This document shows, in pieces, positions 1-64,000 of a stretch of DNA of 64,000 nt. The DNA is from Anaerohalosphaeraceae bacterium (GTDB taxonomy: Bacteria > Planctomycetota > Phycisphaerae > Sedimentisphaerales > Anaerohalosphaeraceae): positions 32,001 to 96,000 of the forward strand of contig CAXXSL010000001.1 of assembly GCA_963675525.2 (NCBI GenBank), given 5' to 3'. The notes beneath the pieces are model-generated. The model was not told the origin of the DNA and did no database searches. It saw only the letters and a program-made list of their open reading frames with translations. Position 1 is the stretch's first letter. Each line of letters starts with the position of its first letter. The position numbers and the translations under genes are program-made.

Positions 1-852
1 GTTCTGAAGAACCAACTGCTCCCGGCAATGATTCAGTGGATGGAGGCGAAAAATTATCCCTTCACGTTTAATACCCAGGCTTCCATGAATCTTGCCGATG
101 ACGAGGAACTGATGACATTGATGGTTCGAGCAGGCTTTGACTGTGTATTTGTGGGCATCGAATCGCCGGATGAAACCAGTCTGACCGAATGCAACAAGGT
201 GCAAAATACCGGCCGTGATATGGTTGCTGCGATCAAGAAGATCCAGCAGTTTGGCATGCAGGTGCAGGCGGGTTTTATTGTCGGCTTTGACAGCGACAAG
301 CCGGGTGTGTTCGACAAAATGATAAACCTGATCCAGGACAGCGGCGTCGTCATGGCGATGGTGGGCTTGCTCAATGCCCCGCGGGGAACCAGGCTCTACA
401 AGAAGTTGATGAGCGAAAACCGATTGACAACGCCGCCCACGGGAGACAATATGGACTGCACCATGAATTTTATCCCACGGATGGATATACACCAGCTTCT
501 GGGTGGCTATCAGAAGGTACTCAATACGATCTACTCCCAGAATTACTATTGCAAACGGATCAAAACGTTTCTTGAGAACTACAATTTCAGCGACACCATT
601 ATGCCCAAAGTGCGATATTCCAATTTAAAAGCTTTTTTCAAATGCATGTGGCGGATCGGTATGATCGAGAAGGGAAAAATTCACTATTGGAAGCTGATAT
701 TTTGGTCGCTCAAAAAACCGCGAAGGCTGCCGTTGGCCGTCCGTTATTCAATCTACGGATTTCATTTTCGCAAGATGTTAAAAACCCTTCATCCTCAGAT
801 GGAAGAACTTGTATCATCCTCGAATCAACGCAACAACGTTGACCACGGATAG
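1..852 (+). CDS. B12-binding radical SAM protein (DUF4070-type), C-terminal part; 5' end lies outside the window
   Basis: Frame is open from base 1. Motifs TQASMNLADD, VFVGIES and GFIVGFDSD, plus a C-terminal 'Y.RIKTFL...GFHFRK' region typical of this family. Confidence 0.85.
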   Translation, partial: VLKNQLLPAMIQWMEAKNYPFTFNTQASMNLADDEELMTLMVRAGFDCVFVGIESPDETSLTECNKVQNTGRDMVAAIKKIQQFGMQVQAGFIVGFDSDKPGVFDKMINLIQDSGVVMAMVGLLNAPRGTRLYKKLMSENRLTTPPTGDNMDCTMNFIPRMDIHQLLGGYQKVLNTIYSQNYYCKRIKTFLENYNFSDTIMPKVRYSNLKAFFKCMWRIGMIEKGKIHYWKLIFWSLKKPRRLPLAVRYSIYGFHFRKMLKTLHPQMEELVSSSNQRNNVDHG

Positions 853-871
853 ATATAAAACAAAAGGGAAA

Positions 872-1233
872 ATGGATGAGAAGAAAAGCGGATTGATCAT
901 TGGAAAGGGTACGACTGTTGAGATCATCGAGACAATCCGTACACCCACGTAGGGAAAAGTGTGCCTGCTCGGAATGGACGTCACGAAAAAAAACGCAAAA
1001 TCGTTTGCCGCATCGGCGTTCTCCCACAAGGGTTCAGCTCGTTTGACAGGATAACGGTAAGAGAGACACTCCCGTACTACTCGAGACTTTTCAACTGCCG
1101 GAACACCGATATCGATGGGCTGATAGAACCGGCGAACCTCAAGCGGAAACGCGATGAGCGGTTCAATACCCTCTCCGGCGGATTGAAACATCGCCTCGGA
1201 ATTGTCATTGCGCTCGTGAACAACCCTGAGGTT
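872..1233 (+). pseudogene. ABC transporter ATP-binding protein remnant
   Basis: Reads GKGTTVEIIETIRTPT*GKV (degenerate Walker A, in-frame TAG). A frameshift at a poly-A run leads to IGVLPQ...LSGGLKHRLGIVIALVNNPEV, which stops before Walker B. Confidence 0.8.
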
Positions 1234-1349
1234 GCTCGCACCAGACAGGTCACCCGGTTGCCGCACTTGATCAACCGTCACACTAAGTGTTGCCCAATGA
1301 AACCACAGCCCCCAGTCACCAGCACAGATTGTGGAACCCTATTGTTCAT
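1228..1349 (-). pseudogene. NAD-dependent epimerase/dehydratase N-terminal remnant
   Basis: MNNRVPQSVLVTGGCGFIGQHLV*RLIKCGNRVTCLVRATS: Rossmann GxxGxxG motif, internal TGA at 1278-1280, truncated. Confidence 0.8.
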
Positions 1350-1450
1350 AGTCGGTAGTATAATGGTGCAGCAATTATTTGTATTTTATTTTTGGGTTCT
1401 CTGCTTGCACAAAATGGATTTCCGCTGACAGTGACACAGAGATTGCCGGA

Positions 1451-2245
1451 CTACTCGTTGATTTTTTGGGTTCGATATTGAATGTAGACGTTGCGCATCG
1501 CCACATAGGGATCCAGTGCATCGGCCTTCAAAGCTTCATACTCTCCGATGTGAAACGAGGTCTCGTTGGTAACCCTTGTCGCGGAGATGCCGATCGCCGC
1601 TTCGGTGGGTTCGACATAAAAAACCGGATTTAGAAACATATCGCCCACCATACCGACGGAATCTCGTAGAGTCGATGGGCCGAAAATAGGCAGGACAACA
1701 TAGAAACCGTTACCAACACCATAGGTCGCAATTGTCTGGCCCAAATCCTCCCTGGCCGGAGGCGCTAAGTCGTGTCGATCCTTTGCCGGGTCGCCGAAGC
1801 CAAGAATCCCTGCGGTCGTGTTGACCCAGAATCGCTTCAGTTCCATATCGGCGACAGTTTTTTTCCCTTGAAGGTGGCAATTGACAAACCGGACAGGTGT
1901 CGTAAGATTCTGGAAGAAATTGCCGATGCAGATGCGTGCCGGTTCCGGGGTGACATGTGTGTATACTTGTGTAACGGGTTTAAGCAGCCAGAAGTAGAAC
2001 GCGTCATTGACATGGTACATGATGCGATTGACCGGTTCCAGAGGATCGGCCACTTCAACGACTTTTTGTTCAAACTCCTCTTCAAATAAATCAAAATCGG
2101 CATTGGCCGCTTGCTTAGTGGGGTCATTAAAGGCCCGTACAGGAACCGGAGATGAGGATGTTGTCTCCGAAACCGCGCACCCGGACACCATTACCGCCAC
2201 GATGGCGAGAATACAAGCCCTTATTTTCATGGTATCTCCCTTCAC
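1451..2245 (-). CDS. mlaA: MlaA/VacJ family lipoprotein
   Basis: Lipobox VSGC; DPLEPVNR, EDLGQT, YVVLPIFGPSTLRD and DPYVAMRNVYIQYR motifs. Confidence 0.92.
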   Translation of the reverse strand: MKGDTMKIRACILAIVAVMVSGCAVSETTSSSPVPVRAFNDPTKQAANADFDLFEEEFEQKVVEVADPLEPVNRIMYHVNDAFYFWLLKPVTQVYTHVTPEPARICIGNFFQNLTTPVRFVNCHLQGKKTVADMELKRFWVNTTAGILGFGDPAKDRHDLAPPAREDLGQTIATYGVGNGFYVVLPIFGPSTLRDSVGMVGDMFLNPVFYVEPTEAAIGISATRVTNETSFHIGEYEALKADALDPYVAMRNVYIQYRTQKINE

Positions 2246-2293
2246 GAACAGTTATGGTCTTTCAGAGCTATTATATGCTTTCTTCGCGAACAA

Positions 2294-4816
2294 TCAACTC
2301 TCTTTGCCAAAGGGTTTTAACAAAATCAGCATGACTGGCAGAAAAGTGAGAGCGGCCAGAATCGCCGTTAACATGACTAATACCGTCAGCAAACCGAAGT
2401 AGACCGTCGGGATGAAATTTGACACGGTCAGAATCAAAAAGCCAATGATGATCGTCACTGACGTGTCATACATCGCATGGCCAATGCTTCCATGGCACCG
2501 ACGCATCGTCGAAAGGTATTTGTGATCTTTTTTAAATTCGGATTCAAATCGGTGGATGTAGTGAATCGTGTCATCGACCGCTATCCCGAGGCTGATCGCC
2601 GCGATGGTGATCGTCATCATGTCCATAGGGATGTCGAGCCACCCCATCACGCCTAACATCACCAACACCGGCAGCACATTCGGAATCAGTGCGATCACAG
2701 ATACTTTCAAGGACCTGAACAGGATTAAAAACATCACCATCAGAACCAACACCGTCAGTCCTAACGTAACGATCTGTGATCCGAACAGGTTTTGCAGCAT
2801 ATTGTTGTACAGGACCATCATTCCGGCAAGATGAACATGGTCCTTGCTGAGCCCAAGTGTTTCGGGCAGGTCTTTGTGGATCTTTTTCAGTAGCTCGTCA
2901 CGACGCAGGGTCTTTTCCGAATCTTTGATGCGGACCCAAAACCGCGCCTGATTATCCTCCACTGAGATATACGGCTTGATCAGCATTTCTCTGAATGAGT
3001 CCGGGGTTTCGTTGTAAAGCAAAGCCAGCTCAAAACTGTCCAATGGTTTGCCATCGGTCAGTTGTTCGGCAACACTCAGCACTGTGGCCATTGACATCAC
3101 TTTGCCGGTTTCGGGCAGGCCGTCAAGATAAGCATGCACGGATTTGATGCGGCTCATCTTGTCCGAGGTGAACCAGTATTTGTCCTCACTGGCGGCCGTG
3201 TCGAATTCAGCGAATTCATCGAACACGTCATCACCTGCCAGTATCACCGCTTTGGTGGCCTCTGACTGCGCCTCGGATTCTTCAAAATCTATCAAGACAT
3301 CCAGAGGCGTCGTGCCACCAAGGGATTGGTCAATGACTTTCATCCCTTTGTAAATTTCCGATGATTTTTTGAAGTAATCAATAAATGAGTTTTCCACTCT
3401 CAGCTTCGACATGCCCATTACGCTGACAATAAGAACAATGGCACTGACAGTGAGAATCAGTGCAGAATGCGACTCTGTAAATCCAGCTAACGTCGCTGTC
3501 AAGGAAAAGCGGGGGTATTTCCTGCCAACCGGCATATCTTTGGGCATCAGAATCAGAACCACTGGAAAAAGCAGAAAGGTCACAATCAACGATATAACCA
3601 GTCCCAGCATCATCATCCTGCCGAACATGATGACCGGCAGCATATCACAAAAAGCCAGGGATGCAAAACCGGCGATCGTGGTTATTGTCGTGTAAAAACA
3701 AGGCTTCAACATCAGCCGGATCGTCTCTGAAATTAATTCCCGATTCGGGGCCTGCGGTTTTTCCTGCCGCAGTTCCCGGTATCGCACGATCAGGTGTATC
3801 GTCAGTGACGTTGTGATGATCAGTTGCAGGGAGATGAAATTAGATGAAACGACCGTGACCTTCCAACCGAGCCATCCCAGCAAACCTGCCATGATGACAA
3901 TCGAAACCAAACTGCAAAGCATCGGCAGGCAGATCCATCGAATTCTCCGAAAGATCATTCCAAGCATCAGCATCAAAAAAAACAGCACCCCGAAACCGAA
4001 GTACTTCAGGTCATTTTTGATGAATGTGATCATGTCGTCTGCGATCATGCCGATGCCGCCGAGAAACAGGTCGCCCTCGCCGCGATACATGTCGATGATC
4101 TTCCGTATGGCAACAATGTTTTGATGACGCTGCCGTTTTATTTTGTCGCTGTATTGCTGCATCTGCTCAGTCAGATGGTTCAGTTCGGTATGTTCTGCCG
4201 AAGTCAAATAATGCGATGTTTCTTCGTGCAGCAGTATACCGCGCCGGTCTTTCAGGTCACGATAACTCTCGTCGTCAAGTAAATTGATCAGTAAAGCCGT
4301 TGTCCGTAAGTCATGACTGACCAGAAGGTCCTGATAAATAGGGCTGTCACGGAATTCTTTTTTTGCCATATCACGGTCAACACGCTCGGAGGAAAGCGTG
4401 GGCAACTCTTCCGTCAGTTCCTTCAGTGACAGTGGCGGGCTTTCCAGCAGGGGAACATCCAGAATTGAAACAACAGATAAGACTCCTTCAAGTGATTCCA
4501 GTTCGTCTTGCAGTTGAGATAACGTTGCCAGTGTCTGGGGGGAGAATAATTCGTCCTTCGGCGTAAACGTCAGTATCAGGAAGTCATTTTTTCCATACTG
4601 CGAACTGATTAAACGCGAATAACGCAAGTCCTTGTCGTTTTGCAGCAACAGTGTATCTGCAGAAGCGTCCAGTCTGAACTGTTTGGCCTCAACGGCAAAA
4701 AAGACAACGACCCCCAACAGGCAGCCGATCACGATCTTGGGATATTCCAGAATCACCCGGTCGAAAAAAGAGGCAATCATTGAGTTGCGTTTCGTCATGA
4801 TTATGGATCCATCCAT
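2294..4816 (-). CDS. MMPL/RND family transporter
   Basis: Two TM bundles with large periplasmic loops; GIAVDDTIH motif. Confidence 0.9.
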   Translation of the reverse strand: MDGSIIMTKRNSMIASFFDRVILEYPKIVIGCLLGVVVFFAVEAKQFRLDASADTLLLQNDKDLRYSRLISSQYGKNDFLILTFTPKDELFSPQTLATLSQLQDELESLEGVLSVVSILDVPLLESPPLSLKELTEELPTLSSERVDRDMAKKEFRDSPIYQDLLVSHDLRTTALLINLLDDESYRDLKDRRGILLHEETSHYLTSAEHTELNHLTEQMQQYSDKIKRQRHQNIVAIRKIIDMYRGEGDLFLGGIGMIADDMITFIKNDLKYFGFGVLFFLMLMLGMIFRRIRWICLPMLCSLVSIVIMAGLLGWLGWKVTVVSSNFISLQLIITTSLTIHLIVRYRELRQEKPQAPNRELISETIRLMLKPCFYTTITTIAGFASLAFCDMLPVIMFGRMMMLGLVISLIVTFLLFPVVLILMPKDMPVGRKYPRFSLTATLAGFTESHSALILTVSAIVLIVSVMGMSKLRVENSFIDYFKKSSEIYKGMKVIDQSLGGTTPLDVLIDFEESEAQSEATKAVILAGDDVFDEFAEFDTAASEDKYWFTSDKMSRIKSVHAYLDGLPETGKVMSMATVLSVAEQLTDGKPLDSFELALLYNETPDSFREMLIKPYISVEDNQARFWVRIKDSEKTLRRDELLKKIHKDLPETLGLSKDHVHLAGMMVLYNNMLQNLFGSQIVTLGLTVLVLMVMFLILFRSLKVSVIALIPNVLPVLVMLGVMGWLDIPMDMMTITIAAISLGIAVDDTIHYIHRFESEFKKDHKYLSTMRRCHGSIGHAMYDTSVTIIIGFLILTVSNFIPTVYFGLLTVLVMLTAILAALTFLPVMLILLKPFGKES

Positions 4817-4830
4817 CTGATATTTATGGA

Positions 4831-5472
4831 TCAGGGCGTCGCCGGTTTTTCAAGCTGTGAAATAAGCTCCTCATAAGAGCCGTGACTGAGCGTGTCCGTG
4901 AATTGCGACCGGTACGTCAATATAATGCTGACGCCCTGTATTTCGACATCATAGATTTTCCAGCCGTTTTCGGCCTTACGAAGCATGTACAAAATGGTTA
5001 TGTTTTTGTCGCCGGAAACCAGCAGCATCGGGATCTGGACCGTATTCTTTTTTTGAATGGCTGAGCCGATGGATGCTTTTTCGTCTTTGTAGAGCAGGAT
5101 TTTCTCCCGATAGGCGTCTTTGAGCCGCTTAACAAAAAGCCGACTGAATGTCTCATACTGAGAAGAAGTTAATTTCGACCAGTTCGTTTTGCCCAATGCA
5201 AGTTTGCTCATGAGCGAAAAATCGAAGATGGGGCTGACAATTTTATTGATGATCTTCTCTTTGGACGCCTGGTCAATATCTTTGCTTTGGAGCACTTTGA
5301 TTACGGCATTCCACTTGACCTGTAACACCTCGTTCGGGTCGTTCGGATCCTGAATAACAACTTCCCACTTGGTCAATAAGAGTTCGTTCGGATCATTCGG
5401 ATCTTCGAGGTCCGCTTTGACAACCTGACTGGCAATCAAGAGAACAAAACAAACACACCAATGCTTTTTCAT
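4831..5472 (-). CDS. MlaC/Ttg2D (HpnM-like) lipid-binding periplasmic protein
   Basis: Signal peptide; FDFSLMSKLALG and WKIYDVEIQGVSIILTYRSQF motifs. Confidence 0.88.
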   Translation of the reverse strand: MKKHWCVCFVLLIASQVVKADLEDPNDPNELLLTKWEVVIQDPNDPNEVLQVKWNAVIKVLQSKDIDQASKEKIINKIVSPIFDFSLMSKLALGKTNWSKLTSSQYETFSRLFVKRLKDAYREKILLYKDEKASIGSAIQKKNTVQIPMLLVSGDKNITILYMLRKAENGWKIYDVEIQGVSIILTYRSQFTDTLSHGSYEELISQLEKPATP

Positions 5473-6103
5473 GCCCTATGCCTTTATGTAATTTCCACTT
5501 CCATGTCCACAACAATTAACATTGTATTTTTGAGCCGGCAATGCTGCAAGCCTAAAAGGACTGGACACGTCAACTTTTACAAAATACCATAATTTCATTA
5601 TGCATTCGTTTAATACAGATGATAACTAAAAATCAACTACAAGTCATCCCTAAATCCGGTATTAAGCCGTTATTAATACTAAAAACCCTGTTTTTCATAA
5701 ATTTTGGATAGGTTCTTTTCTTGCAGTCAATATCAAAACTGGATACACTTATCTATAAGAGCCTCCTGTTTAAAAGGGTATGGGACCCGCTTCCTGCGGG
5801 ACCACATAAAACAAAATATCTCGGGCGTGACGCACGGCCCTGCATATTATAACCTCTTGCGGGAGATTCCGGTTACATAGTTCTTTCCAACTGAAGTCTT
5901 GTGGCATCGGTTAAGAACCAATACAGCAATGCCAACTGTTTTTGTCTTCATGGTAAGTCCCTTTCGAATACCTTCTGCTCAAGGACTGATTATAGGGGAC
6001 AGGGCGAAAGACGGCAAGTTTTTTGGCTTTTCAATTTTGGGGGCAGATAAAGTTGTTCTTCACCTTCGCTGCGATTTTGAGCTATCGGCGAAATATCACG
6101 CAA

Positions 6104-6138
6104 TAAAAAAGGCCGGAGTTAACCGGCCTTTTTGTTTT
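6104..6138. terminator. Intrinsic (bidirectional) terminator downstream of nrdJ
   Basis: aaaaaaggccgg-agttaa-ccggcctttt inverted repeat with A/T tails. Confidence 0.8.
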
Positions 6139-6172
6139 TGTAAGCTGTTCAAATTATGAACAGCTTATAATT

Positions 6173-9100
6173 CTATGAGCATCCCATTGAGTTACCGCAG
6201 TTGAAGCATCTGTAGCATGTTCCGTTCCGGACGCAGATGCTGCCGCAGACGTCACAGGCGGGGGCGTCGTCCTGGAAGTGGTTGAACTGTTCGTTGAACT
6301 GGTTCAACGCCTGAGTACCGTCGGGATTTGTGATCGCGGCGGCCACCGTTTCCACCACGCGGTCGGCAAAGCGGTCCGAAGCGGGCTTGGTGACGACCCT
6401 GACCTGCGGGACGGAAGGGGGTATATGGGGCGGTTGCTTTTTTTGTTGTGCGGCCTTGGCCTCGTCGATCTTCTTGGCCAGGTCCTGTGTCTTCTGGACA
6501 AGCTGTTTGGCGGTGGTGCTGGACTTATTCTCGCCTCCAGCGGCGGGGGTTCTGTTGGGCGTGTTTTTTTCCGCGTATCCCGGGATGAACTGGCAGCCCA
6601 TCCAGCAGAAGATATAGTCGATGAGGCTCTTGGCGAACGGGATATTCTTGTTGCTGGTCATGCCTGCCGGCTCGAAGCGAGCGTGACGGAACTTATCGAC
6701 CAGTGTGATCAGCGGAACGCCGTACTGCAGGGCCATGGAAACACAGGTACCCACGACATCCATAAGGCCTCCGACGGTGCTGCCCTCCTTGGCCATAGTG
6801 ATAAACAACTCACCAGGCTGGCCGTCCTCGTACAGCCCCACCGTCAGATAACCTTCGTGACCTGCAACGGAGAATTTATGCGTAATGCTCTGGCGTGTTT
6901 CGGCCAGACGGCGTCTAAACGGACGCGCGGGTGCAACGGCCTCCTCCGAAGCCTTTTTCTTCTTGTCGCCGGTCTTTGAATCCGTGTTTACAGGTTGGAG
7001 GCGTTTGGAGCCGTCGCGGTAGATAGCGACCGCTTTCAATCCGAGTTTCCAGCCTTCCATATAGGCCGAAGCGATCTCTTCGGCATCGCTTTCCTTCGGC
7101 ATGTTGATCGTCTTGCTGATGGCCCCTGAGAGGAAGGGCTGTACGGCGGCCATCATTTTCAGATGGGCCAGGTAATGAATATGCCGGCTGCCGTTCTTGG
7201 CCTTGAAAGCGCAATCGAAGATCGGCAGGTGTTCTTCTCTTAAATGGGTGGATGTTTCGATGGTATCGTCGGCGTCAATGGTTTCGCAAATCTGGCTGAT
7301 CTCGTCGGGCGTATAGCCGATGCGTTCCAATGCCATGGGGACGGTCTGGTTGACGAGTTTGAGCATGCCGCCGCCGGCGAGGAGTTTGTATTTGACCAGC
7401 GCGATGTCCGGCTCGACGCCGGTGGTATCGCAGTCCATCATGAAGCCGATGGTGCCGGTCGGGGCTAGTACGGTGGTCTGTGCGTTGCGATAGCCGTGTT
7501 GGGTGCCTGTGTCGAATGCTTCGTCCCAGGCGTCTTTGGCGGCGCTGAGCAAATAATCCGGGCAGTGCATTTCCGGAATGTTGTTGGCGTGGTCGCGGTG
7601 CATGGCGATGACACTCATCATGGGTTCTTTGTTCAGGTCGAAATCGGCGAATGGGCCTTTGGCCGCAGCCAGTTCGGCACTGACGGCATAGGCGGTTCCG
7701 GTCATGATCGCCGTGATCGCCGAGGCCCAGGTGCGGGCCTGATCGGAATCATAGGGCATCGCCAGGCTCATCATCAGGCATCCGAGGTTGGCATAGCCCA
7801 GACCCAACGGACGGAAACGGTGGCTGTTATCGGTGATGCGTGCTTCGGGGTAGCTGCCGTTATCGACGAGGATTTCCTGGGCGATAATGAACAGGCGGAT
7901 GGCCCGCTTGAAGTTATCCAGATTGAAAGTGCCGTCTTCGTTGCGGAATTTCATCAGGTTCAGCGACGCGAGATTGCAGGCGGAGTTATTAACGAACATG
8001 TATTCGCTGCACGGGTTGGAGGCGTTGATGGGGCCGGAGTTCGGACAGGTATGCCACTTGTTGATGGTGCTGTGGTACTGCAGGCCCGGGTCGCCGCAAA
8101 TGCGGGTGCCTTCGGCAATCAGTTCCATCAGTTCCCGGGCGGAATGCGTTTCGATTTCCTCGCCGGTGGTGATGGATTTGGTGACCCATTTGCCGTCCGT
8201 TTCGGCCGCTTCCATGAATTCATCGGTAACGCGAACGGACAGATTGGCGTTCTGGAACATGACGCTGTTGTAAGCGTCGTCGGGGGTATATCCCTGATCG
8301 ATCAGCGCCCATGCTTTCTTTTCTTCTTCGGTTTTGCAGTTGATGAAGTCCTTGATATCCGGATGATCGATCATCAAAGACTGCATTTTGGCGGCGCGGC
8401 GTGTCTTGCCGCCGGACTTAACGACTGCGGCGATCTGGTCAAAGACCCGCATAAAGCTTAAGGGGCCGGACGGTCTGCCGCCGCCGGAAAGCTTTTCCCT
8501 GCTGCTGCGGAGCGTTGACATGTCGGTGCCGGTCCCGGAGCCGTGCTTAAAGAGCATCGCCTCGCTGCGTGCCAGCCGCATGATGTCATCCATCGTGTCA
8601 TCGACGGACTGGATAAAACAGGCCGAGGCCTGCGGGTATTCGTAACTGCTTTCGCAGAGGACGGATTTCTGTTCGGTTTCGTCCCAGCGGAAGTTATGCT
8701 GGCTGCCTTTGACGCCGTACACATCGAACAGGCCGACGTTGAACCAGACCGGTGAGTTGAACGCGCCGTACTGATTGACGCACAGATAGGTCAATTCGTT
8801 GTAGAAGTTTTCGGTATCTTCTTCGGTTTCGAAGTAGCCGTCTTTCTGGCCGCGGTCGGCAATGGCCCGGCACACTCGGTGCACCAGTTGCTTGACGGAG
8901 TTCTCGCGCTGGCCGGAGTGTACGTCACCGTAGAAATACTTGCTGACGACAACCTTGGTGGCTAACTGACTCCAGTTGGCCGGCACTTCGACGTCGTTTT
9001 GCTCGAAGATCGCCTTGCCGGTTTCGTCAGCGATCTTGGCCTGTCGTTTTTCCCACTCCAACTCATCGAACGGATGTACGCCGGGAGTCGAAAAATGCGT

Positions 9101-9205
9101 TGGTATTTTAAGTCCTTTTTTATCCATTTTCCGGGAAGTTTCCCATGGTTTAAGCCCTGAATTGATGATACTTTCGTCTGTCTTAGGATTCCGTTCTTCG
9201 GACAT
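6173..9205 (-). CDS. nrdJ: Adenosylcobalamin-dependent (class II) ribonucleotide reductase
   Basis: FNSPVWFN, QASACFI, SNPCSEY, ACNLASLNL and APTGTI motifs; TSCPD-like domain; C-terminal CxxC...CxxC. Confidence 0.96.
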   Translation of the reverse strand: MSEERNPKTDESIINSGLKPWETSRKMDKKGLKIPTHFSTPGVHPFDELEWEKRQAKIADETGKAIFEQNDVEVPANWSQLATKVVVSKYFYGDVHSGQRENSVKQLVHRVCRAIADRGQKDGYFETEEDTENFYNELTYLCVNQYGAFNSPVWFNVGLFDVYGVKGSQHNFRWDETEQKSVLCESSYEYPQASACFIQSVDDTMDDIMRLARSEAMLFKHGSGTGTDMSTLRSSREKLSGGGRPSGPLSFMRVFDQIAAVVKSGGKTRRAAKMQSLMIDHPDIKDFINCKTEEEKKAWALIDQGYTPDDAYNSVMFQNANLSVRVTDEFMEAAETDGKWVTKSITTGEEIETHSARELMELIAEGTRICGDPGLQYHSTINKWHTCPNSGPINASNPCSEYMFVNNSACNLASLNLMKFRNEDGTFNLDNFKRAIRLFIIAQEILVDNGSYPEARITDNSHRFRPLGLGYANLGCLMMSLAMPYDSDQARTWASAITAIMTGTAYAVSAELAAAKGPFADFDLNKEPMMSVIAMHRDHANNIPEMHCPDYLLSAAKDAWDEAFDTGTQHGYRNAQTTVLAPTGTIGFMMDCDTTGVEPDIALVKYKLLAGGGMLKLVNQTVPMALERIGYTPDEISQICETIDADDTIETSTHLREEHLPIFDCAFKAKNGSRHIHYLAHLKMMAAVQPFLSGAISKTINMPKESDAEEIASAYMEGWKLGLKAVAIYRDGSKRLQPVNTDSKTGDKKKKASEEAVAPARPFRRRLAETRQSITHKFSVAGHEGYLTVGLYEDGQPGELFITMAKEGSTVGGLMDVVGTCVSMALQYGVPLITLVDKFRHARFEPAGMTSNKNIPFAKSLIDYIFCWMGCQFIPGYAEKNTPNRTPAAGGENKSSTTAKQLVQKTQDLAKKIDEAKAAQQKKQPPHIPPSVPQVRVVTKPASDRFADRVVETVAAAITNPDGTQALNQFNEQFNHFQDDAPACDVCGSICVRNGTCYRCFNCGNSMGCS

Positions 9206-9224
9206 TCTTACCTCCCTGTATGAA

Positions 9225-9271
9225 ATACAAGATGTTGAATAATAGTATAATTAGATAACAAGATGTAGCCA
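9225..9271. promoter_or_regulatory. Tandem NrdR boxes upstream of nrdJ
   Basis: atacaagatgttgaat (9225-9240) and taacaagatgtagcca (9256-9271) resemble acaCwAtATaTwGtgt and are 31 bp apart. Confidence 0.8.
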
Positions 9272-9520
9272 TTTAGCTAATACGCACTATAGCGTTCTGT
9301 GGTTACGATGCAAGCGGGAAAAATCAAAAATAATGTTTATTTTTCGTTAGTTCTTGAAAACAAGAGATTAATGATGGAAAAATTTTTTTGGAGATCAAAA
9401 GATGCGTTTTTATCGGTTTTCTGGCACGCTTTTTACTATCTTTCTTTTTTTGTCAAAAGGTGGTATGTTCTTACTATTGTATAAGGTGTTCTTTGCCGAT
9501 TCAGAGTAGGAGCCGTTTGG

Positions 9521-10297
9521 GTGATGGATAACCGAAAATACAAATTTAGGATGATTTTTATGGATCGACGGAATCACAGGCTGCTGTTGGTTATGCTGTT
9601 GACGGTTTTTGTTTTTTTTGCCGGCTGCATGAACAGACCGTGTGTGTTAGTGACCGGTTACTGGCCGCCGACAAACGAGATGCTGAGGCCCTTTAGTAAG
9701 AACCGTGCGTTGAATCCTCATCGTTGGCAGGGCAAAAACTGGCAGGGCACCGGTTATGATGTGGTGGCTTTTTTTCCCGTGTTTGAGAAAGGCACGGACG
9801 TGAACCCGAAAGGCAGCGGCGATTTTGAGGTGGATTATCAGGATACACTTGGGGATTTCAGGTGGTTGACGCTGACATTGCGGCCGGAGGCGATCATTTG
9901 TTACGGCCAGGGCGATGGCCCGTGGGAGATCGAACAAAATATTCCGTTTCGTCAACACTGGCGGTACGATTATAAAGAGCCGAAGCTGCCGGATTGTTTT
10001 TGCGGGTATATCGAACGGCACGATTTTGGGGATGTGCTGGCCTCAACGCTGCCGGTCGAAAAGATCGAAGAGAATGTCAGCAACAACGTGCCCGGCATGA
10101 GGGCGTGGGTGGATTGGGAAGGGGACCCGGGCGATTTTCTCTGCGGGTATCTGGCATTTCTGGCCGCGGACTATCAGCAAACGCATGAAAACTGCAAGGC
10201 CGCCGGATTTATTCATGTCGGTGGCGATGTGGATGTCCTAACCGCCCGAAAAGCCAACGAGGTCACGCTGAAAACGGTGATTGAAAACATCCGGTAG
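9521..10297 (+). CDS. Pyroglutamyl-peptidase I (C15)-like lipoprotein
   Basis: VLVTGYWPP, GDFLCGY (catalytic Cys) and AGFIHV (catalytic His); lipobox FAGC. True start may be slightly downstream. Confidence 0.72.
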   Translation: MMDNRKYKFRMIFMDRRNHRLLLVMLLTVFVFFAGCMNRPCVLVTGYWPPTNEMLRPFSKNRALNPHRWQGKNWQGTGYDVVAFFPVFEKGTDVNPKGSGDFEVDYQDTLGDFRWLTLTLRPEAIICYGQGDGPWEIEQNIPFRQHWRYDYKEPKLPDCFCGYIERHDFGDVLASTLPVEKIEENVSNNVPGMRAWVDWEGDPGDFLCGYLAFLAADYQQTHENCKAAGFIHVGGDVDVLTARKANEVTLKTVIENIR

Positions 10298-10391
10298 GGA
10301 CAGATGGTAAACAATGATGCACTGGTTGATTTTGATGATTTTGCCGTCCTTGCCGCCGAATGGCAGCAATAAGTCGCCCCTGTTCTGTTGC

Positions 10392-10778
10392 TTACAGCAT
10401 CGACGTGCCCCGTTTGGCCATTTGAATACACAACCCCCATGGATCTCTGAGCATTGCCAACTCATCGCCGTTATCGAGTTTTTCCGGATCGCTGACAATG
10501 GTGGCTCCGGCATCAACGCATTGTTTGACGGTCGCAGGCACATCCTCACAGACAAACGCAATGTGCAGTGTTAACGGATCCATGCTTGCGTAGTCCGGAA
10601 CGGGAACCTTTGGGTTATTATAAATTTCGAGCATGACCTGACCGGAGCAGTCGGCCAGAAAACGCACGGGAACAGGGGCATCGGCGGATCGCTTGATGAC
10701 GAAGCCGAAATGTTCGATATACCAGCGGGCCACCGCCGCCGGATCGGCAACCTGATATCCAAAATGTTCGATTCTCAT
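10392..10778 (-). CDS. VOC/glyoxalase family protein
   Basis: IEHFG, LHIAF and LRDPWG motifs. Confidence 0.9.
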   Translation of the reverse strand: MRIEHFGYQVADPAAVARWYIEHFGFVIKRSADAPVPVRFLADCSGQVMLEIYNNPKVPVPDYASMDPLTLHIAFVCEDVPATVKQCVDAGATIVSDPEKLDNGDELAMLRDPWGLCIQMAKRGTSML

Positions 10779-10918
10779 AAGATTTCCTCAGCGCATTTAC
10801 AATAATTTATATTGATTATACCGAATAAAGACGAATATACCAGCACCAAGGCCAATAAAGATAGTCCAGGGCAGGTGTTGGATGAGTTGATGGGCCAGTA
10901 GGTAGGAGCTGTAAGGAA

Positions 10919-11770
10919 TTAAGAAATTGCAGTCTCGATACTACGATGAAGATCTTGAGCTTCTAATGTATATAAATCCGTAGGGGAGCTCACCTTGAAT
11001 TTCTCCGCTGCCAATTTCGTAACCAGACAGCCGAGCCCCACCATTGACCAGAGGAAAGTGTAAAATAATACCTTATCCAACACCCTCGTCTGGACGCTGC
11101 CCGGTACCTGTACGACGAAGAGCAAGGCATCATGTAAGTAGTGAAACACCATTGCCGCAATCAAAGACCGGGTCTTATAAGCCGTATAGGTAAATCCTAT
11201 TCCCATGATCATAACCGAGACCAGATCAATCCCTGAACTTAGGCTTATCCCTTTGAAATGTGATAAACCAAAAATGACGATTTGGATACCGGCTGCCATT
11301 TTGAGGGATTTCGTCAAACGAAGAAGAATCATCATCTGAATACCTCTGTAGAACACTTCTTCCCAGATACCGGGATTTAGGCAGAATACTAAATGGGTCA
11401 CCGTGACGGATTTAAAGCTCAGTTCATACTTCCCGGTGAGAATGGAAGCGAAAAGCATACCGGACAATGTGCATAGAGCCAGTGCCATCCCCAGCAAAAC
11501 GTGCCTCCATGTGTTTGGCGATGGATACAAGCCGATTTTTTTAGTGAAATCCTGAGTCCGAATTCTTCCAAAAGGGATACCGAAAATTTGTGGAAACAGG
11601 AAAAGTGCTGCAAATGCCGCAATGCTCCAGTTGACTAAAGAACTGGCGAGACGGGTTACCTCAATTTTAAAAATCATTTTCGCCAGGAGGCAGATCAGGA
11701 ATCCCAGCCCGGGAAAAACAACGGTCAAGGCAATAGACCGAACCACCGCTCTGATTTTTTTTCCATGCAT
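10919..11770 (-). CDS. CPBP (CAAX protease/Abi) family intramembrane metalloprotease
   Basis: EEVFYRG, FGLSH and HYLHD motifs; multiple TM helices. Confidence 0.9.
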   Translation of the reverse strand: MHGKKIRAVVRSIALTVVFPGLGFLICLLAKMIFKIEVTRLASSLVNWSIAAFAALFLFPQIFGIPFGRIRTQDFTKKIGLYPSPNTWRHVLLGMALALCTLSGMLFASILTGKYELSFKSVTVTHLVFCLNPGIWEEVFYRGIQMMILLRLTKSLKMAAGIQIVIFGLSHFKGISLSSGIDLVSVMIMGIGFTYTAYKTRSLIAAMVFHYLHDALLFVVQVPGSVQTRVLDKVLFYTFLWSMVGLGCLVTKLAAEKFKVSSPTDLYTLEAQDLHRSIETAIS

Positions 11771-12138
11771 TTCGTGTCCTTATTACGGCCAGACGATAAG
11801 ACGAAAAGTCAAAATATATTAACTGAAAGTGAATAATATACAATGAAAATTTATGACTGTAGCAAAAAAAGCTGTAGTAGAGTTCAGGGTGTTGGAGTGA
11901 CCCATTGGTTTCGAATGAATATTATAATAAGTCTACCGATGCCAATAAAGACAACCCAAGGCAGGTGTTGGATGAGTTGATGGGGGAGTAGAGGGGAAAT
12001 AGGGTTTTTCGCCAATTTTTGAGGAAAATATACGTGGTTATTACTGATACAGTGATTTCTGTTGTAGAAATGCCTTGAAAAGGGATCACTACTGTACTAT
12101 TTATAATATTATATCAACCTTTCTATTCTGTTGTAAGG

Positions 12139-12726
12139 ATGCTCAAAATGATGAAACGACAACTTAACATACTTACAGCTATAATTGTATGCCTGTGCCT
12201 TGTCGGGTGTTCTGCCGTTCCAAACGCAAAGATAACAAATGTGGACAGTTTCACTGTAGCACAAGCCTTGTATGAGAACGGAGCGTCTCGAACAGAAACA
12301 ACGGTGAATGATATGCTGGGAGCTGCGATGTCTAAAGATTTAGAAAAAAAGTTCCCAAAACTTCCTAAAAGTGGCCATAGCAACTTTGTGACTCATCGAA
12401 GTGTATTCCCTGCTCCTGAAGTTATTCATAATAATAAAAAGACAACAGCGAAATATGACTTATCACGAGGATTCGATACTCTTCAGTGCAAAGATACAAT
12501 CACACTGTATGTTCAGCAATCCAACGAAACAATTCTGTCAGTTAAATGTGAAACAAAGCATATAAGTTTTCCTGTAGGCATCCTCTTTCATTGGCTTACT
12601 CCTTACAAACGTGATTATAGACGTGAACAGACGCTGATGATTAACACCACTGAATATTTACAGGCAGATCATCAGGCACAGATCGAATGGCTCGGTAAAT
12701 GGCGACCCGATTCAGATAGCCCATAG
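12139..12726 (+). CDS. Hypothetical lipoprotein
   Basis: 195-aa AT-rich ORF with lipobox LVGC. Confidence 0.7.
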   Translation: MLKMMKRQLNILTAIIVCLCLVGCSAVPNAKITNVDSFTVAQALYENGASRTETTVNDMLGAAMSKDLEKKFPKLPKSGHSNFVTHRSVFPAPEVIHNNKKTTAKYDLSRGFDTLQCKDTITLYVQQSNETILSVKCETKHISFPVGILFHWLTPYKRDYRREQTLMINTTEYLQADHQAQIEWLGKWRPDSDSP

Positions 12727-12851
12727 GCAGTTATTTTATTCAAAAGTCACTGATGCTAATAAAGACAGGGCACGGCAGGTGTTGGATGAGTTGATGGGGG
12801 AGTGAAGAGATTGACGAGTCATGGTGCTATTGTGACAGTATTTTCTGCTTT

Positions 12852-13568
12852 CTACCATGACTCTGCCCAATATACAATTATCTTCTTCATTTTACTGATT
12901 GCTACACCGCAACTTTCTCCGTGGTTGAAACCCTCCGAATGTATAACTATTATTTCGAAATCATCAGGAAATTCATAACTCTCGGAATCATTTGTATAGA
13001 AGTTAGTTGTCCAAACATCCGCCTCTCTTAAATGGTCGTTACAATCTCCACCGATAAATGTCTGATTTTTTATTTCCGAAAAGTGTTTATATAACTCCGC
13101 TATATTTTCGTCTGTCGTTGTATATCGAAGCTGAATACATGCACCACCTTGAAGAAAAGCAGGGCAAAAGAAGAATTTCACTTTTTTCATATCTGCATCA
13201 ATTTTGGATGGGAAATGCTTGACTAAATCTTTGTGGAAGCTCCAATATCCGTTTAAGATCTTCTCGTATTTCTTGATATTGGTGACATTTGTTAATGAAG
13301 GTAAAATCATTTCAGCTGGGATAGTAAGAAATCCCCAAATCCCAACAACTATCCAACAAAGAACAATAGCTATATTAAGTAAGATTTTTTGTTTGGTAAA
13401 CTGTTTCAAAGTAAATGTAGCCCAAAAGATAATTGCTGGCGTAAAGAAAAATAAATATGTTATAAATGATGTTATAATACCAGTGCGACTCCAGCGATAA
13501 CATTGTATGATCCCAATTGCACTAAATAGTATTGCTAGAACCAAATATAACCATTCAAGCTTTTTCAT
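12852..13568 (-). CDS. Hypothetical membrane protein
   Basis: 238-aa AT-rich ORF with three N-terminal TM helices; GGAG RBS. Confidence 0.75.
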   Translation of the reverse strand: MKKLEWLYLVLAILFSAIGIIQCYRWSRTGIITSFITYLFFFTPAIIFWATFTLKQFTKQKILLNIAIVLCWIVVGIWGFLTIPAEMILPSLTNVTNIKKYEKILNGYWSFHKDLVKHFPSKIDADMKKVKFFFCPAFLQGGACIQLRYTTTDENIAELYKHFSEIKNQTFIGGDCNDHLREADVWTTNFYTNDSESYEFPDDFEIIVIHSEGFNHGESCGVAISKMKKIIVYWAESW

Positions 13569-13744
13569 TTTTCATTCTCCAGTATGCTACCACTCACTAC
13601 CTATCACCATGTTTATCCCAAATTATAGAAAAACAGAGTTAAATAGTCAATATTTTACGGTATTCCACTCCAAGCCTACTCCAAGTCCACAAAAAGACCA
13701 CTTGACTCTGACGCTCACAGACCGCAGAGGGTAATATTTTCCCC

Positions 13745-13774
13745 TTGACAAACGGCTTAAAATCTGTATATATG
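13745..13774 (+). promoter_or_regulatory. sigma70-type promoter of tRNA-Gly
   Basis: TTGACA-N16-TATATA about 20 nt upstream of the tRNA. Confidence 0.65.
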
Positions 13775-13794
13775 CTTTGGAAATAAGCACTTAG

Positions 13795-13865
13795 GCGGGT
13801 GTAGTTCAGTGGTAGAACACCAGCTTCCCAAGCTGGATACGCCAGTTCGATTCTGGTCACCCGCA
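13795..13865 (+). tRNA. tRNA-Gly(CCC)
   Basis: GCGGGTG/CACCCGC acceptor stem; CCAGC-TT-CCC-AA-GCTGG anticodon arm; GTTCGATT T-loop; CCA not encoded. Confidence 0.96.
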
Positions 13866-13983
13866 GTTTTTATCGCATGAACAAACAAACGCCTCAATCC
13901 GTTGCGGATTTTCACTCCTTTTTGGCGGTCTTTTTGATTTCCGGCGGTTTGCGGTTTTGCAATACCAGTAAAACAGGTTACTT

Positions 13984-15876
13984 ATGGCATTATTAAGTAT
14001 TCGTGATATTCGTATGGGTTTTGGACAGGCCGATGTTCTGGAGAATGTTTCTGTCCAGATCGAGCCGGCCGAACGCATTTGTCTGATCGGCCGTAACGGC
14101 GAGGGCAAGACGACGCTGATGCGGATTCTCAATGGTGATCTTGAACCGCTTTCCGGCCAGATCATCCGGCAGCCGGGGCTTAAGACGGCGATGCTGGACC
14201 AGAAAGTCCCGCAGGACATTCAGGGTACGGTGTTCGACCAGATCACAGCCGGACTTGGGCCTAAAGCACGACTTTTGAAGCAATACCACGAAGTCAGCCG
14301 GCAACTGTCACTGAACGGAAGTGATGGGTTGCTTCGCCAACTGGACCGGATTCAGCACACAATCGAGGCCGAGGGTGCCTGGCATGTCCATCAGCAGGTC
14401 GAAACGGTCATTTCCCATTTAAAGCTGGATGCTGACGCGGAGGTTTCCACGTTGTCGGCGGGCCTAAAACGGCGCGTGCTGTTGGGGCGGGCGCTGGTGG
14501 CCGAACCGGATGTATTGCTGCTGGATGAACCCACGAACCATCTGGATGTGGATTCGATCGTCTGGCTGGAAGCCTTTTTAGAGAAATACCCCGGAACGCT
14601 GGTGTTTGTGACGCATGATAGAATGTTTCTTAGGAAACTTTCGACACGCATTGTGGATATCGACCGGGGGCAGGTACGAAGCTGGCAGTGCGGCTATGAT
14701 GAGTTCGTGGTTCGCAAGCAGGGGTTGCTGGATGCCGAAGCCAAACAGCAGGAGCTGTTCGATAAAAAACTGGCTCAGGAGGAAGTCTGGATTCGCAAGG
14801 GGATTCAGGCCCGCCGAACGCGCAACGAAGGTCGCGTGCATGACTTGATGAAGATGCGGCAGCAACGACGTCAACGGCGTGAACTTCTCGGAAAAGTGCG
14901 AATGGAAGCACATAAGGCCGTCGATTCCGGCAATCTGGTTATCGAGGCGCTGGGGGTGGACTTTGTCTATCCCGGCGGTTTGGAGAAAGTCATCAGCAAT
15001 TTTACCGCGACGATCATGCGCGGCGACAAGATCGGCATCATCGGCCCCAACGGAAGCGGCAAGACGACTCTGCTGAAAGTCTTACTGGGTGAGCTGAAAG
15101 CGACAGACGGTACGATCCGGCAGGGGACAAAGCTGGAGATTTCCTATTTTGACCAGCTTCACTGTCAACTGGACGACGATAAATCCGTCTGGGAAAATGT
15201 TGCTGACGGCTACAGCACGGTTAAGATCAACGGCAAAGATAAGAACGTTGTCGGATATTTGCAGGACTTTTTGTTTACTCCGCAACAGGCCCGCAATCGC
15301 GTGGCAAATCTTTCCGGCGGCGAGCGAAACCGGCTTTTGTTGGCCCGGCTGTTCGCCAAACCGTCGAATATGCTGGTGCTGGATGAACCGACCAATGACC
15401 TCGACATGGAGACACTGGAACTATTAGAGGAATTACTGGTCGATTATACCGGTACGGTGCTGCTGGTCAGTCACGACCGTGCATTCCTGAATAATGTCGT
15501 GACCGGTACGTTTGTCCTGCAAGGGCAGGGACGGATCAAGGAATATGTCGGTGGTTATGATGACTGGCTGAGGCAGCGAAGTGAACAAATGCCTGCTGAA
15601 ATAGCCGAGTATGATAAGAAAGAGAAAAAACACAAACCCCGTTCTCAAAAGCCCAAAAAGCTCAGCTATAAAGAGCAGAAGGAACTGGAGTCGTTGCCGC
15701 TACGGATCGAAGAATTGGAAACAGAGCAGGCAAAATTACATGAAGAAATGATCCGCCCGGCGTTTTACAAACAGGACGCGGCGGAGATCGCCAAAGTAGC
15801 GGACAGGACAAAGCAGATCGAAGAAGAACTCACTACCGCCTATGCCCGATGGGAACAATTGGAGGCAAACGATTAA
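13984..15876 (+). CDS. uup: ABC-F family ATPase Uup
   Basis: Two ABC domains (GRNGEGKTT, GPNGSGKTT, LDEPTN), the ARRTRNEGRV linker and the KKLSYKEQKEL C-terminal domain. Confidence 0.93.
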   Translation: MALLSIRDIRMGFGQADVLENVSVQIEPAERICLIGRNGEGKTTLMRILNGDLEPLSGQIIRQPGLKTAMLDQKVPQDIQGTVFDQITAGLGPKARLLKQYHEVSRQLSLNGSDGLLRQLDRIQHTIEAEGAWHVHQQVETVISHLKLDADAEVSTLSAGLKRRVLLGRALVAEPDVLLLDEPTNHLDVDSIVWLEAFLEKYPGTLVFVTHDRMFLRKLSTRIVDIDRGQVRSWQCGYDEFVVRKQGLLDAEAKQQELFDKKLAQEEVWIRKGIQARRTRNEGRVHDLMKMRQQRRQRRELLGKVRMEAHKAVDSGNLVIEALGVDFVYPGGLEKVISNFTATIMRGDKIGIIGPNGSGKTTLLKVLLGELKATDGTIRQGTKLEISYFDQLHCQLDDDKSVWENVADGYSTVKINGKDKNVVGYLQDFLFTPQQARNRVANLSGGERNRLLLARLFAKPSNMLVLDEPTNDLDMETLELLEELLVDYTGTVLLVSHDRAFLNNVVTGTFVLQGQGRIKEYVGGYDDWLRQRSEQMPAEIAEYDKKEKKHKPRSQKPKKLSYKEQKELESLPLRIEELETEQAKLHEEMIRPAFYKQDAAEIAKVADRTKQIEEELTTAYARWEQLEAND

Positions 15877-16661
15877 AGTTGAACGACAAATTCCTTTTTT
15901 CGAGTGTCCATCTGGGCTTTCAGGCGGGCAACGATTGACGAATGCATCTGTGATACGCGCGATTCAGAAAGATCCAGCGTGGCACCGATCTCCTTCATGG
16001 TCATTTCTTCGTAATAATACAAAAAGACGATCAGTTTCTCGGCACGGGTCAGACCTTTGGAGACAAGGTTTTTCAGGTCCCGCTTCTGGGCTTCGGTAAC
16101 GGGGTTTTTGCTTTTCTGATCCTGAATGATGTTCAGCTCGGTAATGTCTTTTTCGCCGTCGTTCTCATTGAACTTGTTGTTCAGCGAGATCAGGCCGATC
16201 GCGTTGGCATCCCGCTGTAAACGATGAAATTCATCTCCTTCCAGTTGCAGTTCGCCTGCCAGTTCATCTTCAGTCGGGATGCGTCCCAACTGGGCCTGAA
16301 GTGTCTGGCGGGCGCGATCCAGTTGATGGGCGCGGGCTCTGACCAGGCGGGGGACCCAATCCATGCTGCGGAGTTCGTCAAGAATGCTGCCGCGGATGCG
16401 CGGGGCACAATAGGTTTCAAACTTGACGCCGCGTTCCGGGTCGAATGCGTCAATCGCATCCATTAAACCGAAAATTCCGGCCTGGATCAAATCATCCACT
16501 TCGACTTTATCCGGCAGTTTGACCCAAATACGTTCAGCGGTATATTTTACGAGGTAAAGGTATTTTTCCATCAGGATGTTGCGACATGCCTCCGAATGGG
16601 TTTCGAAGAAGTCGCTCCAGACCTGCTGGATATCAATGTCTTGTGCGTGGGCGGCTTTCAT
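15873..16661 (-). CDS. fliA: FliA/WhiG family sigma-28 factor
   Basis: KFETYCAPRIRGSILDELRSMDWVPR and EMTMKEIG..LDLSESRVSQMH motifs. Confidence 0.93.
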   Translation of the reverse strand: MKAAHAQDIDIQQVWSDFFETHSEACRNILMEKYLYLVKYTAERIWVKLPDKVEVDDLIQAGIFGLMDAIDAFDPERGVKFETYCAPRIRGSILDELRSMDWVPRLVRARAHQLDRARQTLQAQLGRIPTEDELAGELQLEGDEFHRLQRDANAIGLISLNNKFNENDGEKDITELNIIQDQKSKNPVTEAQKRDLKNLVSKGLTRAEKLIVFLYYYEEMTMKEIGATLDLSESRVSQMHSSIVARLKAQMDTRKKEFVVQL

Positions 16662-16783
16662 ACCTAAAACCTCCGTGTTTTAAAGTATTTTTCTATTTTA
16701 CTAACGGTTAGTCCGATAAATTTCACCCGAGTGCCTTTTTGACAGTTATAAAACGTCATTCGGCTCTATTGTTGAGCAAAATA

Positions 16784-16811
16784 CTATCGGTTGAAAATCA
16801 GGGCAACTTTA
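16784..16811 (-). promoter_or_regulatory. Candidate sigma-28 promoter upstream of fliA
   Basis: Minus strand TAAA(GTT)-N16-ACCGATAG versus consensus TAAAGTTT...GCCGATAA. Confidence 0.55.
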
Positions 16812-17636
16812 GAAGAACCAATTAACAACTTTTTTGAAAAATCCCTCGGAACCGGTTCTTCGTATGGTTCCCTTTGTCAGGCGATTGCTGATGGCGATCA
16901 ATGCTTTGGAGATCGAGGCCTTGGGATAAGCCAAAACCACCGGTTCTCTGCGACGGACCGCCTGCAGCAGGCTGTCATCCCTGCACACAACGCCTGCTTC
17001 ATAGACGGCTGTATTAAGGAACCGTCCCGCCACATCAGCAATTTGGCGATAAATCTTTTTGCCTTCCGCCAGAGAGTCGGCCATATTGACCAGCAGACTG
17101 ATCCGGCCGGTGTAATTTTTGGAGGCCAGTACCTTGATCATGGCGTAAGCATCTGTCATGGCGGTCGGTTCCGGCGTGGTGACCACCAGCGTATGGTCGG
17201 CGGCCAGGCAAAAAGCGATCACCGTGGAATGAATCCCTGCTCCCGTGTCGATGATGATGACCTCAGAGCGTTCCTGCAGATGATCCAGTTCTTCGATGAG
17301 ACGCTGCCGTTGGAACGTACTGAGGTTGGCCAGGCTTTCAATTCCTGAACCGCCGCAGATAACCTCGATACCGCAGGGACCGATCTGGGTTATTTCTTCG
17401 AGGGTACGTTTTCCCGCAACCACATGTGAAAGGTTGTAACGGGCGTTCAGGTTCATCAGAACGTCCAGATTACCCAGGCCCAGATCTGCGTCCATCAGGA
17501 CGACCCGCTGATTCTCGGCGGCCATACAGAGTGACAGATTGGTCGCGAGGTTCGTTTTTCCGACTCCGCCTTTACCGCTGGTAACCGCAAGAACCATAGC
17601 GCCCCCGTTTTCATTGCTGCTTTGTTGTAAATGCAT
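16809..17636 (-). CDS. flhG: FlhG/FleN (MinD/ParA family) ATPase
   Basis: SGKGGVGKTN, DADLGLGNLDV, IDTGAGI and TTPEPTAMTDAYAMIK motifs. Confidence 0.88.
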   Translation of the reverse strand: MHLQQSSNENGGAMVLAVTSGKGGVGKTNLATNLSLCMAAENQRVVLMDADLGLGNLDVLMNLNARYNLSHVVAGKRTLEEITQIGPCGIEVICGGSGIESLANLSTFQRQRLIEELDHLQERSEVIIIDTGAGIHSTVIAFCLAADHTLVVTTPEPTAMTDAYAMIKVLASKNYTGRISLLVNMADSLAEGKKIYRQIADVAGRFLNTAVYEAGVVCRDDSLLQAVRRREPVVLAYPKASISKALIAISNRLTKGTIRRTGSEGFFKKVVNWFF

Positions 17637-17807
17637 CGTTTTGTCCCGGCTTAATACAATGACTTCGTTTTCTCCCTGCTTTGCCGGTCCTGGCGCTGTA
17701 CAGATCGCGGTTCAGTCCTTAAGCAGTACTCATGATGAATCGACCCTTATACCCTATAACAAGGATGATTTCAAGTAAATAGGTTCGATTCATTCTGTTT
17801 TAACACT

Positions 17808-18221
17808 CTATCTGGCGTTGCGTTGCTGTTTGTGCCTGAGCAGTTCAACAGCAATCCTGTTGTTCATTAAATTTTCAGAGAGCTTATGGATTTGCAACTG
17901 TAAATATTGCTTCAAATCGGTTGTCAGGAGTTTTTCAGCGTGGCTGTCAACGACGGGAAGGGCGTCGAAGCAGCCGTCCTGTCCAAATCGTACATGTTCG
18001 CGATCACACAGCAGCAGACGCTGAGAAGAGACGTGTTCTGCAATAGCATCGGTCATACAGCCGGAAAATTCAGCGACAGGCATGTCCTGTGGGCGAAATC
18101 CGTCATGGTTGTAATCGAAAAGATTTCGGGTCAGCACCTCACGCCGACGTTCGGTAAATTCAATAATCCGCGTCAGGATTTCGGTAATGTTATCAATTGT
18201 TGGTGTTGTTGTTAGTTTCAT
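17808..18221 (-). CDS. Divergent FlgB-like protein
   Basis: FTERRREVLTRNL..YNHDGFRPQD aligns by eye to FlgB 'R..IA.NIAN..TPGYK.KD'; similar size; flagellar-gene context. Confidence 0.6.
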   Translation of the reverse strand: MKLTTTPTIDNITEILTRIIEFTERRREVLTRNLFDYNHDGFRPQDMPVAEFSGCMTDAIAEHVSSQRLLLCDREHVRFGQDGCFDALPVVDSHAEKLLTTDLKQYLQLQIHKLSENLMNNRIAVELLRHKQQRNAR

Positions 18222-18249
18222 CTGCCGGCTTCCGTGCCTGTTTAGGTCC

Positions 18250-18531
18250 TTACGTATTTGAAGTTACTGATTGATAGCTTTGGATATTGAGGAGGTCACG
18301 AATTTCACTCAATGTTTTAGTTTTGCGAAGTTCCTGAATCTTCCAGAGTTGTTTAAACACGGATTCATCGTAGAGACGGTGTCCGCCTTCGGTCCAGTCC
18401 GATTCCTGAATGAGTCCCATGGTTGTGTAATTATGGATGGTTTGGCGTGTGAAGGGGGTATGACGAACGATCTCACCGATTCGATACAATTTGGCCGGAA
18501 TCTGAAACGCTCCGCCTTCGTTTGTCCGCAT
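18250..18531 (-). CDS. MerR-family HTH regulator (HTH only)
   Basis: YRIGEIV...TRQTIHNYTTMGLI...TEGGHRLY. Confidence 0.9.
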   Translation of the reverse strand: MRTNEGGAFQIPAKLYRIGEIVRHTPFTRQTIHNYTTMGLIQESDWTEGGHRLYDESVFKQLWKIQELRKTKTLSEIRDLLNIQSYQSVTSNT

Positions 18532-18627
18532 GACCCGTCCCTCTCAACCTAAAGATGCAATTGCTGTTTACTGACGTTTCTCCTGATTTCATAACGGCTT
18601 CCGTGAGAGCATATCCGAAAGCCAATC

Positions 18628-18672
18628 AGCTGTTACATTTTGTAAAATGTAACAGCTAACCTGTTAATGTCA
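18628..18672 (-). promoter_or_regulatory. Perfect 14-bp-arm palindrome overlapping the putative merR promoter
   Basis: agctgttacatttt-gt-aaaatgtaacagct (18628-18657); minus strand TTGACA-N16-TACATT. Confidence 0.7.
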
Positions 18673-19014
18673 AATTTTTTCTGCTATTTTTTTTAATTTT
18701 TAAGAAAATTTTATGTATTTTTATGTTATCGGACATTTTAGAAGATGAACCATCCCCAAGACTTGCGATTCCGTAGCCGGAAATATCTTGTAGATTGCTA
18801 TCCGGATTGAGGAAACGATCATTCTGTTTAATTCATTTCGGAATCAACCAAGAGTACGATGCATGAGGGCTTGTGGGCGATAAAAGGCGGCTTGCCGGGC
18901 TGTTTGAAACGTGTTGCTGACAACCGGATAAGGCTGGGGCTGAATTAATGGGTTGAATTTGTTCGAAATTGCGCCGGATTTATAGCTTTTTAACGCAATT
19001 TTTAAATTGTAGAT

Positions 19015-19041
19015 TAAATTGTTTTGTACATTTTCCGATAT
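19015..19041 (+). promoter_or_regulatory. Candidate sigma-28 promoter of the diguanylate cyclase
   Basis: TAAA-N15-TCCGATAT with canonical spacing. Confidence 0.6.
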
Positions 19042-19119
19042 AGCTCCCGTAAGCACAAGGTGATTACAGAGATTTAAGACAGCGATTATAATAAAAATCA
19101 AAAGAGCCTGATCGAGCGT

Positions 19120-20208
19120 ATGAGCCCGGATAAAAAAATTACAGCTAAAAAAATCGCAAAAGGCTGCACTGGCGGAAGTTGCCGGTTGGATATTATTACG
19201 CCGCTTGCGAAAAAGATCAATTGTCTGGACGTGAAGCGGATCGCGGATATTTGTATTGATGAAATTCCCGTTCTGATCGGGGCCAGGCTGGCATCGCTTT
19301 ACATTCTGGATGAAAACAGCGACATCTTGCATTTGGAAAAGAACAATCACCCGTTCCTGATCAATAATATTGTATCGCTGAACCAGAATCCACCGTCCCC
19401 GATGGTGGCGGCTGTTCGAAGTAAAGAGTTGCTGATTGTCAATGATCTGGATCATCATAAGGGCCCGCATATCAATCATGCCCATCGCCCGTTTTCAAAG
19501 AACTATAAAACACACTGCTGCATTATTGCGCCGTTGATCTGCCATGGCCGAGTTGTGGGCGTTCTGAACATGAGCGAAAAAGAAACCGGCGGGGTGTTTA
19601 CCGAAGAAGACATTGCGATCGTCGAATTATTCCGGCAGCTTGTGGGCGCCTCGGTCGGAAATATTAATCTGTTCGAGAAAAGCCAGCGGCAGGCCAAAAC
19701 GGACGGCTTGACGGGGATGCTGAATCACCGAACGTTTTACGAAACCCTGGAAGCCGAATTGCGGCGTGCCCAGCGGTACGGCGGCAAACTGTCGATCATT
19801 ATGGCCGATATCGACAATCTCAAACCAATCAATGACAATTACGGTCACCGCGCCGGGGATATGACAATCAAGCAAATAGCCCGCCGGATCGGCGCCTGTA
19901 TTCGACAAATCGATGTGGCCGCACGCTATGGCGGCGACGAATTTTGCATCATTTTACCAAACACGTCTTTGGTGGATGCGACATTGGTGGCCGAGCGTAT
20001 GGTAAACATGGTCAAGGAAACGCCGCTGATCTGGGAGCAGAGCAAGGTGCCGCTGTCAATGAGCGTGGGGGTTGCCCAGTTTGACGGCGAGAACTGCGCG
20101 GGGGACGTCGCCAAAACGACCGACCAGGCTTTGTATGCGGCCAAGCAGGCCGGCAAGGGCCGGGTGTATGTCTTTGATCAGCAGGAAATCCAGGAAATCA
20201 GCGCCTAA
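19120..20208 (+). CDS. GAF-GGDEF diguanylate cyclase
   Basis: GAF domain (APLICHGRVVGVL), TDGLTG, intact RYGGDEF and an RxxD I-site (RQID). Confidence 0.93.
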   Translation: MSPDKKITAKKIAKGCTGGSCRLDIITPLAKKINCLDVKRIADICIDEIPVLIGARLASLYILDENSDILHLEKNNHPFLINNIVSLNQNPPSPMVAAVRSKELLIVNDLDHHKGPHINHAHRPFSKNYKTHCCIIAPLICHGRVVGVLNMSEKETGGVFTEEDIAIVELFRQLVGASVGNINLFEKSQRQAKTDGLTGMLNHRTFYETLEAELRRAQRYGGKLSIIMADIDNLKPINDNYGHRAGDMTIKQIARRIGACIRQIDVAARYGGDEFCIILPNTSLVDATLVAERMVNMVKETPLIWEQSKVPLSMSVGVAQFDGENCAGDVAKTTDQALYAAKQAGKGRVYVFDQQEIQEISA

Positions 20209-20256
20209 AACACGTTCGTTGTTCGTACCTTTTCACAAGTACGGGTTTTCACCATC

Positions 20257-20751
20257 CTATTGTTCGGAATTTTCCTGTCGGCGTCGCTGAAAAAATGCCT
20301 GGAGTTGTGCTTTGCAGTCTTGCTGCAGCGTTCCGGCGGTTACCTGGAGCCGATGATTTAAACGGTTGTCCTGTACAATGTTATAGAGTGATTCGACGGC
20401 TCCGGTTTTGGGGTCATCGGTGCCGTAAACCAACCGGTCCAACCGCCCCAGCACCAAAGCTCCCGCACACATTGGGCACGGTTCCAGCGTTACGTAGATC
20501 GTGCAGCCGTGCAGACGCCAGTTGCCGATGTATTCGGCGGCCTGGGTCAGGGCGATGATCTCGGCGTGAGCAGTGGGGTCCTGCAGTTGTTCCCGCTGGT
20601 TGTAGGCCTTGGCGATCACACGGTTTTCGTGAACGATGACGCAGCCGATGGGCACATCGCCGTTTTCCTCGGCAATATACGCTTGGTCGATCGCCATCCG
20701 CATGTAGCGTTCATCGTCCAGATTATTGGTCGTTAAGGGTTGCTCTGTCAT
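20257..20751 (-). CDS. tadA: tRNA adenosine(34) deaminase
   Basis: [20 protein letters not shown] and DPKTGA motifs. Start could be 20778. Confidence 0.93.
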
Positions 20752-20759
20752 GGATTGTC

Positions 20760-21080
20760 TCAGCAGTTGTCTTTCCATTTATGATTGGGGCTTCGTTTTT
20801 CATATTCTGCGGCGGCTTTTTTGGTAATCGTGTGCCAAGGCACGCCTTTTTTGGCGCCGACCAGTGTGGCCAGTGCGCACCTGCACAGCGACGGGTCAAC
20901 TTTTTCGAGCATTTCTTCGTACAATTCATACGGGTCACGCGCTAGAAACTCCTGGCGGGTGGTAATTCCGATCCGGCCGAGCTTTTCTACAAAGGCCTTG
21001 CCGATATTGGGCAGGGATAATAGCGAATTATGGGTTGATCTTGGTTTCATGGCGATGCTGAAATTGGGTTCGTTTGTCAT
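20760..21080 (-). CDS. TfoX C-terminal / helix-hairpin-helix protein
   Basis: [10 protein letters not shown]...LGRIGITT...GVPW. Confidence 0.75.
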
Positions 21081-21724
21081 TTTTTATCCTCCACAGATAT
21101 TTAGACTACTGGGGACATCGATGCCGCAGATGATTGTTGTTGCTGTTTCGAATTTTCAAAGACCGTATTCCAATTTTTCGTTTTTGCCGAGTCTCCGACG
21201 CACAAGGGATATTATAGCAGGCCGGGGTTTTTATTGCGGCTGTTTTTTAAGATTTTTTTGCCACACATTAAACATATATTGTTGCTGATTTTTAACCGCT
21301 GAAGACGTGAAATGACACGGATTTATGATTTTAGACGGTTATTGTGATGAATTTTCACTAGATAGAGCCGCACACGAAGAAGAACGACAAAAACACAACC
21401 CCTTTTTGACTCCTGTATCTGATGTTGCAACAGAATGGCATTTAAAACTTCTGATAATATACATGTTTTGATAAGGCTGGACACGATCATTCATAACCTG
21501 AGAGCAGGCAGAGTGCTAACATAGGGCTACACATTGGGGCAGGAATTTACTGACAGAACAATACATCTTACTGGCAGGAAGAAAAGGCAATTCCTCCGTG
21601 AATTACCCTCTCTATCTCCCCTCACTATAGAAAACCTGTCGGCTCGGTTTGAGCCGAAGGGCTAAAGTGTCGAATCTTCATCTAGATGCCGTTAGGGTAC
21701 GGGGTCGATGAAATTCGACTGCGG

Positions 21725-22879
21725 TTAATCCAGGTTCAGGACAATCCGAAAACCGGTGCTGATGAGCCGAGAGTTCGGGACACGGCTACTGCGGGCCGAT
21801 ACTCGACAACCCGGTGCGGTGGTATTATAAGCGCCGCCGCGCTGAATACGTTCCGTTCCGCCGGCAGGGCCCGGAGGATTCTCATAGGGGCTGTTATAAT
21901 AGTACATCCAGTCCGCCCAATCGTTACACCACTCGGCGGCATTGCCACACATATCATACAGACCATAACCATTGGCAAAAAAGCTGCCCACAGGGGCGGT
22001 ATATGGCTGGTCACCGTCCTCCCAGTCAGGATGGTAACCGTAGTATGGGTAGGGCGGATTCACATCGTATGTGTATGCGGCCGAGTCGGCATAATGATTG
22101 GCAAGGCTGTGACTGATCGTATCGCCCCATGGAAATCGATAATAGGGACTGTACTGACCGCCGCGTGCGGCGTGTTCCCATTCCGCTTCAGTGGGCAATC
22201 GATAGCCATGTGTTGAAAGATTACATTCCCATGTGGAAAGGTTGTAGCAGCTTGCCTTGCCGGTCTGGGCACTGAGCCAGTTGCAGTAAGCAACCGCACC
22301 GTACCAGCTTACCGCGACAACGGAATCGTTGGACATGTCACGTGGCGGGTCGCCCTTGGTCCCGACGCTGAAAGTCCCGCTTGTATCGTCGAAGTCGATT
22401 CGGGTTGCGTACGTTTGATAGTAGGGAGAACTTTCACTTGTGTCGGTTGCGGCATACACATCCCAATACGGCCCATCCTCGACAACCTTTAACTCGTTGG
22501 CATCGTAAGCCCAATTGAGGTAATCGCAGTATTGCCGGTTCGTTATCTCGCATCGGCTCATGAAAAATGCATCGACAAATACCGTATGGATGATTTCCGA
22601 CCAGCCGCCGTCTCCGTGAGTGTCACCCATTTCAAACTCGTGATCGGGTATATAGACCAAGTCGTCCGGCAGGTCCGGGTCGGTACCGACCCATTGGCTG
22701 GCCATCGCGTCAAGGTCGCTGATACCGTAACCATTGAGCCATTGGTCGGCCAATAGGGAAAAATCCTCAAAATCGACGAAACAGTCACCGGTAAGGTCGC
22801 TCGAAGGACAACCAGCCAAGATGGGACCATTTGAAAGAAGAAACACAAAAAGCGACAAGCAAATGAGTATTTTTATCAT
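21725..22879 (-). CDS. Secreted FGE-sulfatase (SUMF1/EgtB-like) domain protein with a dockerin-like N-terminal motif
   Basis: Signal peptide; DLTGDCFVDFEDF; YRLPTEAEWE, NGYGLYDMCGNAAEW and GFR motifs; RBS GGAGG before the ATG at 22879. Confidence 0.88.
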   Translation of the reverse strand: MIKILICLSLFVFLLSNGPILAGCPSSDLTGDCFVDFEDFSLLADQWLNGYGISDLDAMASQWVGTDPDLPDDLVYIPDHEFEMGDTHGDGGWSEIIHTVFVDAFFMSRCEITNRQYCDYLNWAYDANELKVVEDGPYWDVYAATDTSESSPYYQTYATRIDFDDTSGTFSVGTKGDPPRDMSNDSVVAVSWYGAVAYCNWLSAQTGKASCYNLSTWECNLSTHGYRLPTEAEWEHAARGGQYSPYYRFPWGDTISHSLANHYADSAAYTYDVNPPYPYYGYHPDWEDGDQPYTAPVGSFFANGYGLYDMCGNAAEWCNDWADWMYYYNSPYENPPGPAGGTERIQRGGAYNTTAPGCRVSARSSRVPNSRLISTGFRIVLNLD

Positions 22880-23181
22880 CTTTCCATCCTCCCCAATAGT
22901 GGGTTTCCTTGCTGTTAATCCTATTGCCTTATTATAGCTAATCCGAGCGGGGATAATCAAGGAAAAAGGGATAAAATCCCCATCAACCATCCAAAATCAA
23001 GCATAATCTACGATATGGACATTCAGAAGGGTTTTATCTTAGTGTTGTTGTGATTTTCGGCTCAGGTCTTTTCTGCCGGTGAGTCTATCGGTAAGCAGTT
23101 GTCAGATGGCAATGGTGGGCACGGCCCACCTATGACCGGAGGCCGGGGCGGCATTCTTTCGCGGGGGGTGCTTTGGCGGTA

Positions 23182-24165
23182 TTACACACCGGGTTTTGAA
23201 AGTACTTTGATTGCCGGAGCCGTCGGAGCCTTATACGTGACATGCGTCGGTTGTTTGAAGAAAATGGTTGCGATGACGGGGAAATGATCGGACGGGTAGT
23301 GTCCATCATAGGAGCGCCGGTCGATTTTGACCGACAGCGGGATGGCGTTCTCGCAGAGCGGTATATGATCGATTTTTGGGCCAGAGGTTTTTCCGCTGAA
23401 GCCGTGACGGGTGCCGATATTGGAATTTTGAACGTTTGTCAAAGACCATGCATCGTTCATTGGTGGGTAGGGGGTGCTGTACCCGATCTTTTCGAGGTAT
23501 CTCATTGCGGGATTGTCCATTTCCATGTTGAAATCACCCATGACGACAAAGGGATCGCGTGTTTTACGTGCAGCGATTCGGCCGGCAAGCATGCGGACGC
23601 TTAATTGGCGCGAGTTTTGAGAGAGGTTGTCGAGGTGGACATTGTACACGTAAAAGCTGTTACCGTCAGTTTTGTCCATCAGATGGACCCAACTGCAGAT
23701 TCGCGGCCACAGGTTGCCCCAGTCTTTTGAGCCGGGCTTTGAGGGCGTGTTTGAGAACCAGAACGTGCCGGAATCGGTCAGTTGAAAGCGGTCTTTTCGA
23801 TAGAAGATAGGGCAGCTTTCACCTTTGGCGTCCCCGTCATTTCTTCCGACGGCATAGGTGCCGTATTGGGGCATCGCTCGCCGGATATCCTGGAGTTGTT
23901 TGTTTTTTGCCTCCTGCAACCCGAAGATATCGGCGCTGTTGTCGGTGAGTGTATCGATCACAAGTGGTTTACGTTGTTTCCAACGGTGCCAGCCGTCGAG
24001 CATCGTATCTACACGAATATTGAAGGTCATGACTTTCATTTCACCCGAATGAGATGGCGTAAAGCGGATTATCCGGGGTGCCGTTTGTGAGCGGGCGGGG
24101 CAGTTGGAAACAAGCGTCAACGTAATTGTTAAAAAACAGATAGCTGCCAATCTTAATGGTTTCAT
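23182..24165 (-). CDS. Secreted endonuclease/exonuclease/phosphatase (EEP) family protein
   Basis: MTFNIR, GLQE, GDFN, IDHI and PSDHFPV motifs. Confidence 0.9.
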   Translation of the reverse strand: MKPLRLAAICFLTITLTLVSNCPARSQTAPRIIRFTPSHSGEMKVMTFNIRVDTMLDGWHRWKQRKPLVIDTLTDNSADIFGLQEAKNKQLQDIRRAMPQYGTYAVGRNDGDAKGESCPIFYRKDRFQLTDSGTFWFSNTPSKPGSKDWGNLWPRICSWVHLMDKTDGNSFYVYNVHLDNLSQNSRQLSVRMLAGRIAARKTRDPFVVMGDFNMEMDNPAMRYLEKIGYSTPYPPMNDAWSLTNVQNSNIGTRHGFSGKTSGPKIDHIPLCENAIPLSVKIDRRSYDGHYPSDHFPVIATIFFKQPTHVTYKAPTAPAIKVLSKPGV

Positions 24166-24529
24166 ATTTTGGTTTCCTGGTCATCACACCTCATGGGCGG
24201 ATTTTAAAAATCTGAATACACGCTACCTGCCCACAATGACATCAATGGTTTTATTGTGGCAGATAGCTCACTGGTTGCCGAACAAAAATCCCCTCATGTT
24301 TAAGAACGGCATAGTCTACGGGAATCTTTAAAAAATGAAAGAAAAAAATATATTCTTAACAAAGCCAAACAGCCCTTAATTGAGGTAATGGATAAACTAT
24401 CAAAAAAGACTTTTTTCAGCGACATCCATTTTGTCGTAGGCGGTTTTTTAAATTGCTTCTGAAATGGCGAAAGGATAAAAGTTCTTGTAAAATTAAGGAG
24501 GTTGTGGGTAGAATGTCAATAGAGTAAAA

Positions 24530-25648
24530 GTGCGAGGAAGTGTCTTGAACTTCATTGAAGAGCAAGAAATGAATGACAGGCGAAATACAAAAACGGACGT
24601 ATTCTTTTGGCTCCTGTTCCTTGGCGTGTTAGCGATCGTCTCGCTAAGCGGCTGTCAGACAGGGAAATACCCGCGACTGCGGGTCGGGGAATTTTTCGGA
24701 TCCCCTGTAAAAATGCGATTTCCCGATCCGAATCATTTGGGCCGTCATCACTATGATGACCCGGAGGGAGAAAGGATCGGGATGGTTTACACCTGCGGCG
24801 GGGGATTCATTGATATCGGCCACCTGCGGGAGGCCGCGGATCGAACGGCCTACCTGGCGTCTGTGACCAATCGAAACCTGTTGCTTGACCAAACCGTCTT
24901 TCGCTTTCAGGTGATCGAACCGTCGCGGTATTGGGTTACCATTTCGTACCCTGAAAACTGGGATGATCTCTCCACCGAAGAACGGTCGAAAATCGCAGGA
25001 GAGGTGTCGATTTTGCTGGGGCAGTATTTCGCGAGAACCAGCTTGATCTGGCATGAAATCCTGACCTGGTACGGTTTTTCTTCGACGGGGTTATTTTCAG
25101 AAAATATCTCCGCGTTTTCATGGGAAGATCCCTATTCAGATCTTCTGGGAACGTGTCTTGCCGTGTGGGCCTTGCGTGACGATGGGCAGACGTATGACGA
25201 TGCGATGACGGAACTCATCGATCGAACTCTTCGTGAACTGGATGTTCAGCCCTCTGAGGTTGCGCAGCAAGCGGCCCAGCAAATCAAAGGCCGATGGTTC
25301 AGCGGTGGATATTATTTTTTTGTTGATATGAAGATTCGTAATTACGATGTTGGTCTGGATGATGGGCGGATTACTCCCCGTTTGGTGCCGGGAATCTGTC
25401 CGGATGCGGAACCACAGCCCTGCCTGGCACCCAGCCTGGATATTCTGACGGAATACGGGTTTAAAATGGAGCTGGAAATTGAACCGCGGGTTATGGAGAA
25501 AACTCCGATATACCATGATCTTCAGTTAAAGAATCCGGATGACCGCATTCGGCCGGCGGATCACTTTCCGGAAATCATGAGATGCATCAAACGTCATGCA
25601 AATACCTCCGGCGAAAATGAAAAAGAGTCGTTTTCTATAAGAAGATAA
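24530..25648 (+). CDS. DUF4056-type lipoprotein
   Basis: Lipobox LSGC; GMVYTCGGGFIDIGHLREAAD, WHEI.TWYG and SAFS.ED.YS motifs. Likely start about 24569. Confidence 0.75.
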   Translation: MRGSVLNFIEEQEMNDRRNTKTDVFFWLLFLGVLAIVSLSGCQTGKYPRLRVGEFFGSPVKMRFPDPNHLGRHHYDDPEGERIGMVYTCGGGFIDIGHLREAADRTAYLASVTNRNLLLDQTVFRFQVIEPSRYWVTISYPENWDDLSTEERSKIAGEVSILLGQYFARTSLIWHEILTWYGFSSTGLFSENISAFSWEDPYSDLLGTCLAVWALRDDGQTYDDAMTELIDRTLRELDVQPSEVAQQAAQQIKGRWFSGGYYFFVDMKIRNYDVGLDDGRITPRLVPGICPDAEPQPCLAPSLDILTEYGFKMELEIEPRVMEKTPIYHDLQLKNPDDRIRPADHFPEIMRCIKRHANTSGENEKESFSIRR

Positions 25649-25794
25649 CCAGTGCCCTAAATACATCTTGTGATAAAAAAATAACTTGACTTAATCCGGA
25701 TAAGAGATAGACTGATACTAGTATTACTGTGAAGCCATCTATTGGAGGAGACTTCACAAAAGAGAAGGAAAATAGTATTTTGGAGAGAGGAAGA

Positions 25795-26265
25795 ATGAAA
25801 AAAATAGTACCAATTCTTATGATGACCCTCTTTATCGGTGGAATCATCTCATCAGCGAATGCCGCTTTGATGTTGGTCCCGGTGGATCTCAAACAAGCAA
25901 CATTATTAACGGATTCTCCGGGCTCCTTTTTGGGTTGCTATCTATCCATTTCTTCTGAGGTTGATTACATCATCGAGCCGACGGCCCCGATAACGATCGA
26001 GCTTCTTGACGATTTGGGTGATGGGCTGGATTGGATCTATGTTTACAACACAGGTCCGCTGCAGGTTCCCGATAATCCACTCGTTACGATCACACTGACA
26101 GACCTCGAGGTATTCGTTGATACAAATGCTTATTATGAAATGGGTCTTTGGGACGATGCGGCCGTTGAACAATTAGACAGCCTCGGCATCACCGTTCCCG
26201 AACCGGCGACAGTGTTGCTACTGGGTTTGGGTGGTTTGGTGGCGAGGAAACGCAAGAGGGATTAA
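25795..26265 (+). CDS. PEP-CTERM sorting-domain protein
   Basis: Signal peptide; C-terminal VPEPATVLLLGLGGLVARKRKRD. Confidence 0.9.
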   Translation: MKKIVPILMMTLFIGGIISSANAALMLVPVDLKQATLLTDSPGSFLGCYLSISSEVDYIIEPTAPITIELLDDLGDGLDWIYVYNTGPLQVPDNPLVTITLTDLEVFVDTNAYYEMGLWDDAAVEQLDSLGITVPEPATVLLLGLGGLVARKRKRD

Positions 26266-26426
26266 GGTAAAAAAAAGACGACCCCAACAGACTATTTTAA
26301 AGAAATGCGAGGAAAATTATTTAAAGCATTTCTTCTTTACCCAAATAGCACCGTTGCGACATCTTCCATGCGATCTTGTCTTGTGCGCAGCCATTGGCAG
26401 TTTAAACTGTGCTGATATCCTAAGTC

Positions 26427-29400
26427 TTAATCTACACTCTGGTATATACTTTGTATTTGTGCGGCGGAAAGGGTTTCGTCATAAATCCGAACCTCGTCGA
26501 TGAGTCCCTCAAAATATCTTTCTCCAATGTAATACATCCCGATCTGCACGTTTTGGTAGCTGCCCGTATTAACCGGTTCATCAACAGATGCGCTGATCGT
26601 CTCAAGATTACCGTCAACGTACAGCCGCACTTCTGTAATATCGGGAGAGCCGTCATTTTCCAGAACGACCGCGATATGGTGCCATGTATCGTCATTGATC
26701 AGCGTAGAGCCGATGATATTGCCGCCGTTTACTTCCGCGCGAAGTTGCCCCCCCTCATTGACACGGATCACCCAGCGACCGCCATTGTAATCTTCGCCCC
26801 AGCTGATAATCTCGTCGGTTGGCTGGATTGTTTTGATCCAGGCGGTACACGTCCGGCTGGCACCGCCGGAGATGCCTTTGTAACCGGTGATTTCCACGTA
26901 ATCGTCAAGGCCGTCAAATTCGATTGCGCCACCGGTGATACCCGACGACCGGGCCGGATTATTGATCAGCAGACCTGACCGAGCATAGATTGAATTGTCT
27001 TGGGCCGTATCCCCATTTATTTCATCAAACTTTAAATAGAGTTGTTGTTCTCCCATGTACAACCAGTCTTCGGCAAGCAATGCAAAATCCAATAAATTCA
27101 CAACACCATCTCCGCCCGGTTCAAGTGCGATATCAGCCGAGGGAACCTGCGGTGTTTGCAGCCATTGGTTAGCCATAATCGAAAAATCCTTTAAATTTAC
27201 AGCTCCGTCGCCGTTAATATCGCTGCCTGTATAAACCGTAATACCGTTGTGAACATCCGACGAAGTGAGCAGGTTGCCGTTTTGGTCTTCGACGTCCACT
27301 CGAATCTGTGTTGTGCCCCCATTGGGAATGCCGGTTATGTTCCATTTACACTCATAGGGTGCTGATGGATCAGAACTGATCGTGTGCCATGAACCATCCT
27401 GATAATATCTGAATGTTACTTGGCTGACACCACCGGAGCCGCGGTCTCCGGCCACGGCTGAGAGCGTTACAGGACTGGCAATGGAGGTGTAAACATCTGG
27501 ATCGTAAATGTGGCACCACGGGTCAAAGGTATCGCCGCCCGATGACGATTCATAAACAATACCTCCAAGCCAGGATACCGGTGTCGCCGATTTACCGGCG
27601 TTGTCGAAGACGTCGGCGGTTAACGATATTTTCTGGCTGTTGCTCATGCTCGGATACCATGTGATGGCGTAAGGTGCCGTCGTATCAGTACCCAGAAAAT
27701 GCCATCCGCCATCATAATTACCCCAGAATTCGACACGATTTACCCCCGAGACATCATCCTCCGCGTCTGCGCTGATAGTTACTGCTTGTCCTTGGGTAAT
27801 GACATCGCCGCCCCAGGGTGCCGTAAATACAGCGGTTGGGTTTTTGGTATCAGTTGGACTTGAACTGAGTACAATACCCGCATGATAATCCGCCGGCCCG
27901 ATGGTGTTGTTGTTATTATCAACGATATCGATTGTTATCCATCGTGTCGAGTTCACATAGCTGGAAAGGTCGACATTAAGTGTATAGACACCGTTCGTTG
28001 GCGTATAGACTTCTCCCAACAAGGTATTTGTCCCGCCCGGATCGGAAGGCGAGCCTTGTATCCAGAACTTGACCCGGTTGACTCCGCTGGAACTGTCCCA
28101 TGCACGTGCTTTAAGGGTGACTGTTTGCGAGGTATCGATCGTCGTGTCCACGGGCGGGAATTCGATAGAGCCGTAACTGTTGGTGACATCGCCTGCACTG
28201 CGTTCGAGCGTTGAACCACCGTCCGAGAGCAGGGCGGCCGCGGATGTCTTTTCTATTCCCTTGTTGTCAGTAACGTCAACGCGAAATTCAACAGCCTGAT
28301 CAGACACGGACGAAATATTCCACACATAGGAGTAAGGAGCGGTAGAGTCTGTATTTAACAGTCTCCACGCGGTTGATGAGCCGTTATTGTAATTGGCCCA
28401 GAATTCCACATAATCGACGGTGGTGTCGTCTGCGCAGACGGCATCTGCCGAAAGCGTAACGGACGTTACCTGTCCGGTGCCTGTTCCGGCGGATGGAGAT
28501 GTCAGCCATGCATCCGGTTTACGGTTGATCGTCGGCGAAGCGTCCTGATTGATGAGAATGGCAACGATATCTTTATCAAAGTTGGGCAGGCTTGTGGTTA
28601 CAGTGCCGGAAACGGCCGCGGTGTCTTCGGCGCTGATAAGCTCGCCGGTATAGGAATTAAAATACTTCACCCGGTATATTCCGGCGGTCATGTTGGTAAC
28701 GTTCAGATCCGCTCCGCTGATGGTGCCGGTCGTATACCGTGAATCCTGCAGGATGAATACCAGGGCGGTATAGGAATCTCCGCAGGCCATATCGATGACC
28801 GTATGACCGCCGGTGTTTGTAACGGAAACGTTACTGTCGATATTGTCTGAAGCAAACTGCGACCACTTGATATGTTTGATAATTCGACTCATTCCCAGTA
28901 CGGAATCGAACATCTCATCCGTCGGACCTTGAAACAGCCGGAAAGGCCACCTTAGATTACTGCCTGCTCCGCCGCTGGCCAGATGTGCCCATATCATGTT
29001 ATGGTAGTATTCGTTATCGAAGTTTACGTCGGCCAGTCCGCCGCTGATCGGACCTGATTCCGAGTCGAAAAAAGGCCGCATATCGCCGGCGACAAACTGA
29101 TCCAATGCAAGGTTGACGTATTGATTGACGACCACTGCCGAGGCGATAACATTCGCCGGATCAGCGATTTCTGTGTAATACATGTGGTTCGTGGCGAAGT
29201 CACAGTTGGGGTGCTGGAAAACCGCATACTTAAGGTCTCCCGATGTCGGGCAGCCGGCGGTATTGAGCGTGATCATATGATTTTTTCCCCACGTCTGCCG
29301 CTCGTATTGTGTCAGCCATGAAGTCATCCGGTCCGTCCAGGCCCGTATCTCCGACCCGCTCGGTCCACCCCACCACAGATCGACTTCGTTCATAATGTCC

Positions 29401-29993
29401 CAGGCAAACAGGTAATCCGAATTCCCGTAGCGATCCACAAACCACTTCATTCTTGCCTTTTGATATTCAAAACAGGCATCACTCGTTAGTCCGTCGCTTT
29501 CGCTGTGGCACGGACCGCCGTTGATGGCGTTATAAGGGTATTCAGCCCATGCGAAATGATGCCAGTAGTTGTCATAAGGAGTCAGCAGGATGTAGATTTT
29601 GTAGTCTTCGGCAAGTTCAAAAAGATCGTCAAAAAATTGAGCAAAGGCCGGATTAAACACCCCGACCGGATTTTCTAAAAGCAGGTAGCGATAACCGGAG
29701 TCCGGCGCCTCGCCCCAGACCCTCAGCACGTTGACACCGTGGTCGTGCATCATGTTAAAATATTCGCGCAGTGCTTCTTTATCGTAATCCCAATTGTTAA
29801 CAGGGTAGATTTGGAAGAGACTCTCAGGAAAGTCCGGCATCTGGTCGAAACCGAGCGGCAGAAAATCAGTGCCGTCTTCAAGCTGAAAATAGCGACCGCT
29901 GTCGCAGACGGTGACATAATTACTCCCGCGCACAGATGCACAGAGCGTAAAACCCAGTGTAAACAATGTTAAGTATATGATATGTTTCATCAT
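26427..29993 (-). CDS. Secreted clan-A glycoside hydrolase (GH5-like) with Ig-like repeats, dockerin-like and LamG domains
   Basis: GVNVLRVW and WDIMNE motifs; repeated 'GV.RVEF...TD..APY...W' Ig units; DINGDGAVNLKDF; FEGLIDEVRIY. Confidence 0.82.
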   Translation of the reverse strand: MMKHIIYLTLFTLGFTLCASVRGSNYVTVCDSGRYFQLEDGTDFLPLGFDQMPDFPESLFQIYPVNNWDYDKEALREYFNMMHDHGVNVLRVWGEAPDSGYRYLLLENPVGVFNPAFAQFFDDLFELAEDYKIYILLTPYDNYWHHFAWAEYPYNAINGGPCHSESDGLTSDACFEYQKARMKWFVDRYGNSDYLFAWDIMNEVDLWWGGPSGSEIRAWTDRMTSWLTQYERQTWGKNHMITLNTAGCPTSGDLKYAVFQHPNCDFATNHMYYTEIADPANVIASAVVVNQYVNLALDQFVAGDMRPFFDSESGPISGGLADVNFDNEYYHNMIWAHLASGGAGSNLRWPFRLFQGPTDEMFDSVLGMSRIIKHIKWSQFASDNIDSNVSVTNTGGHTVIDMACGDSYTALVFILQDSRYTTGTISGADLNVTNMTAGIYRVKYFNSYTGELISAEDTAAVSGTVTTSLPNFDKDIVAILINQDASPTINRKPDAWLTSPSAGTGTGQVTSVTLSADAVCADDTTVDYVEFWANYNNGSSTAWRLLNTDSTAPYSYVWNISSVSDQAVEFRVDVTDNKGIEKTSAAALLSDGGSTLERSAGDVTNSYGSIEFPPVDTTIDTSQTVTLKARAWDSSSGVNRVKFWIQGSPSDPGGTNTLLGEVYTPTNGVYTLNVDLSSYVNSTRWITIDIVDNNNNTIGPADYHAGIVLSSSPTDTKNPTAVFTAPWGGDVITQGQAVTISADAEDDVSGVNRVEFWGNYDGGWHFLGTDTTAPYAITWYPSMSNSQKISLTADVFDNAGKSATPVSWLGGIVYESSSGGDTFDPWCHIYDPDVYTSIASPVTLSAVAGDRGSGGVSQVTFRYYQDGSWHTISSDPSAPYECKWNITGIPNGGTTQIRVDVEDQNGNLLTSSDVHNGITVYTGSDINGDGAVNLKDFSIMANQWLQTPQVPSADIALEPGGDGVVNLLDFALLAEDWLYMGEQQLYLKFDEINGDTAQDNSIYARSGLLINNPARSSGITGGAIEFDGLDDYVEITGYKGISGGASRTCTAWIKTIQPTDEIISWGEDYNGGRWVIRVNEGGQLRAEVNGGNIIGSTLINDDTWHHIAVVLENDGSPDITEVRLYVDGNLETISASVDEPVNTGSYQNVQIGMYYIGERYFEGLIDEVRIYDETLSAAQIQSIYQSVD

Positions 29994-30152
29994 CTACCTT
30001 GTCTCGCCTTATAATAGCATTCTGATCGGTAAACATATTTCAGGATCACACAAAACATGACTAAAAACCCCCGCTTTCAGAATTATAGCCGACATTGTCA
30101 GCAGAGTCAAGGAAAAGGACGAACACAGGGCCGAATTGTTGAGGTAAAGACA

Positions 30153-30279
30153 ATGTAAATCGGTGTTTTTGATTCAAAAATACCCCGATGTACAGCAGAT
30201 TTTAGAGGTATGGGAAACCCTGCCTAAGCATGTCAAACAGGCCATCATGGCCCAGATCGCACCGTATCAAGAGAAATAA
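30153..30279 (+). pseudogene. Orphan copy of the integrase-tail peptide (QKYPDVQQILEVWETLPKHVKQAI...)
   Basis: Similar to QKYPELGHIIAAWPELPEHTKEAI at 33323-33433; no clear start codon. Confidence 0.65.
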
Positions 30280-30384
30280 ATTGACTTTATTTGGACAGAA
30301 GATATACTGATAGTATCATTTCCGAAAAGCCACCACCGGTAGGATGGCTTGCAGAGGAGAGGAAGAGATAACGGAGAAGGGAAG

Positions 30385-31122
30385 ATGAAAAAGATTGTTA
30401 TAGTGTGGATGTTTGTTTTCTCATTTGTTCTTTATGCGGACGTGGTTCCTTTTGAACGGTATTATGAGGGCACTGCAAACGCATCTTTCAGGAGGGGTGG
30501 GACTGTTTATTCGTTAAATGATTCAACCGTGAATGGGACTGCTGATGCCTTTGACACTGCATACCCTTATAATGGTGGAGCAATTATTCAGACGGCGACA
30601 GGGGGAACATTTCCAGATACAATTCAGGTTGTCGCCTACTATCCTGCTGTTTATCTACCGTCAGAGAGGCCGGAGTGTTGGTCAAGGGGATATGTTTCGG
30701 GATGGATAGACATCGGAACTACTTCAGAATACCCGCTTGGAACTCCCCTTGAATTGGAAATTAAATATGGAACCTTCGATGAGTATAAGGATTCGGATTA
30801 CCTTTACCGGGGGATTAATATGAGAAACCAGAATGGCGACATTGTTTGGGAGGCGTCCCATTCGACAGATGGTGTCATGGAAACCAATTCTCTACAAATT
30901 ATCGCTGGGACATGGTATACCTTTGAGGCCTGGCACGTCTTCGGTGCATCAGCATTTCCTATCATACCAAATGAACTCAAGTTGAGTGCACTTGTATTTG
31001 ACTTTGCGGTTGTTCCTGAACCGGCGACGGCGGTGCTGCTGGGGTTGAGTGGATTGATATTGAGGAAACACAGAATGTTCCCCGCTAGGGTAAAGTCTTC
31101 TGGACAACCTCTTTGCCGTTAG
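30385..31122 (+). CDS. PEP-CTERM sorting-domain protein with an extended C-terminus
   Basis: Signal peptide; VPEPATAVLLGLSGLILRKHR followed by 16 extra residues overlapping the convergent gene. Confidence 0.88.
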   Translation: MKKIVIVWMFVFSFVLYADVVPFERYYEGTANASFRRGGTVYSLNDSTVNGTADAFDTAYPYNGGAIIQTATGGTFPDTIQVVAYYPAVYLPSERPECWSRGYVSGWIDIGTTSEYPLGTPLELEIKYGTFDEYKDSDYLYRGINMRNQNGDIVWEASHSTDGVMETNSLQIIAGTWYTFEAWHVFGASAFPIIPNELKLSALVFDFAVVPEPATAVLLGLSGLILRKHRMFPARVKSSGQPLCR

Positions 31123-33145
31123 CTGTAAAGGTCAGATTGCCAATTTTATCGATAGTTATCGGTGACTGTTTGACATTAGTCAGCAAGTTGCCGCCGACAT
31201 AGATATCTTTAAGCGTTAGATTCTTGATATTTTTGAAAATGAACGGTCGTGTGGGGTCTTTAAACCAGCAGTTCTCAATAATCACAGTATCCGGGTTAAA
31301 GCCGGACAAATCTGAACCTACCGGAATCGCCACGTTTTCACCGCTGTTGCCGGCAAAGGAACAGTTCCTGAAAATCAGGCTTTCATACTCAGGGTAGCAC
31401 TTGTTGACACCGTTCTGGGCCCTGATGGCGCTGCCTGAAGTGCGCATGACAGAGTTGAAATTGTTGAAGGTATAGCTCTTGAGTTGATAGCTTGTATACT
31501 GTCCGGGCTGGCCTTTCCAGCAGGTGTTGGCTCCTAAGCGGATATTATTCGCCATGCCGCTCCAGGCCAGTACGTTGTTAACCGAGATGTTTTCCGAGTC
31601 TTCCGTGTCCCATCTCAACCTCTCTTTGTTGTAGATTGCAGCGGCGGCACAAACATTGTTCTTCGCGGCTTCCATCCGTGTTTTTTCTTCGCCTGTCACT
31701 CGATCTAATTCATCGAGAAAGCGACGTGGAAATTCATCACTGGGGTTGTAGTGGCCGGAGGCAAAGGTGTCATCATTACCCAGGGTAAAGGCACCGTTCA
31801 CAGTAACATTCCGGCCGCTGGTCAAATCCAGTCCGTCGACCCATGCATGGTCATAGGGAGAAAGCCCCTTGATGTTATTGTAGGTTACATTCTTAACCGT
31901 ATGACACTCCCAGTTCCACTGTTTGACATCACGAACATATGTATCGTTGAAGGTGATGTCCTCGGATTGTACCACCATCACGCCTCCCTGATGAGGCGTG
32001 TCCCGTGCATCCTTACGGTCTATTTTGAGGGTATAACAGGCATTCCCGTCAATGATACCTCGACCGGAAATGGTTATATTCGAGGAATTCCAGATACCGA
32101 TAGCCGGTTCCATGGCTTGCTTGCATTCCTGGAGCCGATTTACCAACAGCGCATCTTCATCCAGGTAGATGTTCAGTTCGCCGTCTGCCCCGTTGCCATT
32201 CCAATCTTTGATACATAGACCGGACCAGATGTAAGTGCCTGCGGGAAAGTAGATCGTGTCTAATTCAGAACGTGTTCTTACTTTTTCCAACGCTGCCTGG
32301 AATGCCTCAGATAGATCAATTTTAACCCTCACACGCTTATTGGGGAACTGTACGTTTCTTCCACTCTGGCTCACATATTTACCCGCTTCATAATGCCATG
32401 TGAATTGCTCGTTGGTGTTTCTGCTTGTATCGGTAACTGTTCCCGGGGGACGACACTCCTGGCCCTCTTGATCAGTGATAGGTTTATTTTTCAGATAGGT
32501 CGCGGCGAACTTCTTGAAGTTAAGAACATTGCCGGCATTCAAATCAGGTTTGCCTGTTTCCGGCGGGTCGTTGATGATAGCCAGCATTGGGATGCCTGCC
32601 ATCTTCTTATCCGTTAGGCTGCCGTTTATATTGATGATGCAATACGGCAGCTTTTCGGACATGGTAAAGGTCAATGTCTTTTTGTCGCTGCTAACGCTCA
32701 GCGCTTCCTGAGGATAGTAACGTTCCGGGTAAATTTCAATACTGTTGATTATCGTATCGTCCTTTAATGTGATCTCGAACTTAGGAGTTCTGTCTTCCGA
32801 AGAAAACCGTGCAATATCAAAATTGTAGAACTTGCTGCCATCCGGACCTTTCTTGTACATGTAAACAGAAACAGATGTATCATTTGCAGTCATTTCAAAC
32901 TTGGTAGATTCCGGGTACTGTGTGTTCTCTGTAATGTCATCGCTGGCCAGAATGGCAGACTCATCTATCTCTGTTGTGGCAGGATCGTCCCCCGATTTGC
33001 CGTAGTCGTGTACCGCGCCACCCTTACCTTCTGCGGCAAGGTGATTAGCAGGAAATATAGCCAATACGATAAGCGTGGCAATCAGCAACACAAACGCCCT
33101 GGTTTCAGGATTTATGTTCTTTTGAGTTGTATATTTAGTCATCAT
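31085..33145 (-). CDS. Secreted beta-helix glycoside hydrolase (GH28/GH49-like pectin-lyase fold)
   Basis: TIYFPAGTY, NITISGRGIIDG, DGLD and NDD motifs; signal peptide. Confidence 0.7.
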   Translation of the reverse strand: MMTKYTTQKNINPETRAFVLLIATLIVLAIFPANHLAAEGKGGAVHDYGKSGDDPATTEIDESAILASDDITENTQYPESTKFEMTANDTSVSVYMYKKGPDGSKFYNFDIARFSSEDRTPKFEITLKDDTIINSIEIYPERYYPQEALSVSSDKKTLTFTMSEKLPYCIININGSLTDKKMAGIPMLAIINDPPETGKPDLNAGNVLNFKKFAATYLKNKPITDQEGQECRPPGTVTDTSRNTNEQFTWHYEAGKYVSQSGRNVQFPNKRVRVKIDLSEAFQAALEKVRTRSELDTIYFPAGTYIWSGLCIKDWNGNGADGELNIYLDEDALLVNRLQECKQAMEPAIGIWNSSNITISGRGIIDGNACYTLKIDRKDARDTPHQGGVMVVQSEDITFNDTYVRDVKQWNWECHTVKNVTYNNIKGLSPYDHAWVDGLDLTSGRNVTVNGAFTLGNDDTFASGHYNPSDEFPRRFLDELDRVTGEEKTRMEAAKNNVCAAAAIYNKERLRWDTEDSENISVNNVLAWSGMANNIRLGANTCWKGQPGQYTSYQLKSYTFNNFNSVMRTSGSAIRAQNGVNKCYPEYESLIFRNCSFAGNSGENVAIPVGSDLSGFNPDTVIIENCWFKDPTRPFIFKNIKNLTLKDIYVGGNLLTNVKQSPITIDKIGNLTFTANGKEVVQKTLP

Positions 33146-33215
33146 TATAAAGCTCCTTGATTCATAGGTCGCCGCTTTTCAGACAGCGAAGAGACTTGCC
33201 GATGACACATTAATA

Positions 33216-33237
33216 CCCCAAGGGGACTCGAACCCCT
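33216..33237 (-). repeat. Distal att site (displaced tRNA-Glu 3' fragment)
   Basis: Identical to 41243-41264; the flanking C run is one base shorter than in the intact tRNA. Confidence 0.93.
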
Positions 33238-33433
33238 TGAACGAGGTATACAAGGAACTTATAACAAAGAACTTACGGAAAGTCAAGCATCTGTCTTGTC
33301 CACTGGCTTGGACAAAACCCTGCAAAAATACCCCGAATTGGGGCATATCATAGCCGCTTGGCCGGAACTGCCCGAACACACCAAAGAAGCAATTACATCA
33401 CTTATTCAAGCTCATAATCAGGAGGTCAAGTAA
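33218..33433 (+). CDS. Start-less open frame; predicted C-terminal tail of the integrase in the excised form
   Basis: PRGLEPLERGIQ...QKYPELGHIIAAWPELPEHTKEAITSLIQAHNQEVK* is in the same frame across the att core as the integrase. In-frame TGA at 33203; no ATG. Confidence 0.75.
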   Translation, partial: PRGLEPLERGIQGTYNKELTESQASVLSTGLDKTLQKYPELGHIIAAWPELPEHTKEAITSLIQAHNQEVK

Positions 33434-33621
33434 TGCTTAATATCAGCAGACGATTAGGTAAAGCTGAAAAGGCACTGAATCTAAGCGGAGAACATATTAC
33501 CGTTAAAATGGTCTGTTATGGTGGTGAATTACCACCTGACCGGACACAAGGCAATATAACTGTTCAATATGTTATGTATGATAAAAAGGAAAATCAATGC
33601 GAAACATTAGCAGGCGAATAA
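33433..33621 (+). CDS. Small hypothetical protein (MLNISRRL motif)
   Basis: RBS GGAGG; TAATG coupling to the upstream frame. Confidence 0.7.
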   Translation: MLNISRRLGKAEKALNLSGEHITVKMVCYGGELPPDRTQGNITVQYVMYDKKENQCETLAGE

Positions 33622-33797
33622 ATACTATCGAACAAAAAATGAATATAGTCTGTCATAGAAAGATGCCAAGGCGGGTTCTTTATCTTTCAAGTAAACAATG
33701 GCAAGAGGACGGGTGTCCAAGGAATTGTGTAATTTTGGGCAAGAAAAACAACAAAAGGCAACCAAAAACAACCAATTCCCCGAAAGTTGAGCGATAA
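33597..33797 (+). CDS. Small hypothetical protein (MRNISRRI motif)
   Basis: RBS AAGGA; N-terminus similar to the preceding ORF. Confidence 0.6.
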   Translation: MRNISRRINTIEQKMNIVCHRKMPRRVLYLSSKQWQEDGCPRNCVILGKKNNKRQPKTTNSPKVER

Positions 33798-34173
33798 CAT
33801 GAGCGAAGCAAAACTTACAGCCCGACAGCTTAAAGCGATACCGCATATCGTCAGCAGTCCTACATATACCGATGGCTGTAAAAAGGCTAAAATCAATAAG
33901 ACCACATTTTATAAGTGGCTAAAAGAGCCTGAGTTTAAGGCCGAACTCGACCGGCAGCGGGACGAGATAGCCGCTGAGGCGTTCGGTGTGCTATCACAGA
34001 GCCTTACTCAAGCGGTTGAGGCTCTTGTGGGCTTGCTGGACAACAAAGACGACCGGCTGAAAAGACTGGCCGCTAAAGACGTAATCGACTTCATTATCCG
34101 GCATAAGGAAAATGAGGACTTGGACGAACGGCTAAAAGAAGTCGAAAAGCTTTTGGCAGATAAAAGACTTTAA
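33787..34173 (+). CDS. HTH protein resembling phBC6A51/terminase small subunit-like proteins
   Basis: LTARQLKAI...AKINKTTFYKWLKEPEFKAEL, followed by a helical C-terminus. Confidence 0.65.
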   Translation: MSDNMSEAKLTARQLKAIPHIVSSPTYTDGCKKAKINKTTFYKWLKEPEFKAELDRQRDEIAAEAFGVLSQSLTQAVEALVGLLDNKDDRLKRLAAKDVIDFIIRHKENEDLDERLKEVEKLLADKRL

Positions 34174-34485
34174 GACCTACCACAGTGAACCTCTTTTGCA
34201 TTAGTTACTTTGATTGCCAATTGATTTATCTACAGTGAAAGCAGAAAATGGATCAGTCTGATTGAAAACAAAAACGACTTAAGAAAATTGAAGCACAGGC
34301 CGGAACCGAAGAAGACTGGGTAAAACTTCCCGACCCGAACAATCCCGGCAAAATGATTGTGTAATGGTTTCAATTTGGAATTTTATAGTTCTTATTCTGT
34401 ACATGCTAAAAGAACATTTGTGACTATATTTTAAATGTAATATCGTTCTTTGACAAGTTAAAAGGTCGGCTGGGGGGAAGTAAAA

Positions 34486-35196
34486 TTAGTCAAAAGGATT
34501 TTGGTAAAGCTCTGATTCTTTCACTTCAAAGTTATGCCCATATTTTTTGCTTACACCTTCAATTAATTTCTTGAGCCACATAGAAGTCTTTGGCGCGATA
34601 TACACTTTTTGGATAAGAATGTCGAGGTCAATTTTTATTTTTATTCCATTGGAACCCTGGTTTTCTATGATTATCGACCGGAGTTCTTTTTCGTGGCTGA
34701 AAGATGGATGTTTTAATCTTGCCGCATCTAAGGTACTGTAAGATTTTCCTGTTTTGTGAGTGGGCGTACCAACATGGTTGTTACTATATGCTACTTTGGC
34801 GATATACACTTCATGCGGACACCCGGCAAGAGCTTTTTTGAGCCTTCCAGATATAGATTTAATGGCAATTCCTTCATTGCTTTTAAGGTACAATTTCCAT
34901 AAAGCAGCAGATTCTACTTTGTTCATATGCCAGCAGTTAGCATATGTTATGGCTTTGTTGACATTGAAGAGATTTTCGATACCTTTAGGGATAGATGGGT
35001 CTTTTTCTTTTATCAGCTTACGAAGTGGTTTACTTGTGACATTCCAGAAGGAAGAATCGAGGGGGTCTTCAAACCGCATCGAATTGCAAAAAAACAGTGT
35101 CTTGGTGTGCAGTAAATCCACATATTTGGTGAAATCCATATATCGCCAAATCGTTATATTGTCGGACACATCTGATATTATATTACTGTTTATCAT
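34486..35196 (-). CDS. DUF2971-like protein
   Basis: IWRYMD..K...LL, FEDP, NCWH.N..ESAALWKLY and K...F.HEKE.R motifs. Confidence 0.75.
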   Translation of the reverse strand: MINSNIISDVSDNITIWRYMDFTKYVDLLHTKTLFFCNSMRFEDPLDSSFWNVTSKPLRKLIKEKDPSIPKGIENLFNVNKAITYANCWHMNKVESAALWKLYLKSNEGIAIKSISGRLKKALAGCPHEVYIAKVAYSNNHVGTPTHKTGKSYSTLDAARLKHPSFSHEKELRSIIIENQGSNGIKIKIDLDILIQKVYIAPKTSMWLKKLIEGVSKKYGHNFEVKESELYQNPFD

Positions 35197-35258
35197 ATTT
35201 AGAGATTGTATTGTTTCGGAAATTATAGCCTGGCGGCTGGATTAGGCAAGGGAAAAAC

Positions 35259-35798
35259 CTATCGGCTCCGTTTGAGCCTAAGGGCTAAACCGCCTAAACC
35301 CAAAAGTAAAAGTGTGCAGGGTTCGGGGACAAGTATCCAATTGCCCGGTTCATCAGGTCCAACTTTGGCTAATGTAGAGCTGACAGGTGGGAAAATTCCT
35401 ACTAAGTCAATAGATGCTGTATGAGATGGTAAATGGTTATCGTCAAATGTTGTCTCAATGAATATTTCATCGCTAAGAAAAATATAGAAATTCCATAAGG
35501 TAAATGTTGAATAGTCATTTGATAGTGTGGCAGATAAAGGTATTGTTTCAATATTTGCAGTATTTGAACTTAATGTTGTTGGTCCTGCTGTAAATGACCA
35601 GTTCAAAAAATCTGTTACAATTAATCCCTCTAAGGGTATATCTATTTCGACAAAACCCGTTATTCTGAAACCCTCATATAACGGAGTCGCATCGGTAAAA
35701 ACATTTCCTGTGTATTCATATATAAGAGATGAATGTACAACATTTGTTGTTAAACTCAATATTGAGAAAAGTACAATTAGCTTTTTCATCTTCCCCAT
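35259..35798 (-). CDS. PEP-CTERM sorting-domain protein
   Basis: Signal peptide; VPEPCTLLLLGLGGLALRLKRSR. Confidence 0.9.
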   Translation of the reverse strand: MGKMKKLIVLFSILSLTTNVVHSSLIYEYTGNVFTDATPLYEGFRITGFVEIDIPLEGLIVTDFLNWSFTAGPTTLSSNTANIETIPLSATLSNDYSTFTLWNFYIFLSDEIFIETTFDDNHLPSHTASIDLVGIFPPVSSTLAKVGPDEPGNWILVPEPCTLLLLGLGGLALRLKRSR

Positions 35799-35811
35799 CC
35801 TCCATTAAATG

Positions 35812-36480
35812 TTATCGTTTTCTAATCAATATGCCACTCATGCCCAACAGCAGAAGTGTGGTAGGTTCTGGGACAGCTATTACTGCTGCTGAGAGGTCGT
35901 TCTCTTCAATAGGTATCGCAAAGCTTGTATTGTCAAGCCACCTGCCCGTCAACGTGCCCGTGCCCAATATTGTTTGGCCATCAATATCCCATGAAAGACC
36001 ACCAAATAGTTCAAAGTCAGAACCTTCTATAATAACAGTGCTGTTACTGTGAGCGTGGAGACCGGCCAAGCTACCGCCGGAAATATTTAGCTGGCTGTTG
36101 CCATAAGTCACCCAAGCACCTACCGAACCACTGGATATTGTTACTTGGCTATTCTGATCCGATGATGAAGCTCCAATTACTGAACCCCCGGATATTGCTA
36201 CCTGGCCGTTATTTTGGGCTCTCAAATAGCTTACTGAACCAGATATTGTTGCCTGGCTTGTATCGTTTATCCACAAATAGTATATCAAACTTCCGGGTAA
36301 GATTTCGACTGTTGTTGGAAATCCAGAAGATGAGTTTCGCACCACGACATCATCATCAATCGAATAGCCAATATTGTGTGCTCCGCCATCTTCAAAATAA
36401 ATAACCGCCCTTGCTTCTGGAAAACAAACACATAAAGCCACTAGCATTGATAATAGAAATGTTCTTTTCATCTTCCCCAT
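35812..36480 (-). CDS. PEP-CTERM sorting-domain protein
   Basis: Signal peptide; repeated 'SQ..ISGGS' beta-solenoid units; VPEPTTLLLLGMSGILIRKR. Confidence 0.9.
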   Translation of the reverse strand: MGKMKRTFLLSMLVALCVCFPEARAVIYFEDGGAHNIGYSIDDDVVVRNSSSGFPTTVEILPGSLIYYLWINDTSQATISGSVSYLRAQNNGQVAISGGSVIGASSSDQNSQVTISSGSVGAWVTYGNSQLNISGGSLAGLHAHSNSTVIIEGSDFELFGGLSWDIDGQTILGTGTLTGRWLDNTSFAIPIEENDLSAAVIAVPEPTTLLLLGMSGILIRKR

Positions 36481-36622
36481 CCTCCAAAATATGCGTTTCC
36501 TTCAATTTTCTCCGATGGTTTGATTATAGCGAATCAGGATACGGATAATCAACGAAAAAGGGGGGAATCCTTGTAATACTGCCCAAATCCGGTATAATTA
36601 CGGGTACAAACAAGCTTTTTAT

Positions 36623-36702
36623 GTCGGGACGGCAGGCCGTACACCTGCCAAGCAGCACAATCGGGGTAATGTACACCTGTCCGTTATCCTGCTTGTGCCG
36701 AC
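36623..36702 (+). ncRNA. Candidate C4/CI-like three-way-junction RNA
   Basis: P1 gtcgggac/gtgccgac, P2 ggcagg/cctgcc and P3 aagcag/ctgctt; both terminal hairpins contain gtacacctg; upstream TTGTAA-N16-TATAAT. Confidence 0.55.
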
Positions 36703-36721
36703 CCGAAGAAAGACAGGTAAA

Positions 36722-37375
36722 ATGACGAATCCATCATTACTTGACTATATGCAACTTGCAAAACGTTTCTATGCAGACCTCAATGTTTATACTCAAACAC
36801 AAACTGAAACTGATTTATATAAAAAATCAGATAAGGTAAATACAACATATCTGAAAGCCAACATTGATTCGTTGGGGGATGTAGTCTTTGGTCTTCAACA
36901 GGACGGCTATGCAGACAAAGCAACAGCTTTGGTAATAGCTGTTGAGAATGTTCGTAGGGCCGTAAAAAATCACGACAACGGGAAGACTACAGGGACAGAG
37001 GTGAAAGTACATGTCGCTCATCTTATCAAACAATTAACTGCTTTATGTCGTCCGACAGCACCCCAAATATCTACAGAACCAATGCAAAATAAGCAGACTG
37101 CAATAGAAAATAAACAGTGTTGGCATAATCCAGATTTTACGTCGGTCGTTTGGTACGGCATTGAATATTGCTTTAACAAAACACAAGGGAAAATCATCAA
37201 TTACCTTTGGCAGAATGAAACTGCAACAGAAATAAAGTTGGGTGAAATTATCGGCACAGCGGCAGGAATCTATCGGCTAAAAGATACTTTCCGAAACAAA
37301 GAAGGCTATCATTGTGCTTGGGGAAAAATGATAGTAAAAGCAGGAAAAGGCTGTTTCATGCTAAATAAATCATAA
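36722..37375 (+). CDS. Hypothetical protein with a probable C-terminal winged-helix domain
   Basis: Long ORF; C-terminal HNPDFTSVVWYG.EY.FNKTQGKII.YLW...GKG.FML. Confidence 0.65.
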   Translation: MTNPSLLDYMQLAKRFYADLNVYTQTQTETDLYKKSDKVNTTYLKANIDSLGDVVFGLQQDGYADKATALVIAVENVRRAVKNHDNGKTTGTEVKVHVAHLIKQLTALCRPTAPQISTEPMQNKQTAIENKQCWHNPDFTSVVWYGIEYCFNKTQGKIINYLWQNETATEIKLGEIIGTAAGIYRLKDTFRNKEGYHCAWGKMIVKAGKGCFMLNKS

Positions 37376-37381
37376 AGACGG

Positions 37382-37418
37382 CCCCCCACAAAACCCCACT
37401 AAAACCCCACAAAACCCC
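37382..37418 (+). repeat. Tandem ~10-11 bp repeats (aaaaccccac)
   Basis: cccccacaaaaccccactaaaaccccacaaaacccc. Confidence 0.8.
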
Positions 37419-37458
37419 TTTTTGTTTTTCAACGACTATATGATTTACTATAGTCATA

Positions 37459-37659
37459 ATGAAAGATGAAAACTCGAATCTGATAAATTTACTTGGCTTA
37501 GCCGGAGAGCTTCAACTTCCTGCCGTATGGCTAAAAGAGCAAGCATTAAAGGGCTTTATTCCCTGTCTGTTCATCGGCAAAAAAATCCGATTCAATGTAG
37601 ATGCTGTCAAAACAGTATTAGCAGACTTGGCAGCAAAGGGGGCTAACTATGAAGACTGA
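37459..37659 (+). CDS. Excisionase-like HTH protein
   Basis: LAGELQLPAVWLKEQALKGFIPCLFIGKKIRFN fits the HTH_17 pattern. Confidence 0.7.
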   Translation: MKDENSNLINLLGLAGELQLPAVWLKEQALKGFIPCLFIGKKIRFNVDAVKTVLADLAAKGANYED

Positions 37660-37894
37660 AGCCCCCACAATCCAGCCTGCACTTTTGACGATTCCACAAG
37701 TCTGTCAATACCTGAATATCGCACGTCCAACATTCTACAAAATCAATCAAACGGGGGCTTTTGGCCTGTTACCTATTAAGCTGGGAACTTGTCGTAAAGT
37801 TTTGTACTCACGCGCGGAACTTGAAGCATTTTTGCGGGCGGGCTGTCCGCATAGAAAAATATGGCAAACACAAAAAAAGGATTTTATGAAATGA
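37649..37894 (+). CDS. AlpA/excisionase family HTH protein
   Basis: LLTIPQVCQYLNIARPTFYK...PIKLG. Confidence 0.82.
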   Translation: MKTEAPTIQPALLTIPQVCQYLNIARPTFYKINQTGAFGLLPIKLGTCRKVLYSRAELEAFLRAGCPHRKIWQTQKKDFMK

Positions 37895-38112
37895 GGCTAA
37901 AGATGATTCCAGAAAAAGAAAAAGCCGTTGCGATAACAACGGCCATGAACAACAAACTACAACTTAAAACATACAGCAAAACCGCATTTCTGTCAAGCCA
38001 AAAAGAGCAGATGGGCCAATTATTGTTTGCACTTGTAGGGGATACTGCCGACCGGCAAGGATGGGTTCTATTTGAGCGGTTCTTGGGTGGATACTACAAA
38101 GGGGCGCGATAA
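37891..38112 (+). CDS. Hypothetical protein
   Basis: ATGA and TAATG overlaps with its neighbours. Confidence 0.5.
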   Translation: MRLKMIPEKEKAVAITTAMNNKLQLKTYSKTAFLSSQKEQMGQLLFALVGDTADRQGWVLFERFLGGYYKGAR

Positions 38113-39338
38113 TGAGTAATCCTTTGTTGAATGAAGCTCTGGAATGCCACGGGCGCAAGTGGTGTATTATCTCTGTGCCTTATGGCAAAAAGAAGCCGGT
38201 TATTAAATGGGGCATTTATCAAAAGACCCGCCCGGATGAAAATACTATCCGGCAATGGTTTTCAGGCGATAAGGCGAATATAGCGGTCTTATTGGGTGAA
38301 ATCAGCGGCGGTCTTACCTGTCTTGATTTTGACGATATGCAGGGCTATGAACAGTGGAAACAAGCCAATCCTTCACTTGCCGCTAAATTGCCGACTGTTA
38401 AAACATCTCGTGGTATGCATGTTTATTTTCAGTCAACACTAACAAAAACCCAAAAGATGGAAAAACTTGATATAAAAGCGTCTGGATATTGTATGCTGCC
38501 CCCATCGCTTCACCCTGACGGAAAAACCATTTACAGGTGGTTGATTCAGCCAAACGGGGATATACCTGAACTGACTTTATCTGAATTAGGTATAGACCAT
38601 TTAACAGAAGAAACAGACGCTATTGCTTCACTTTCTTCACTGTCATCACATTCCTCACTGTCTTCACATTCTTCACCTTCTTCTGTAAAGTCAATCAATA
38701 AAGAAATAGTTATCTTTGAAAAACTGGATGATAAGATTCAACATTATGTAAATATGGCCGTAAAATGTACTTTGCCGAGCAAAACAGGTTATCGCAATTT
38801 CTTGATTTTTCAGTTTTGCCGATGGTTAAAAGGACATTCTGAATTTGAAAAGCTCACTGCCGGACAACTAAAGCCACTGGTTAGACTCTGGCATGGACGG
38901 GCATTGCCTTTTATCGGTACTCAGGAATTTGACGTAACATGGGCCGATTTTGCTTATGGATGGAAACGAGTCAAATATCCGAAGGGAAACGGAGCATTGA
39001 AAACAGCGGTAGAAACAGCATTGAACGCAGAAAATCTTATCCCTGCCGAGGAAATATATGAAAAGCCCGAAATGAGATTATTGGTAAGGATTTGCTTTGA
39101 ACTCCAGAAATTACAGGAAAAAGAGCCGTTTTGGTTGTCTTGGAATGATGCGGCTTTGATATTGGGGGTATCTACACCAACGGCGGGGAAATGGCTCTGT
39201 ATGCTTGAGGCTGATAGTGTAGTTCAAAAGGTTGAAGGGCACACCCATATAAAAGCGGCAAGATATATATATTTATTGGAGATTGAAAATTTTATTGAAA
39301 AAGAACTTGACAGAAATACGGAATACCGTACAATATGA
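38112..39338 (+). CDS. Prim-pol (bifunctional primase/polymerase) domain replication protein with a C-terminal HTH
   Basis: KKPVIKW, NIAV..G..SG.L.CLDFD, VKTSRGMHVYF and LPPSLHP motifs. Confidence 0.88.
   Translation: MSNPLLNEALECHGRKWCIISVPYGKKKPVIKWGIYQKTRPDENTIRQWFSGDKANIAVLLGEISGGLTCLDFDDMQGYEQWKQANPSLAAKLPTVKTSRGMHVYFQSTLTKTQKMEKLDIKASGYCMLPPSLHPDGKTIYRWLIQPNGDIPELTLSELGIDHLTEETDAIASLSSLSSHSSLSSHSSPSSVKSINKEIVIFEKLDDKIQHYVNMAVKCTLPSKTGYRNFLIFQFCRWLKGHSEFEKLTAGQLKPLVRLWHGRALPFIGTQEFDVTWADFAYGWKRVKYPKGNGALKTAVETALNAENLIPAEEIYEKPEMRLLVRICFELQKLQEKEPFWLSWNDAALILGVSTPTAGKWLCMLEADSVVQKVEGHTHIKAARYIYLLEIENFIEKELDRNTEYRTI
39307..39334 (+). promoter_or_regulatory. Promoter/operator of the xre-orf-integrase operon
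   Basis: TTGACA-N16-TACAAT with palindrome tacgg-aata-ccgta (39317-39330). Confidence 0.7.
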
Positions 39339-39342
39339 GTAT

Positions 39343-39558
39343 ATGACAATGATTAGAAAAGCAATTCTGAAACGCATGGGTGAACTGAAAATGAACCCTA
39401 ACCAGTTATCCGAAATACTCAAGGGCAGTATCCCCCGTATGACAATCTATGATTTCTTATCTGGTAAAAGTGATGCACGTTCGGAAGTTGTGGGGGAAAT
39501 AATGAAAGCCCTTGGGCTTGAAATTGTGTCCAAAAGTGCTAAAAGAAAAGGCAGGTGA
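39343..39558 (+). CDS. XRE/Cro-like HTH regulator
   Basis: MNPNQLSE...IPRMTIYDFLSGKSD...IMKALGLEI. Confidence 0.82.
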   Translation: MTMIRKAILKRMGELKMNPNQLSEILKGSIPRMTIYDFLSGKSDARSEVVGEIMKALGLEIVSKSAKRKGR

Positions 39559-39561
39559 AGC

Positions 39562-39900
39562 ATGACGAACAGAGAAATTGAGAACAAAAAAAATGAGTTG
39601 ATTAGAATTGTTAATATGTCAAGCGGGACGGAAAATCAACGCATGAAGGAACTACGTAAGTTGGCATTAGATGTAGGAGCAAGTCATAAAACTGTAGATG
39701 GCAACCGGAATGCTAATGAAGCAGAATTGGTTGTCGGTATTCAAACCGCATTGCAAACAGCGTTGATGCTTAATTCCTGTAAGAGTTCAACAATGGCTTG
39801 GATTATAGCAATAATTTCTGTGGGCATAGCTCTAATCTCTACATTAGTTTCAGGACTTAGTGCGGTTGCAGCTTGGGTTGCGGTTTTTGTGAATGAATGA
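39562..39900 (+). CDS. Hypothetical protein with a C-terminal membrane anchor
   Basis: RBS AGGTG; hydrophobic C-terminus. Confidence 0.7.
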   Translation: MTNREIENKKNELIRIVNMSSGTENQRMKELRKLALDVGASHKTVDGNRNANEAELVVGIQTALQTALMLNSCKSSTMAWIIAIISVGIALISTLVSGLSAVAAWVAVFVNE

Positions 39901-39923
39901 TAAAACGAAAAGGCAGGTGAAAA

Positions 39924-41277
39924 ATGAGAGTTTACAAACCTACATACAAGGACAGGAACGGTCAAAAGCAAAAAAACCGCTGCTTGGTATGTCGATATTT
40001 TCGACCATAACCGACTTCGGCATAAAATACCGGCTTTTGCCGATAAGCGGTTGTCCGAAGCATTAGGGCGGAATATTGAAAGCCTTATCAACTGCCGGAT
40101 TGCAGGGCTTGAACCCGATGTTAAACTTAACCAGTGGATAGAAACCCTGCCTGACAGTTTGCTAAAGAAATTCGTGTCTTGGGGGCTGATTGACGGACAG
40201 CGGGCAGAGATTACAAAGCCACTGAAAGAGCATATAGACGATTATATCAAAATTCTCAAAGCCAAAGGATATTCCAAGGACTATATCACTCGGTCTAAAA
40301 ATCGTCTTAAAAAAATCACGTCTGATTGCAGATTCACTTATTTCAGGGATATTACACAATCAGCGGTTGAAATTTATTCAGGTAAACTCAAAAAGGATGG
40401 TTATGGCGATACCAGCAGGGCGCATTATCTTGATGCTCTGAAAACTTTCCTGAATTGGGCAGAAACAGACCAACGGATTATTCGCAACCCTATTTCAAAG
40501 ATGGGGAAACCGGCAAGGGATTCAGAGAAAAAGGGGATTTTGACACCGGAGCAATTTATTCGGCTGATTCAGACGACAATCAAAAAGAATATCATCATTC
40601 AGACAACAACCGGCGTAGATCGTGGGATTTTATATTTTCTGGCAGGGGTTACGGGGCTAAGAAGAAGGGAATTATTGCTCTTGACGTGGGACGATCTGCA
40701 CCTTGCCGGAGAAAGCCCCTTTGTACTTGCAAGGGCGGATACTACTAAAAATGCACAGGAAGCCCACCAGCCGATACCTGCAACGCTGGCAAGGCTTCTG
40801 GAAGCCCTACAAGGCCATAGGAAGCCCGAAGGAACGGGCAGGCTATTCGAGGGCTTTGCTATGTCGATCAATACGGCTATGCTAATCAGAGAGGATTTGG
40901 CGGTTGCTAAGATAAAGCCCAAGGACAAGGACGGGAACGAGGTATGTTTTCATTCGCTACGAAATTCCTATATCAGTTATTTGGCCAACGGTGGCGCACC
41001 GGCCAAGATCGTTCAAAAACTGGCCAGACATTCAGACCCCCGCTTGACTTTCAACACTTATGCCAGAGTCTTTGAGGAAACCGAACAGGAAGCCATTGCA
41101 TTACTGCCGAATGTCGGAAATTTTGTCTTGTCCAACTGCTTGGACAAAAACTGGATAAGGCAGGAGATTTGCATAGACAACCAGAGACACAAAAGCAGCC
41201 AAGACACGATAGAAACCGCATTCTTGGCTGACAGGAAACTACCCCCAAGGGGACTCGAACCCCTGTTACCGGGATGA
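39924..41277 (+). CDS. Tyrosine recombinase/integrase, with a +1 frameshift in an A7 run at 39970-39976
   Basis: TGLRRRE, HSLR, LARH and TFNTY catalytic motifs. N-terminus MRVYKPTYKD.../TAAWYVDIFDH is split across two frames. ORF ends inside the tRNA. Confidence 0.92.
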
Positions 41278-41312
41278 GAACCCGGCGTCCTAGGCCGCTA
41301 GACGATGGGGGC
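41240..41312 (-). tRNA. tRNA-Glu(CTC)
   Basis: GCCCCCATCGTCTAGCGGCCTAGGACGCCGGGTTCTCATCCCGGTAACAGGGGTTCGAGTCCCCTTGGGGGTA. Confidence 0.96.
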
Positions 41313-41390
41313 CTTTGGAATTTTCAATTGATCATTGTCAATTGTAGAATAAAACCAAAAACAAGCTCATCGAGAGCTTGTTTTCGGCAA

Positions 41391-41464
41391 TAGCGGCGGG
41401 TGGATTCGAACCACCGACCCTGGGCTTATGAATCCCATGCTCTAACCAACTGAGCTACGCCGCC
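41391..41464 (-). tRNA. tRNA-Met(CAT), probably elongator
   Basis: GGCGGCGTAGCTCAGTTGGTTAGAGCATGGGATTCATAAGCCCAGGGTCGGTGGTTCGAATCCACCCGCCGCTA. Confidence 0.93.
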
Positions 41465-41609
41465 CTGAAAGCTTATGGCTTACGTAAAGCCGGGTATTTT
41501 ATCCAAAAATCCAATCATAACAAGTAAAATCTTGAATTTCAATGTGATTTTCAGTTGTTTTGAACACAAGCGAGTTGGAAAAATCCACAATTAACAGCTG
41601 CGAAGGTTT

Positions 41610-44282
41610 TTAAGGGCCCAGTTTGATCAAAATGGTATTTTCGGTATTGGGTTTGGTTAAAAAGGGTGTCGCTTGGACTTGTATGACTTTTTCTTGGGTT
41701 TCCGACCCCGGCAGGGCCGCGAACAGGGAGTATTCACCGGGGGGAACAGCCAAAAATGCGCCTCGGCCGGTGGATTCGGTCGTGATAACCTCCGCGTCTC
41801 CGGTCACCCAGACTCGTGCCCCCTCGACGAGCAGATTTTGCGCATCGGTGACGACAACATACAGCGGACTGTAGTCGGCAACCAGTTGCAGGGGGGCAAT
41901 ATCAAGTACCTGTTCGGGTTCGTTCAGCAGGTCGATCTCCATCAGGTCCAGTTTCAGATTATTGACAAGGATTGCCAGTGAATACACGTCAGGGGGAACA
42001 GATGTGAGAGAATAGAAGCCGTCCGCATCCGGCAGCAGATCAAACCGAATCCGCTGGTCGGTATTGTACAGGAAGAATGCCAGCGGGCTTTTCCCTGAGA
42101 ACTGTCCGCTCAGATCGGAAGAACCCTCCGGTACCGTGACAGCGAGTTGACGGTCCTGGTTTATCTCGACCTGCTGCTGCAGACGCATTCCATTTTCAAA
42201 GCGCATTATCAAGGTATAGCTGCCCAAAGGCACATTTCCCGTATAGGTTCCGTCTTCCTGCGGCTGCAGTGCGAACTGCTGCAATTCACCTGAAACGTCG
42301 ATCCCATAAGTCAGCATGGCCCGTGTGACGGCCGGAGCGTTTTCAGGTTGTTCGAGTTGGATCGTTATTGCCGCCTGACTGACATCAACCTGCCAGTCGG
42401 GGATATCCTCGCCGGCGACCTCAAGGCTGCTGATCCATACGATACGGTTCGATTCGGTGTTATTCAGCAGGTAATAAGTTCCCGCCGGGATCCCGACGAA
42501 TGTAAAATGGCCATCGGCAGACGTGATGGTTTCGGAGCGAAACGATGCCTCAGACGGATCCAGGGTGTCGCTGAGGTAAAGGATCTGATTCGAAGACGGC
42601 AGCGGCGTCAGGTTCAGCGTCCCGAAGATCGTCCGGGGGCCGCCGAAATTTACCTGAACGGGTTTTTCTTTTTTATACCAAAGCGAACGGGTTATCGACA
42701 TACTATTATCGCCTGCGGACTGGCAGATCAGAAAAACCGGTCCGTCAGGTATTTTGACAAACTGGTAGTTGCCTTGCTGATCCGTTTGGGCTTCCTGGAG
42801 AATGCGCATGTCAGCGACTTCGGCGTACAGCGGATTTCCGGCCAGTGTGACGCGTGCGTTCGGTATCGGTTGTCCCTCGAAGTCTGTAACGGTTCCGGCG
42901 ATAGCCGGCGGGGCGGCAGGAAGCGTTGGTTGTTCGACCGACTCGATGGCGGTTGTGTCTGGTTGTTCATTGGGCTCCGTTTGCTCGACTACTTCGACGA
43001 CAGTGTTTGTCAGCTGCCGGTTCTGAATTTGGATGATCGCCTCGGCAAAGGGGTTGTCATCCGGACCGTTGGGATACCACTTCGCTTCCGATTCTTCCAA
43101 AAGCCCGATGGCGGATTCATCTCCGAGGTTTCCGATGAAGTGTGCCGCGGCAAGTTGACTGGTAAACTGTCCGTCTTTAAGAATTTGAAGCAATCCCGCC
43201 AGGTCACCGACCTGTCCCATTTCGAAAACACGTCTAAGTCTGAGCTGATCCTGATCGATCTGCTCGGTGTCATCTTCAGGGGCGTTTGGTGAAGCTTTAG
43301 CCGTATCCGGCATCGCTGTATTATCCTGATCCTGTTTGGGACTATCCGGAGTTTGTGCCTGTTCAGGTTCATCCAGCAGAATCGGGTACAGGAATCCGAT
43401 GCATCCTAAAACCAACAGAACAGCCGCGGCGATGATCAAAATCCGCCGACGAGAATGATTTCCTGAAGCAGCATTTCTGGTTTGTGCTACATTCAGGACG
43501 GCCCGCGTCAGAGCTTTGTTGATAATCGCCAGATGATTATCGCTGATCGGCCGGTACATGGCGGTTGAACTGAGAAGTTTTTCGAGATTACTGTCCAATC
43601 GTTCGAGTGTCCCGGTTGCAGAGGCTTCATTGAACCCGAGGTTTTCCGACTGGACCAACTGGATCAAAGCCCTGCGAAAAAAGTGCCGACAGCGATAAAG
43701 CCGGTCATCGACCTGTTCGATGCTTAAGCCGACTTCTTCGGTAATATGCTCAGGGGTATCCAGATGATTATAACGATGCATCATCAATGCACGGTCGGTT
43801 TCTTCCATTTCCGCCAGCGTCGCCTGTACCATCTCCTGGACAGCCGGATTACTGACCGCCTCATCGGACAGCACTTCATTCCGCAATGTTGACAGTCCTG
43901 ACAGAACATCGGCAGGGAGTTGTGACCAGGCCCAGGGCCGTTGGCGTTTGGTCTGCCACTGCTGCAGGCCTTCATCAAGTGCCTGTTTGGCACAGGCTCG
44001 GAGCCATTGGAACATGGTTTGCTGCGCCGGCTGGAATTGCTCGATCTGCTCTAAGGCACGCGTAAAGGTACGGATAGTCAGGTCGACCGTGGTATCGCTG
44101 TCGGAGGCGACCTGAAAATACAGCCAGGTGTAAATAACATTGACATACTGCTCCAGCCATGTCTGAATAGCCTGCGGTTCAGCGGCAGTCAGCAGGGCGA
44201 TCCGTTTTTTTGTCCAATATCCTTCCATGCCTTCGTTCATTCCCAATAGGGTCTGTTTGTTCTTAGACACTGCATGCGGCAC
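41610..44282 (-). CDS. ECF-type sigma factor fused to a TM helix, HEAT-like and carboxypeptidase-regulatory-like domains
   Basis: sigma2 (YVNVIY...FQWL) and sigma4 (ITEEVGLSIEQVDDRLYRCR) regions; TM RRILIIAAAVLLV; IAGTVTDFEGQPIPNARV...TDQQGNYQF. Confidence 0.78.
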   Translation of the reverse strand: MPHAVSKNKQTLLGMNEGMEGYWTKKRIALLTAAEPQAIQTWLEQYVNVIYTWLYFQVASDSDTTVDLTIRTFTRALEQIEQFQPAQQTMFQWLRACAKQALDEGLQQWQTKRQRPWAWSQLPADVLSGLSTLRNEVLSDEAVSNPAVQEMVQATLAEMEETDRALMMHRYNHLDTPEHITEEVGLSIEQVDDRLYRCRHFFRRALIQLVQSENLGFNEASATGTLERLDSNLEKLLSSTAMYRPISDNHLAIINKALTRAVLNVAQTRNAASGNHSRRRILIIAAAVLLVLGCIGFLYPILLDEPEQAQTPDSPKQDQDNTAMPDTAKASPNAPEDDTEQIDQDQLRLRRVFEMGQVGDLAGLLQILKDGQFTSQLAAAHFIGNLGDESAIGLLEESEAKWYPNGPDDNPFAEAIIQIQNRQLTNTVVEVVEQTEPNEQPDTTAIESVEQPTLPAAPPAIAGTVTDFEGQPIPNARVTLAGNPLYAEVADMRILQEAQTDQQGNYQFVKIPDGPVFLICQSAGDNSMSITRSLWYKKEKPVQVNFGGPRTIFGTLNLTPLPSSNQILYLSDTLDPSEASFRSETITSADGHFTFVGIPAGTYYLLNNTESNRIVWISSLEVAGEDIPDWQVDVSQAAITIQLEQPENAPAVTRAMLTYGIDVSGELQQFALQPQEDGTYTGNVPLGSYTLIMRFENGMRLQQQVEINQDRQLAVTVPEGSSDLSGQFSGKSPLAFFLYNTDQRIRFDLLPDADGFYSLTSVPPDVYSLAILVNNLKLDLMEIDLLNEPEQVLDIAPLQLVADYSPLYVVVTDAQNLLVEGARVWVTGDAEVITTESTGRGAFLAVPPGEYSLFAALPGSETQEKVIQVQATPFLTKPNTENTILIKLGP

Positions 44283-44369
44283 ACAAGTTCCGCAAAATAC
44301 TATTATATCGGATATTTACCTGTTGAACAGTTAATTTCTTGATGGGAATATCGGTCCGAGAAAGCAATT

Positions 44370-45212
44370 TCAATGGTTGCTTTTCCATTCAAGCGGGTCG
44401 AGTTTGTAATAGCGTTTCAATTCCTCATAAAGTTCCGGGCTGTGGTTGTGCATCTGTTTGGATTTTTCAAAGAAGGCTTCGGTGGCGACCGCAAAAAACT
44501 CCGCCGGATTGGTTGCACCATATTTGTTCAGCACGGACCGGCGCCGTCCCTGCTCTTTTTGGCATAGCCGTTCATATTCCCGGCCCAGCACCGCCGCCCA
44601 GCTTCGGTAGCAGGAGCGGCTGTCAAGGATCGGGGCCCCGTCGGCTTCGCCATCTTCCTGATCGAGCTGGTGGGCGAACTCATGAAGCACGACATTCTGT
44701 CCATCCTGTACATTGCGGGCGCCGCCGGTAACGCTGTCCCAGGTCAGCACAACCGGCCCGTTCTGCCAGGACTCGCCGAGACGGACGCTTTTGCCTTCGA
44801 CAATAAGGCCGCCGTCATTTTGAAGTCCCTTGGCGACATAAGTGTGCGGATAAACATAGATGGTTTTCAGTTTAGGATAAAATCTGCTTTTTCGATTCAA
44901 TAGTAACATACACGCCTGTGCGGCGATGGTGACTTTGATCTCATCGGTAATTTCCAATCCGCCACAACCGACAAACTTCTTCTCAACCAGAAATACATTT
45001 ACAAGCCCGTGCAATTGCTGTTTCAGGTCTTCGGGCAGACGATGATACAGGGGTAAATATTTGGTCAGCGGGGCGATATGTTCCTTGCCCAATCCGGCGG
45101 CCATTAACGCGGCGCGTCGCCGATTACGCTGTTGCTTCTTGAGAAATAAAAAAAGTAACAGACCTGTCAATATGCTGCCCAGAGCGGCCAGGGTGATCCA
45201 GACGGTCGGCAT
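44370..45212 (-). CDS. M90 family zinc peptidase (MtfA-like)
   Basis: IAAQAC, NVVLHEFAHQLD and YGATNPAEFFAVATEAFFE motifs. Confidence 0.9.
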   Translation of the reverse strand: MPTVWITLAALGSILTGLLLFLFLKKQQRNRRRAALMAAGLGKEHIAPLTKYLPLYHRLPEDLKQQLHGLVNVFLVEKKFVGCGGLEITDEIKVTIAAQACMLLLNRKSRFYPKLKTIYVYPHTYVAKGLQNDGGLIVEGKSVRLGESWQNGPVVLTWDSVTGGARNVQDGQNVVLHEFAHQLDQEDGEADGAPILDSRSCYRSWAAVLGREYERLCQKEQGRRRSVLNKYGATNPAEFFAVATEAFFEKSKQMHNHSPELYEELKRYYKLDPLEWKSNH

Positions 45213-45214
45213 GA

Positions 45215-46045
45215 TTAATCGCTCTCCATGTGCTGTAGATTGTGTCCGCATTTTTTGCAGAATATTGCGTCGGCGTCGTGTTGTGTGTGGCCGCAGGCGG
45301 GGCACGGGGGTTTCTGTTTGGGGGGCGTCTGTACGATTTGCGCGGTGACGATGCCGGTTGGTACGGCGATAATGGCATAGCCCAGTAACATGACCATGGC
45401 GGCGAGTATTTTGCCCAGCGGGGTTTGCGGTGAAATATCACCATAGCCAACCGTCGTCAGTGTAACGATCGCCCAGTAGATGCTCTGCGGGATACTGGTA
45501 AAGCCTTTGTTGGTTGGGCTTTGACTTTCAATCGAATACATCAAGGCGCCGATAATGACTACCAGCGTTAGCACAAAACACAGGAAGACGAGAATTTTTT
45601 CCCGGCTGGCATATAATGCGTTTTTGAGTAAATTGGCCTGTTTCATGTGATTGCCGAGTTTCAACACTCGAAACACTCGCAGTACCCGAAGAATGCGGAA
45701 TACCGTCAGGAATCGAACTGCACTCAAATACGTCGGCAAAATTGCCAGCAGGTCAATAATACCGAAAAAACTGGTTGTGTACCGTTTTTTGGACGGCACG
45801 CAAATCAGCCGCAAAAGGTATTCGACGGTGAACAGCGCGGTGAAAAACCACTCAAGCCCGTAAAGTAATTGATGATGTTCGGCACGGATATTTTCGATGC
45901 TGTCGAGCATGACGACACCGATGCTGAGCAGAATGCAGACGATGAGAACGACATCAAAGACCTTGCCGGCGGGGGTATCGGCCTCAAAGATGACCTGATA
46001 TAAAAGAGTCTTCCAATTATCGGTATTTTTGGGCTGTTTACTCAT
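45215..46045 (-). CDS. Voltage-gated potassium channel / ion transporter with a C-terminal zinc ribbon
   Basis: S4 RILRVLRVFRVLK; TTVGYGD filter; CxxC...CxxC. Confidence 0.92.
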   Translation of the reverse strand: MSKQPKNTDNWKTLLYQVIFEADTPAGKVFDVVLIVCILLSIGVVMLDSIENIRAEHHQLLYGLEWFFTALFTVEYLLRLICVPSKKRYTTSFFGIIDLLAILPTYLSAVRFLTVFRILRVLRVFRVLKLGNHMKQANLLKNALYASREKILVFLCFVLTLVVIIGALMYSIESQSPTNKGFTSIPQSIYWAIVTLTTVGYGDISPQTPLGKILAAMVMLLGYAIIAVPTGIVTAQIVQTPPKQKPPCPACGHTQHDADAIFCKKCGHNLQHMESD

Positions 46046-46312
46046 AATTACGGTATCTTAAAGAGAAGTCGGAAAATGTGCAATAACGATCTGTTTTAAT
46101 TCGTTATTGGGAATATAATTGGAATAATATTCCTGAATTTCGAGACAGGATGTAACTTTTTTTTTCCGATTGCTACTATACTATTGTGTCTGTTCCTTGG
46201 GGGGCGGTCTGTATTTACGTTGTCAAATCGATGAGGACAACCGTTGATAAGGCGTTAATACTGTGATATAACTATCAAAATTGTAAGAAGATACGGTTTT
46301 TGAGAGGGATTC

Positions 46313-47932
46313 ATGTCCTTTTTCGTTGAAAAATTGAGATTAATTGGTTTTATGCTGGTTGTCGCCGGACTGCTGGTGCTGTCGGGGTGTAAAAACCCGG
46401 ATGAATTTAAGCGGGAAGCTGACGCAGAGGTCTACAAAATATTGGACCAAAAGTGGCAGGATAAATTTGGCAATAAGGCTAATTATAAAGTAAACGATGA
46501 TCCAAACTCGCTTGAAGCGATAAAAATGATTCCACCGTCAGGGGTTCTCCGTCTGGCCGATGCGGTCGCGATAGCAACCCGATTTAGTCGCGATTATCAG
46601 AGCCAAAAAGAATCCCTCTATGAGTCTGCCCTTAGCCTGACATCGGTCCGTCACCAATACGCGCCGCAATGGTTCGGCACCATCGACGCTTCCTATAATT
46701 ATGACAACGGCATCGAAGACACGACACTGCTTACCGAGGGCGGCGTTGACCAGCAGATCCTTGTGGGAGACATGATGTTGATCAGTGCAAACCTGACAAC
46801 GGATTGGTTTCGTTACTTAACCGGTGATCCCCAGACATCACTGACATCGGTATTAAGTGCCACCTTATCCGCACCCCTCTGGGGGAGAGGTGCTGCTAAA
46901 GTGGCACGCGAAGAACTCACTCAGGCCGAACGCAGCGTATTGTATGATGTCAGGTCTTTCAATCGCTATCGTAAGAATTTTGTGGTATCGATCATATCGA
47001 ATTATTATCGTGTTTTACAGCAAAAAAACAGAGTTGAAATTCAGAAAGCAAGCTATAGCCGGCTCGTCGACTCGACCAACCAATTACGTATGGAAGTGGA
47101 GGTCGGAAAACGCCCGGCATACGATCTGGGGGAGGCGGAACAAAGATTGCTCACCGCCGAACAAAATGTGGTATCAGCCGTTCAAAGCTACGAACAAGCA
47201 CTCGATACGTATAAAATTACACTGGCTTTACCAACCGACATTGATGTCGCGTTGGATCCCAACGAATTAATTTTATTAGCGGATATTGGTGTCAGTCGGC
47301 CGGATTACTCGGATCAAGAGGCGGTCGAGATGGCCCTGGTCCAGCGATTGGACCTGGCTAATATCTGGGATGGACTGGATGACGCCGAAAGAAAATTGAT
47401 ACTGGCTGCCGAGGGATTGGGCCCGCAGGTGAATTTTGTTGCCTCAGCCGATGTGCAATCCTATGGGACAACCCCGGACACTCAGGTGACTCGGTTGCGA
47501 TTTCATGATGGCGCATACATGGCCGGTATTACGGCGGACCTGCCGCTGGATCGGACGAGTGAACGGAATGCCTACCGAAGAGCATTGATTGACGTGCAGC
47601 AGCAGCAGCGTAATTATGATGAACAGATTGACAGAGTTAAACTTCAGGTCAGGGATTCGTATCGAAATCTCGTACAGACCGCCGAGAGTTATCGGATTCA
47701 GAAGATTGGACTGGATTTGGCTGAAAAACGCGTGGAAGTTGAAAAACTTTCACTCCAATACGGCCGCGGAACCGTTCGGCTTCTGCTGGATTCGGAAGAT
47801 GCCCTGGTGCAGGCGCAGGACGATGTCATCGGGGCGTTAGTGGACCATATGATTGCTAAATTAAGTTTTTTCCGGGATGTCGGTATCCTGCGCGTACAAC
47901 CGGATGGAATGTGGGAACAGGCGAAACCATGA
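46313..47932 (+). CDS. TolC family outer membrane lipoprotein
   Basis: Lipobox LSGC; two OEP helical repeats; first gene of the MFP-ABC operon. Confidence 0.85.
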   Translation: MSFFVEKLRLIGFMLVVAGLLVLSGCKNPDEFKREADAEVYKILDQKWQDKFGNKANYKVNDDPNSLEAIKMIPPSGVLRLADAVAIATRFSRDYQSQKESLYESALSLTSVRHQYAPQWFGTIDASYNYDNGIEDTTLLTEGGVDQQILVGDMMLISANLTTDWFRYLTGDPQTSLTSVLSATLSAPLWGRGAAKVAREELTQAERSVLYDVRSFNRYRKNFVVSIISNYYRVLQQKNRVEIQKASYSRLVDSTNQLRMEVEVGKRPAYDLGEAEQRLLTAEQNVVSAVQSYEQALDTYKITLALPTDIDVALDPNELILLADIGVSRPDYSDQEAVEMALVQRLDLANIWDGLDDAERKLILAAEGLGPQVNFVASADVQSYGTTPDTQVTRLRFHDGAYMAGITADLPLDRTSERNAYRRALIDVQQQQRNYDEQIDRVKLQVRDSYRNLVQTAESYRIQKIGLDLAEKRVEVEKLSLQYGRGTVRLLLDSEDALVQAQDDVIGALVDHMIAKLSFFRDVGILRVQPDGMWEQAKP

Positions 47933-50028
47933 ATACAACTATAAATAAAAATTCTGTTATGTCGGATAAAAATGGAAAAAAGACCTTCCTGAACTTGCGC
48001 GGCAAACAAAAGGGACGTTGGATGATTCCGGCGCTGATCGGCGTGATCGTTGTCATATCCCTTTTATTGCTGACCACCCGAAGCGGAACTTCGGATGCCG
48101 CCGGCGAACAGACAGTAAAAGTTCGCCGCGGTGATTTGGTTGTCACCGTGACCGAAAGCGGCAGTATCCGCGCCAAGGATTCCATACAGTACAAATGCCG
48201 GGTCGAACGAAGGCGGGGTAGCGTTGATGTGACCATTCTGGACATTGTGCCCCCGGGGACCTATGTGACCCAGGAAGATGTCGATGCGGGAATGGTTCTG
48301 GTGGAGTTGGATTCCTCCAGTTTGAAGGACCAACTCCAGGAAGAAGAGATGGAACTGGCCGGCAATCAGGAAGATTTGACCGCGTCCAGGGAAGCTTATG
48401 ATATCCAGATGATCCAGAACGAAAGTGATGTTGCTACCGCCCAGCTTAAAATGCGTTTTGCATTGATGGATCTTGAGAAATATCTTGGCAAAGACCTGGC
48501 ACAACGGATGATCGCGGATATTAGCGATGCAGTCGACTTGACGGAGCATGTTACTCCGTTCCTGCTGCAGGTCAGAAATGAACCGAACCTGTTAGAAGGC
48601 TCTTCGGCCGGTCAGGATCTCAAAAAGCTGCGGGATGAGATCATTCTGGCAGAGGGCAATCTCAAAACCGCCGAGGACACACTGGCCGGTTCGGAGAGGC
48701 TGCATAGCGCAGAATACGTCTCTGACCTTGAGTTGGAAAGGGATCGGCTCAATGTTACCAGCCGGCAGTTTTCGCAGCAGAATTCCCGGGTGAATCTGGA
48801 TTTGTTCCTCGGTTATGATTTTCCCAAGAATGCCGAACAATATCTCAGTGACTATATCGAGGCGGGTCGTGAACTGGAACGGACTTTTGCCGAATGCCGC
48901 TCCCGACTGGCTCAGGCTCAGGCCCGGCTCAATAATGCCGAAGAAAGGTTCAGATCCCAGAGCAATTATGTCGCAGATCTTAAGCAGCAAATCGAATACT
49001 GCACGATCAAGGCTATCGCACCCGGCCTGGTGATATACGGCGAGGGCGGAAGTGGTGATGCGTTTCGGGCCATGCGTCGAGGTGGCGGCGGCGGCATTAT
49101 TGCCAAAGGCGAAGTGGTGTACGAAGGCCAGACCATTATCTCGATGCCGGATACGGCGGCGATGATTGCTGAGGTGAGCGTACATGAGACGGAGGTCGAC
49201 AAGGTCCGACCCGGCCAGCCGGTACAAATTGTCATGGATGCATTTCCCGATAAGATTCTGGAAGGTGAAGTTCTGGAGGTGGCTCCACTGCCCGATCAGC
49301 AGCGAGGCTGGATGAACCCCGACTTGAAGGTTTACCAGACACTGGTCAGCATCAATGGACAACACGACTTCCTGAGAACCCGCATGTCGTGTAAGGTTGA
49401 AATTCTTGTCAGAAGACTGAACGATGTTTTGTTGGTGCCCATTCAGGTCGTGGCCAATCGCGGCGGTCGTAAGGTTTGTTATGTGGACGCCTCGTCGGGA
49501 CCGCAGGAACGCGAGGTAATGACGGGAGCCTTTACGGACACACTGGTACAAATTCTCAGCGGCCTGAAAGTGGATGAAGAAATTCTGTTAAATCCTCCGT
49601 TGTTTGAAGAAACCTCCGGCCAGCCTGCATTTGAGCGGCAGCAGCAGGGGTGGGACAAGAATAGCGGAGCAGCCACGGAGACGAGTGACGATACGGCCCC
49701 GGCCGCTCCAACCACTCCGTCATCCAACCCTATGAGCGACCGATTTAAACAAATGGATAAAAACGGCGATGGGAAAATCAGTTTGTCGGATGAAGTACCT
49801 GAACAGGCAAAACAGTTTTTAGGGCGCTTAGATACTAACAGCGATGGATTTATTGACACGGAAGAAATGGCCAAAGCATCCGAACGAATGGGCGGCGGCC
49901 CCGGCGGTGAGCAAACAGGACGACCCAGACAACGTCCGGAAGGCGGCCAAAGACCACAGGGCGGCGACTCCGGCGGCGGCAGGAGACGAAACCGGCCCGC
50001 AGCGACGGAAGGAACATCGACTGATTAG
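47929..50028 (+). CDS. HlyD/MacA-type periplasmic adaptor with C-terminal EF-hands
   Basis: VRRGDLVVTV..SG, IKAIAPGLV and VHETEVDKVRPGQ motifs; DKNGDGKIS and DTNSDGFIDTEE. Confidence 0.87.
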   Translation: MNTTINKNSVMSDKNGKKTFLNLRGKQKGRWMIPALIGVIVVISLLLLTTRSGTSDAAGEQTVKVRRGDLVVTVTESGSIRAKDSIQYKCRVERRRGSVDVTILDIVPPGTYVTQEDVDAGMVLVELDSSSLKDQLQEEEMELAGNQEDLTASREAYDIQMIQNESDVATAQLKMRFALMDLEKYLGKDLAQRMIADISDAVDLTEHVTPFLLQVRNEPNLLEGSSAGQDLKKLRDEIILAEGNLKTAEDTLAGSERLHSAEYVSDLELERDRLNVTSRQFSQQNSRVNLDLFLGYDFPKNAEQYLSDYIEAGRELERTFAECRSRLAQAQARLNNAEERFRSQSNYVADLKQQIEYCTIKAIAPGLVIYGEGGSGDAFRAMRRGGGGGIIAKGEVVYEGQTIISMPDTAAMIAEVSVHETEVDKVRPGQPVQIVMDAFPDKILEGEVLEVAPLPDQQRGWMNPDLKVYQTLVSINGQHDFLRTRMSCKVEILVRRLNDVLLVPIQVVANRGGRKVCYVDASSGPQEREVMTGAFTDTLVQILSGLKVDEEILLNPPLFEETSGQPAFERQQQGWDKNSGAATETSDDTAPAAPTTPSSNPMSDRFKQMDKNGDGKISLSDEVPEQAKQFLGRLDTNSDGFIDTEEMAKASERMGGGPGGEQTGRPRQRPEGGQRPQGGDSGGGRRRNRPAATEGTSTD

Positions 50029-50046
50029 AATACCGGCAGGAAAAGC

Positions 50047-50778
50047 ATGAGTGATATGAATGATAACCCAAAGCCCTCCAACGGCGACGCTATCCTCGTC
50101 ATGGATAAATTGTGCAAGAATTATCAATTGGGAACGGTTGAACTGCGCGTGCTGCGAGAGATCGACATCACCATCAACAGCGGCGAATATGTGGCCATCA
50201 TGGGCCCCAGTGGCTCCGGCAAATCGACCCTGCTTAACATGATCGGCTGCCTGGACCGCCCGTCCGGCGGAAGCTATCACCTCGGCGGCCAGGATGTCTC
50301 CCAGCTCGAAGACGACGAACTGTCGGCCATTCGTGGTGCCCGCATCGGATTTGTTTTTCAATCGTTCAATCTCATCGCTCAACTGAACGTCATTGAAAAT
50401 ATCGAGATTCCAATGTTCTATCAGAGCTATGGCGAGGCCGAAAGTGCCGAGCGTGCCATGGAATTGGCAACGATGGTAGGGCTGGCCGACAGAATGAAAC
50501 ATCGCCCTGCAGAACTGTCCGGCGGCCAGCAGCAGCGTGTCGCCATTGCCCGCGCATTGGCCAATGATCCGCTGATTATTCTGGCCGATGAGCCGACCGG
50601 TAATCTGGATTCCGGCAGTGGTGCAGATATCCTCGGCATACTGGACCGCCTGCATGAAGAGGGAAAAACGCTTATCGTTGTTACACACGACGAGAATATC
50701 GCCACTCATGCCCAGCGCGTTATCCGCCTGTTCGACGGATGCATTGCAGAAGATACCTATAACTATCACAAAGGTTAA
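50047..50778 (+). CDS. MacB/LolD-type ABC ATP-binding protein
   Basis: [24 protein letters not shown] and [10 protein letters not shown] motifs. Confidence 0.94.
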
Positions 50779-50784
50779 AACAGA

Positions 50785-52086
50785 ATGTTTTTGTTTCGGT
50801 TTAAACGAACATTAAAACTTGGTGTCAAGAGCCTATGGATGCATCGCCTGCGGTCAACGCTGACCATGCTGGGCATCATCTTCGGCGTCTCGTCGGTCGT
50901 CGCCATGCTGGCGATCGGCGAAGGTGCCAGCCGCGACGCACAGGAAAAAATATCCCAGCTCGGCAGCCGCAACATCATCATCAAGACGGTCCCGCCGCCG
51001 GAAGACAAATCCTCCGTCGGTCAGCAACAGACCCTCAAGGAATACGGCCTCACCTATGCTGATGCCGAACGCTTTCGCGGCGCGATTCCCAACGTCCGTG
51101 TCCTGGTGCCGAACCGTCTGATTTCTGAACAAGCCCTGTATCGCAACAACCGCGTCTCCATTGAAGTTGTTGGAACGGTTCCCTGGTATACGGAGATTTC
51201 GTCATTACGAACCACCTATGGCCGTTTTATCACCAGCATCGACACCCATTACAAGCAGGCCGTATGCGTCATCGACGAACTGGTCCGCAAGGACTTGTTT
51301 TCCTTTGACGACCCTCTCGGGCAGATGGTCAAGATCGGTGGAGACTACTACCGTGTCATCGGCATCGTCACCGCAAAGAAAGCAACCACCTCTGCATCTC
51401 AAGTGCAGGGACAGCAAAATAGCAGCAAGGGCGGCTCCGGGGCAAACACGGGCAAAATCTATATCCCCCTGACCACGGCACGCACTCGCTTCGGTGAAAT
51501 GTCGGTCCAGATCGGCACCAGTGGTGCCACCCTGGAACGCGTCGAGTTGCAGGAGATCATCGTCCAGTCGCAGACGATTGACCAGGTGCTCTCCACCCGC
51601 CGCAGTGTCATGACGATATTGTCGCGCTTCCACAAGAAAAATGACTACGAGATCGTGGTTCCCCTCGAACTGATGCAGCGGGCCAAGGATGTGCAGCGCA
51701 TTTTCACCATCGTGCTTGGCTCGATTGCTGCGATTTCGCTGCTCGTGGGAGGCATCGGCATTATGAACATCATGATGGCCACCGTCAGCGAACGCACGCG
51801 CGAGATCGGCATCCGTCGCGCCCTGGGTGCCAGGAAAAGGGATATCGTCATGCAGTTTCTTTCGGAAACGCTTATCCTGACGTTGTGCGGCGGCATCCTG
51901 GGCATGGCCGTCGGATCGCTCGTTCCGGCCCTGGTCACCTACTTCGGCCAGATGCGCACCGTCATTACTCCCGGTTCGCTCATCATGGCATTCGGCATCA
52001 GTGCCGCGGTTGGAATTGCCTTTGGTATCTACCCGGCCTACCGCGCCGCCAACATGGATCCCATCGAATCCCTCCGCCACGAATAG
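50785..52086 (+). CDS. MacB/FtsX-type ABC permease
   Basis: LRSTLTMLGIIFGV, SLLVGGIGIMNIM, ERTREIGIRRALGA and DPIESLRHE motifs. Confidence 0.94.
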   Translation: MFLFRFKRTLKLGVKSLWMHRLRSTLTMLGIIFGVSSVVAMLAIGEGASRDAQEKISQLGSRNIIIKTVPPPEDKSSVGQQQTLKEYGLTYADAERFRGAIPNVRVLVPNRLISEQALYRNNRVSIEVVGTVPWYTEISSLRTTYGRFITSIDTHYKQAVCVIDELVRKDLFSFDDPLGQMVKIGGDYYRVIGIVTAKKATTSASQVQGQQNSSKGGSGANTGKIYIPLTTARTRFGEMSVQIGTSGATLERVELQEIIVQSQTIDQVLSTRRSVMTILSRFHKKNDYEIVVPLELMQRAKDVQRIFTIVLGSIAAISLLVGGIGIMNIMMATVSERTREIGIRRALGARKRDIVMQFLSETLILTLCGGILGMAVGSLVPALVTYFGQMRTVITPGSLIMAFGISAAVGIAFGIYPAYRAANMDPIESLRHE

Positions 52087-52154
52087 GCAAGAGCAGTAAG
52101 CATCTCAGGGTGTTTTTTTCGTAAAATGTGCATTACATGCTCATCTGGATGCCA

Positions 52155-52553
52155 TCAAAACGGCCACCAGAGATAAACGGTCGGTTCGTAGTATTGCCAC
52201 CCCCAGAGATTATACCACGCGGCCCAGGTCGACAGGGTAATCGCTACCAGCAGTATGATCCATGCGATGCGGCGCCAGTAAATCGCGACAATGATCCCGG
52301 CGAAAAATTTCCCGATGACACCGATGATCGGCCCCCAGACCGGTCCGGCGACCCTGGCGGCGAAACTGACAGCCGGGTGCAGCTCCGTTCCATCAGTTCC
52401 GTCACCCAGCATGAAATAAATCGTACTGAGGCCGTCGGCAAGAAGAGCGGTCAGGAACAGTATCAGAAGCAACCAATAGGTTTTCCAGAATCCTTCGGCG
52501 TTTTTTGCGAAGCGGTCTTTAGTTTGCTGCAGCATCGTCTTGGTCCCATTCAT
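52155..52553 (-). CDS. Small hypothetical membrane protein
   Basis: Three TM helices; D.LST...ELHP motif (DUF5658-like). Confidence 0.65.
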   Translation of the reverse strand: MNGTKTMLQQTKDRFAKNAEGFWKTYWLLLILFLTALLADGLSTIYFMLGDGTDGTELHPAVSFAARVAGPVWGPIIGVIGKFFAGIIVAIYWRRIAWIILLVAITLSTWAAWYNLWGWQYYEPTVYLWWPF

Positions 52554-53322
52554 AGGTATCAGGCATCATGTCATCATCATATTCATAGACGTCATTGAAA
52601 TCGCTGCCGTAATACGGAACCGTTTCGGGTTTGGCGCCGAACGGCAGCGTAAAGGTTCCGAGTATCCAAAATTTCAGCACAACCAGTATCAGCAAGTGCC
52701 CCGGGTAAAAATAACGATACAGATATTTATTCGGACGGGGGGCTTTGATGCCTTGAATAAACGGAACGCAGGCGGCCAGCAGTTGGCGAGGGTGCACGCC
52801 GGAGAGCATGACGTAAATAACCGTTGCCATCCAATACAATCCCCGCTGGAAGGTTTTATCCCGAAGCCAATAAAAGATCGCAAGCGTAGCATACAGATAC
52901 CACCCGTACGAAACCGGGATGCACATCATTAAAAATCCCGTAACGATTTTCAGCCAATGTCGCTGGTGCACGCCCTCGGCGGTCCACGCAAAGATCGCAA
53001 ACCCGAAAATGATATTCAGTTGCGGCAGCCGGAAAGAATACACATCGAACGATTGTTGGAACATATACATGTACTGAACTTGCGAAAGCAGTCCCAGCAG
53101 CAGCACCCGCTTGAGATGAAGTTGGTTTTTCTGAAGGGTGATCACAAACAGGATCGCATACAGCGGCATCCCCAGCCGCCCGACATACCGCAGCGGTTCG
53201 ATGTTGTATAAATACCAGATGTGATCCAGAAGCATGGTAATGATCGCCAGCCATTGCCAGGCGTTGCGAAGCCCCGGGTCCATCACGGCCGGTCGGTCTA
53301 TTTGAAGCGGTTGTTCAGCCAT
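52519..53322 (-). CDS. TraX family membrane protein
   Basis: LAIITMLLDH, GRLGMPLYA, NIIF and FYPGHL motifs. Confidence 0.82.
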   Translation of the reverse strand: MAEQPLQIDRPAVMDPGLRNAWQWLAIITMLLDHIWYLYNIEPLRYVGRLGMPLYAILFVITLQKNQLHLKRVLLLGLLSQVQYMYMFQQSFDVYSFRLPQLNIIFGFAIFAWTAEGVHQRHWLKIVTGFLMMCIPVSYGWYLYATLAIFYWLRDKTFQRGLYWMATVIYVMLSGVHPRQLLAACVPFIQGIKAPRPNKYLYRYFYPGHLLILVVLKFWILGTFTLPFGAKPETVPYYGSDFNDVYEYDDDMMPDTYEWDQDDAAAN

Positions 53323-53554
53323 GCTCTTTCCGAAGACCCTTTTTAATGTAACGATATTTTGAATTTTGGCTTTGAAGCAGATTCTAACGCAAACGTCAGG
53401 TTCATGGAAGCATTTTTATATCGAGATCGATTATTCTTATTCTTTTGAAACATCTCGAACTTCAAGCGATCACCGGCGGAATCGAAAGAATTCTTAGTTG
53501 ACGTGCGGGGGTGTCTGTGTTACTTTTAAATGGGCCTTAAGAGGGAGACAAAAA

Positions 53555-54733
53555 ATGAAGACAAATCAGGAACATTCGTCGGATATCACCCGCTGGCTTC
53601 AGTTGATCGGCGCCGAGGGTGTCGGTCCGACGCTGTTTAAACGTTTGTTGGAACAATTCGGCGACATCGAACGGGTGTTGGGCGCTTCGGCGGTGCAATT
53701 GACAAAGGTCGCCGGCATCGGCCAGAAGACCGCCGACCGTATACTAAGAACCCGCCGGGATTTTGACGCGCAAAAGGAACTCGCGCTGGCGGATAAACTG
53801 GGGGTCTGGGTCATACACCTCAATGACCGGCGATATCCGGCGGCTCTCAAGGCGATCTATGACCCGCCGCCGGTGTTGTATGTCAAAGGCACCTTAACGC
53901 GCGCCGATAATCTGGCACTGGCGATCGTGGGTAGCCGGCGGTGTACGCACTATGGGACCGAGCAGGCCAACCGGTTTTCGCACCTGCTTGCCTCGGCGGG
54001 TTTTACGGTTGCCAGCGGCCTGGCACGCGGGATCGATTCGGCGGCCCATCGCGGTGCGCTGGCGGCCAACGGTCGGACGATCGCCGTTCAGGGGTGCGGT
54101 CTGGCGACTGTTTTTCCGCCGGAGAACAAAAAACTGTTTGAGGAGATCGCCGAAAGCGGGGCGGTGATCAGTGAGCTGCCATTGACGTATGAACCGCTGG
54201 CCGAGAATTTTCCCGGCAGGAACCGTATCATTGCCGGACTGTCGATGGGAGTTTTGGTGATTGAGGCGGCTCCCCGCAGCGGTGCGCTGATCTCGGCGCA
54301 GGCGGCCCTTGACAACAACCGCGAAGTCATGGCCGTGCCCGGGCGGATCGATTCGGCCTGCAGCGTGGGCTGTCATCGGCTGATCAAGCAGGGAGCCCGG
54401 CTGATCGACAGTGTCGAGGAACTCATGGATGCGCTGGGACATATCGGCGGCGACCTGAAGGACCATGTCGGGGCCGCTGCCGTCGATGCCGATCGCAAAG
54501 CTCAGTCAGGCCTGTTTGACCTGACGCGCCTGAATCTAAGCACCGATGAACAGGCCATTATCGACCATCTGGACTGTGAACCAGTACATCTGGAGGACCT
54601 GATCGCCCAGACCCGATTGCCCGCTGGTGCGGTGCATTCGGCCCTGATCCATTTGCAGTTGAAAGGCCTGATCAAGCAGCTTCCCGGTAGCGTTTTTACC
54701 AAACGGAATGTATCAAATCCTGTACAGTCTTGA
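53555..54733 (+). CDS. dprA: DNA processing protein DprA
   Basis: YP..LK.IYDPP, AIVGSR, SGLARGID and FPGRNRIIAGLS motifs; C-terminal wHTH. Confidence 0.96.
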   Translation: MKTNQEHSSDITRWLQLIGAEGVGPTLFKRLLEQFGDIERVLGASAVQLTKVAGIGQKTADRILRTRRDFDAQKELALADKLGVWVIHLNDRRYPAALKAIYDPPPVLYVKGTLTRADNLALAIVGSRRCTHYGTEQANRFSHLLASAGFTVASGLARGIDSAAHRGALAANGRTIAVQGCGLATVFPPENKKLFEEIAESGAVISELPLTYEPLAENFPGRNRIIAGLSMGVLVIEAAPRSGALISAQAALDNNREVMAVPGRIDSACSVGCHRLIKQGARLIDSVEELMDALGHIGGDLKDHVGAAAVDADRKAQSGLFDLTRLNLSTDEQAIIDHLDCEPVHLEDLIAQTRLPAGAVHSALIHLQLKGLIKQLPGSVFTKRNVSNPVQS

Positions 54734-54956
54734 ATCTATCTGCTTTACCGGCTATTGGTTACGGACTTTTTCGGACAATCCCGATAAAATCCTAATTATT
54801 AATATCAGCCTGAACCGATTTAATATTGTACCGTAAAAATACCTATGAATTCATTGGCAATAGGAGATTTATTATCTATATTTTACATGGAACGGGCGAG
54901 AACTCTGCAGAGTTATAACAACAGTGAGAATTGGCAATTACGAGAGGAATATTAAC

Positions 54957-56744
54957 ATGAGTCCTAAACCGACAGTTGTGCATGTCACCCATGAAGCGAC
55001 AGGAAAGATCGGAGGCATCGGTGCCGTTCTGGAGGGAATGTTTACCAGCGGCGCCTACCAGAAGGAAGTTGACCGCACGATTTTGATCAGCCCGCTATTC
55101 TCTACCGAAGGCGATGTCAAAAGCCGTCTTGGTCAGGGCAGCGATGTTTTGTATTCGTCATTGGATAAACTCAGTCACAGCGGATACAAATCCAGTTTCC
55201 GTCGGATCGAGGAGCAGTTCAATGTCGATATTATTTACGGCCGCCGCGAGTTTGTCGATCCGATGAACGGCAACACCTACCGTCCGGAAATTCTGTTGAT
55301 CGATGTGACCCGTATGGACATCGGTCCGATGGATGCCTTCAAGGGGGCGTTGTTTAGCGAATACGGTATTCGAAGCGACCGCTATCAGAACCAGTGGGAC
55401 TACGAACAATGGGTTCGCCTGGGTCCCCCGGCGGTCGAGGTACTCAAGGCCATCGGCGCCGCCGAACAGAACAAACCGACGATCATCGTCGCACACGAAT
55501 ATATGGGCATGCCGACGGCACTGGCGGGCATTCTGGATCCGTACGATTTCAAGACGGTCTTTTATGCCCATGAAGTGGCGCCGGTCCGCCGGATCGTGGA
55601 AGGGCACACCGGCCATGATACGATGTTTTACAACGTGCTTCGCAAGGCGCACGAAAAAGAGCTTTATGTCAACGATGTCTTCGGGGACCAGAGCGATTTT
55701 TACAAGTTTGCGCTGGTTGACGCAGCGCGGCATTGCGACAATATCCTGGCGGTCGGCGACTGTGTGGTTGATGAGCTGCGGTTCCTGGCGCCGGAGTTTG
55801 AGCTGGCCGATATCGACCTGACGTACAACGGCATCCCGTTTTACCAGGTTGGTCTGGCGGAAAAATATGAATCCCGCGACAAGCTGCGCCACTATTGCAA
55901 GAATCTGCTCGGCTGGAAGCCGGATTTTATCTTCACACATGTAACGCGGCTGGTGCTCAGCAAAGGGCTCTGGCGTGACCTGCGTGTGCTGGAGCACATG
56001 GACGATGAATTCGCGACCATGAACCGCACGGGGGTGCTGCTGGTGTTGAGCACCGAAACGCATAAGCGGCGTGATAAAGATATCTATAATATGGAGGCGG
56101 CGTATAACTGGCCGGTGGCCCATCGTGAGGGCATGCCGGATCTGTCCAACGGCGAAGCGGTGTACTATGCGGGCGTTCAGGAGTTCAACGCCAAAAGCCG
56201 GAACATCAAAGTGGTCTTCATTAATCAGTTCGGGTTTACCCGCCAGGCCTGCGGTTCGCGGATGCCGGCGGATATGGAATTTATGGATATCCGCAAGGGC
56301 AGCGATGTCGAGTTCGGCCAGAGCATTTATGAACCGTTCGGTATCGCTCAACTGGAACCGCTGACGTTTGGCGGGCTGTGTGTCATGACCAATATCTGCG
56401 GATGTGCGGGGTTTGTCAAGGATGTCGCCGGCGTGCAGGCCGTGCCCAATGTGATTTTCGCCGACTATACGGACCTGAACGGTGACGGCGGCAAAGACAT
56501 CGAACAGATGTTGAAGATCGAGAAAAAATCACGTGACCAGATCGAGCATAAGATCAGCGAAAAGATCGCGCTGGAGATCTGTGCCCGGCTGCCGAAAAAT
56601 GATGATGAGTTCAACCGCATGCTGCAAAGCGGATACGAATTGGCCCGGCATATGGGCTGGGAGAGCGTTGTCGAGAACTATGTGCTGAAAAGTCTGCACA
56701 AGGCCGTCGGCAAAAAACATGCCAAGCAGCACGTGGCGGTGTGA
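54957..56744 (+). CDS. GT3-like (glycogen synthase-type) glycosyltransferase
   Basis: HEATGKIGGIGAV (KxGG), AHEYMG, YNGI and SIYEPFG motifs. Confidence 0.65.
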   Translation: MSPKPTVVHVTHEATGKIGGIGAVLEGMFTSGAYQKEVDRTILISPLFSTEGDVKSRLGQGSDVLYSSLDKLSHSGYKSSFRRIEEQFNVDIIYGRREFVDPMNGNTYRPEILLIDVTRMDIGPMDAFKGALFSEYGIRSDRYQNQWDYEQWVRLGPPAVEVLKAIGAAEQNKPTIIVAHEYMGMPTALAGILDPYDFKTVFYAHEVAPVRRIVEGHTGHDTMFYNVLRKAHEKELYVNDVFGDQSDFYKFALVDAARHCDNILAVGDCVVDELRFLAPEFELADIDLTYNGIPFYQVGLAEKYESRDKLRHYCKNLLGWKPDFIFTHVTRLVLSKGLWRDLRVLEHMDDEFATMNRTGVLLVLSTETHKRRDKDIYNMEAAYNWPVAHREGMPDLSNGEAVYYAGVQEFNAKSRNIKVVFINQFGFTRQACGSRMPADMEFMDIRKGSDVEFGQSIYEPFGIAQLEPLTFGGLCVMTNICGCAGFVKDVAGVQAVPNVIFADYTDLNGDGGKDIEQMLKIEKKSRDQIEHKISEKIALEICARLPKNDDEFNRMLQSGYELARHMGWESVVENYVLKSLHKAVGKKHAKQHVAV

Positions 56745-56789
56745 TCGAACGGCACTTGGTCGGCGTGGCCGGTGCCGCAACCAATTTCT

Positions 56790-56824
56790 GAAACGGGGAA
56801 CGTTGAAAAACGTTCCCTTTTTTC
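56790..56824 (+). terminator. Intrinsic terminator
   Basis: gggaacgtt-gaaa-aacgttccc followed by a T run. Confidence 0.8.
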
Positions 56825-56825
56825 A

Positions 56826-57225
56826 TGCGCCGGTCAGGTTAATCGTCCATCACCGCGAATGCGTTATTTCTTTCCCCATCAAGGACAACCTGTGCGTCGA
56901 GCCGGAGGCGATGGAGTTTACGATTACCGCGGGGCAGATCCAATTCGGAAAGTCGCTGTCGGCCGGACAACTAAACGCCGCACTGAACCCCGAAAAAACA
57001 CCGGCGCAAAGACTCACCAAAAAAGAACAAGCCAAAAAATTGATCTTAGAATTATTAAAACAAGGCCCCACCGAATCCGATAAACTAATAGCGGCAGTTG
57101 TCGCCAATGGTATCAGCGAAAAGACGATTCGGAATGCACGTAAAGAATTACGGGATGCTAAGAAGATTGATTGTGAGAATTTGAGTGGAGATGGTTATGA
57201 ATGGTTTTTAGTGGAACGGTTATAG
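56826..57225 (+). pseudogene. C-terminal remnant of an AAA_25/RepA-like mobile-element helicase
   Basis: KDNL...MEFTI and AKKLILELLKQGP.ES......NGISEKTIRNARKEL (wHTH); no ATPase domain. Confidence 0.55.
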
Positions 57226-57602
57226 AAAAGGGATACCTTACCTTTCTTGTCTTTCTTGCCAAGCAATACTTATTTTTAGCTTAATAATCAGGAAGGCAAG
57301 AAAAGCAAGGTTGGCAATGCTTCACCTTGAAAACTCAGGACTGAGGATTAAAGACTGGATCTCTTTGACATGTGAATAGAGAAAAAAGCCCTTTTCAGAC
57401 AAACTGCTGTCGGGTATAATTGTGCTCGGCTACGAGGCAGAAAATGCATTCGATTTCATATAACTGAGCGATATTCTAACGAAAAACGGCCTTAGTTGTG
57501 TTTTTTGAGTCGAAAAAAAACAACACAATGTGTTTTCGTAACTCTATTATATAGAATAAGATACAGATGTTAGTGTCTTTTTTTCTATAAATAACTTGAG
57601 TT

Positions 57603-57624
57603 AATATCGCAAATATGCGATATT
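57603..57624. promoter_or_regulatory. Operator palindrome in the toxin-antitoxin promoter
   Basis: aatatcgca-aata-tgcgatatt between the -35 and -10 elements. Confidence 0.75.
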
Positions 57625-57654
57625 ATATAAGGCGGCCAGCAGAAGGGAAAAGGG

Positions 57655-58029
57655 ATGCCCCGAACAGACATTACGATTTACAAGGACGATGACGGCTCTG
57701 TACCGTTGTATGAATGGTTGGATTGTCAGTCAGAAAAAGTTCAGAGTGATATGGCGGCAAGAGTGAAACTCCTCGCCGAAAAAGGCCATGAACTGCGGCG
57801 GCCGGCGTGTGATTTTCTAAGAGATGGGATTTATGAGCTTCGCAAGCGGCGGCTGAATATCAACTATCGTATTCTGTATGCTTTTTGCGGAGAACATGCC
57901 GTTTTGTTATCACACGGCTGCACGAAAGAAGATAAAGTGCCGGACAAAGAAATTGACAAAGCGATCAGTCATCTTAAGAAGTATCGACAGAATCCGGACA
58001 TGCATGCTTATGCGGGAAAGATTGGATAA
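57655..58029 (+). CDS. RelE/ParE (HigB/Gp49-like) toxin
   Basis: G.VP..EWL, LRDGIYELR, YRILY.F and VLLSHG..K motifs. Confidence 0.88.
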   Translation: MPRTDITIYKDDDGSVPLYEWLDCQSEKVQSDMAARVKLLAEKGHELRRPACDFLRDGIYELRKRRLNINYRILYAFCGEHAVLLSHGCTKEDKVPDKEIDKAISHLKKYRQNPDMHAYAGKIG

Positions 58030-58358
58030 TGCGTAAAAATCAAAAAAAGACAACGGATGCGGTAACGCTGCTGTATGACCGCTATATCAAGGGTGATCCT
58101 GAAAAGCTGGCGGCGATTGAGGCCGAACGCGAGAAGATCAAAATTGCCGAACAGGTTTATGCGTTGCGTACGGAGCGGGGCCTAACGCAGCGGCAGCTTG
58201 CCGAACTCATCGGAACGACCCAGTCGGTCATCAGCCGGATCGAAAATACCGACTACGAAAGCGAACGCCTCGACACCCTGCAGAAACTGGCCGCGGCATT
58301 ACACTGCCATCTGGAAGTGAGGTTTGTTTCGGAAGATAACCTGATGTCCGTTAAATGA
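58029..58358 (+). CDS. XRE HTH antitoxin (HigA-like)
   Basis: LRTERGLTQRQLAELIGTTQSVISRIE; TAATG coupling to the toxin. Confidence 0.88.
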   Translation: MRKNQKKTTDAVTLLYDRYIKGDPEKLAAIEAEREKIKIAEQVYALRTERGLTQRQLAELIGTTQSVISRIENTDYESERLDTLQKLAAALHCHLEVRFVSEDNLMSVK

Positions 58359-58644
58359 GATCAGATAAAAAAACGGTGTCAGGAACCGTTGTTTCCTGCT
58401 TTTGAAAATTCTCTCACTGCATCCCGGCAGGGGGGACATAAAACGCTATCCGATACACCAGTATCGCCAGCACCGTCAAAAACACACTGTACAAAACCAT
58501 TCTTCCAATGGACCATTTTTTCATCGTTCCAATTCCTTACTCAATCCTTCATTTCCAGCCGCTCCTTCCTGCGGCTGCGGGTGTATTATAGCCTGTCGGC
58601 GTGGTGTTGTAAAAGGCAAAATTATCCGCGTGGGCACGGCCTTC

Positions 58645-58768
58645 TTGTCACCCCCGCTCTAATTGTCACCCCCGCGAAGGCGGGGGTCCAGAGTGAATAA
58701 ATAAGCCGTCGCTTTGTGAAACGCTGGATTCCCGCCTTCGCGGGAATGACAAAGCAGCGGGAATGACA
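58645..58768. repeat. Inverted REP doublet (REPIN/BIME-like)
   Basis: gtcacccccgcgaaggcgggggtccag (58665-58691) and ctggattcccgccttcgcgggaatgac (58724-58750), with half-copies outside both. Confidence 0.85.
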
Positions 58769-58921
58769 GAAGAGGTTGTATTAGGTGCCTTCGCGCCTCT
58801 TGTCAGCGTTTAAATGAAAAATCTTAGACAAAAAATCATTTTTACGTGTGCCGAATCCGCTCCGGTTCGTATACAATCTATAATTAAAATCCTGTTCTAT
58901 TCATGGAATGGAGAATATAGA

Positions 58922-59536
58922 ATGTCTATACAAAAGTATCAAAACCGTTTTGTTCATTGGATCGTCTGGGTGTTCTGTATGGGTCTGCTGGGTTGCAGCA
59001 CCGGGGTGCAGTTGGATCACGACCAGTTCAAGCCGAAGGCGGATTCAGAAAGCACATTTTACTCCTTTACGTTAAAAGATATTGACGGGTGGCCCGTTGG
59101 GCTGTCCCGATATGAGGGCAAGGTCGTGCTGGTGGTCAATGTCGCCAGTGAGTGCCGTTATACTTATCAGTATCGAAACCTGCAGCGGCTGTATTGGAAA
59201 TACAAAGATCAGGGATTGGTCGTGCTGGGTTTTCCGGCCAATAACTTCGGCAAGCAGGAACCGGGAACCAATGCCCAGATTAAGGAGTTCACCACCCACC
59301 AGTTCAACATTACGTTTCCCCTGTTTTCAAAGATTTCCGTCGCAGGCCAGGACATGCATCCTTTGTACCGGTACCTGACCAGCCGCCAAGCCAATGGCGA
59401 GTTTGGCGGACCCATTACCTGGAACTTCAACAAATTCCTGATTGATAAAGATGGGACAACGATCGCGCGTTTCGGCTCCGAGGTCGATCCCTTAGCCCCT
59501 CAGATTACTGAGGCCATCGAGGCGGCATTGCAATAA
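58922..59536 (+). CDS. Glutathione peroxidase family lipoprotein (Cys type)
   Basis: VNVASEC, GFPANNFGKQEPG and WNFNKFLI motifs; lipobox LLGC. Confidence 0.92.
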   Translation: MSIQKYQNRFVHWIVWVFCMGLLGCSTGVQLDHDQFKPKADSESTFYSFTLKDIDGWPVGLSRYEGKVVLVVNVASECRYTYQYRNLQRLYWKYKDQGLVVLGFPANNFGKQEPGTNAQIKEFTTHQFNITFPLFSKISVAGQDMHPLYRYLTSRQANGEFGGPITWNFNKFLIDKDGTTIARFGSEVDPLAPQITEAIEAALQ

Positions 59537-59694
59537 ATCATCCAACGGATCTGTATTCAGCTCATGGCGATTGCGATCGAGCCAAAAAAACAGAAAATTT
59601 ACACTTGATCGGAGCCAACTGCCGAAGGTAAGGTAGGCGACGTATTCTAACGCAGCGGTCGCATTCTGTTATTATTAAAACGAAAGGACGCGAA

Positions 59695-59865
59695 ATGGAG
59701 AAGAACGATAAGAGTTCATGGGCCACCGGCGGCGGCTTGCTGATGGGTATGGGGGTTGGATTTTTTTTCCTGCAGACATCGCCTTTGGCATTCGTCGGAT
59801 GTATCCTGGCAGGTTTGGGCCTGGGCCTTATGGCTACGGCCCTGATCTCAAAGATCAACGGCTAA
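59695..59865 (+). CDS. 56-aa glycine-rich membrane protein (not in the ORF track)
   Basis: MEKNDKSSWATGGGLLMGMGVGFFFLQTSPLAFVGCILAGLGLGLMATALISKING*; RBS AAGGA. Confidence 0.7.
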   Translation: MEKNDKSSWATGGGLLMGMGVGFFFLQTSPLAFVGCILAGLGLGLMATALISKING

Positions 59866-60023
59866 GCGCCAAATCGACTCGTTTTACAGATAAAGGCCTT
59901 CCGGCCATAGGTTCATCAGAAAATCAGAATCGCTGTTATCTGCCGGACGACCAGATCGACACACAGGCCAAAGCGTTCAAAGCCGCACGTCAAAACGATG
60001 AAAAATATATTGCCGGTTCTCGG

Positions 60024-60728
60024 TCAATGCGATGATGACGCTATGACAGCGGTCATCATGGCCGGCATGAGGCAGGCGACCATGACGGCCGCTTGCATCG
60101 CTTCGATGGCTTCCTTGGTCGCCTTCCCCGCGATGTCCCCATTGACAACTCGCTCAATTCTCCTTTTACGTTCTTTGATTTCTTTCTTGCCGAAGATGAC
60201 CGGCAGGATCGTAGCACTTTTTGCCAGCGATAAAAGAATCACGGTACGCGCGTCGACCTCGTCCGTCTCGGTAAAGATCGCCTGGTACAGACGGTCGATG
60301 ATCTCCCGTTCCGGGGTGGGGTTGATCTCCGGATAGATGCGTTGGGTAAATAACAGCAATATCTTCTTTTCATCCATTTTCAGGATTCCCCGTTGACAGA
60401 GTTGCAGGGCGATCCGGTGCTTGAGGTCTTTGGTATTGGCGATTCGAGCGACCCAGTCCTGAAGCGTTTTGAGCCGTTTGGCACGGTGCATTTTGATGAG
60501 CCATTCATCGATCAATGCGTCATTGAGCGGTTCAGGTGTGAGAACAGAAAGAAATTTCTTTTTCCCGGACGGGTCCGCCGCAATCCGTCGGCTCAACAGC
60601 AATTCCGCGATGATCGCGCCGCCGACGGCATAGTTGTAGAGCGCCCCCGAGGCAATCGTCCCCTCTTCATCTTTGAGCGACAATAACATGATCTCTTCAT
60701 GCAGAAACAGGTCGTTTACGCGTTCCAT
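60024..60728 (-). CDS. GPP34/GOLPH3-like protein
   Basis: L.LHEEIMLLSL.DEEG and GAIIAELLL..RI motifs. Confidence 0.8.
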   Translation of the reverse strand: MERVNDLFLHEEIMLLSLKDEEGTIASGALYNYAVGGAIIAELLLSRRIAADPSGKKKFLSVLTPEPLNDALIDEWLIKMHRAKRLKTLQDWVARIANTKDLKHRIALQLCQRGILKMDEKKILLLFTQRIYPEINPTPEREIIDRLYQAIFTETDEVDARTVILLSLAKSATILPVIFGKKEIKERKRRIERVVNGDIAGKATKEAIEAMQAAVMVACLMPAMMTAVIASSSH

Positions 60729-60900
60729 TTCATTCTCCTTTCGGGAACAATCAATGATTTCCTGCGATTTCACATGTTAAGACGCCGAGAACCGAATGGT
60801 GTTTCAATAAATCGTTATAAAAAGGGCGGGGGTATTATAGACCGCCGGCTTCGGGATGTAAAACGGAAAAAACCCACGTGTACCCTGCACGGTTGCGGCT

Positions 60901-61617
60901 TTATTTTCCGAAGATTCCCTTCCAGAGGCTTACGGGGAATTTCGCCATTCCGATGGCCACGCCGTAGATCGACCACTTCAACCCTCCCCGGACGGTATAT
61001 TTCCACTGGTCCTTTTCGTTTCCGAGAAAGCGTATCCAACCCCGTTGTTCCATATACCCCAGCCGTTGATATCGCAGCCGCCGGAGGTCTTCGAGTTCCT
61101 GTCCGGCAGTGAACGGTTCGAACGCCCAGTCGTGGGCGTTGATCTTGTCGATATGATGCCGGTAGGCTTTTTTGACATCGGTCGTGAGGATCAAATTGTT
61201 TGTTGTCATGCCCGACAGGTCGTATTCGTCTGCGGATTGATTGGTGATAGTCACAAAGGCATGACCGTCCGGCGTTTTGGAGAACAGCCAGGCTCCCTTG
61301 ATCCGGATCTTATAGAGGGCCCCGGCCCCCAGCAGGGCCAGCGTATATCCGTCTTTGGAGATCAGAAAGTCATAGACGATGCGATAGGATGGCCCTTTGT
61401 TGTCGTAGCCGCGTTCCAAAAACGTAAAACCATATTCCTGTGCCTGTGCCCGGGCATATTCGAGAAATCGGTCATGTTCGGCTGAAAGCTCAAACGGCTC
61501 GAACGGGAAACCCCGACTGTACGGCCAGACCTTGCGTTTTTCAATAATGGCAGTGATAAACGGCAGTATCGCCGAGACCAGGAAGACGACCGGGATAATC
61601 AGGATAAATTGACACAT
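60901..61617 (-). CDS. Hypothetical membrane-anchored protein
   Basis: RBS AAGGAGG; N-terminal TM helix. Confidence 0.7.
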   Translation of the reverse strand: MCQFILIIPVVFLVSAILPFITAIIEKRKVWPYSRGFPFEPFELSAEHDRFLEYARAQAQEYGFTFLERGYDNKGPSYRIVYDFLISKDGYTLALLGAGALYKIRIKGAWLFSKTPDGHAFVTITNQSADEYDLSGMTTNNLILTTDVKKAYRHHIDKINAHDWAFEPFTAGQELEDLRRLRYQRLGYMEQRGWIRFLGNEKDQWKYTVRGGLKWSIYGVAIGMAKFPVSLWKGIFGK

Positions 61618-61943
61618 AACAGTAAAACCTCCTTTTTTGTTATCGTACGGCACATAATATAGCCCGCCGGCTTCAAGATGTAAAATATTTAATGTGGCAG
61701 GCAGCGGTCGAATGGGCATTTTGGTCCGATAAGGGAGGTTTTGGAGGTACAATGCACCTGGTTTTGGGCGGGAGGGAAGTTTATTTTATTTTTTCGTTGT
61801 ATTGGGCGGCTTTTTGCCGATAATTAATAACAGTACAAATAGTACAAGAAGTATATTTTTTCATCTCTCAGAAATATCCTTCCAAATGAATTTAATCGAG
61901 AGATATTGTTTAAGCGGTCTAAAAAGGCCAAGGAGTAGTTAGT

Positions 61944-62147
61944 ATGAGCACAGGTACAGTAAAATGGTTCAATGCAAGTAAGGGTTTTGGTTTCATCACT
62001 CCGGATGACGGCGGCAACGATCTGTTCGTTCACCATACGGAAATCAAGACGGGTGGCTATGCGACCCTCGATGAAAATCAGAAAGTCACCTATGAAGTCG
62101 GCGAAGGCAAAAAAGGCCCATGTGCAAACAATGTGGTTCCTGCCTAA
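61944..62147 (+). CDS. cspA: Cold-shock protein
   Basis: GTVKWFN..KGFGFI and DLFVH motifs. Confidence 0.96.
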
Positions 62148-62169
62148 GTTATACAACACGCTAAGAATC

Positions 62170-62202
62170 GAAAAGGCTCTGCTTCGGCAGGGCCTTTTTT
62201 TT
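62170..62202 (+). terminator. Intrinsic terminator
   Basis: aggctctgc-ttcg-gcagggcct followed by a T run. Confidence 0.85.
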
Positions 62203-62519
62203 GTCCTCCTTCCTGCGACGGCGGGGCCTATCATAGAATGTTCAATATAGAAGGTAAAATATTAAATATGGCAGGCAGGGGCAAATCGGCCTTTTGACGC
62301 GATAAGGGTGGTTTACAAGGAGCGATGGGTCCGGTTTTGAGCGGGCGGCAAAGTTTATTTTATTATTTCGTTGTATCGGCCCGGCTTTTCACCGATAATA
62401 ACCAACAGTACAAATAGTACAAGAAGTGTATTTTTTCATCTCTCAGAAATATCCTTCCAAATTTATGTAATCGAGAGATACTGTTTAAGCGGTCCGTTAC
62501 GGACCAAGGAGTAGTTAGT

Positions 62520-62723
62520 ATGAGTACAGGTACAGTCAAATGGTTCAATGCAAGTAAGGGTTTTGGTTTCATCACTCCGAATGAAGGCGGCAGCGATCTG
62601 TTCGTCCATCATTCAGAAATCAAGACAGAGGGCTATGCCAGCCTCGATGAAAATCAGACCGTCACTTATGAAGTCGGCGAAGGCAAAAAAGGCCCGTGTG
62701 CAAACAATGTGGTCCCTGCCTAA
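62520..62723 (+). CDS. cspA: Cold-shock protein (tandem paralog)
   Basis: Same motifs; highly similar to 61944-62147. Confidence 0.96.
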
Positions 62724-62757
62724 CGATACAACACGATAGACAACATGCTAAGGAATC

Positions 62758-62791
62758 GAAAAGGCCCTGCTTCGGCAGGGTCTTTTTTTTT
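62758..62791 (+). terminator. Intrinsic terminator
   Basis: aggccctgc-ttcg-gcagggtct followed by a T run. Confidence 0.85.
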
Positions 62792-62831
62792 GTTCTCCCG
62801 CTTGGGCGATTCAGTGGTCCGCATCCCCGCA

Positions 62832-64000
62832 TTATTCGATGGTGACGGCGAGGCTGTCGCCAATTTTGAGGCCTTTGGCGTGGGCTGAGACATCGACCAT
62901 GAAGTAACGGCTGCAGCGGCCGCGGAGCGGACGGTTTTTTTCGATGAGTACGTTTTCGGTCAGGCCCGCACAGGACTTGCGGAACCTTTGCTGCAAGATA
63001 TAGTCTAATTCCTGCAGGGCCCCGCAGCGGCGTTTCAGCTCTTTGCCATCGATCTTACCGAATAATTTTGCCATCTTCACCGCGGCGGTGTTTTTTCGCA
63101 GGCTGAAGGGGAACACGTGGATCTTCGCAAAGCCGACCTGCTCGGCGACCCGCAACGTCTGCTCGAAATCCGCTTGGGTTTCGCCGGGAAAGCCGACGAT
63201 GATATCGGTGGTGATGGCGGGGCGGTCAAAGGCGGCCTTAACCCGCTTGACGACACGGATAAAATCCTCGATGCGGTACTGCCGGGCCATTTTCCGCAGA
63301 ACAGTGTCCGAACCGCTCTGCAGCGACAGGTGCAGATGCGGCATAATAGTAGGATGTGCACTCATCACATCCAGCAGTCTGTCGGTGACATCCAGCGGTT
63401 CCAGCGAACTTAACCGCAGTCGCTGAAGACCGTCCAGCCGCGCGACCGCGTCCACCAACCCAGCCAGCGCATCGCGGTTCTTGGCGTCCCATCGCTTCCG
63501 TCGCGCGGTCGTCTGCCCATAGGCCCCCAGAAAGATACCCGTCAGCACGATTTCCCTGTGGCCGGCGGTAATCAGGTTTCGGGCCTCATCCAGGACACTT
63601 TTTACATCCTTGTTACAAACATTCGTGCGGATTTTGGGTATAATACAATAGGTACACGAGGCATCGCAGCCGTCCTGAATTTTCAAAAACGCTCGACACT
63701 GACCGGCAAAACGATGCAGCGGGTCCATGAATTGCCCCTGATATCCCGCATCAGGGCTGATCAGGGGGCTGCCAGAGGCATTATTCTGTGATAAGCTACC
63801 GTTTTTATCCTTGATTTTGGGGATATTTGCTGGTTTACTACGGATGTCTGTATGCCGGACGGGGGTTTTATTTGCGAATAGACGGTTCAGAACCGCCGGC
63901 AGCGTGGTCTTATCTTTGACAATATGAATATCGGAAAGATGCTGCAGTTCGGCCCTGTCGCCGCCGGTCAGACAGCCGGTGACGATGATGGCTGCGTCCG
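62832..64000 (-). CDS. mtaB: MtaB-like tRNA methylthiotransferase (radical SAM); 5' end lies outside the window
   Basis: RAFLKIQDGCDASCTYC, TTDIIVGFPGET and IHVFPFS motifs; frame is open to the window edge (IIVTGC). Confidence 0.88.
   Translation of the reverse strand, partial: DAAIIVTGCLTGGDRAELQHLSDIHIVKDKTTLPAVLNRLFANKTPVRHTDIRSKPANIPKIKDKNGSLSQNNASGSPLISPDAGYQGQFMDPLHRFAGQCRAFLKIQDGCDASCTYCIIPKIRTNVCNKDVKSVLDEARNLITAGHREIVLTGIFLGAYGQTTARRKRWDAKNRDALAGLVDAVARLDGLQRLRLSSLEPLDVTDRLLDVMSAHPTIMPHLHLSLQSGSDTVLRKMARQYRIEDFIRVVKRVKAAFDRPAITTDIIVGFPGETQADFEQTLRVAEQVGFAKIHVFPFSLRKNTAAVKMAKLFGKIDGKELKRRCGALQELDYILQQRFRKSCAGLTENVLIEKNRPLRGRCSRYFMVDVSAHAKGLKIGDSLAVTIE

Follow-up and report, generated by a model that had tools for sequence, protein, structure and literature searches.

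An integrase gene that spans its own predicted attachment site in a satellite-like island of a planctomycete

Introduction

What becomes of an integrase gene when the attachment site of its element lies inside the reading frame? The question is raised by a locus in the 64,000-nucleotide stretch of Anaerohalosphaeraceae DNA analysed here (the window), where a tyrosine integrase gene runs into a tRNA gene and ends there, and where an open frame without an ATG lies at the opposite end of the same element. In phage lambda, the sib sequence lies past attP and controls the expression of int only while the two are contiguous; it works through an RNA structure that affects the stability of the mRNA. 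In the BPs-type mycobacteriophages, according to work that Broussard and colleagues are said to have reported in 2013, attP lies within the repressor gene and integration changes the C-terminus of the protein. Excision joins the ends of an element, and therefore transcription units can cross the att site and expression can track the recombination state; transcripts through the joint are described for Tn916 (Celli & Trieu-Cuot 1998), and an int promoter dependent on recombination state is described for ICEKp1. In SSV1-type fuselloviruses the att site is described as lying inside int, and the gene is interrupted by integration (PMC5861418). Here we follow up a preliminary description of the planctomycete locus and compare the locus with related elements.

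Results

The island and its target gene

The region holds an 8,027-bp mobile island seated in the 3' end of a tRNA-Glu gene (Table 1). An exact 22-bp direct repeat, CCCCAAGGGGACTCGAACCCCT, occurs at 33216-33237 and 41243-41264, 8,027 bp apart; the window contains only these two copies, and shuffling gave none (0/100 shuffles). The core repeat, tRNA, frames, stops and overlap were rechecked, and the coordinates of the preliminary description all hold, as does its placing of the att core inside the integrase gene: the int frame passes through the repeat, and the frame of what we call the tail resumes at the left end. In 19 of 20 related loci, int has its stop over an antisense tRNA. Contigs from two runs (X1 and X2) of a single sample, probably the source of the assembly, showed neither a circular junction (attP) nor an empty site, although contigs cannot show absence. 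Among five same-family genomes compared for an empty site, the same-genus contig begins next to the tRNA, and the sequence flanking the island on the left is elsewhere or missing. The degenerate second tail to the left of the island probably stems from the left end of an earlier element that has since decayed.

Table 1. Features of the island and its surroundings, numbered from the first letter of the window.
Feature	Position	Strand	Remarks
Degenerate second tail, 38 aa	30163..30279	+	HMM i-E 2.7e-12; ~3 kb left of island tail
attL core	33216..33237	.	displaced tRNA-Glu 3'-end copy; exact match to 41243-41264
Tail ORF	33239..33433	+	64 codons (33239 to 33430) plus stop, no ATG; predicted integrase C-terminal extension in circle
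P' arm motif TGTCTTGTCCACTGGCTTGGACAA	33292..33315	+	inside tail ORF; one of only 2 copies in 64 kb
Small ORF, 62 aa	33433..33621	+	start overlaps tail stop; no family match
Small ORF, 66 aa	33597..33797	+	no family match
Small-terminase-like gene, 128 aa	33787..34173	+	phrog_2538 'terminase small subunit' E 1.5e-13; PF13022 E 7.6e-8
Cargo block: 236-aa protein and two PEP-CTERM-like-ended proteins	34486..36480	-	phrog_34615 E 1.4e-44; PEP-CTERM just below cut-off, twice
226-aa ORF, first of long + strand block	36695..37375	+	no family match (Pfam, PHROGs)
HTH_17 / excisionase-like gene, 81 aa	37649..37894	+	PF12728 E 5.7e-8; phrog_66
Prim-Pol replication protein, 408 aa	38112..39338	+	PF09250 E 2.7e-19; phrog_1156
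Weak HTH_3 / repressor-like ORF, 91 aa	39283..39558	+	PF01381 below cut-off; phrog_4 E 5.8e-5
Tyrosine integrase, integrated form	39924..41277	+	~450 aa if A-run read as A6; PF00589, PF13102
A7 run breaking integrase frame	39970..39976	+	one A removed restores frame
P arm motif TGTCTTGTCCAACTGCTTGGACAA	41124..41147	+	inside int
attR core	41243..41264	.	inside both int and tRNA-Glu 3' end
tRNA-Glu(ctc), target gene	41240-41312	-	provides last three codons and stop of integrated int
tRNA-Met	41391-41464	-	

The integrase of the integrated form

The integrase ORF at 40051..41277 (408 aa) reads PPRGLEPL across the core and then terminates as LPG*. It matches PF13102 and, with E 3.7e-14, PF00589, the latter domain covering residues 164-342. 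The invariant columns R204, H301, R304, H327 and Y337 (the R, H-x-x-R, H and Y) all lie upstream of the core, as expected from the earlier statement that the catalytic residues stay on one side of it. The chromosomal integrase thus retains every catalytic residue and ends in LPG* with a stop supplied by the tRNA gene. There are 283 homologues, most of them 450 aa long, and among the matches listed the stop falls 1-9 residues past the core peptide in 116 of 120.

The A7 run shifts the ATG at 39924 out of the integrase frame by one. With one A removed, the frame reads MRVYKPTYKDRNGQKQK followed directly by TAAWYVDIF, like homologue P0001. One contig of run X1 has A6 at this position and an intact frame, and the X2 contigs break there. 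The frameshift is probably a sequencing or assembly error, or else a polymorphism or minor variant. A programmed frameshift was rejected, the run not being conserved across 66 homologous loci and one contig reading A6. The sizes first proposed, ~450 aa integrated (A7 corrected) and ~511 aa in the circle, were confirmed.

The tail at the left end

Translation from 33203 gives 'HINTPRGLEPLERGIQ...HNQEVK', which confirms three features noted earlier: an in-frame TGA at 33203 just outside the tail, the lack of an ATG, and a stop (TAA, 33431-33433) that overlaps the next ATG at 33433 (TAATG). With the composition of the element, the chance that the required frame stays free of stops for 64 codons is ~0.015, and the comparative data, in which relatives keep the frame, make a chance origin untenable. 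The tail frame has no stop in 7/7 elements, compared with 0-6 stops in each other frame.

Searches recovered 137 tail-related ORFs (clusters at 50% identity). Upstream of the tail, a regular expression recognised the tRNA-derived peptide in 50 of the 97 ORFs that could be assessed; many of the remaining 47 carry other tRNA-antisense peptides, as judged by eye. The tail is predicted to fold as three helices (pLDDT 83-93). In an AF2 model of P0096, a homologue in which integrase and tail are naturally fused, confidence is high for residues 1-380 and falls to pLDDT <50 for 390-462, whereas 466-509 again form three helices (pLDDT 81-90). The N-terminal domain in this model consists of strands (residues 2-36) followed by a helix, and this beta-sheet domain may be arm-binding. 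No family for the tail was found in Pfam or PHROGs, its protein atlas matches are unnamed Planctomycetota clusters only, and Foldseek against the PDB returned 0 matches. A wide VIA-align search gave a best Z of 4.3, unspecific for helices, and a predicted complex between the tail and the body of the integrase scored 0.04. No degradation tag is evident in the tail.

Frame continuity among relatives

Random joining would keep the frame in about one in three elements. In the eight elements for which both ends were found (the window, L001, L010, L017, L056, L057, L059 and L075), the int-tail frame is continuous in 8/8; these are not eight independent trials, since related elements share ancestry. 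The tail peptide had been predicted to be consistently in frame with the integrase, and a W-P tail is present in seven of the eight; that of L056 is truncated to 47 residues and lacks the motif. L045 and L065 were left out of the frame count, as a contig end cuts the int 3' end in each and their matches are short and spurious. Of the 14 related loci that extend 6 kb or more upstream, seven showed no core copy there, so the left ends of those seven were not located. The related elements measure 6.1-9.3 kb (6.3-9.3 kb for those with both ends).

Natural fused int-tail proteins occur in P0096 (513 aa) and P0114 (516 aa), with further fused forms in P0143 and P0152. L055 is a circular 6,275-bp contig (a 6.1-kb element with a 127-bp terminal overlap) without a tRNA, and its 528-aa integrase spans the core. 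Its distal tail differs and is followed by no coupled gene; its integrated relative is L051. The fused ORFs of P0096 and P0114 and the circular L055 show that, as had been proposed, the integrase encoded in the circle is longer. Judged from these sequences, frame continuity across the core is selected, because relatives keep the frame in 8/8 and natural fusions exist. A single-protein scan of a genome collection yielded one relevant locus and a phylum sample of 400 other genomes one further genome with homologues; an alignment search of a viral contig collection found no integrase relatives.

Arm motifs, and two kinds of constraint within one frame

A motif of ~24 bp lies ~95 bp before the core and another ~55 bp after it. 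The P and P' copies match at 21/24 positions, ungapped, with identical TTGTCCA / TGGACAA half-sites. Variants of the motif are matched within the element in 7/8 pairs, and L055 has its own matched pair. The predicted attP would therefore comprise the core with a matched arm motif on each side, all inside the int-tail ORF. Synonymous change is suppressed around the arm motifs. The catalytic part of int has pS 0.63 and pN 0.16, compared with pS 0.39 and pN 0.29 for int residues 346-395 and pS 0.26 and pN 0.29 for tail residues 1-26. In the last stretch all three codon positions are conserved alike, which argues for constraint at the DNA level. By these patterns, conservation of the ~50 codons before the core and the 26 after it is at the DNA level. 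Tail residues 27-60 differ, with pS 0.48, pN 0.31 and position identities of 0.61/0.77/0.58; this pattern is coding-like, and by this measure the distal tail evolves like protein. Over the whole tail dN/dS is only ~0.65-0.76, so protein-level constraint on it is moderate.

These data bear on whether the tail could be an independent small gene, one whose translation would begin at an internal start (such as TTG 33296 or 33308) whether the element is integrated or circular, with continuity to int tolerated and not used. Forty of the 137 tail ORFs do begin inside the tail or fewer than 8 residues before it, the in-frame TTG codons are conserved, and the distal tail alone shows the coding signature. 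The TTG codons, however, belong to the arm motif, so their conservation is explained by DNA constraint. The tail is preceded by no ATG, and reading by eye showed nothing like a GGAGG Shine-Dalgarno sequence ahead of the in-frame TTGs. The stretch from core to TTG never contains a stop and changes length by whole codons only (insertions between core and motif comprise two of 4 codons in L045 and one of 19 codons in P0121), and the fused ORFs of P0096, P0114 and L055 exist in nature. We therefore consider an independent gene unlikely.

A little less likely again is that the frame stays open only as a by-product of conservation of the attP arm DNA, the extension having no protein function and integration trimming a dispensable end. 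This would fit the constraint, at the DNA and not the protein level, on the 50 int codons leading up to the core and the opening 26 codons of the tail, as well as the disordered linker of the AF2 model and the different or shorter tails of L055 and L056. Yet the distal 34 codons, although they are outside the arm motif, keep a W-P-x-L-P-E motif in all the 137 clusters and with different tRNA cores; conservation there is highest at second codon positions, and the helices are predicted with confidence. That the left-end tail is an assembly artefact or a tandem remnant of another decayed element, never joined to this int, is highly improbable: a degenerate tail does lie 3 kb further left, the L001 left junction has a remnant int C-terminus, and run X1 has an alternative 676-bp contig branching at attL, but the left-end arm motif pairs with the copy inside this int, two independent run assemblies (X1 and X2) cover the left junction of the window, and the same layout was found again in seven other loci.

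The genes beyond the tail

In six of the seven elements with an intact tail, its stop and the start codon that follows are coupled (TAATG, ATGA or TAAATG junctions in the window, L010, L017, L057, L059 and L075); in the remaining one they are separated by a 7-nt gap with GAGGA. Genes resembling the small terminase subunit follow in the window, L001, L010, L017 and L075, the last with a 60% identical homologue at the same position; none was recognised in L057 or L059. The small genes at the left end are co-oriented with int, and the start/stop coupling fits read-through in the circle. A consensus scan found no + strand sigma-70-like site from 32900 to 33787. The suggestion that excision brings three small genes into the integrase operon thus stands in part: the coupling is there, and the operon idea gains concrete meaning because the three include the small-terminase-like gene, while their dependence on the circle would follow only by analogy, as discussed below.

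The small-terminase-like, excisionase-like and primase genes make the island look like a phage satellite, and it combines a PICI-like gene set with small size and a specific att site. The excisionase-like gene has a tblastn match in 7/8 related elements; L059 is the exception.

Discussion

We consider it probable that the locus is a satellite-like island with attP inside int, whose ~511-aa circle form is coupled to a terminase operon, isoforms and expression differing by state. In the circle, int would be read through attP as a single ~511-aa ORF. From its N-terminus, the product would consist of a sheet for arm binding, the core-binding and catalytic domains, a linker of ~80 residues, predicted as disordered, that would really be attP DNA, and the conserved end of three helices with the W-P-x-L-P-E motif. 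The stop of this ORF would be coupled to the first start codon of a short operon whose last gene is the small-terminase-like one. Integration would cut the ORF at the core, exchange the 64-residue end for three residues, and displace the tail and terminase operon 8 kb to the left end, behind host DNA. By analogy with Int/IntX of Mx8, activity or directionality may differ between the two integrase forms, and efficient expression of the terminase operon may be limited to the circle.

A further step, which we regard as possible but doubtful, is that excision licenses packaging: ribosomes would cross attP from int into the terminase-like operon, a packaging-specificity factor would be made only when the element is circular, and the three-helix end would make a different enzyme. 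If true, one recombination event would switch both the enzyme isoform and the packaging module, and the circular-form integrase would be integration-proficient, or tethered to packaging or replication proteins.

To our knowledge, Myxococcus phage Mx8 stands almost alone in bacteria as a case of an enzyme that rewrites its own gene. At its exchanged end 112 residues become 13, and arm sequences on both sides within Mx8 int are said to have been found necessary by Magrini and colleagues in 1999. The novelty first claimed for the planctomycete locus was consequently overstated: Mx8 (and Mx9) already has attP inside int, and integration is described as giving a new 3' end and changing activity (PMC6070905, PMC4383910). 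As far as sequence can tell, the principle is that of Mx8 Int/IntX, and the island is a variant of it. Both keep the catalytic part, target a tRNA gene and acquire a short new 3' end (PMC6070905, PMC4383910); in the island the core lies inside the predicted circular-form int ORF, and the short end is host-encoded with the catalytic residues kept. In the Mx8 record uoi adjoins int, and the peptide STGLEPV lies ~112 residues before the Int end; an excisionase gene upstream of int is common to both (excisionase-like in the island). No sequence relationship to Mx8 Int was detectable (BLASTP against P0096, best E 0.78), so the likeness is one of architecture and not of close kinship. The exchanged end is shorter in the island, 64 residues giving way to 3, and the host element is a 6-9-kb satellite-like island compared with a 49.5-kb phage. 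Unlike that of Mx8, the island tail appears to be a conserved three-helix module with its stop coupled to a terminase-like operon.

Other systems differ further. Compared with the split integrases of the SSV1 type, only a C-terminal extension is lost here and the parts for catalysis are not divided. In the BPs type the cut gene is the repressor, whereas in the island it is the integrase. In contrast to lambda sib, the downstream sequence here is predicted to be translated as part of Int. Transcription across the joint in the island would resemble that of Tn916, but Tn916 and ICEKp1 involve promoters and untranslated joints, whereas in the island one ORF is predicted to cross the joint with the next gene translationally coupled. 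The gene repertoire described for VEIMEs matches that of the island, with a tyrosine integrase, an AlpA/HTH_17 excisionase-like gene, primase/replication genes and a small-terminase homologue (PMC9618062). The term 'attP' has 0 occurrences in the main text of that paper. The likeness of the island to phage satellites (PICI, VEIME) is one of gene set and size.

Annotation pipelines call int at 450 aa and the tails as orphan 80-120-aa ORFs starting in host DNA, and both calls misdescribe one gene. The island would place the Mx8 logic in an unrelated integrase lineage, one that is common in environmental Planctomycetota (283 int homologues and 137 tail protein clusters). Its natural variation is enough to part DNA-level constraint on the attP arms from protein-level constraint within one ORF. 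Testable predictions follow on how directionality may be set without, or besides, an excisionase, and the arrangement suggests a route by which a satellite may tie packaging-gene expression to excision.

Integrase reading frame across the attachment core

The element, an island in a tRNA-Glu gene, is bounded by the core CCCCAAGGGGACTCGAACCCCT, an exact 22-bp repeat at 33216-33237 (attL) and 41243-41264 (attR) spaced by 8,027 bp; two core copies are found in the 64-kb window and none in 100 shuffles. The right copy coincides with the 3' end of the tRNA-Glu gene, and such a pairing of core repeat and tRNA end is what an island integrated at a tRNA gene usually shows.

The integrase ORF passes through the core as PRGLEPL and reaches its stop at 41277 (LPG*). 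At the left end, translation from 33203 gives a stop, HINTPRGLEPL and then 64 residues to ...HNQEVK* (the tail), with no ATG in this open stretch, and the tail's TAA overlaps the ATG of the following ORF at 33433. The preliminary description had claimed that the integrase frame crosses the core and stops three codons on, that the left core opens a same-frame, stop-free stretch lacking an ATG, with an in-frame TGA just outside it at 33203, and that the tail stop overlaps the next start (TAATG); translation bore out all of this. Given the element's composition, 64 open codons in the required frame have a chance probability of about 0.015. Both the observation and its structural reading, in which attP (the joined site of the circle) lies inside int, are correct.

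Features of the element and its flanks (window positions)
Feature	Coordinates	Strand	Remarks
Host gene	31085-33145	minus	GH28-like; divergently transcribed, left of attL
Tail ORF	33239-33433	plus	left part of element
Two small ORFs		plus	left part, after tail ORF
128-aa small-terminase-like protein		plus	follows the two small ORFs; PHROG 'terminase small subunit' families (phrog_2538, E 1.5e-13) and PF13022
236-aa protein		minus	phrog_34615
Two proteins with PEP-CTERM-like ends		minus	
226-aa ORF and small ORFs		plus	right part
HTH_17/excisionase-like protein	37649-37894	plus	
Prim-Pol protein	38112-39338	plus	
Weak HTH_3 protein and 112-aa ORF		plus	right part, after Prim-Pol
Tyrosine integrase		plus	last gene of element; enters tRNA
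tRNA-Glu(ctc)	41240-41312	minus	
tRNA-Met	41391-41464	minus	

The two minus-strand genes with PEP-CTERM-like ends look paralogous and share a 29-nt repeat (90% identical; 35783-35811 and 36465-36493) that spans their starts. The 112-aa ORF and the integrase each have, ahead of the start codon, one copy of a 25-nt repeat (88% identical; AAAxGAAAAGGCAGGTGAAxxATGA, 39541-39565 and 39903-39927): their translation-initiation region is duplicated.

An A7 run at 39970-39976 puts the integrase start at 39924 out of frame with its body. The correction assumed in the preliminary description holds: with six A's the N-terminus resembles that of the homologue P0001, and a contig from X1, one of two sequencing runs from the sample that probably yielded the assembly, has exactly one base fewer at 39970. 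Contigs of the other run, X2, break there, and the A7 tract lacks conservation across 66 homologous loci. The shift is therefore probably an assembly error or minor variant; the lack of conservation and the X1 contig with six A's rule out a programmed frameshift.

Frame continuity in related elements

Searching with the 408-aa integrase body gave 283 homologues. Among the 120 listed, 116 stop 1-9 residues past a tRNA-derived peptide (PRGFEPLLPG, PRGVEPLSPG or RVGLEPTT, for example), two lack this peptide, and two (P0096, 513 aa; P0114, 516 aa) read on, without a change of frame, into a tail that has the W-P motif. A tail-only search of 1.84 billion representative proteins matched 137, all of them short proteins of 36-167 aa that have the tail as their C-terminal end; at least 50 of the 97 long enough upstream to judge have a tRNA-core peptide, in frame, immediately before the tail, and in P0143 and P0152 integrase C-terminus, core and tail form a single ORF. 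P0230 (86 aa) carries the W-P-x-L-P-E motif twice in tandem, so this module is not confined to the setting of an integrase tail.

We examined 81 related DNA loci, 66 of which hold the integrase 3' end, 14 of these with at least 6 kb upstream. An upstream core copy (25-56 bp, 6.3-9.3 kb away) was present in seven of the 14 and was not found within the available sequence of the other seven. The proposed test, whether the tail stays in frame across the joined ends of related islands (about 1 in 3 if random), gave continuity in 8/8 elements, the window included; seven have a W-P tail, and L056 has a 47-residue variant without W-P. In the locus L055, a contig of 6,275 bp, the two ends overlap exactly over 127 bp, as is typical of an assembled circle, and there is no tRNA gene; its 528-aa integrase ORF crosses the core and goes on into a tail whose distal part differs, and its integrated relative L051 ends LLPA* in tRNA-Glu. 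The claim that the circle would encode a longer integrase is thus matched by two ORF lengths in nature (P0096, P0114 and L055 being the long ones).

Of 20 loci scanned, 19 have the integrase stop positioned over an antisense tRNA (Glu-TTC, Glu-CTC or Asn). More distant relatives in G314, a same-family genome, run antisense into a tmRNA gene (L008, 49% identity) and a tRNA-Phe gene (L009, 36%); the L008 frame is open for about 80 more codons, and the tail motif is absent. The left junction of L001 (4804-5116) retains a remnant of a tandem neighbour: roughly 28 codons from the C-terminus of another, slightly different integrase, in frame with core and tail.

Constraint, arm motif and structure

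Nei-Gojobori counts over seven elements, together with codon-position identities, indicate that the two regions flanking the core are conserved as DNA and the distal tail in the manner of a protein. The tail frame has no stops in 7/7 elements; each of the five other frames has 0-6.

Codon constraint in seven elements
Region	pS	pN	Identity at codon positions 1/2/3
Integrase catalytic part	0.63	0.16	0.80/0.84/0.55
Last 50 integrase codons before core	0.39	0.29	0.66/0.74/0.67
First 26 tail codons	0.26	0.29	0.70/0.72/0.73
Distal 34 tail codons	0.48	0.31	0.61/0.77/0.58

Each core flank carries one copy of a ~24-bp motif, TGTCTTKNCCAnYnGCTTGGMCAA (41124-41147 and 33292-33315), with no further copies in the window. 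Variants agree within the element in 7/8 pairs, and L055 has its own matched pair. We read the two as candidate arm-type sites of attP, and the likeness of a VLSxxLDK peptide between integrase and tail as a by-product of this motif; the modelled N-terminal beta domain of the integrase is the natural candidate binder.

AlphaFold2 modelling of the naturally fused P0096 gave a confident body (residues 1-380), an attP-encoded linker (390-462, pLDDT <50) and three helices at the end (466-509, pLDDT 81-90); the window's tail modelled alone forms the same helices. Structure, family-profile and protein-atlas searches returned no solved fold or known family that explains this module.

Neighbouring DNA and possible other occupants of the site

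A degenerate 38-aa tail copy (MFLIQKYPDVQQILEVWETLPKHVKQAIM...) lies between genes at 30163-30279 (plus strand), 3 kb to the left of attL, with no core copy nearby. It may be the left boundary of an earlier element that has since decayed; a PEP-CTERM ORF (30349-31122) and the GH28-like gene would then be its remains.

A 676-bp X1 contig (depth 5.7 versus 9.8 for the element) shares the left flank at 33190-33233, has one extra C after 33215, which the true tRNA end also has, and diverges after 33233 into sequence not in the window's genome; some of the population may carry this other DNA at the site. Both runs also contain a 140-kb contig at four-fold higher depth with tRNA-Glu (5 differences) and tRNA-Met (window 41236-41421), whose tRNA spacer is different (~40 bp versus 76 bp), as is its left flank. 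This is a more abundant relative from the same sample without the island at that place.

Discussion

The tail stop overlaps or abuts the next start (TAATG, ATGA or TAAATG) in the window, L010, L017, L057, L059 and L075; in L001 a 7-nt gap with GAGGA separates them, and in L055 no coupled gene follows the tail. A small-terminase-like gene comes immediately after the tail in L001, L010 and L017; in the window and L075, two or three small ORFs stand in between, and none was recognised in L057 or L059. By its excisionase-like, replication and terminase-like genes, the family resembles phage satellites (compare the gene repertoire of VEIMEs, PMC9618062). L010 has, just ahead of int (9170-9852), an excisionase-like ORF together with a protein of a Doc-like toxin family (phrog_577, E 4e-19), possibly an addiction module.

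Expression across the joint was reportedly found to be state-dependent in Tn916 by Celli and Trieu-Cuot in 1998. The same is described for ICEKp1. The attP of the Myxococcus phage Mx8 lies within int, integration makes a new 3' end, and the integrase is modified without being inactivated (PMC6070905); the Islander paper likewise has Mx8 and SSV integrases extending across attP (PMC4383910). The principle of attP inside int is already known, and Mx8 is a direct precedent. Mx8 Int has no sequence similarity to the element's integrase family (E 0.78), so the likeness is architectural. SSV-type (fusellovirus) integrases are interrupted on integration (PMC5861418), whereas here the catalytic part is left whole. 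Among the papers searched for attP placed within a gene, none described a planctomycete or satellite case.

In this family attP lies inside int, and two ORF lengths occur in nature. In the circular form the long integrase would be made, and the terminase operon would be expressed through the same transcription and translation unit. Integration would shorten the integrase and leave its tail, together with the operon, at the opposite end of the element behind the divergent host gene. By analogy with Mx8, the short form may have lower activity or a different directionality, and this would make the integrated state more stable.
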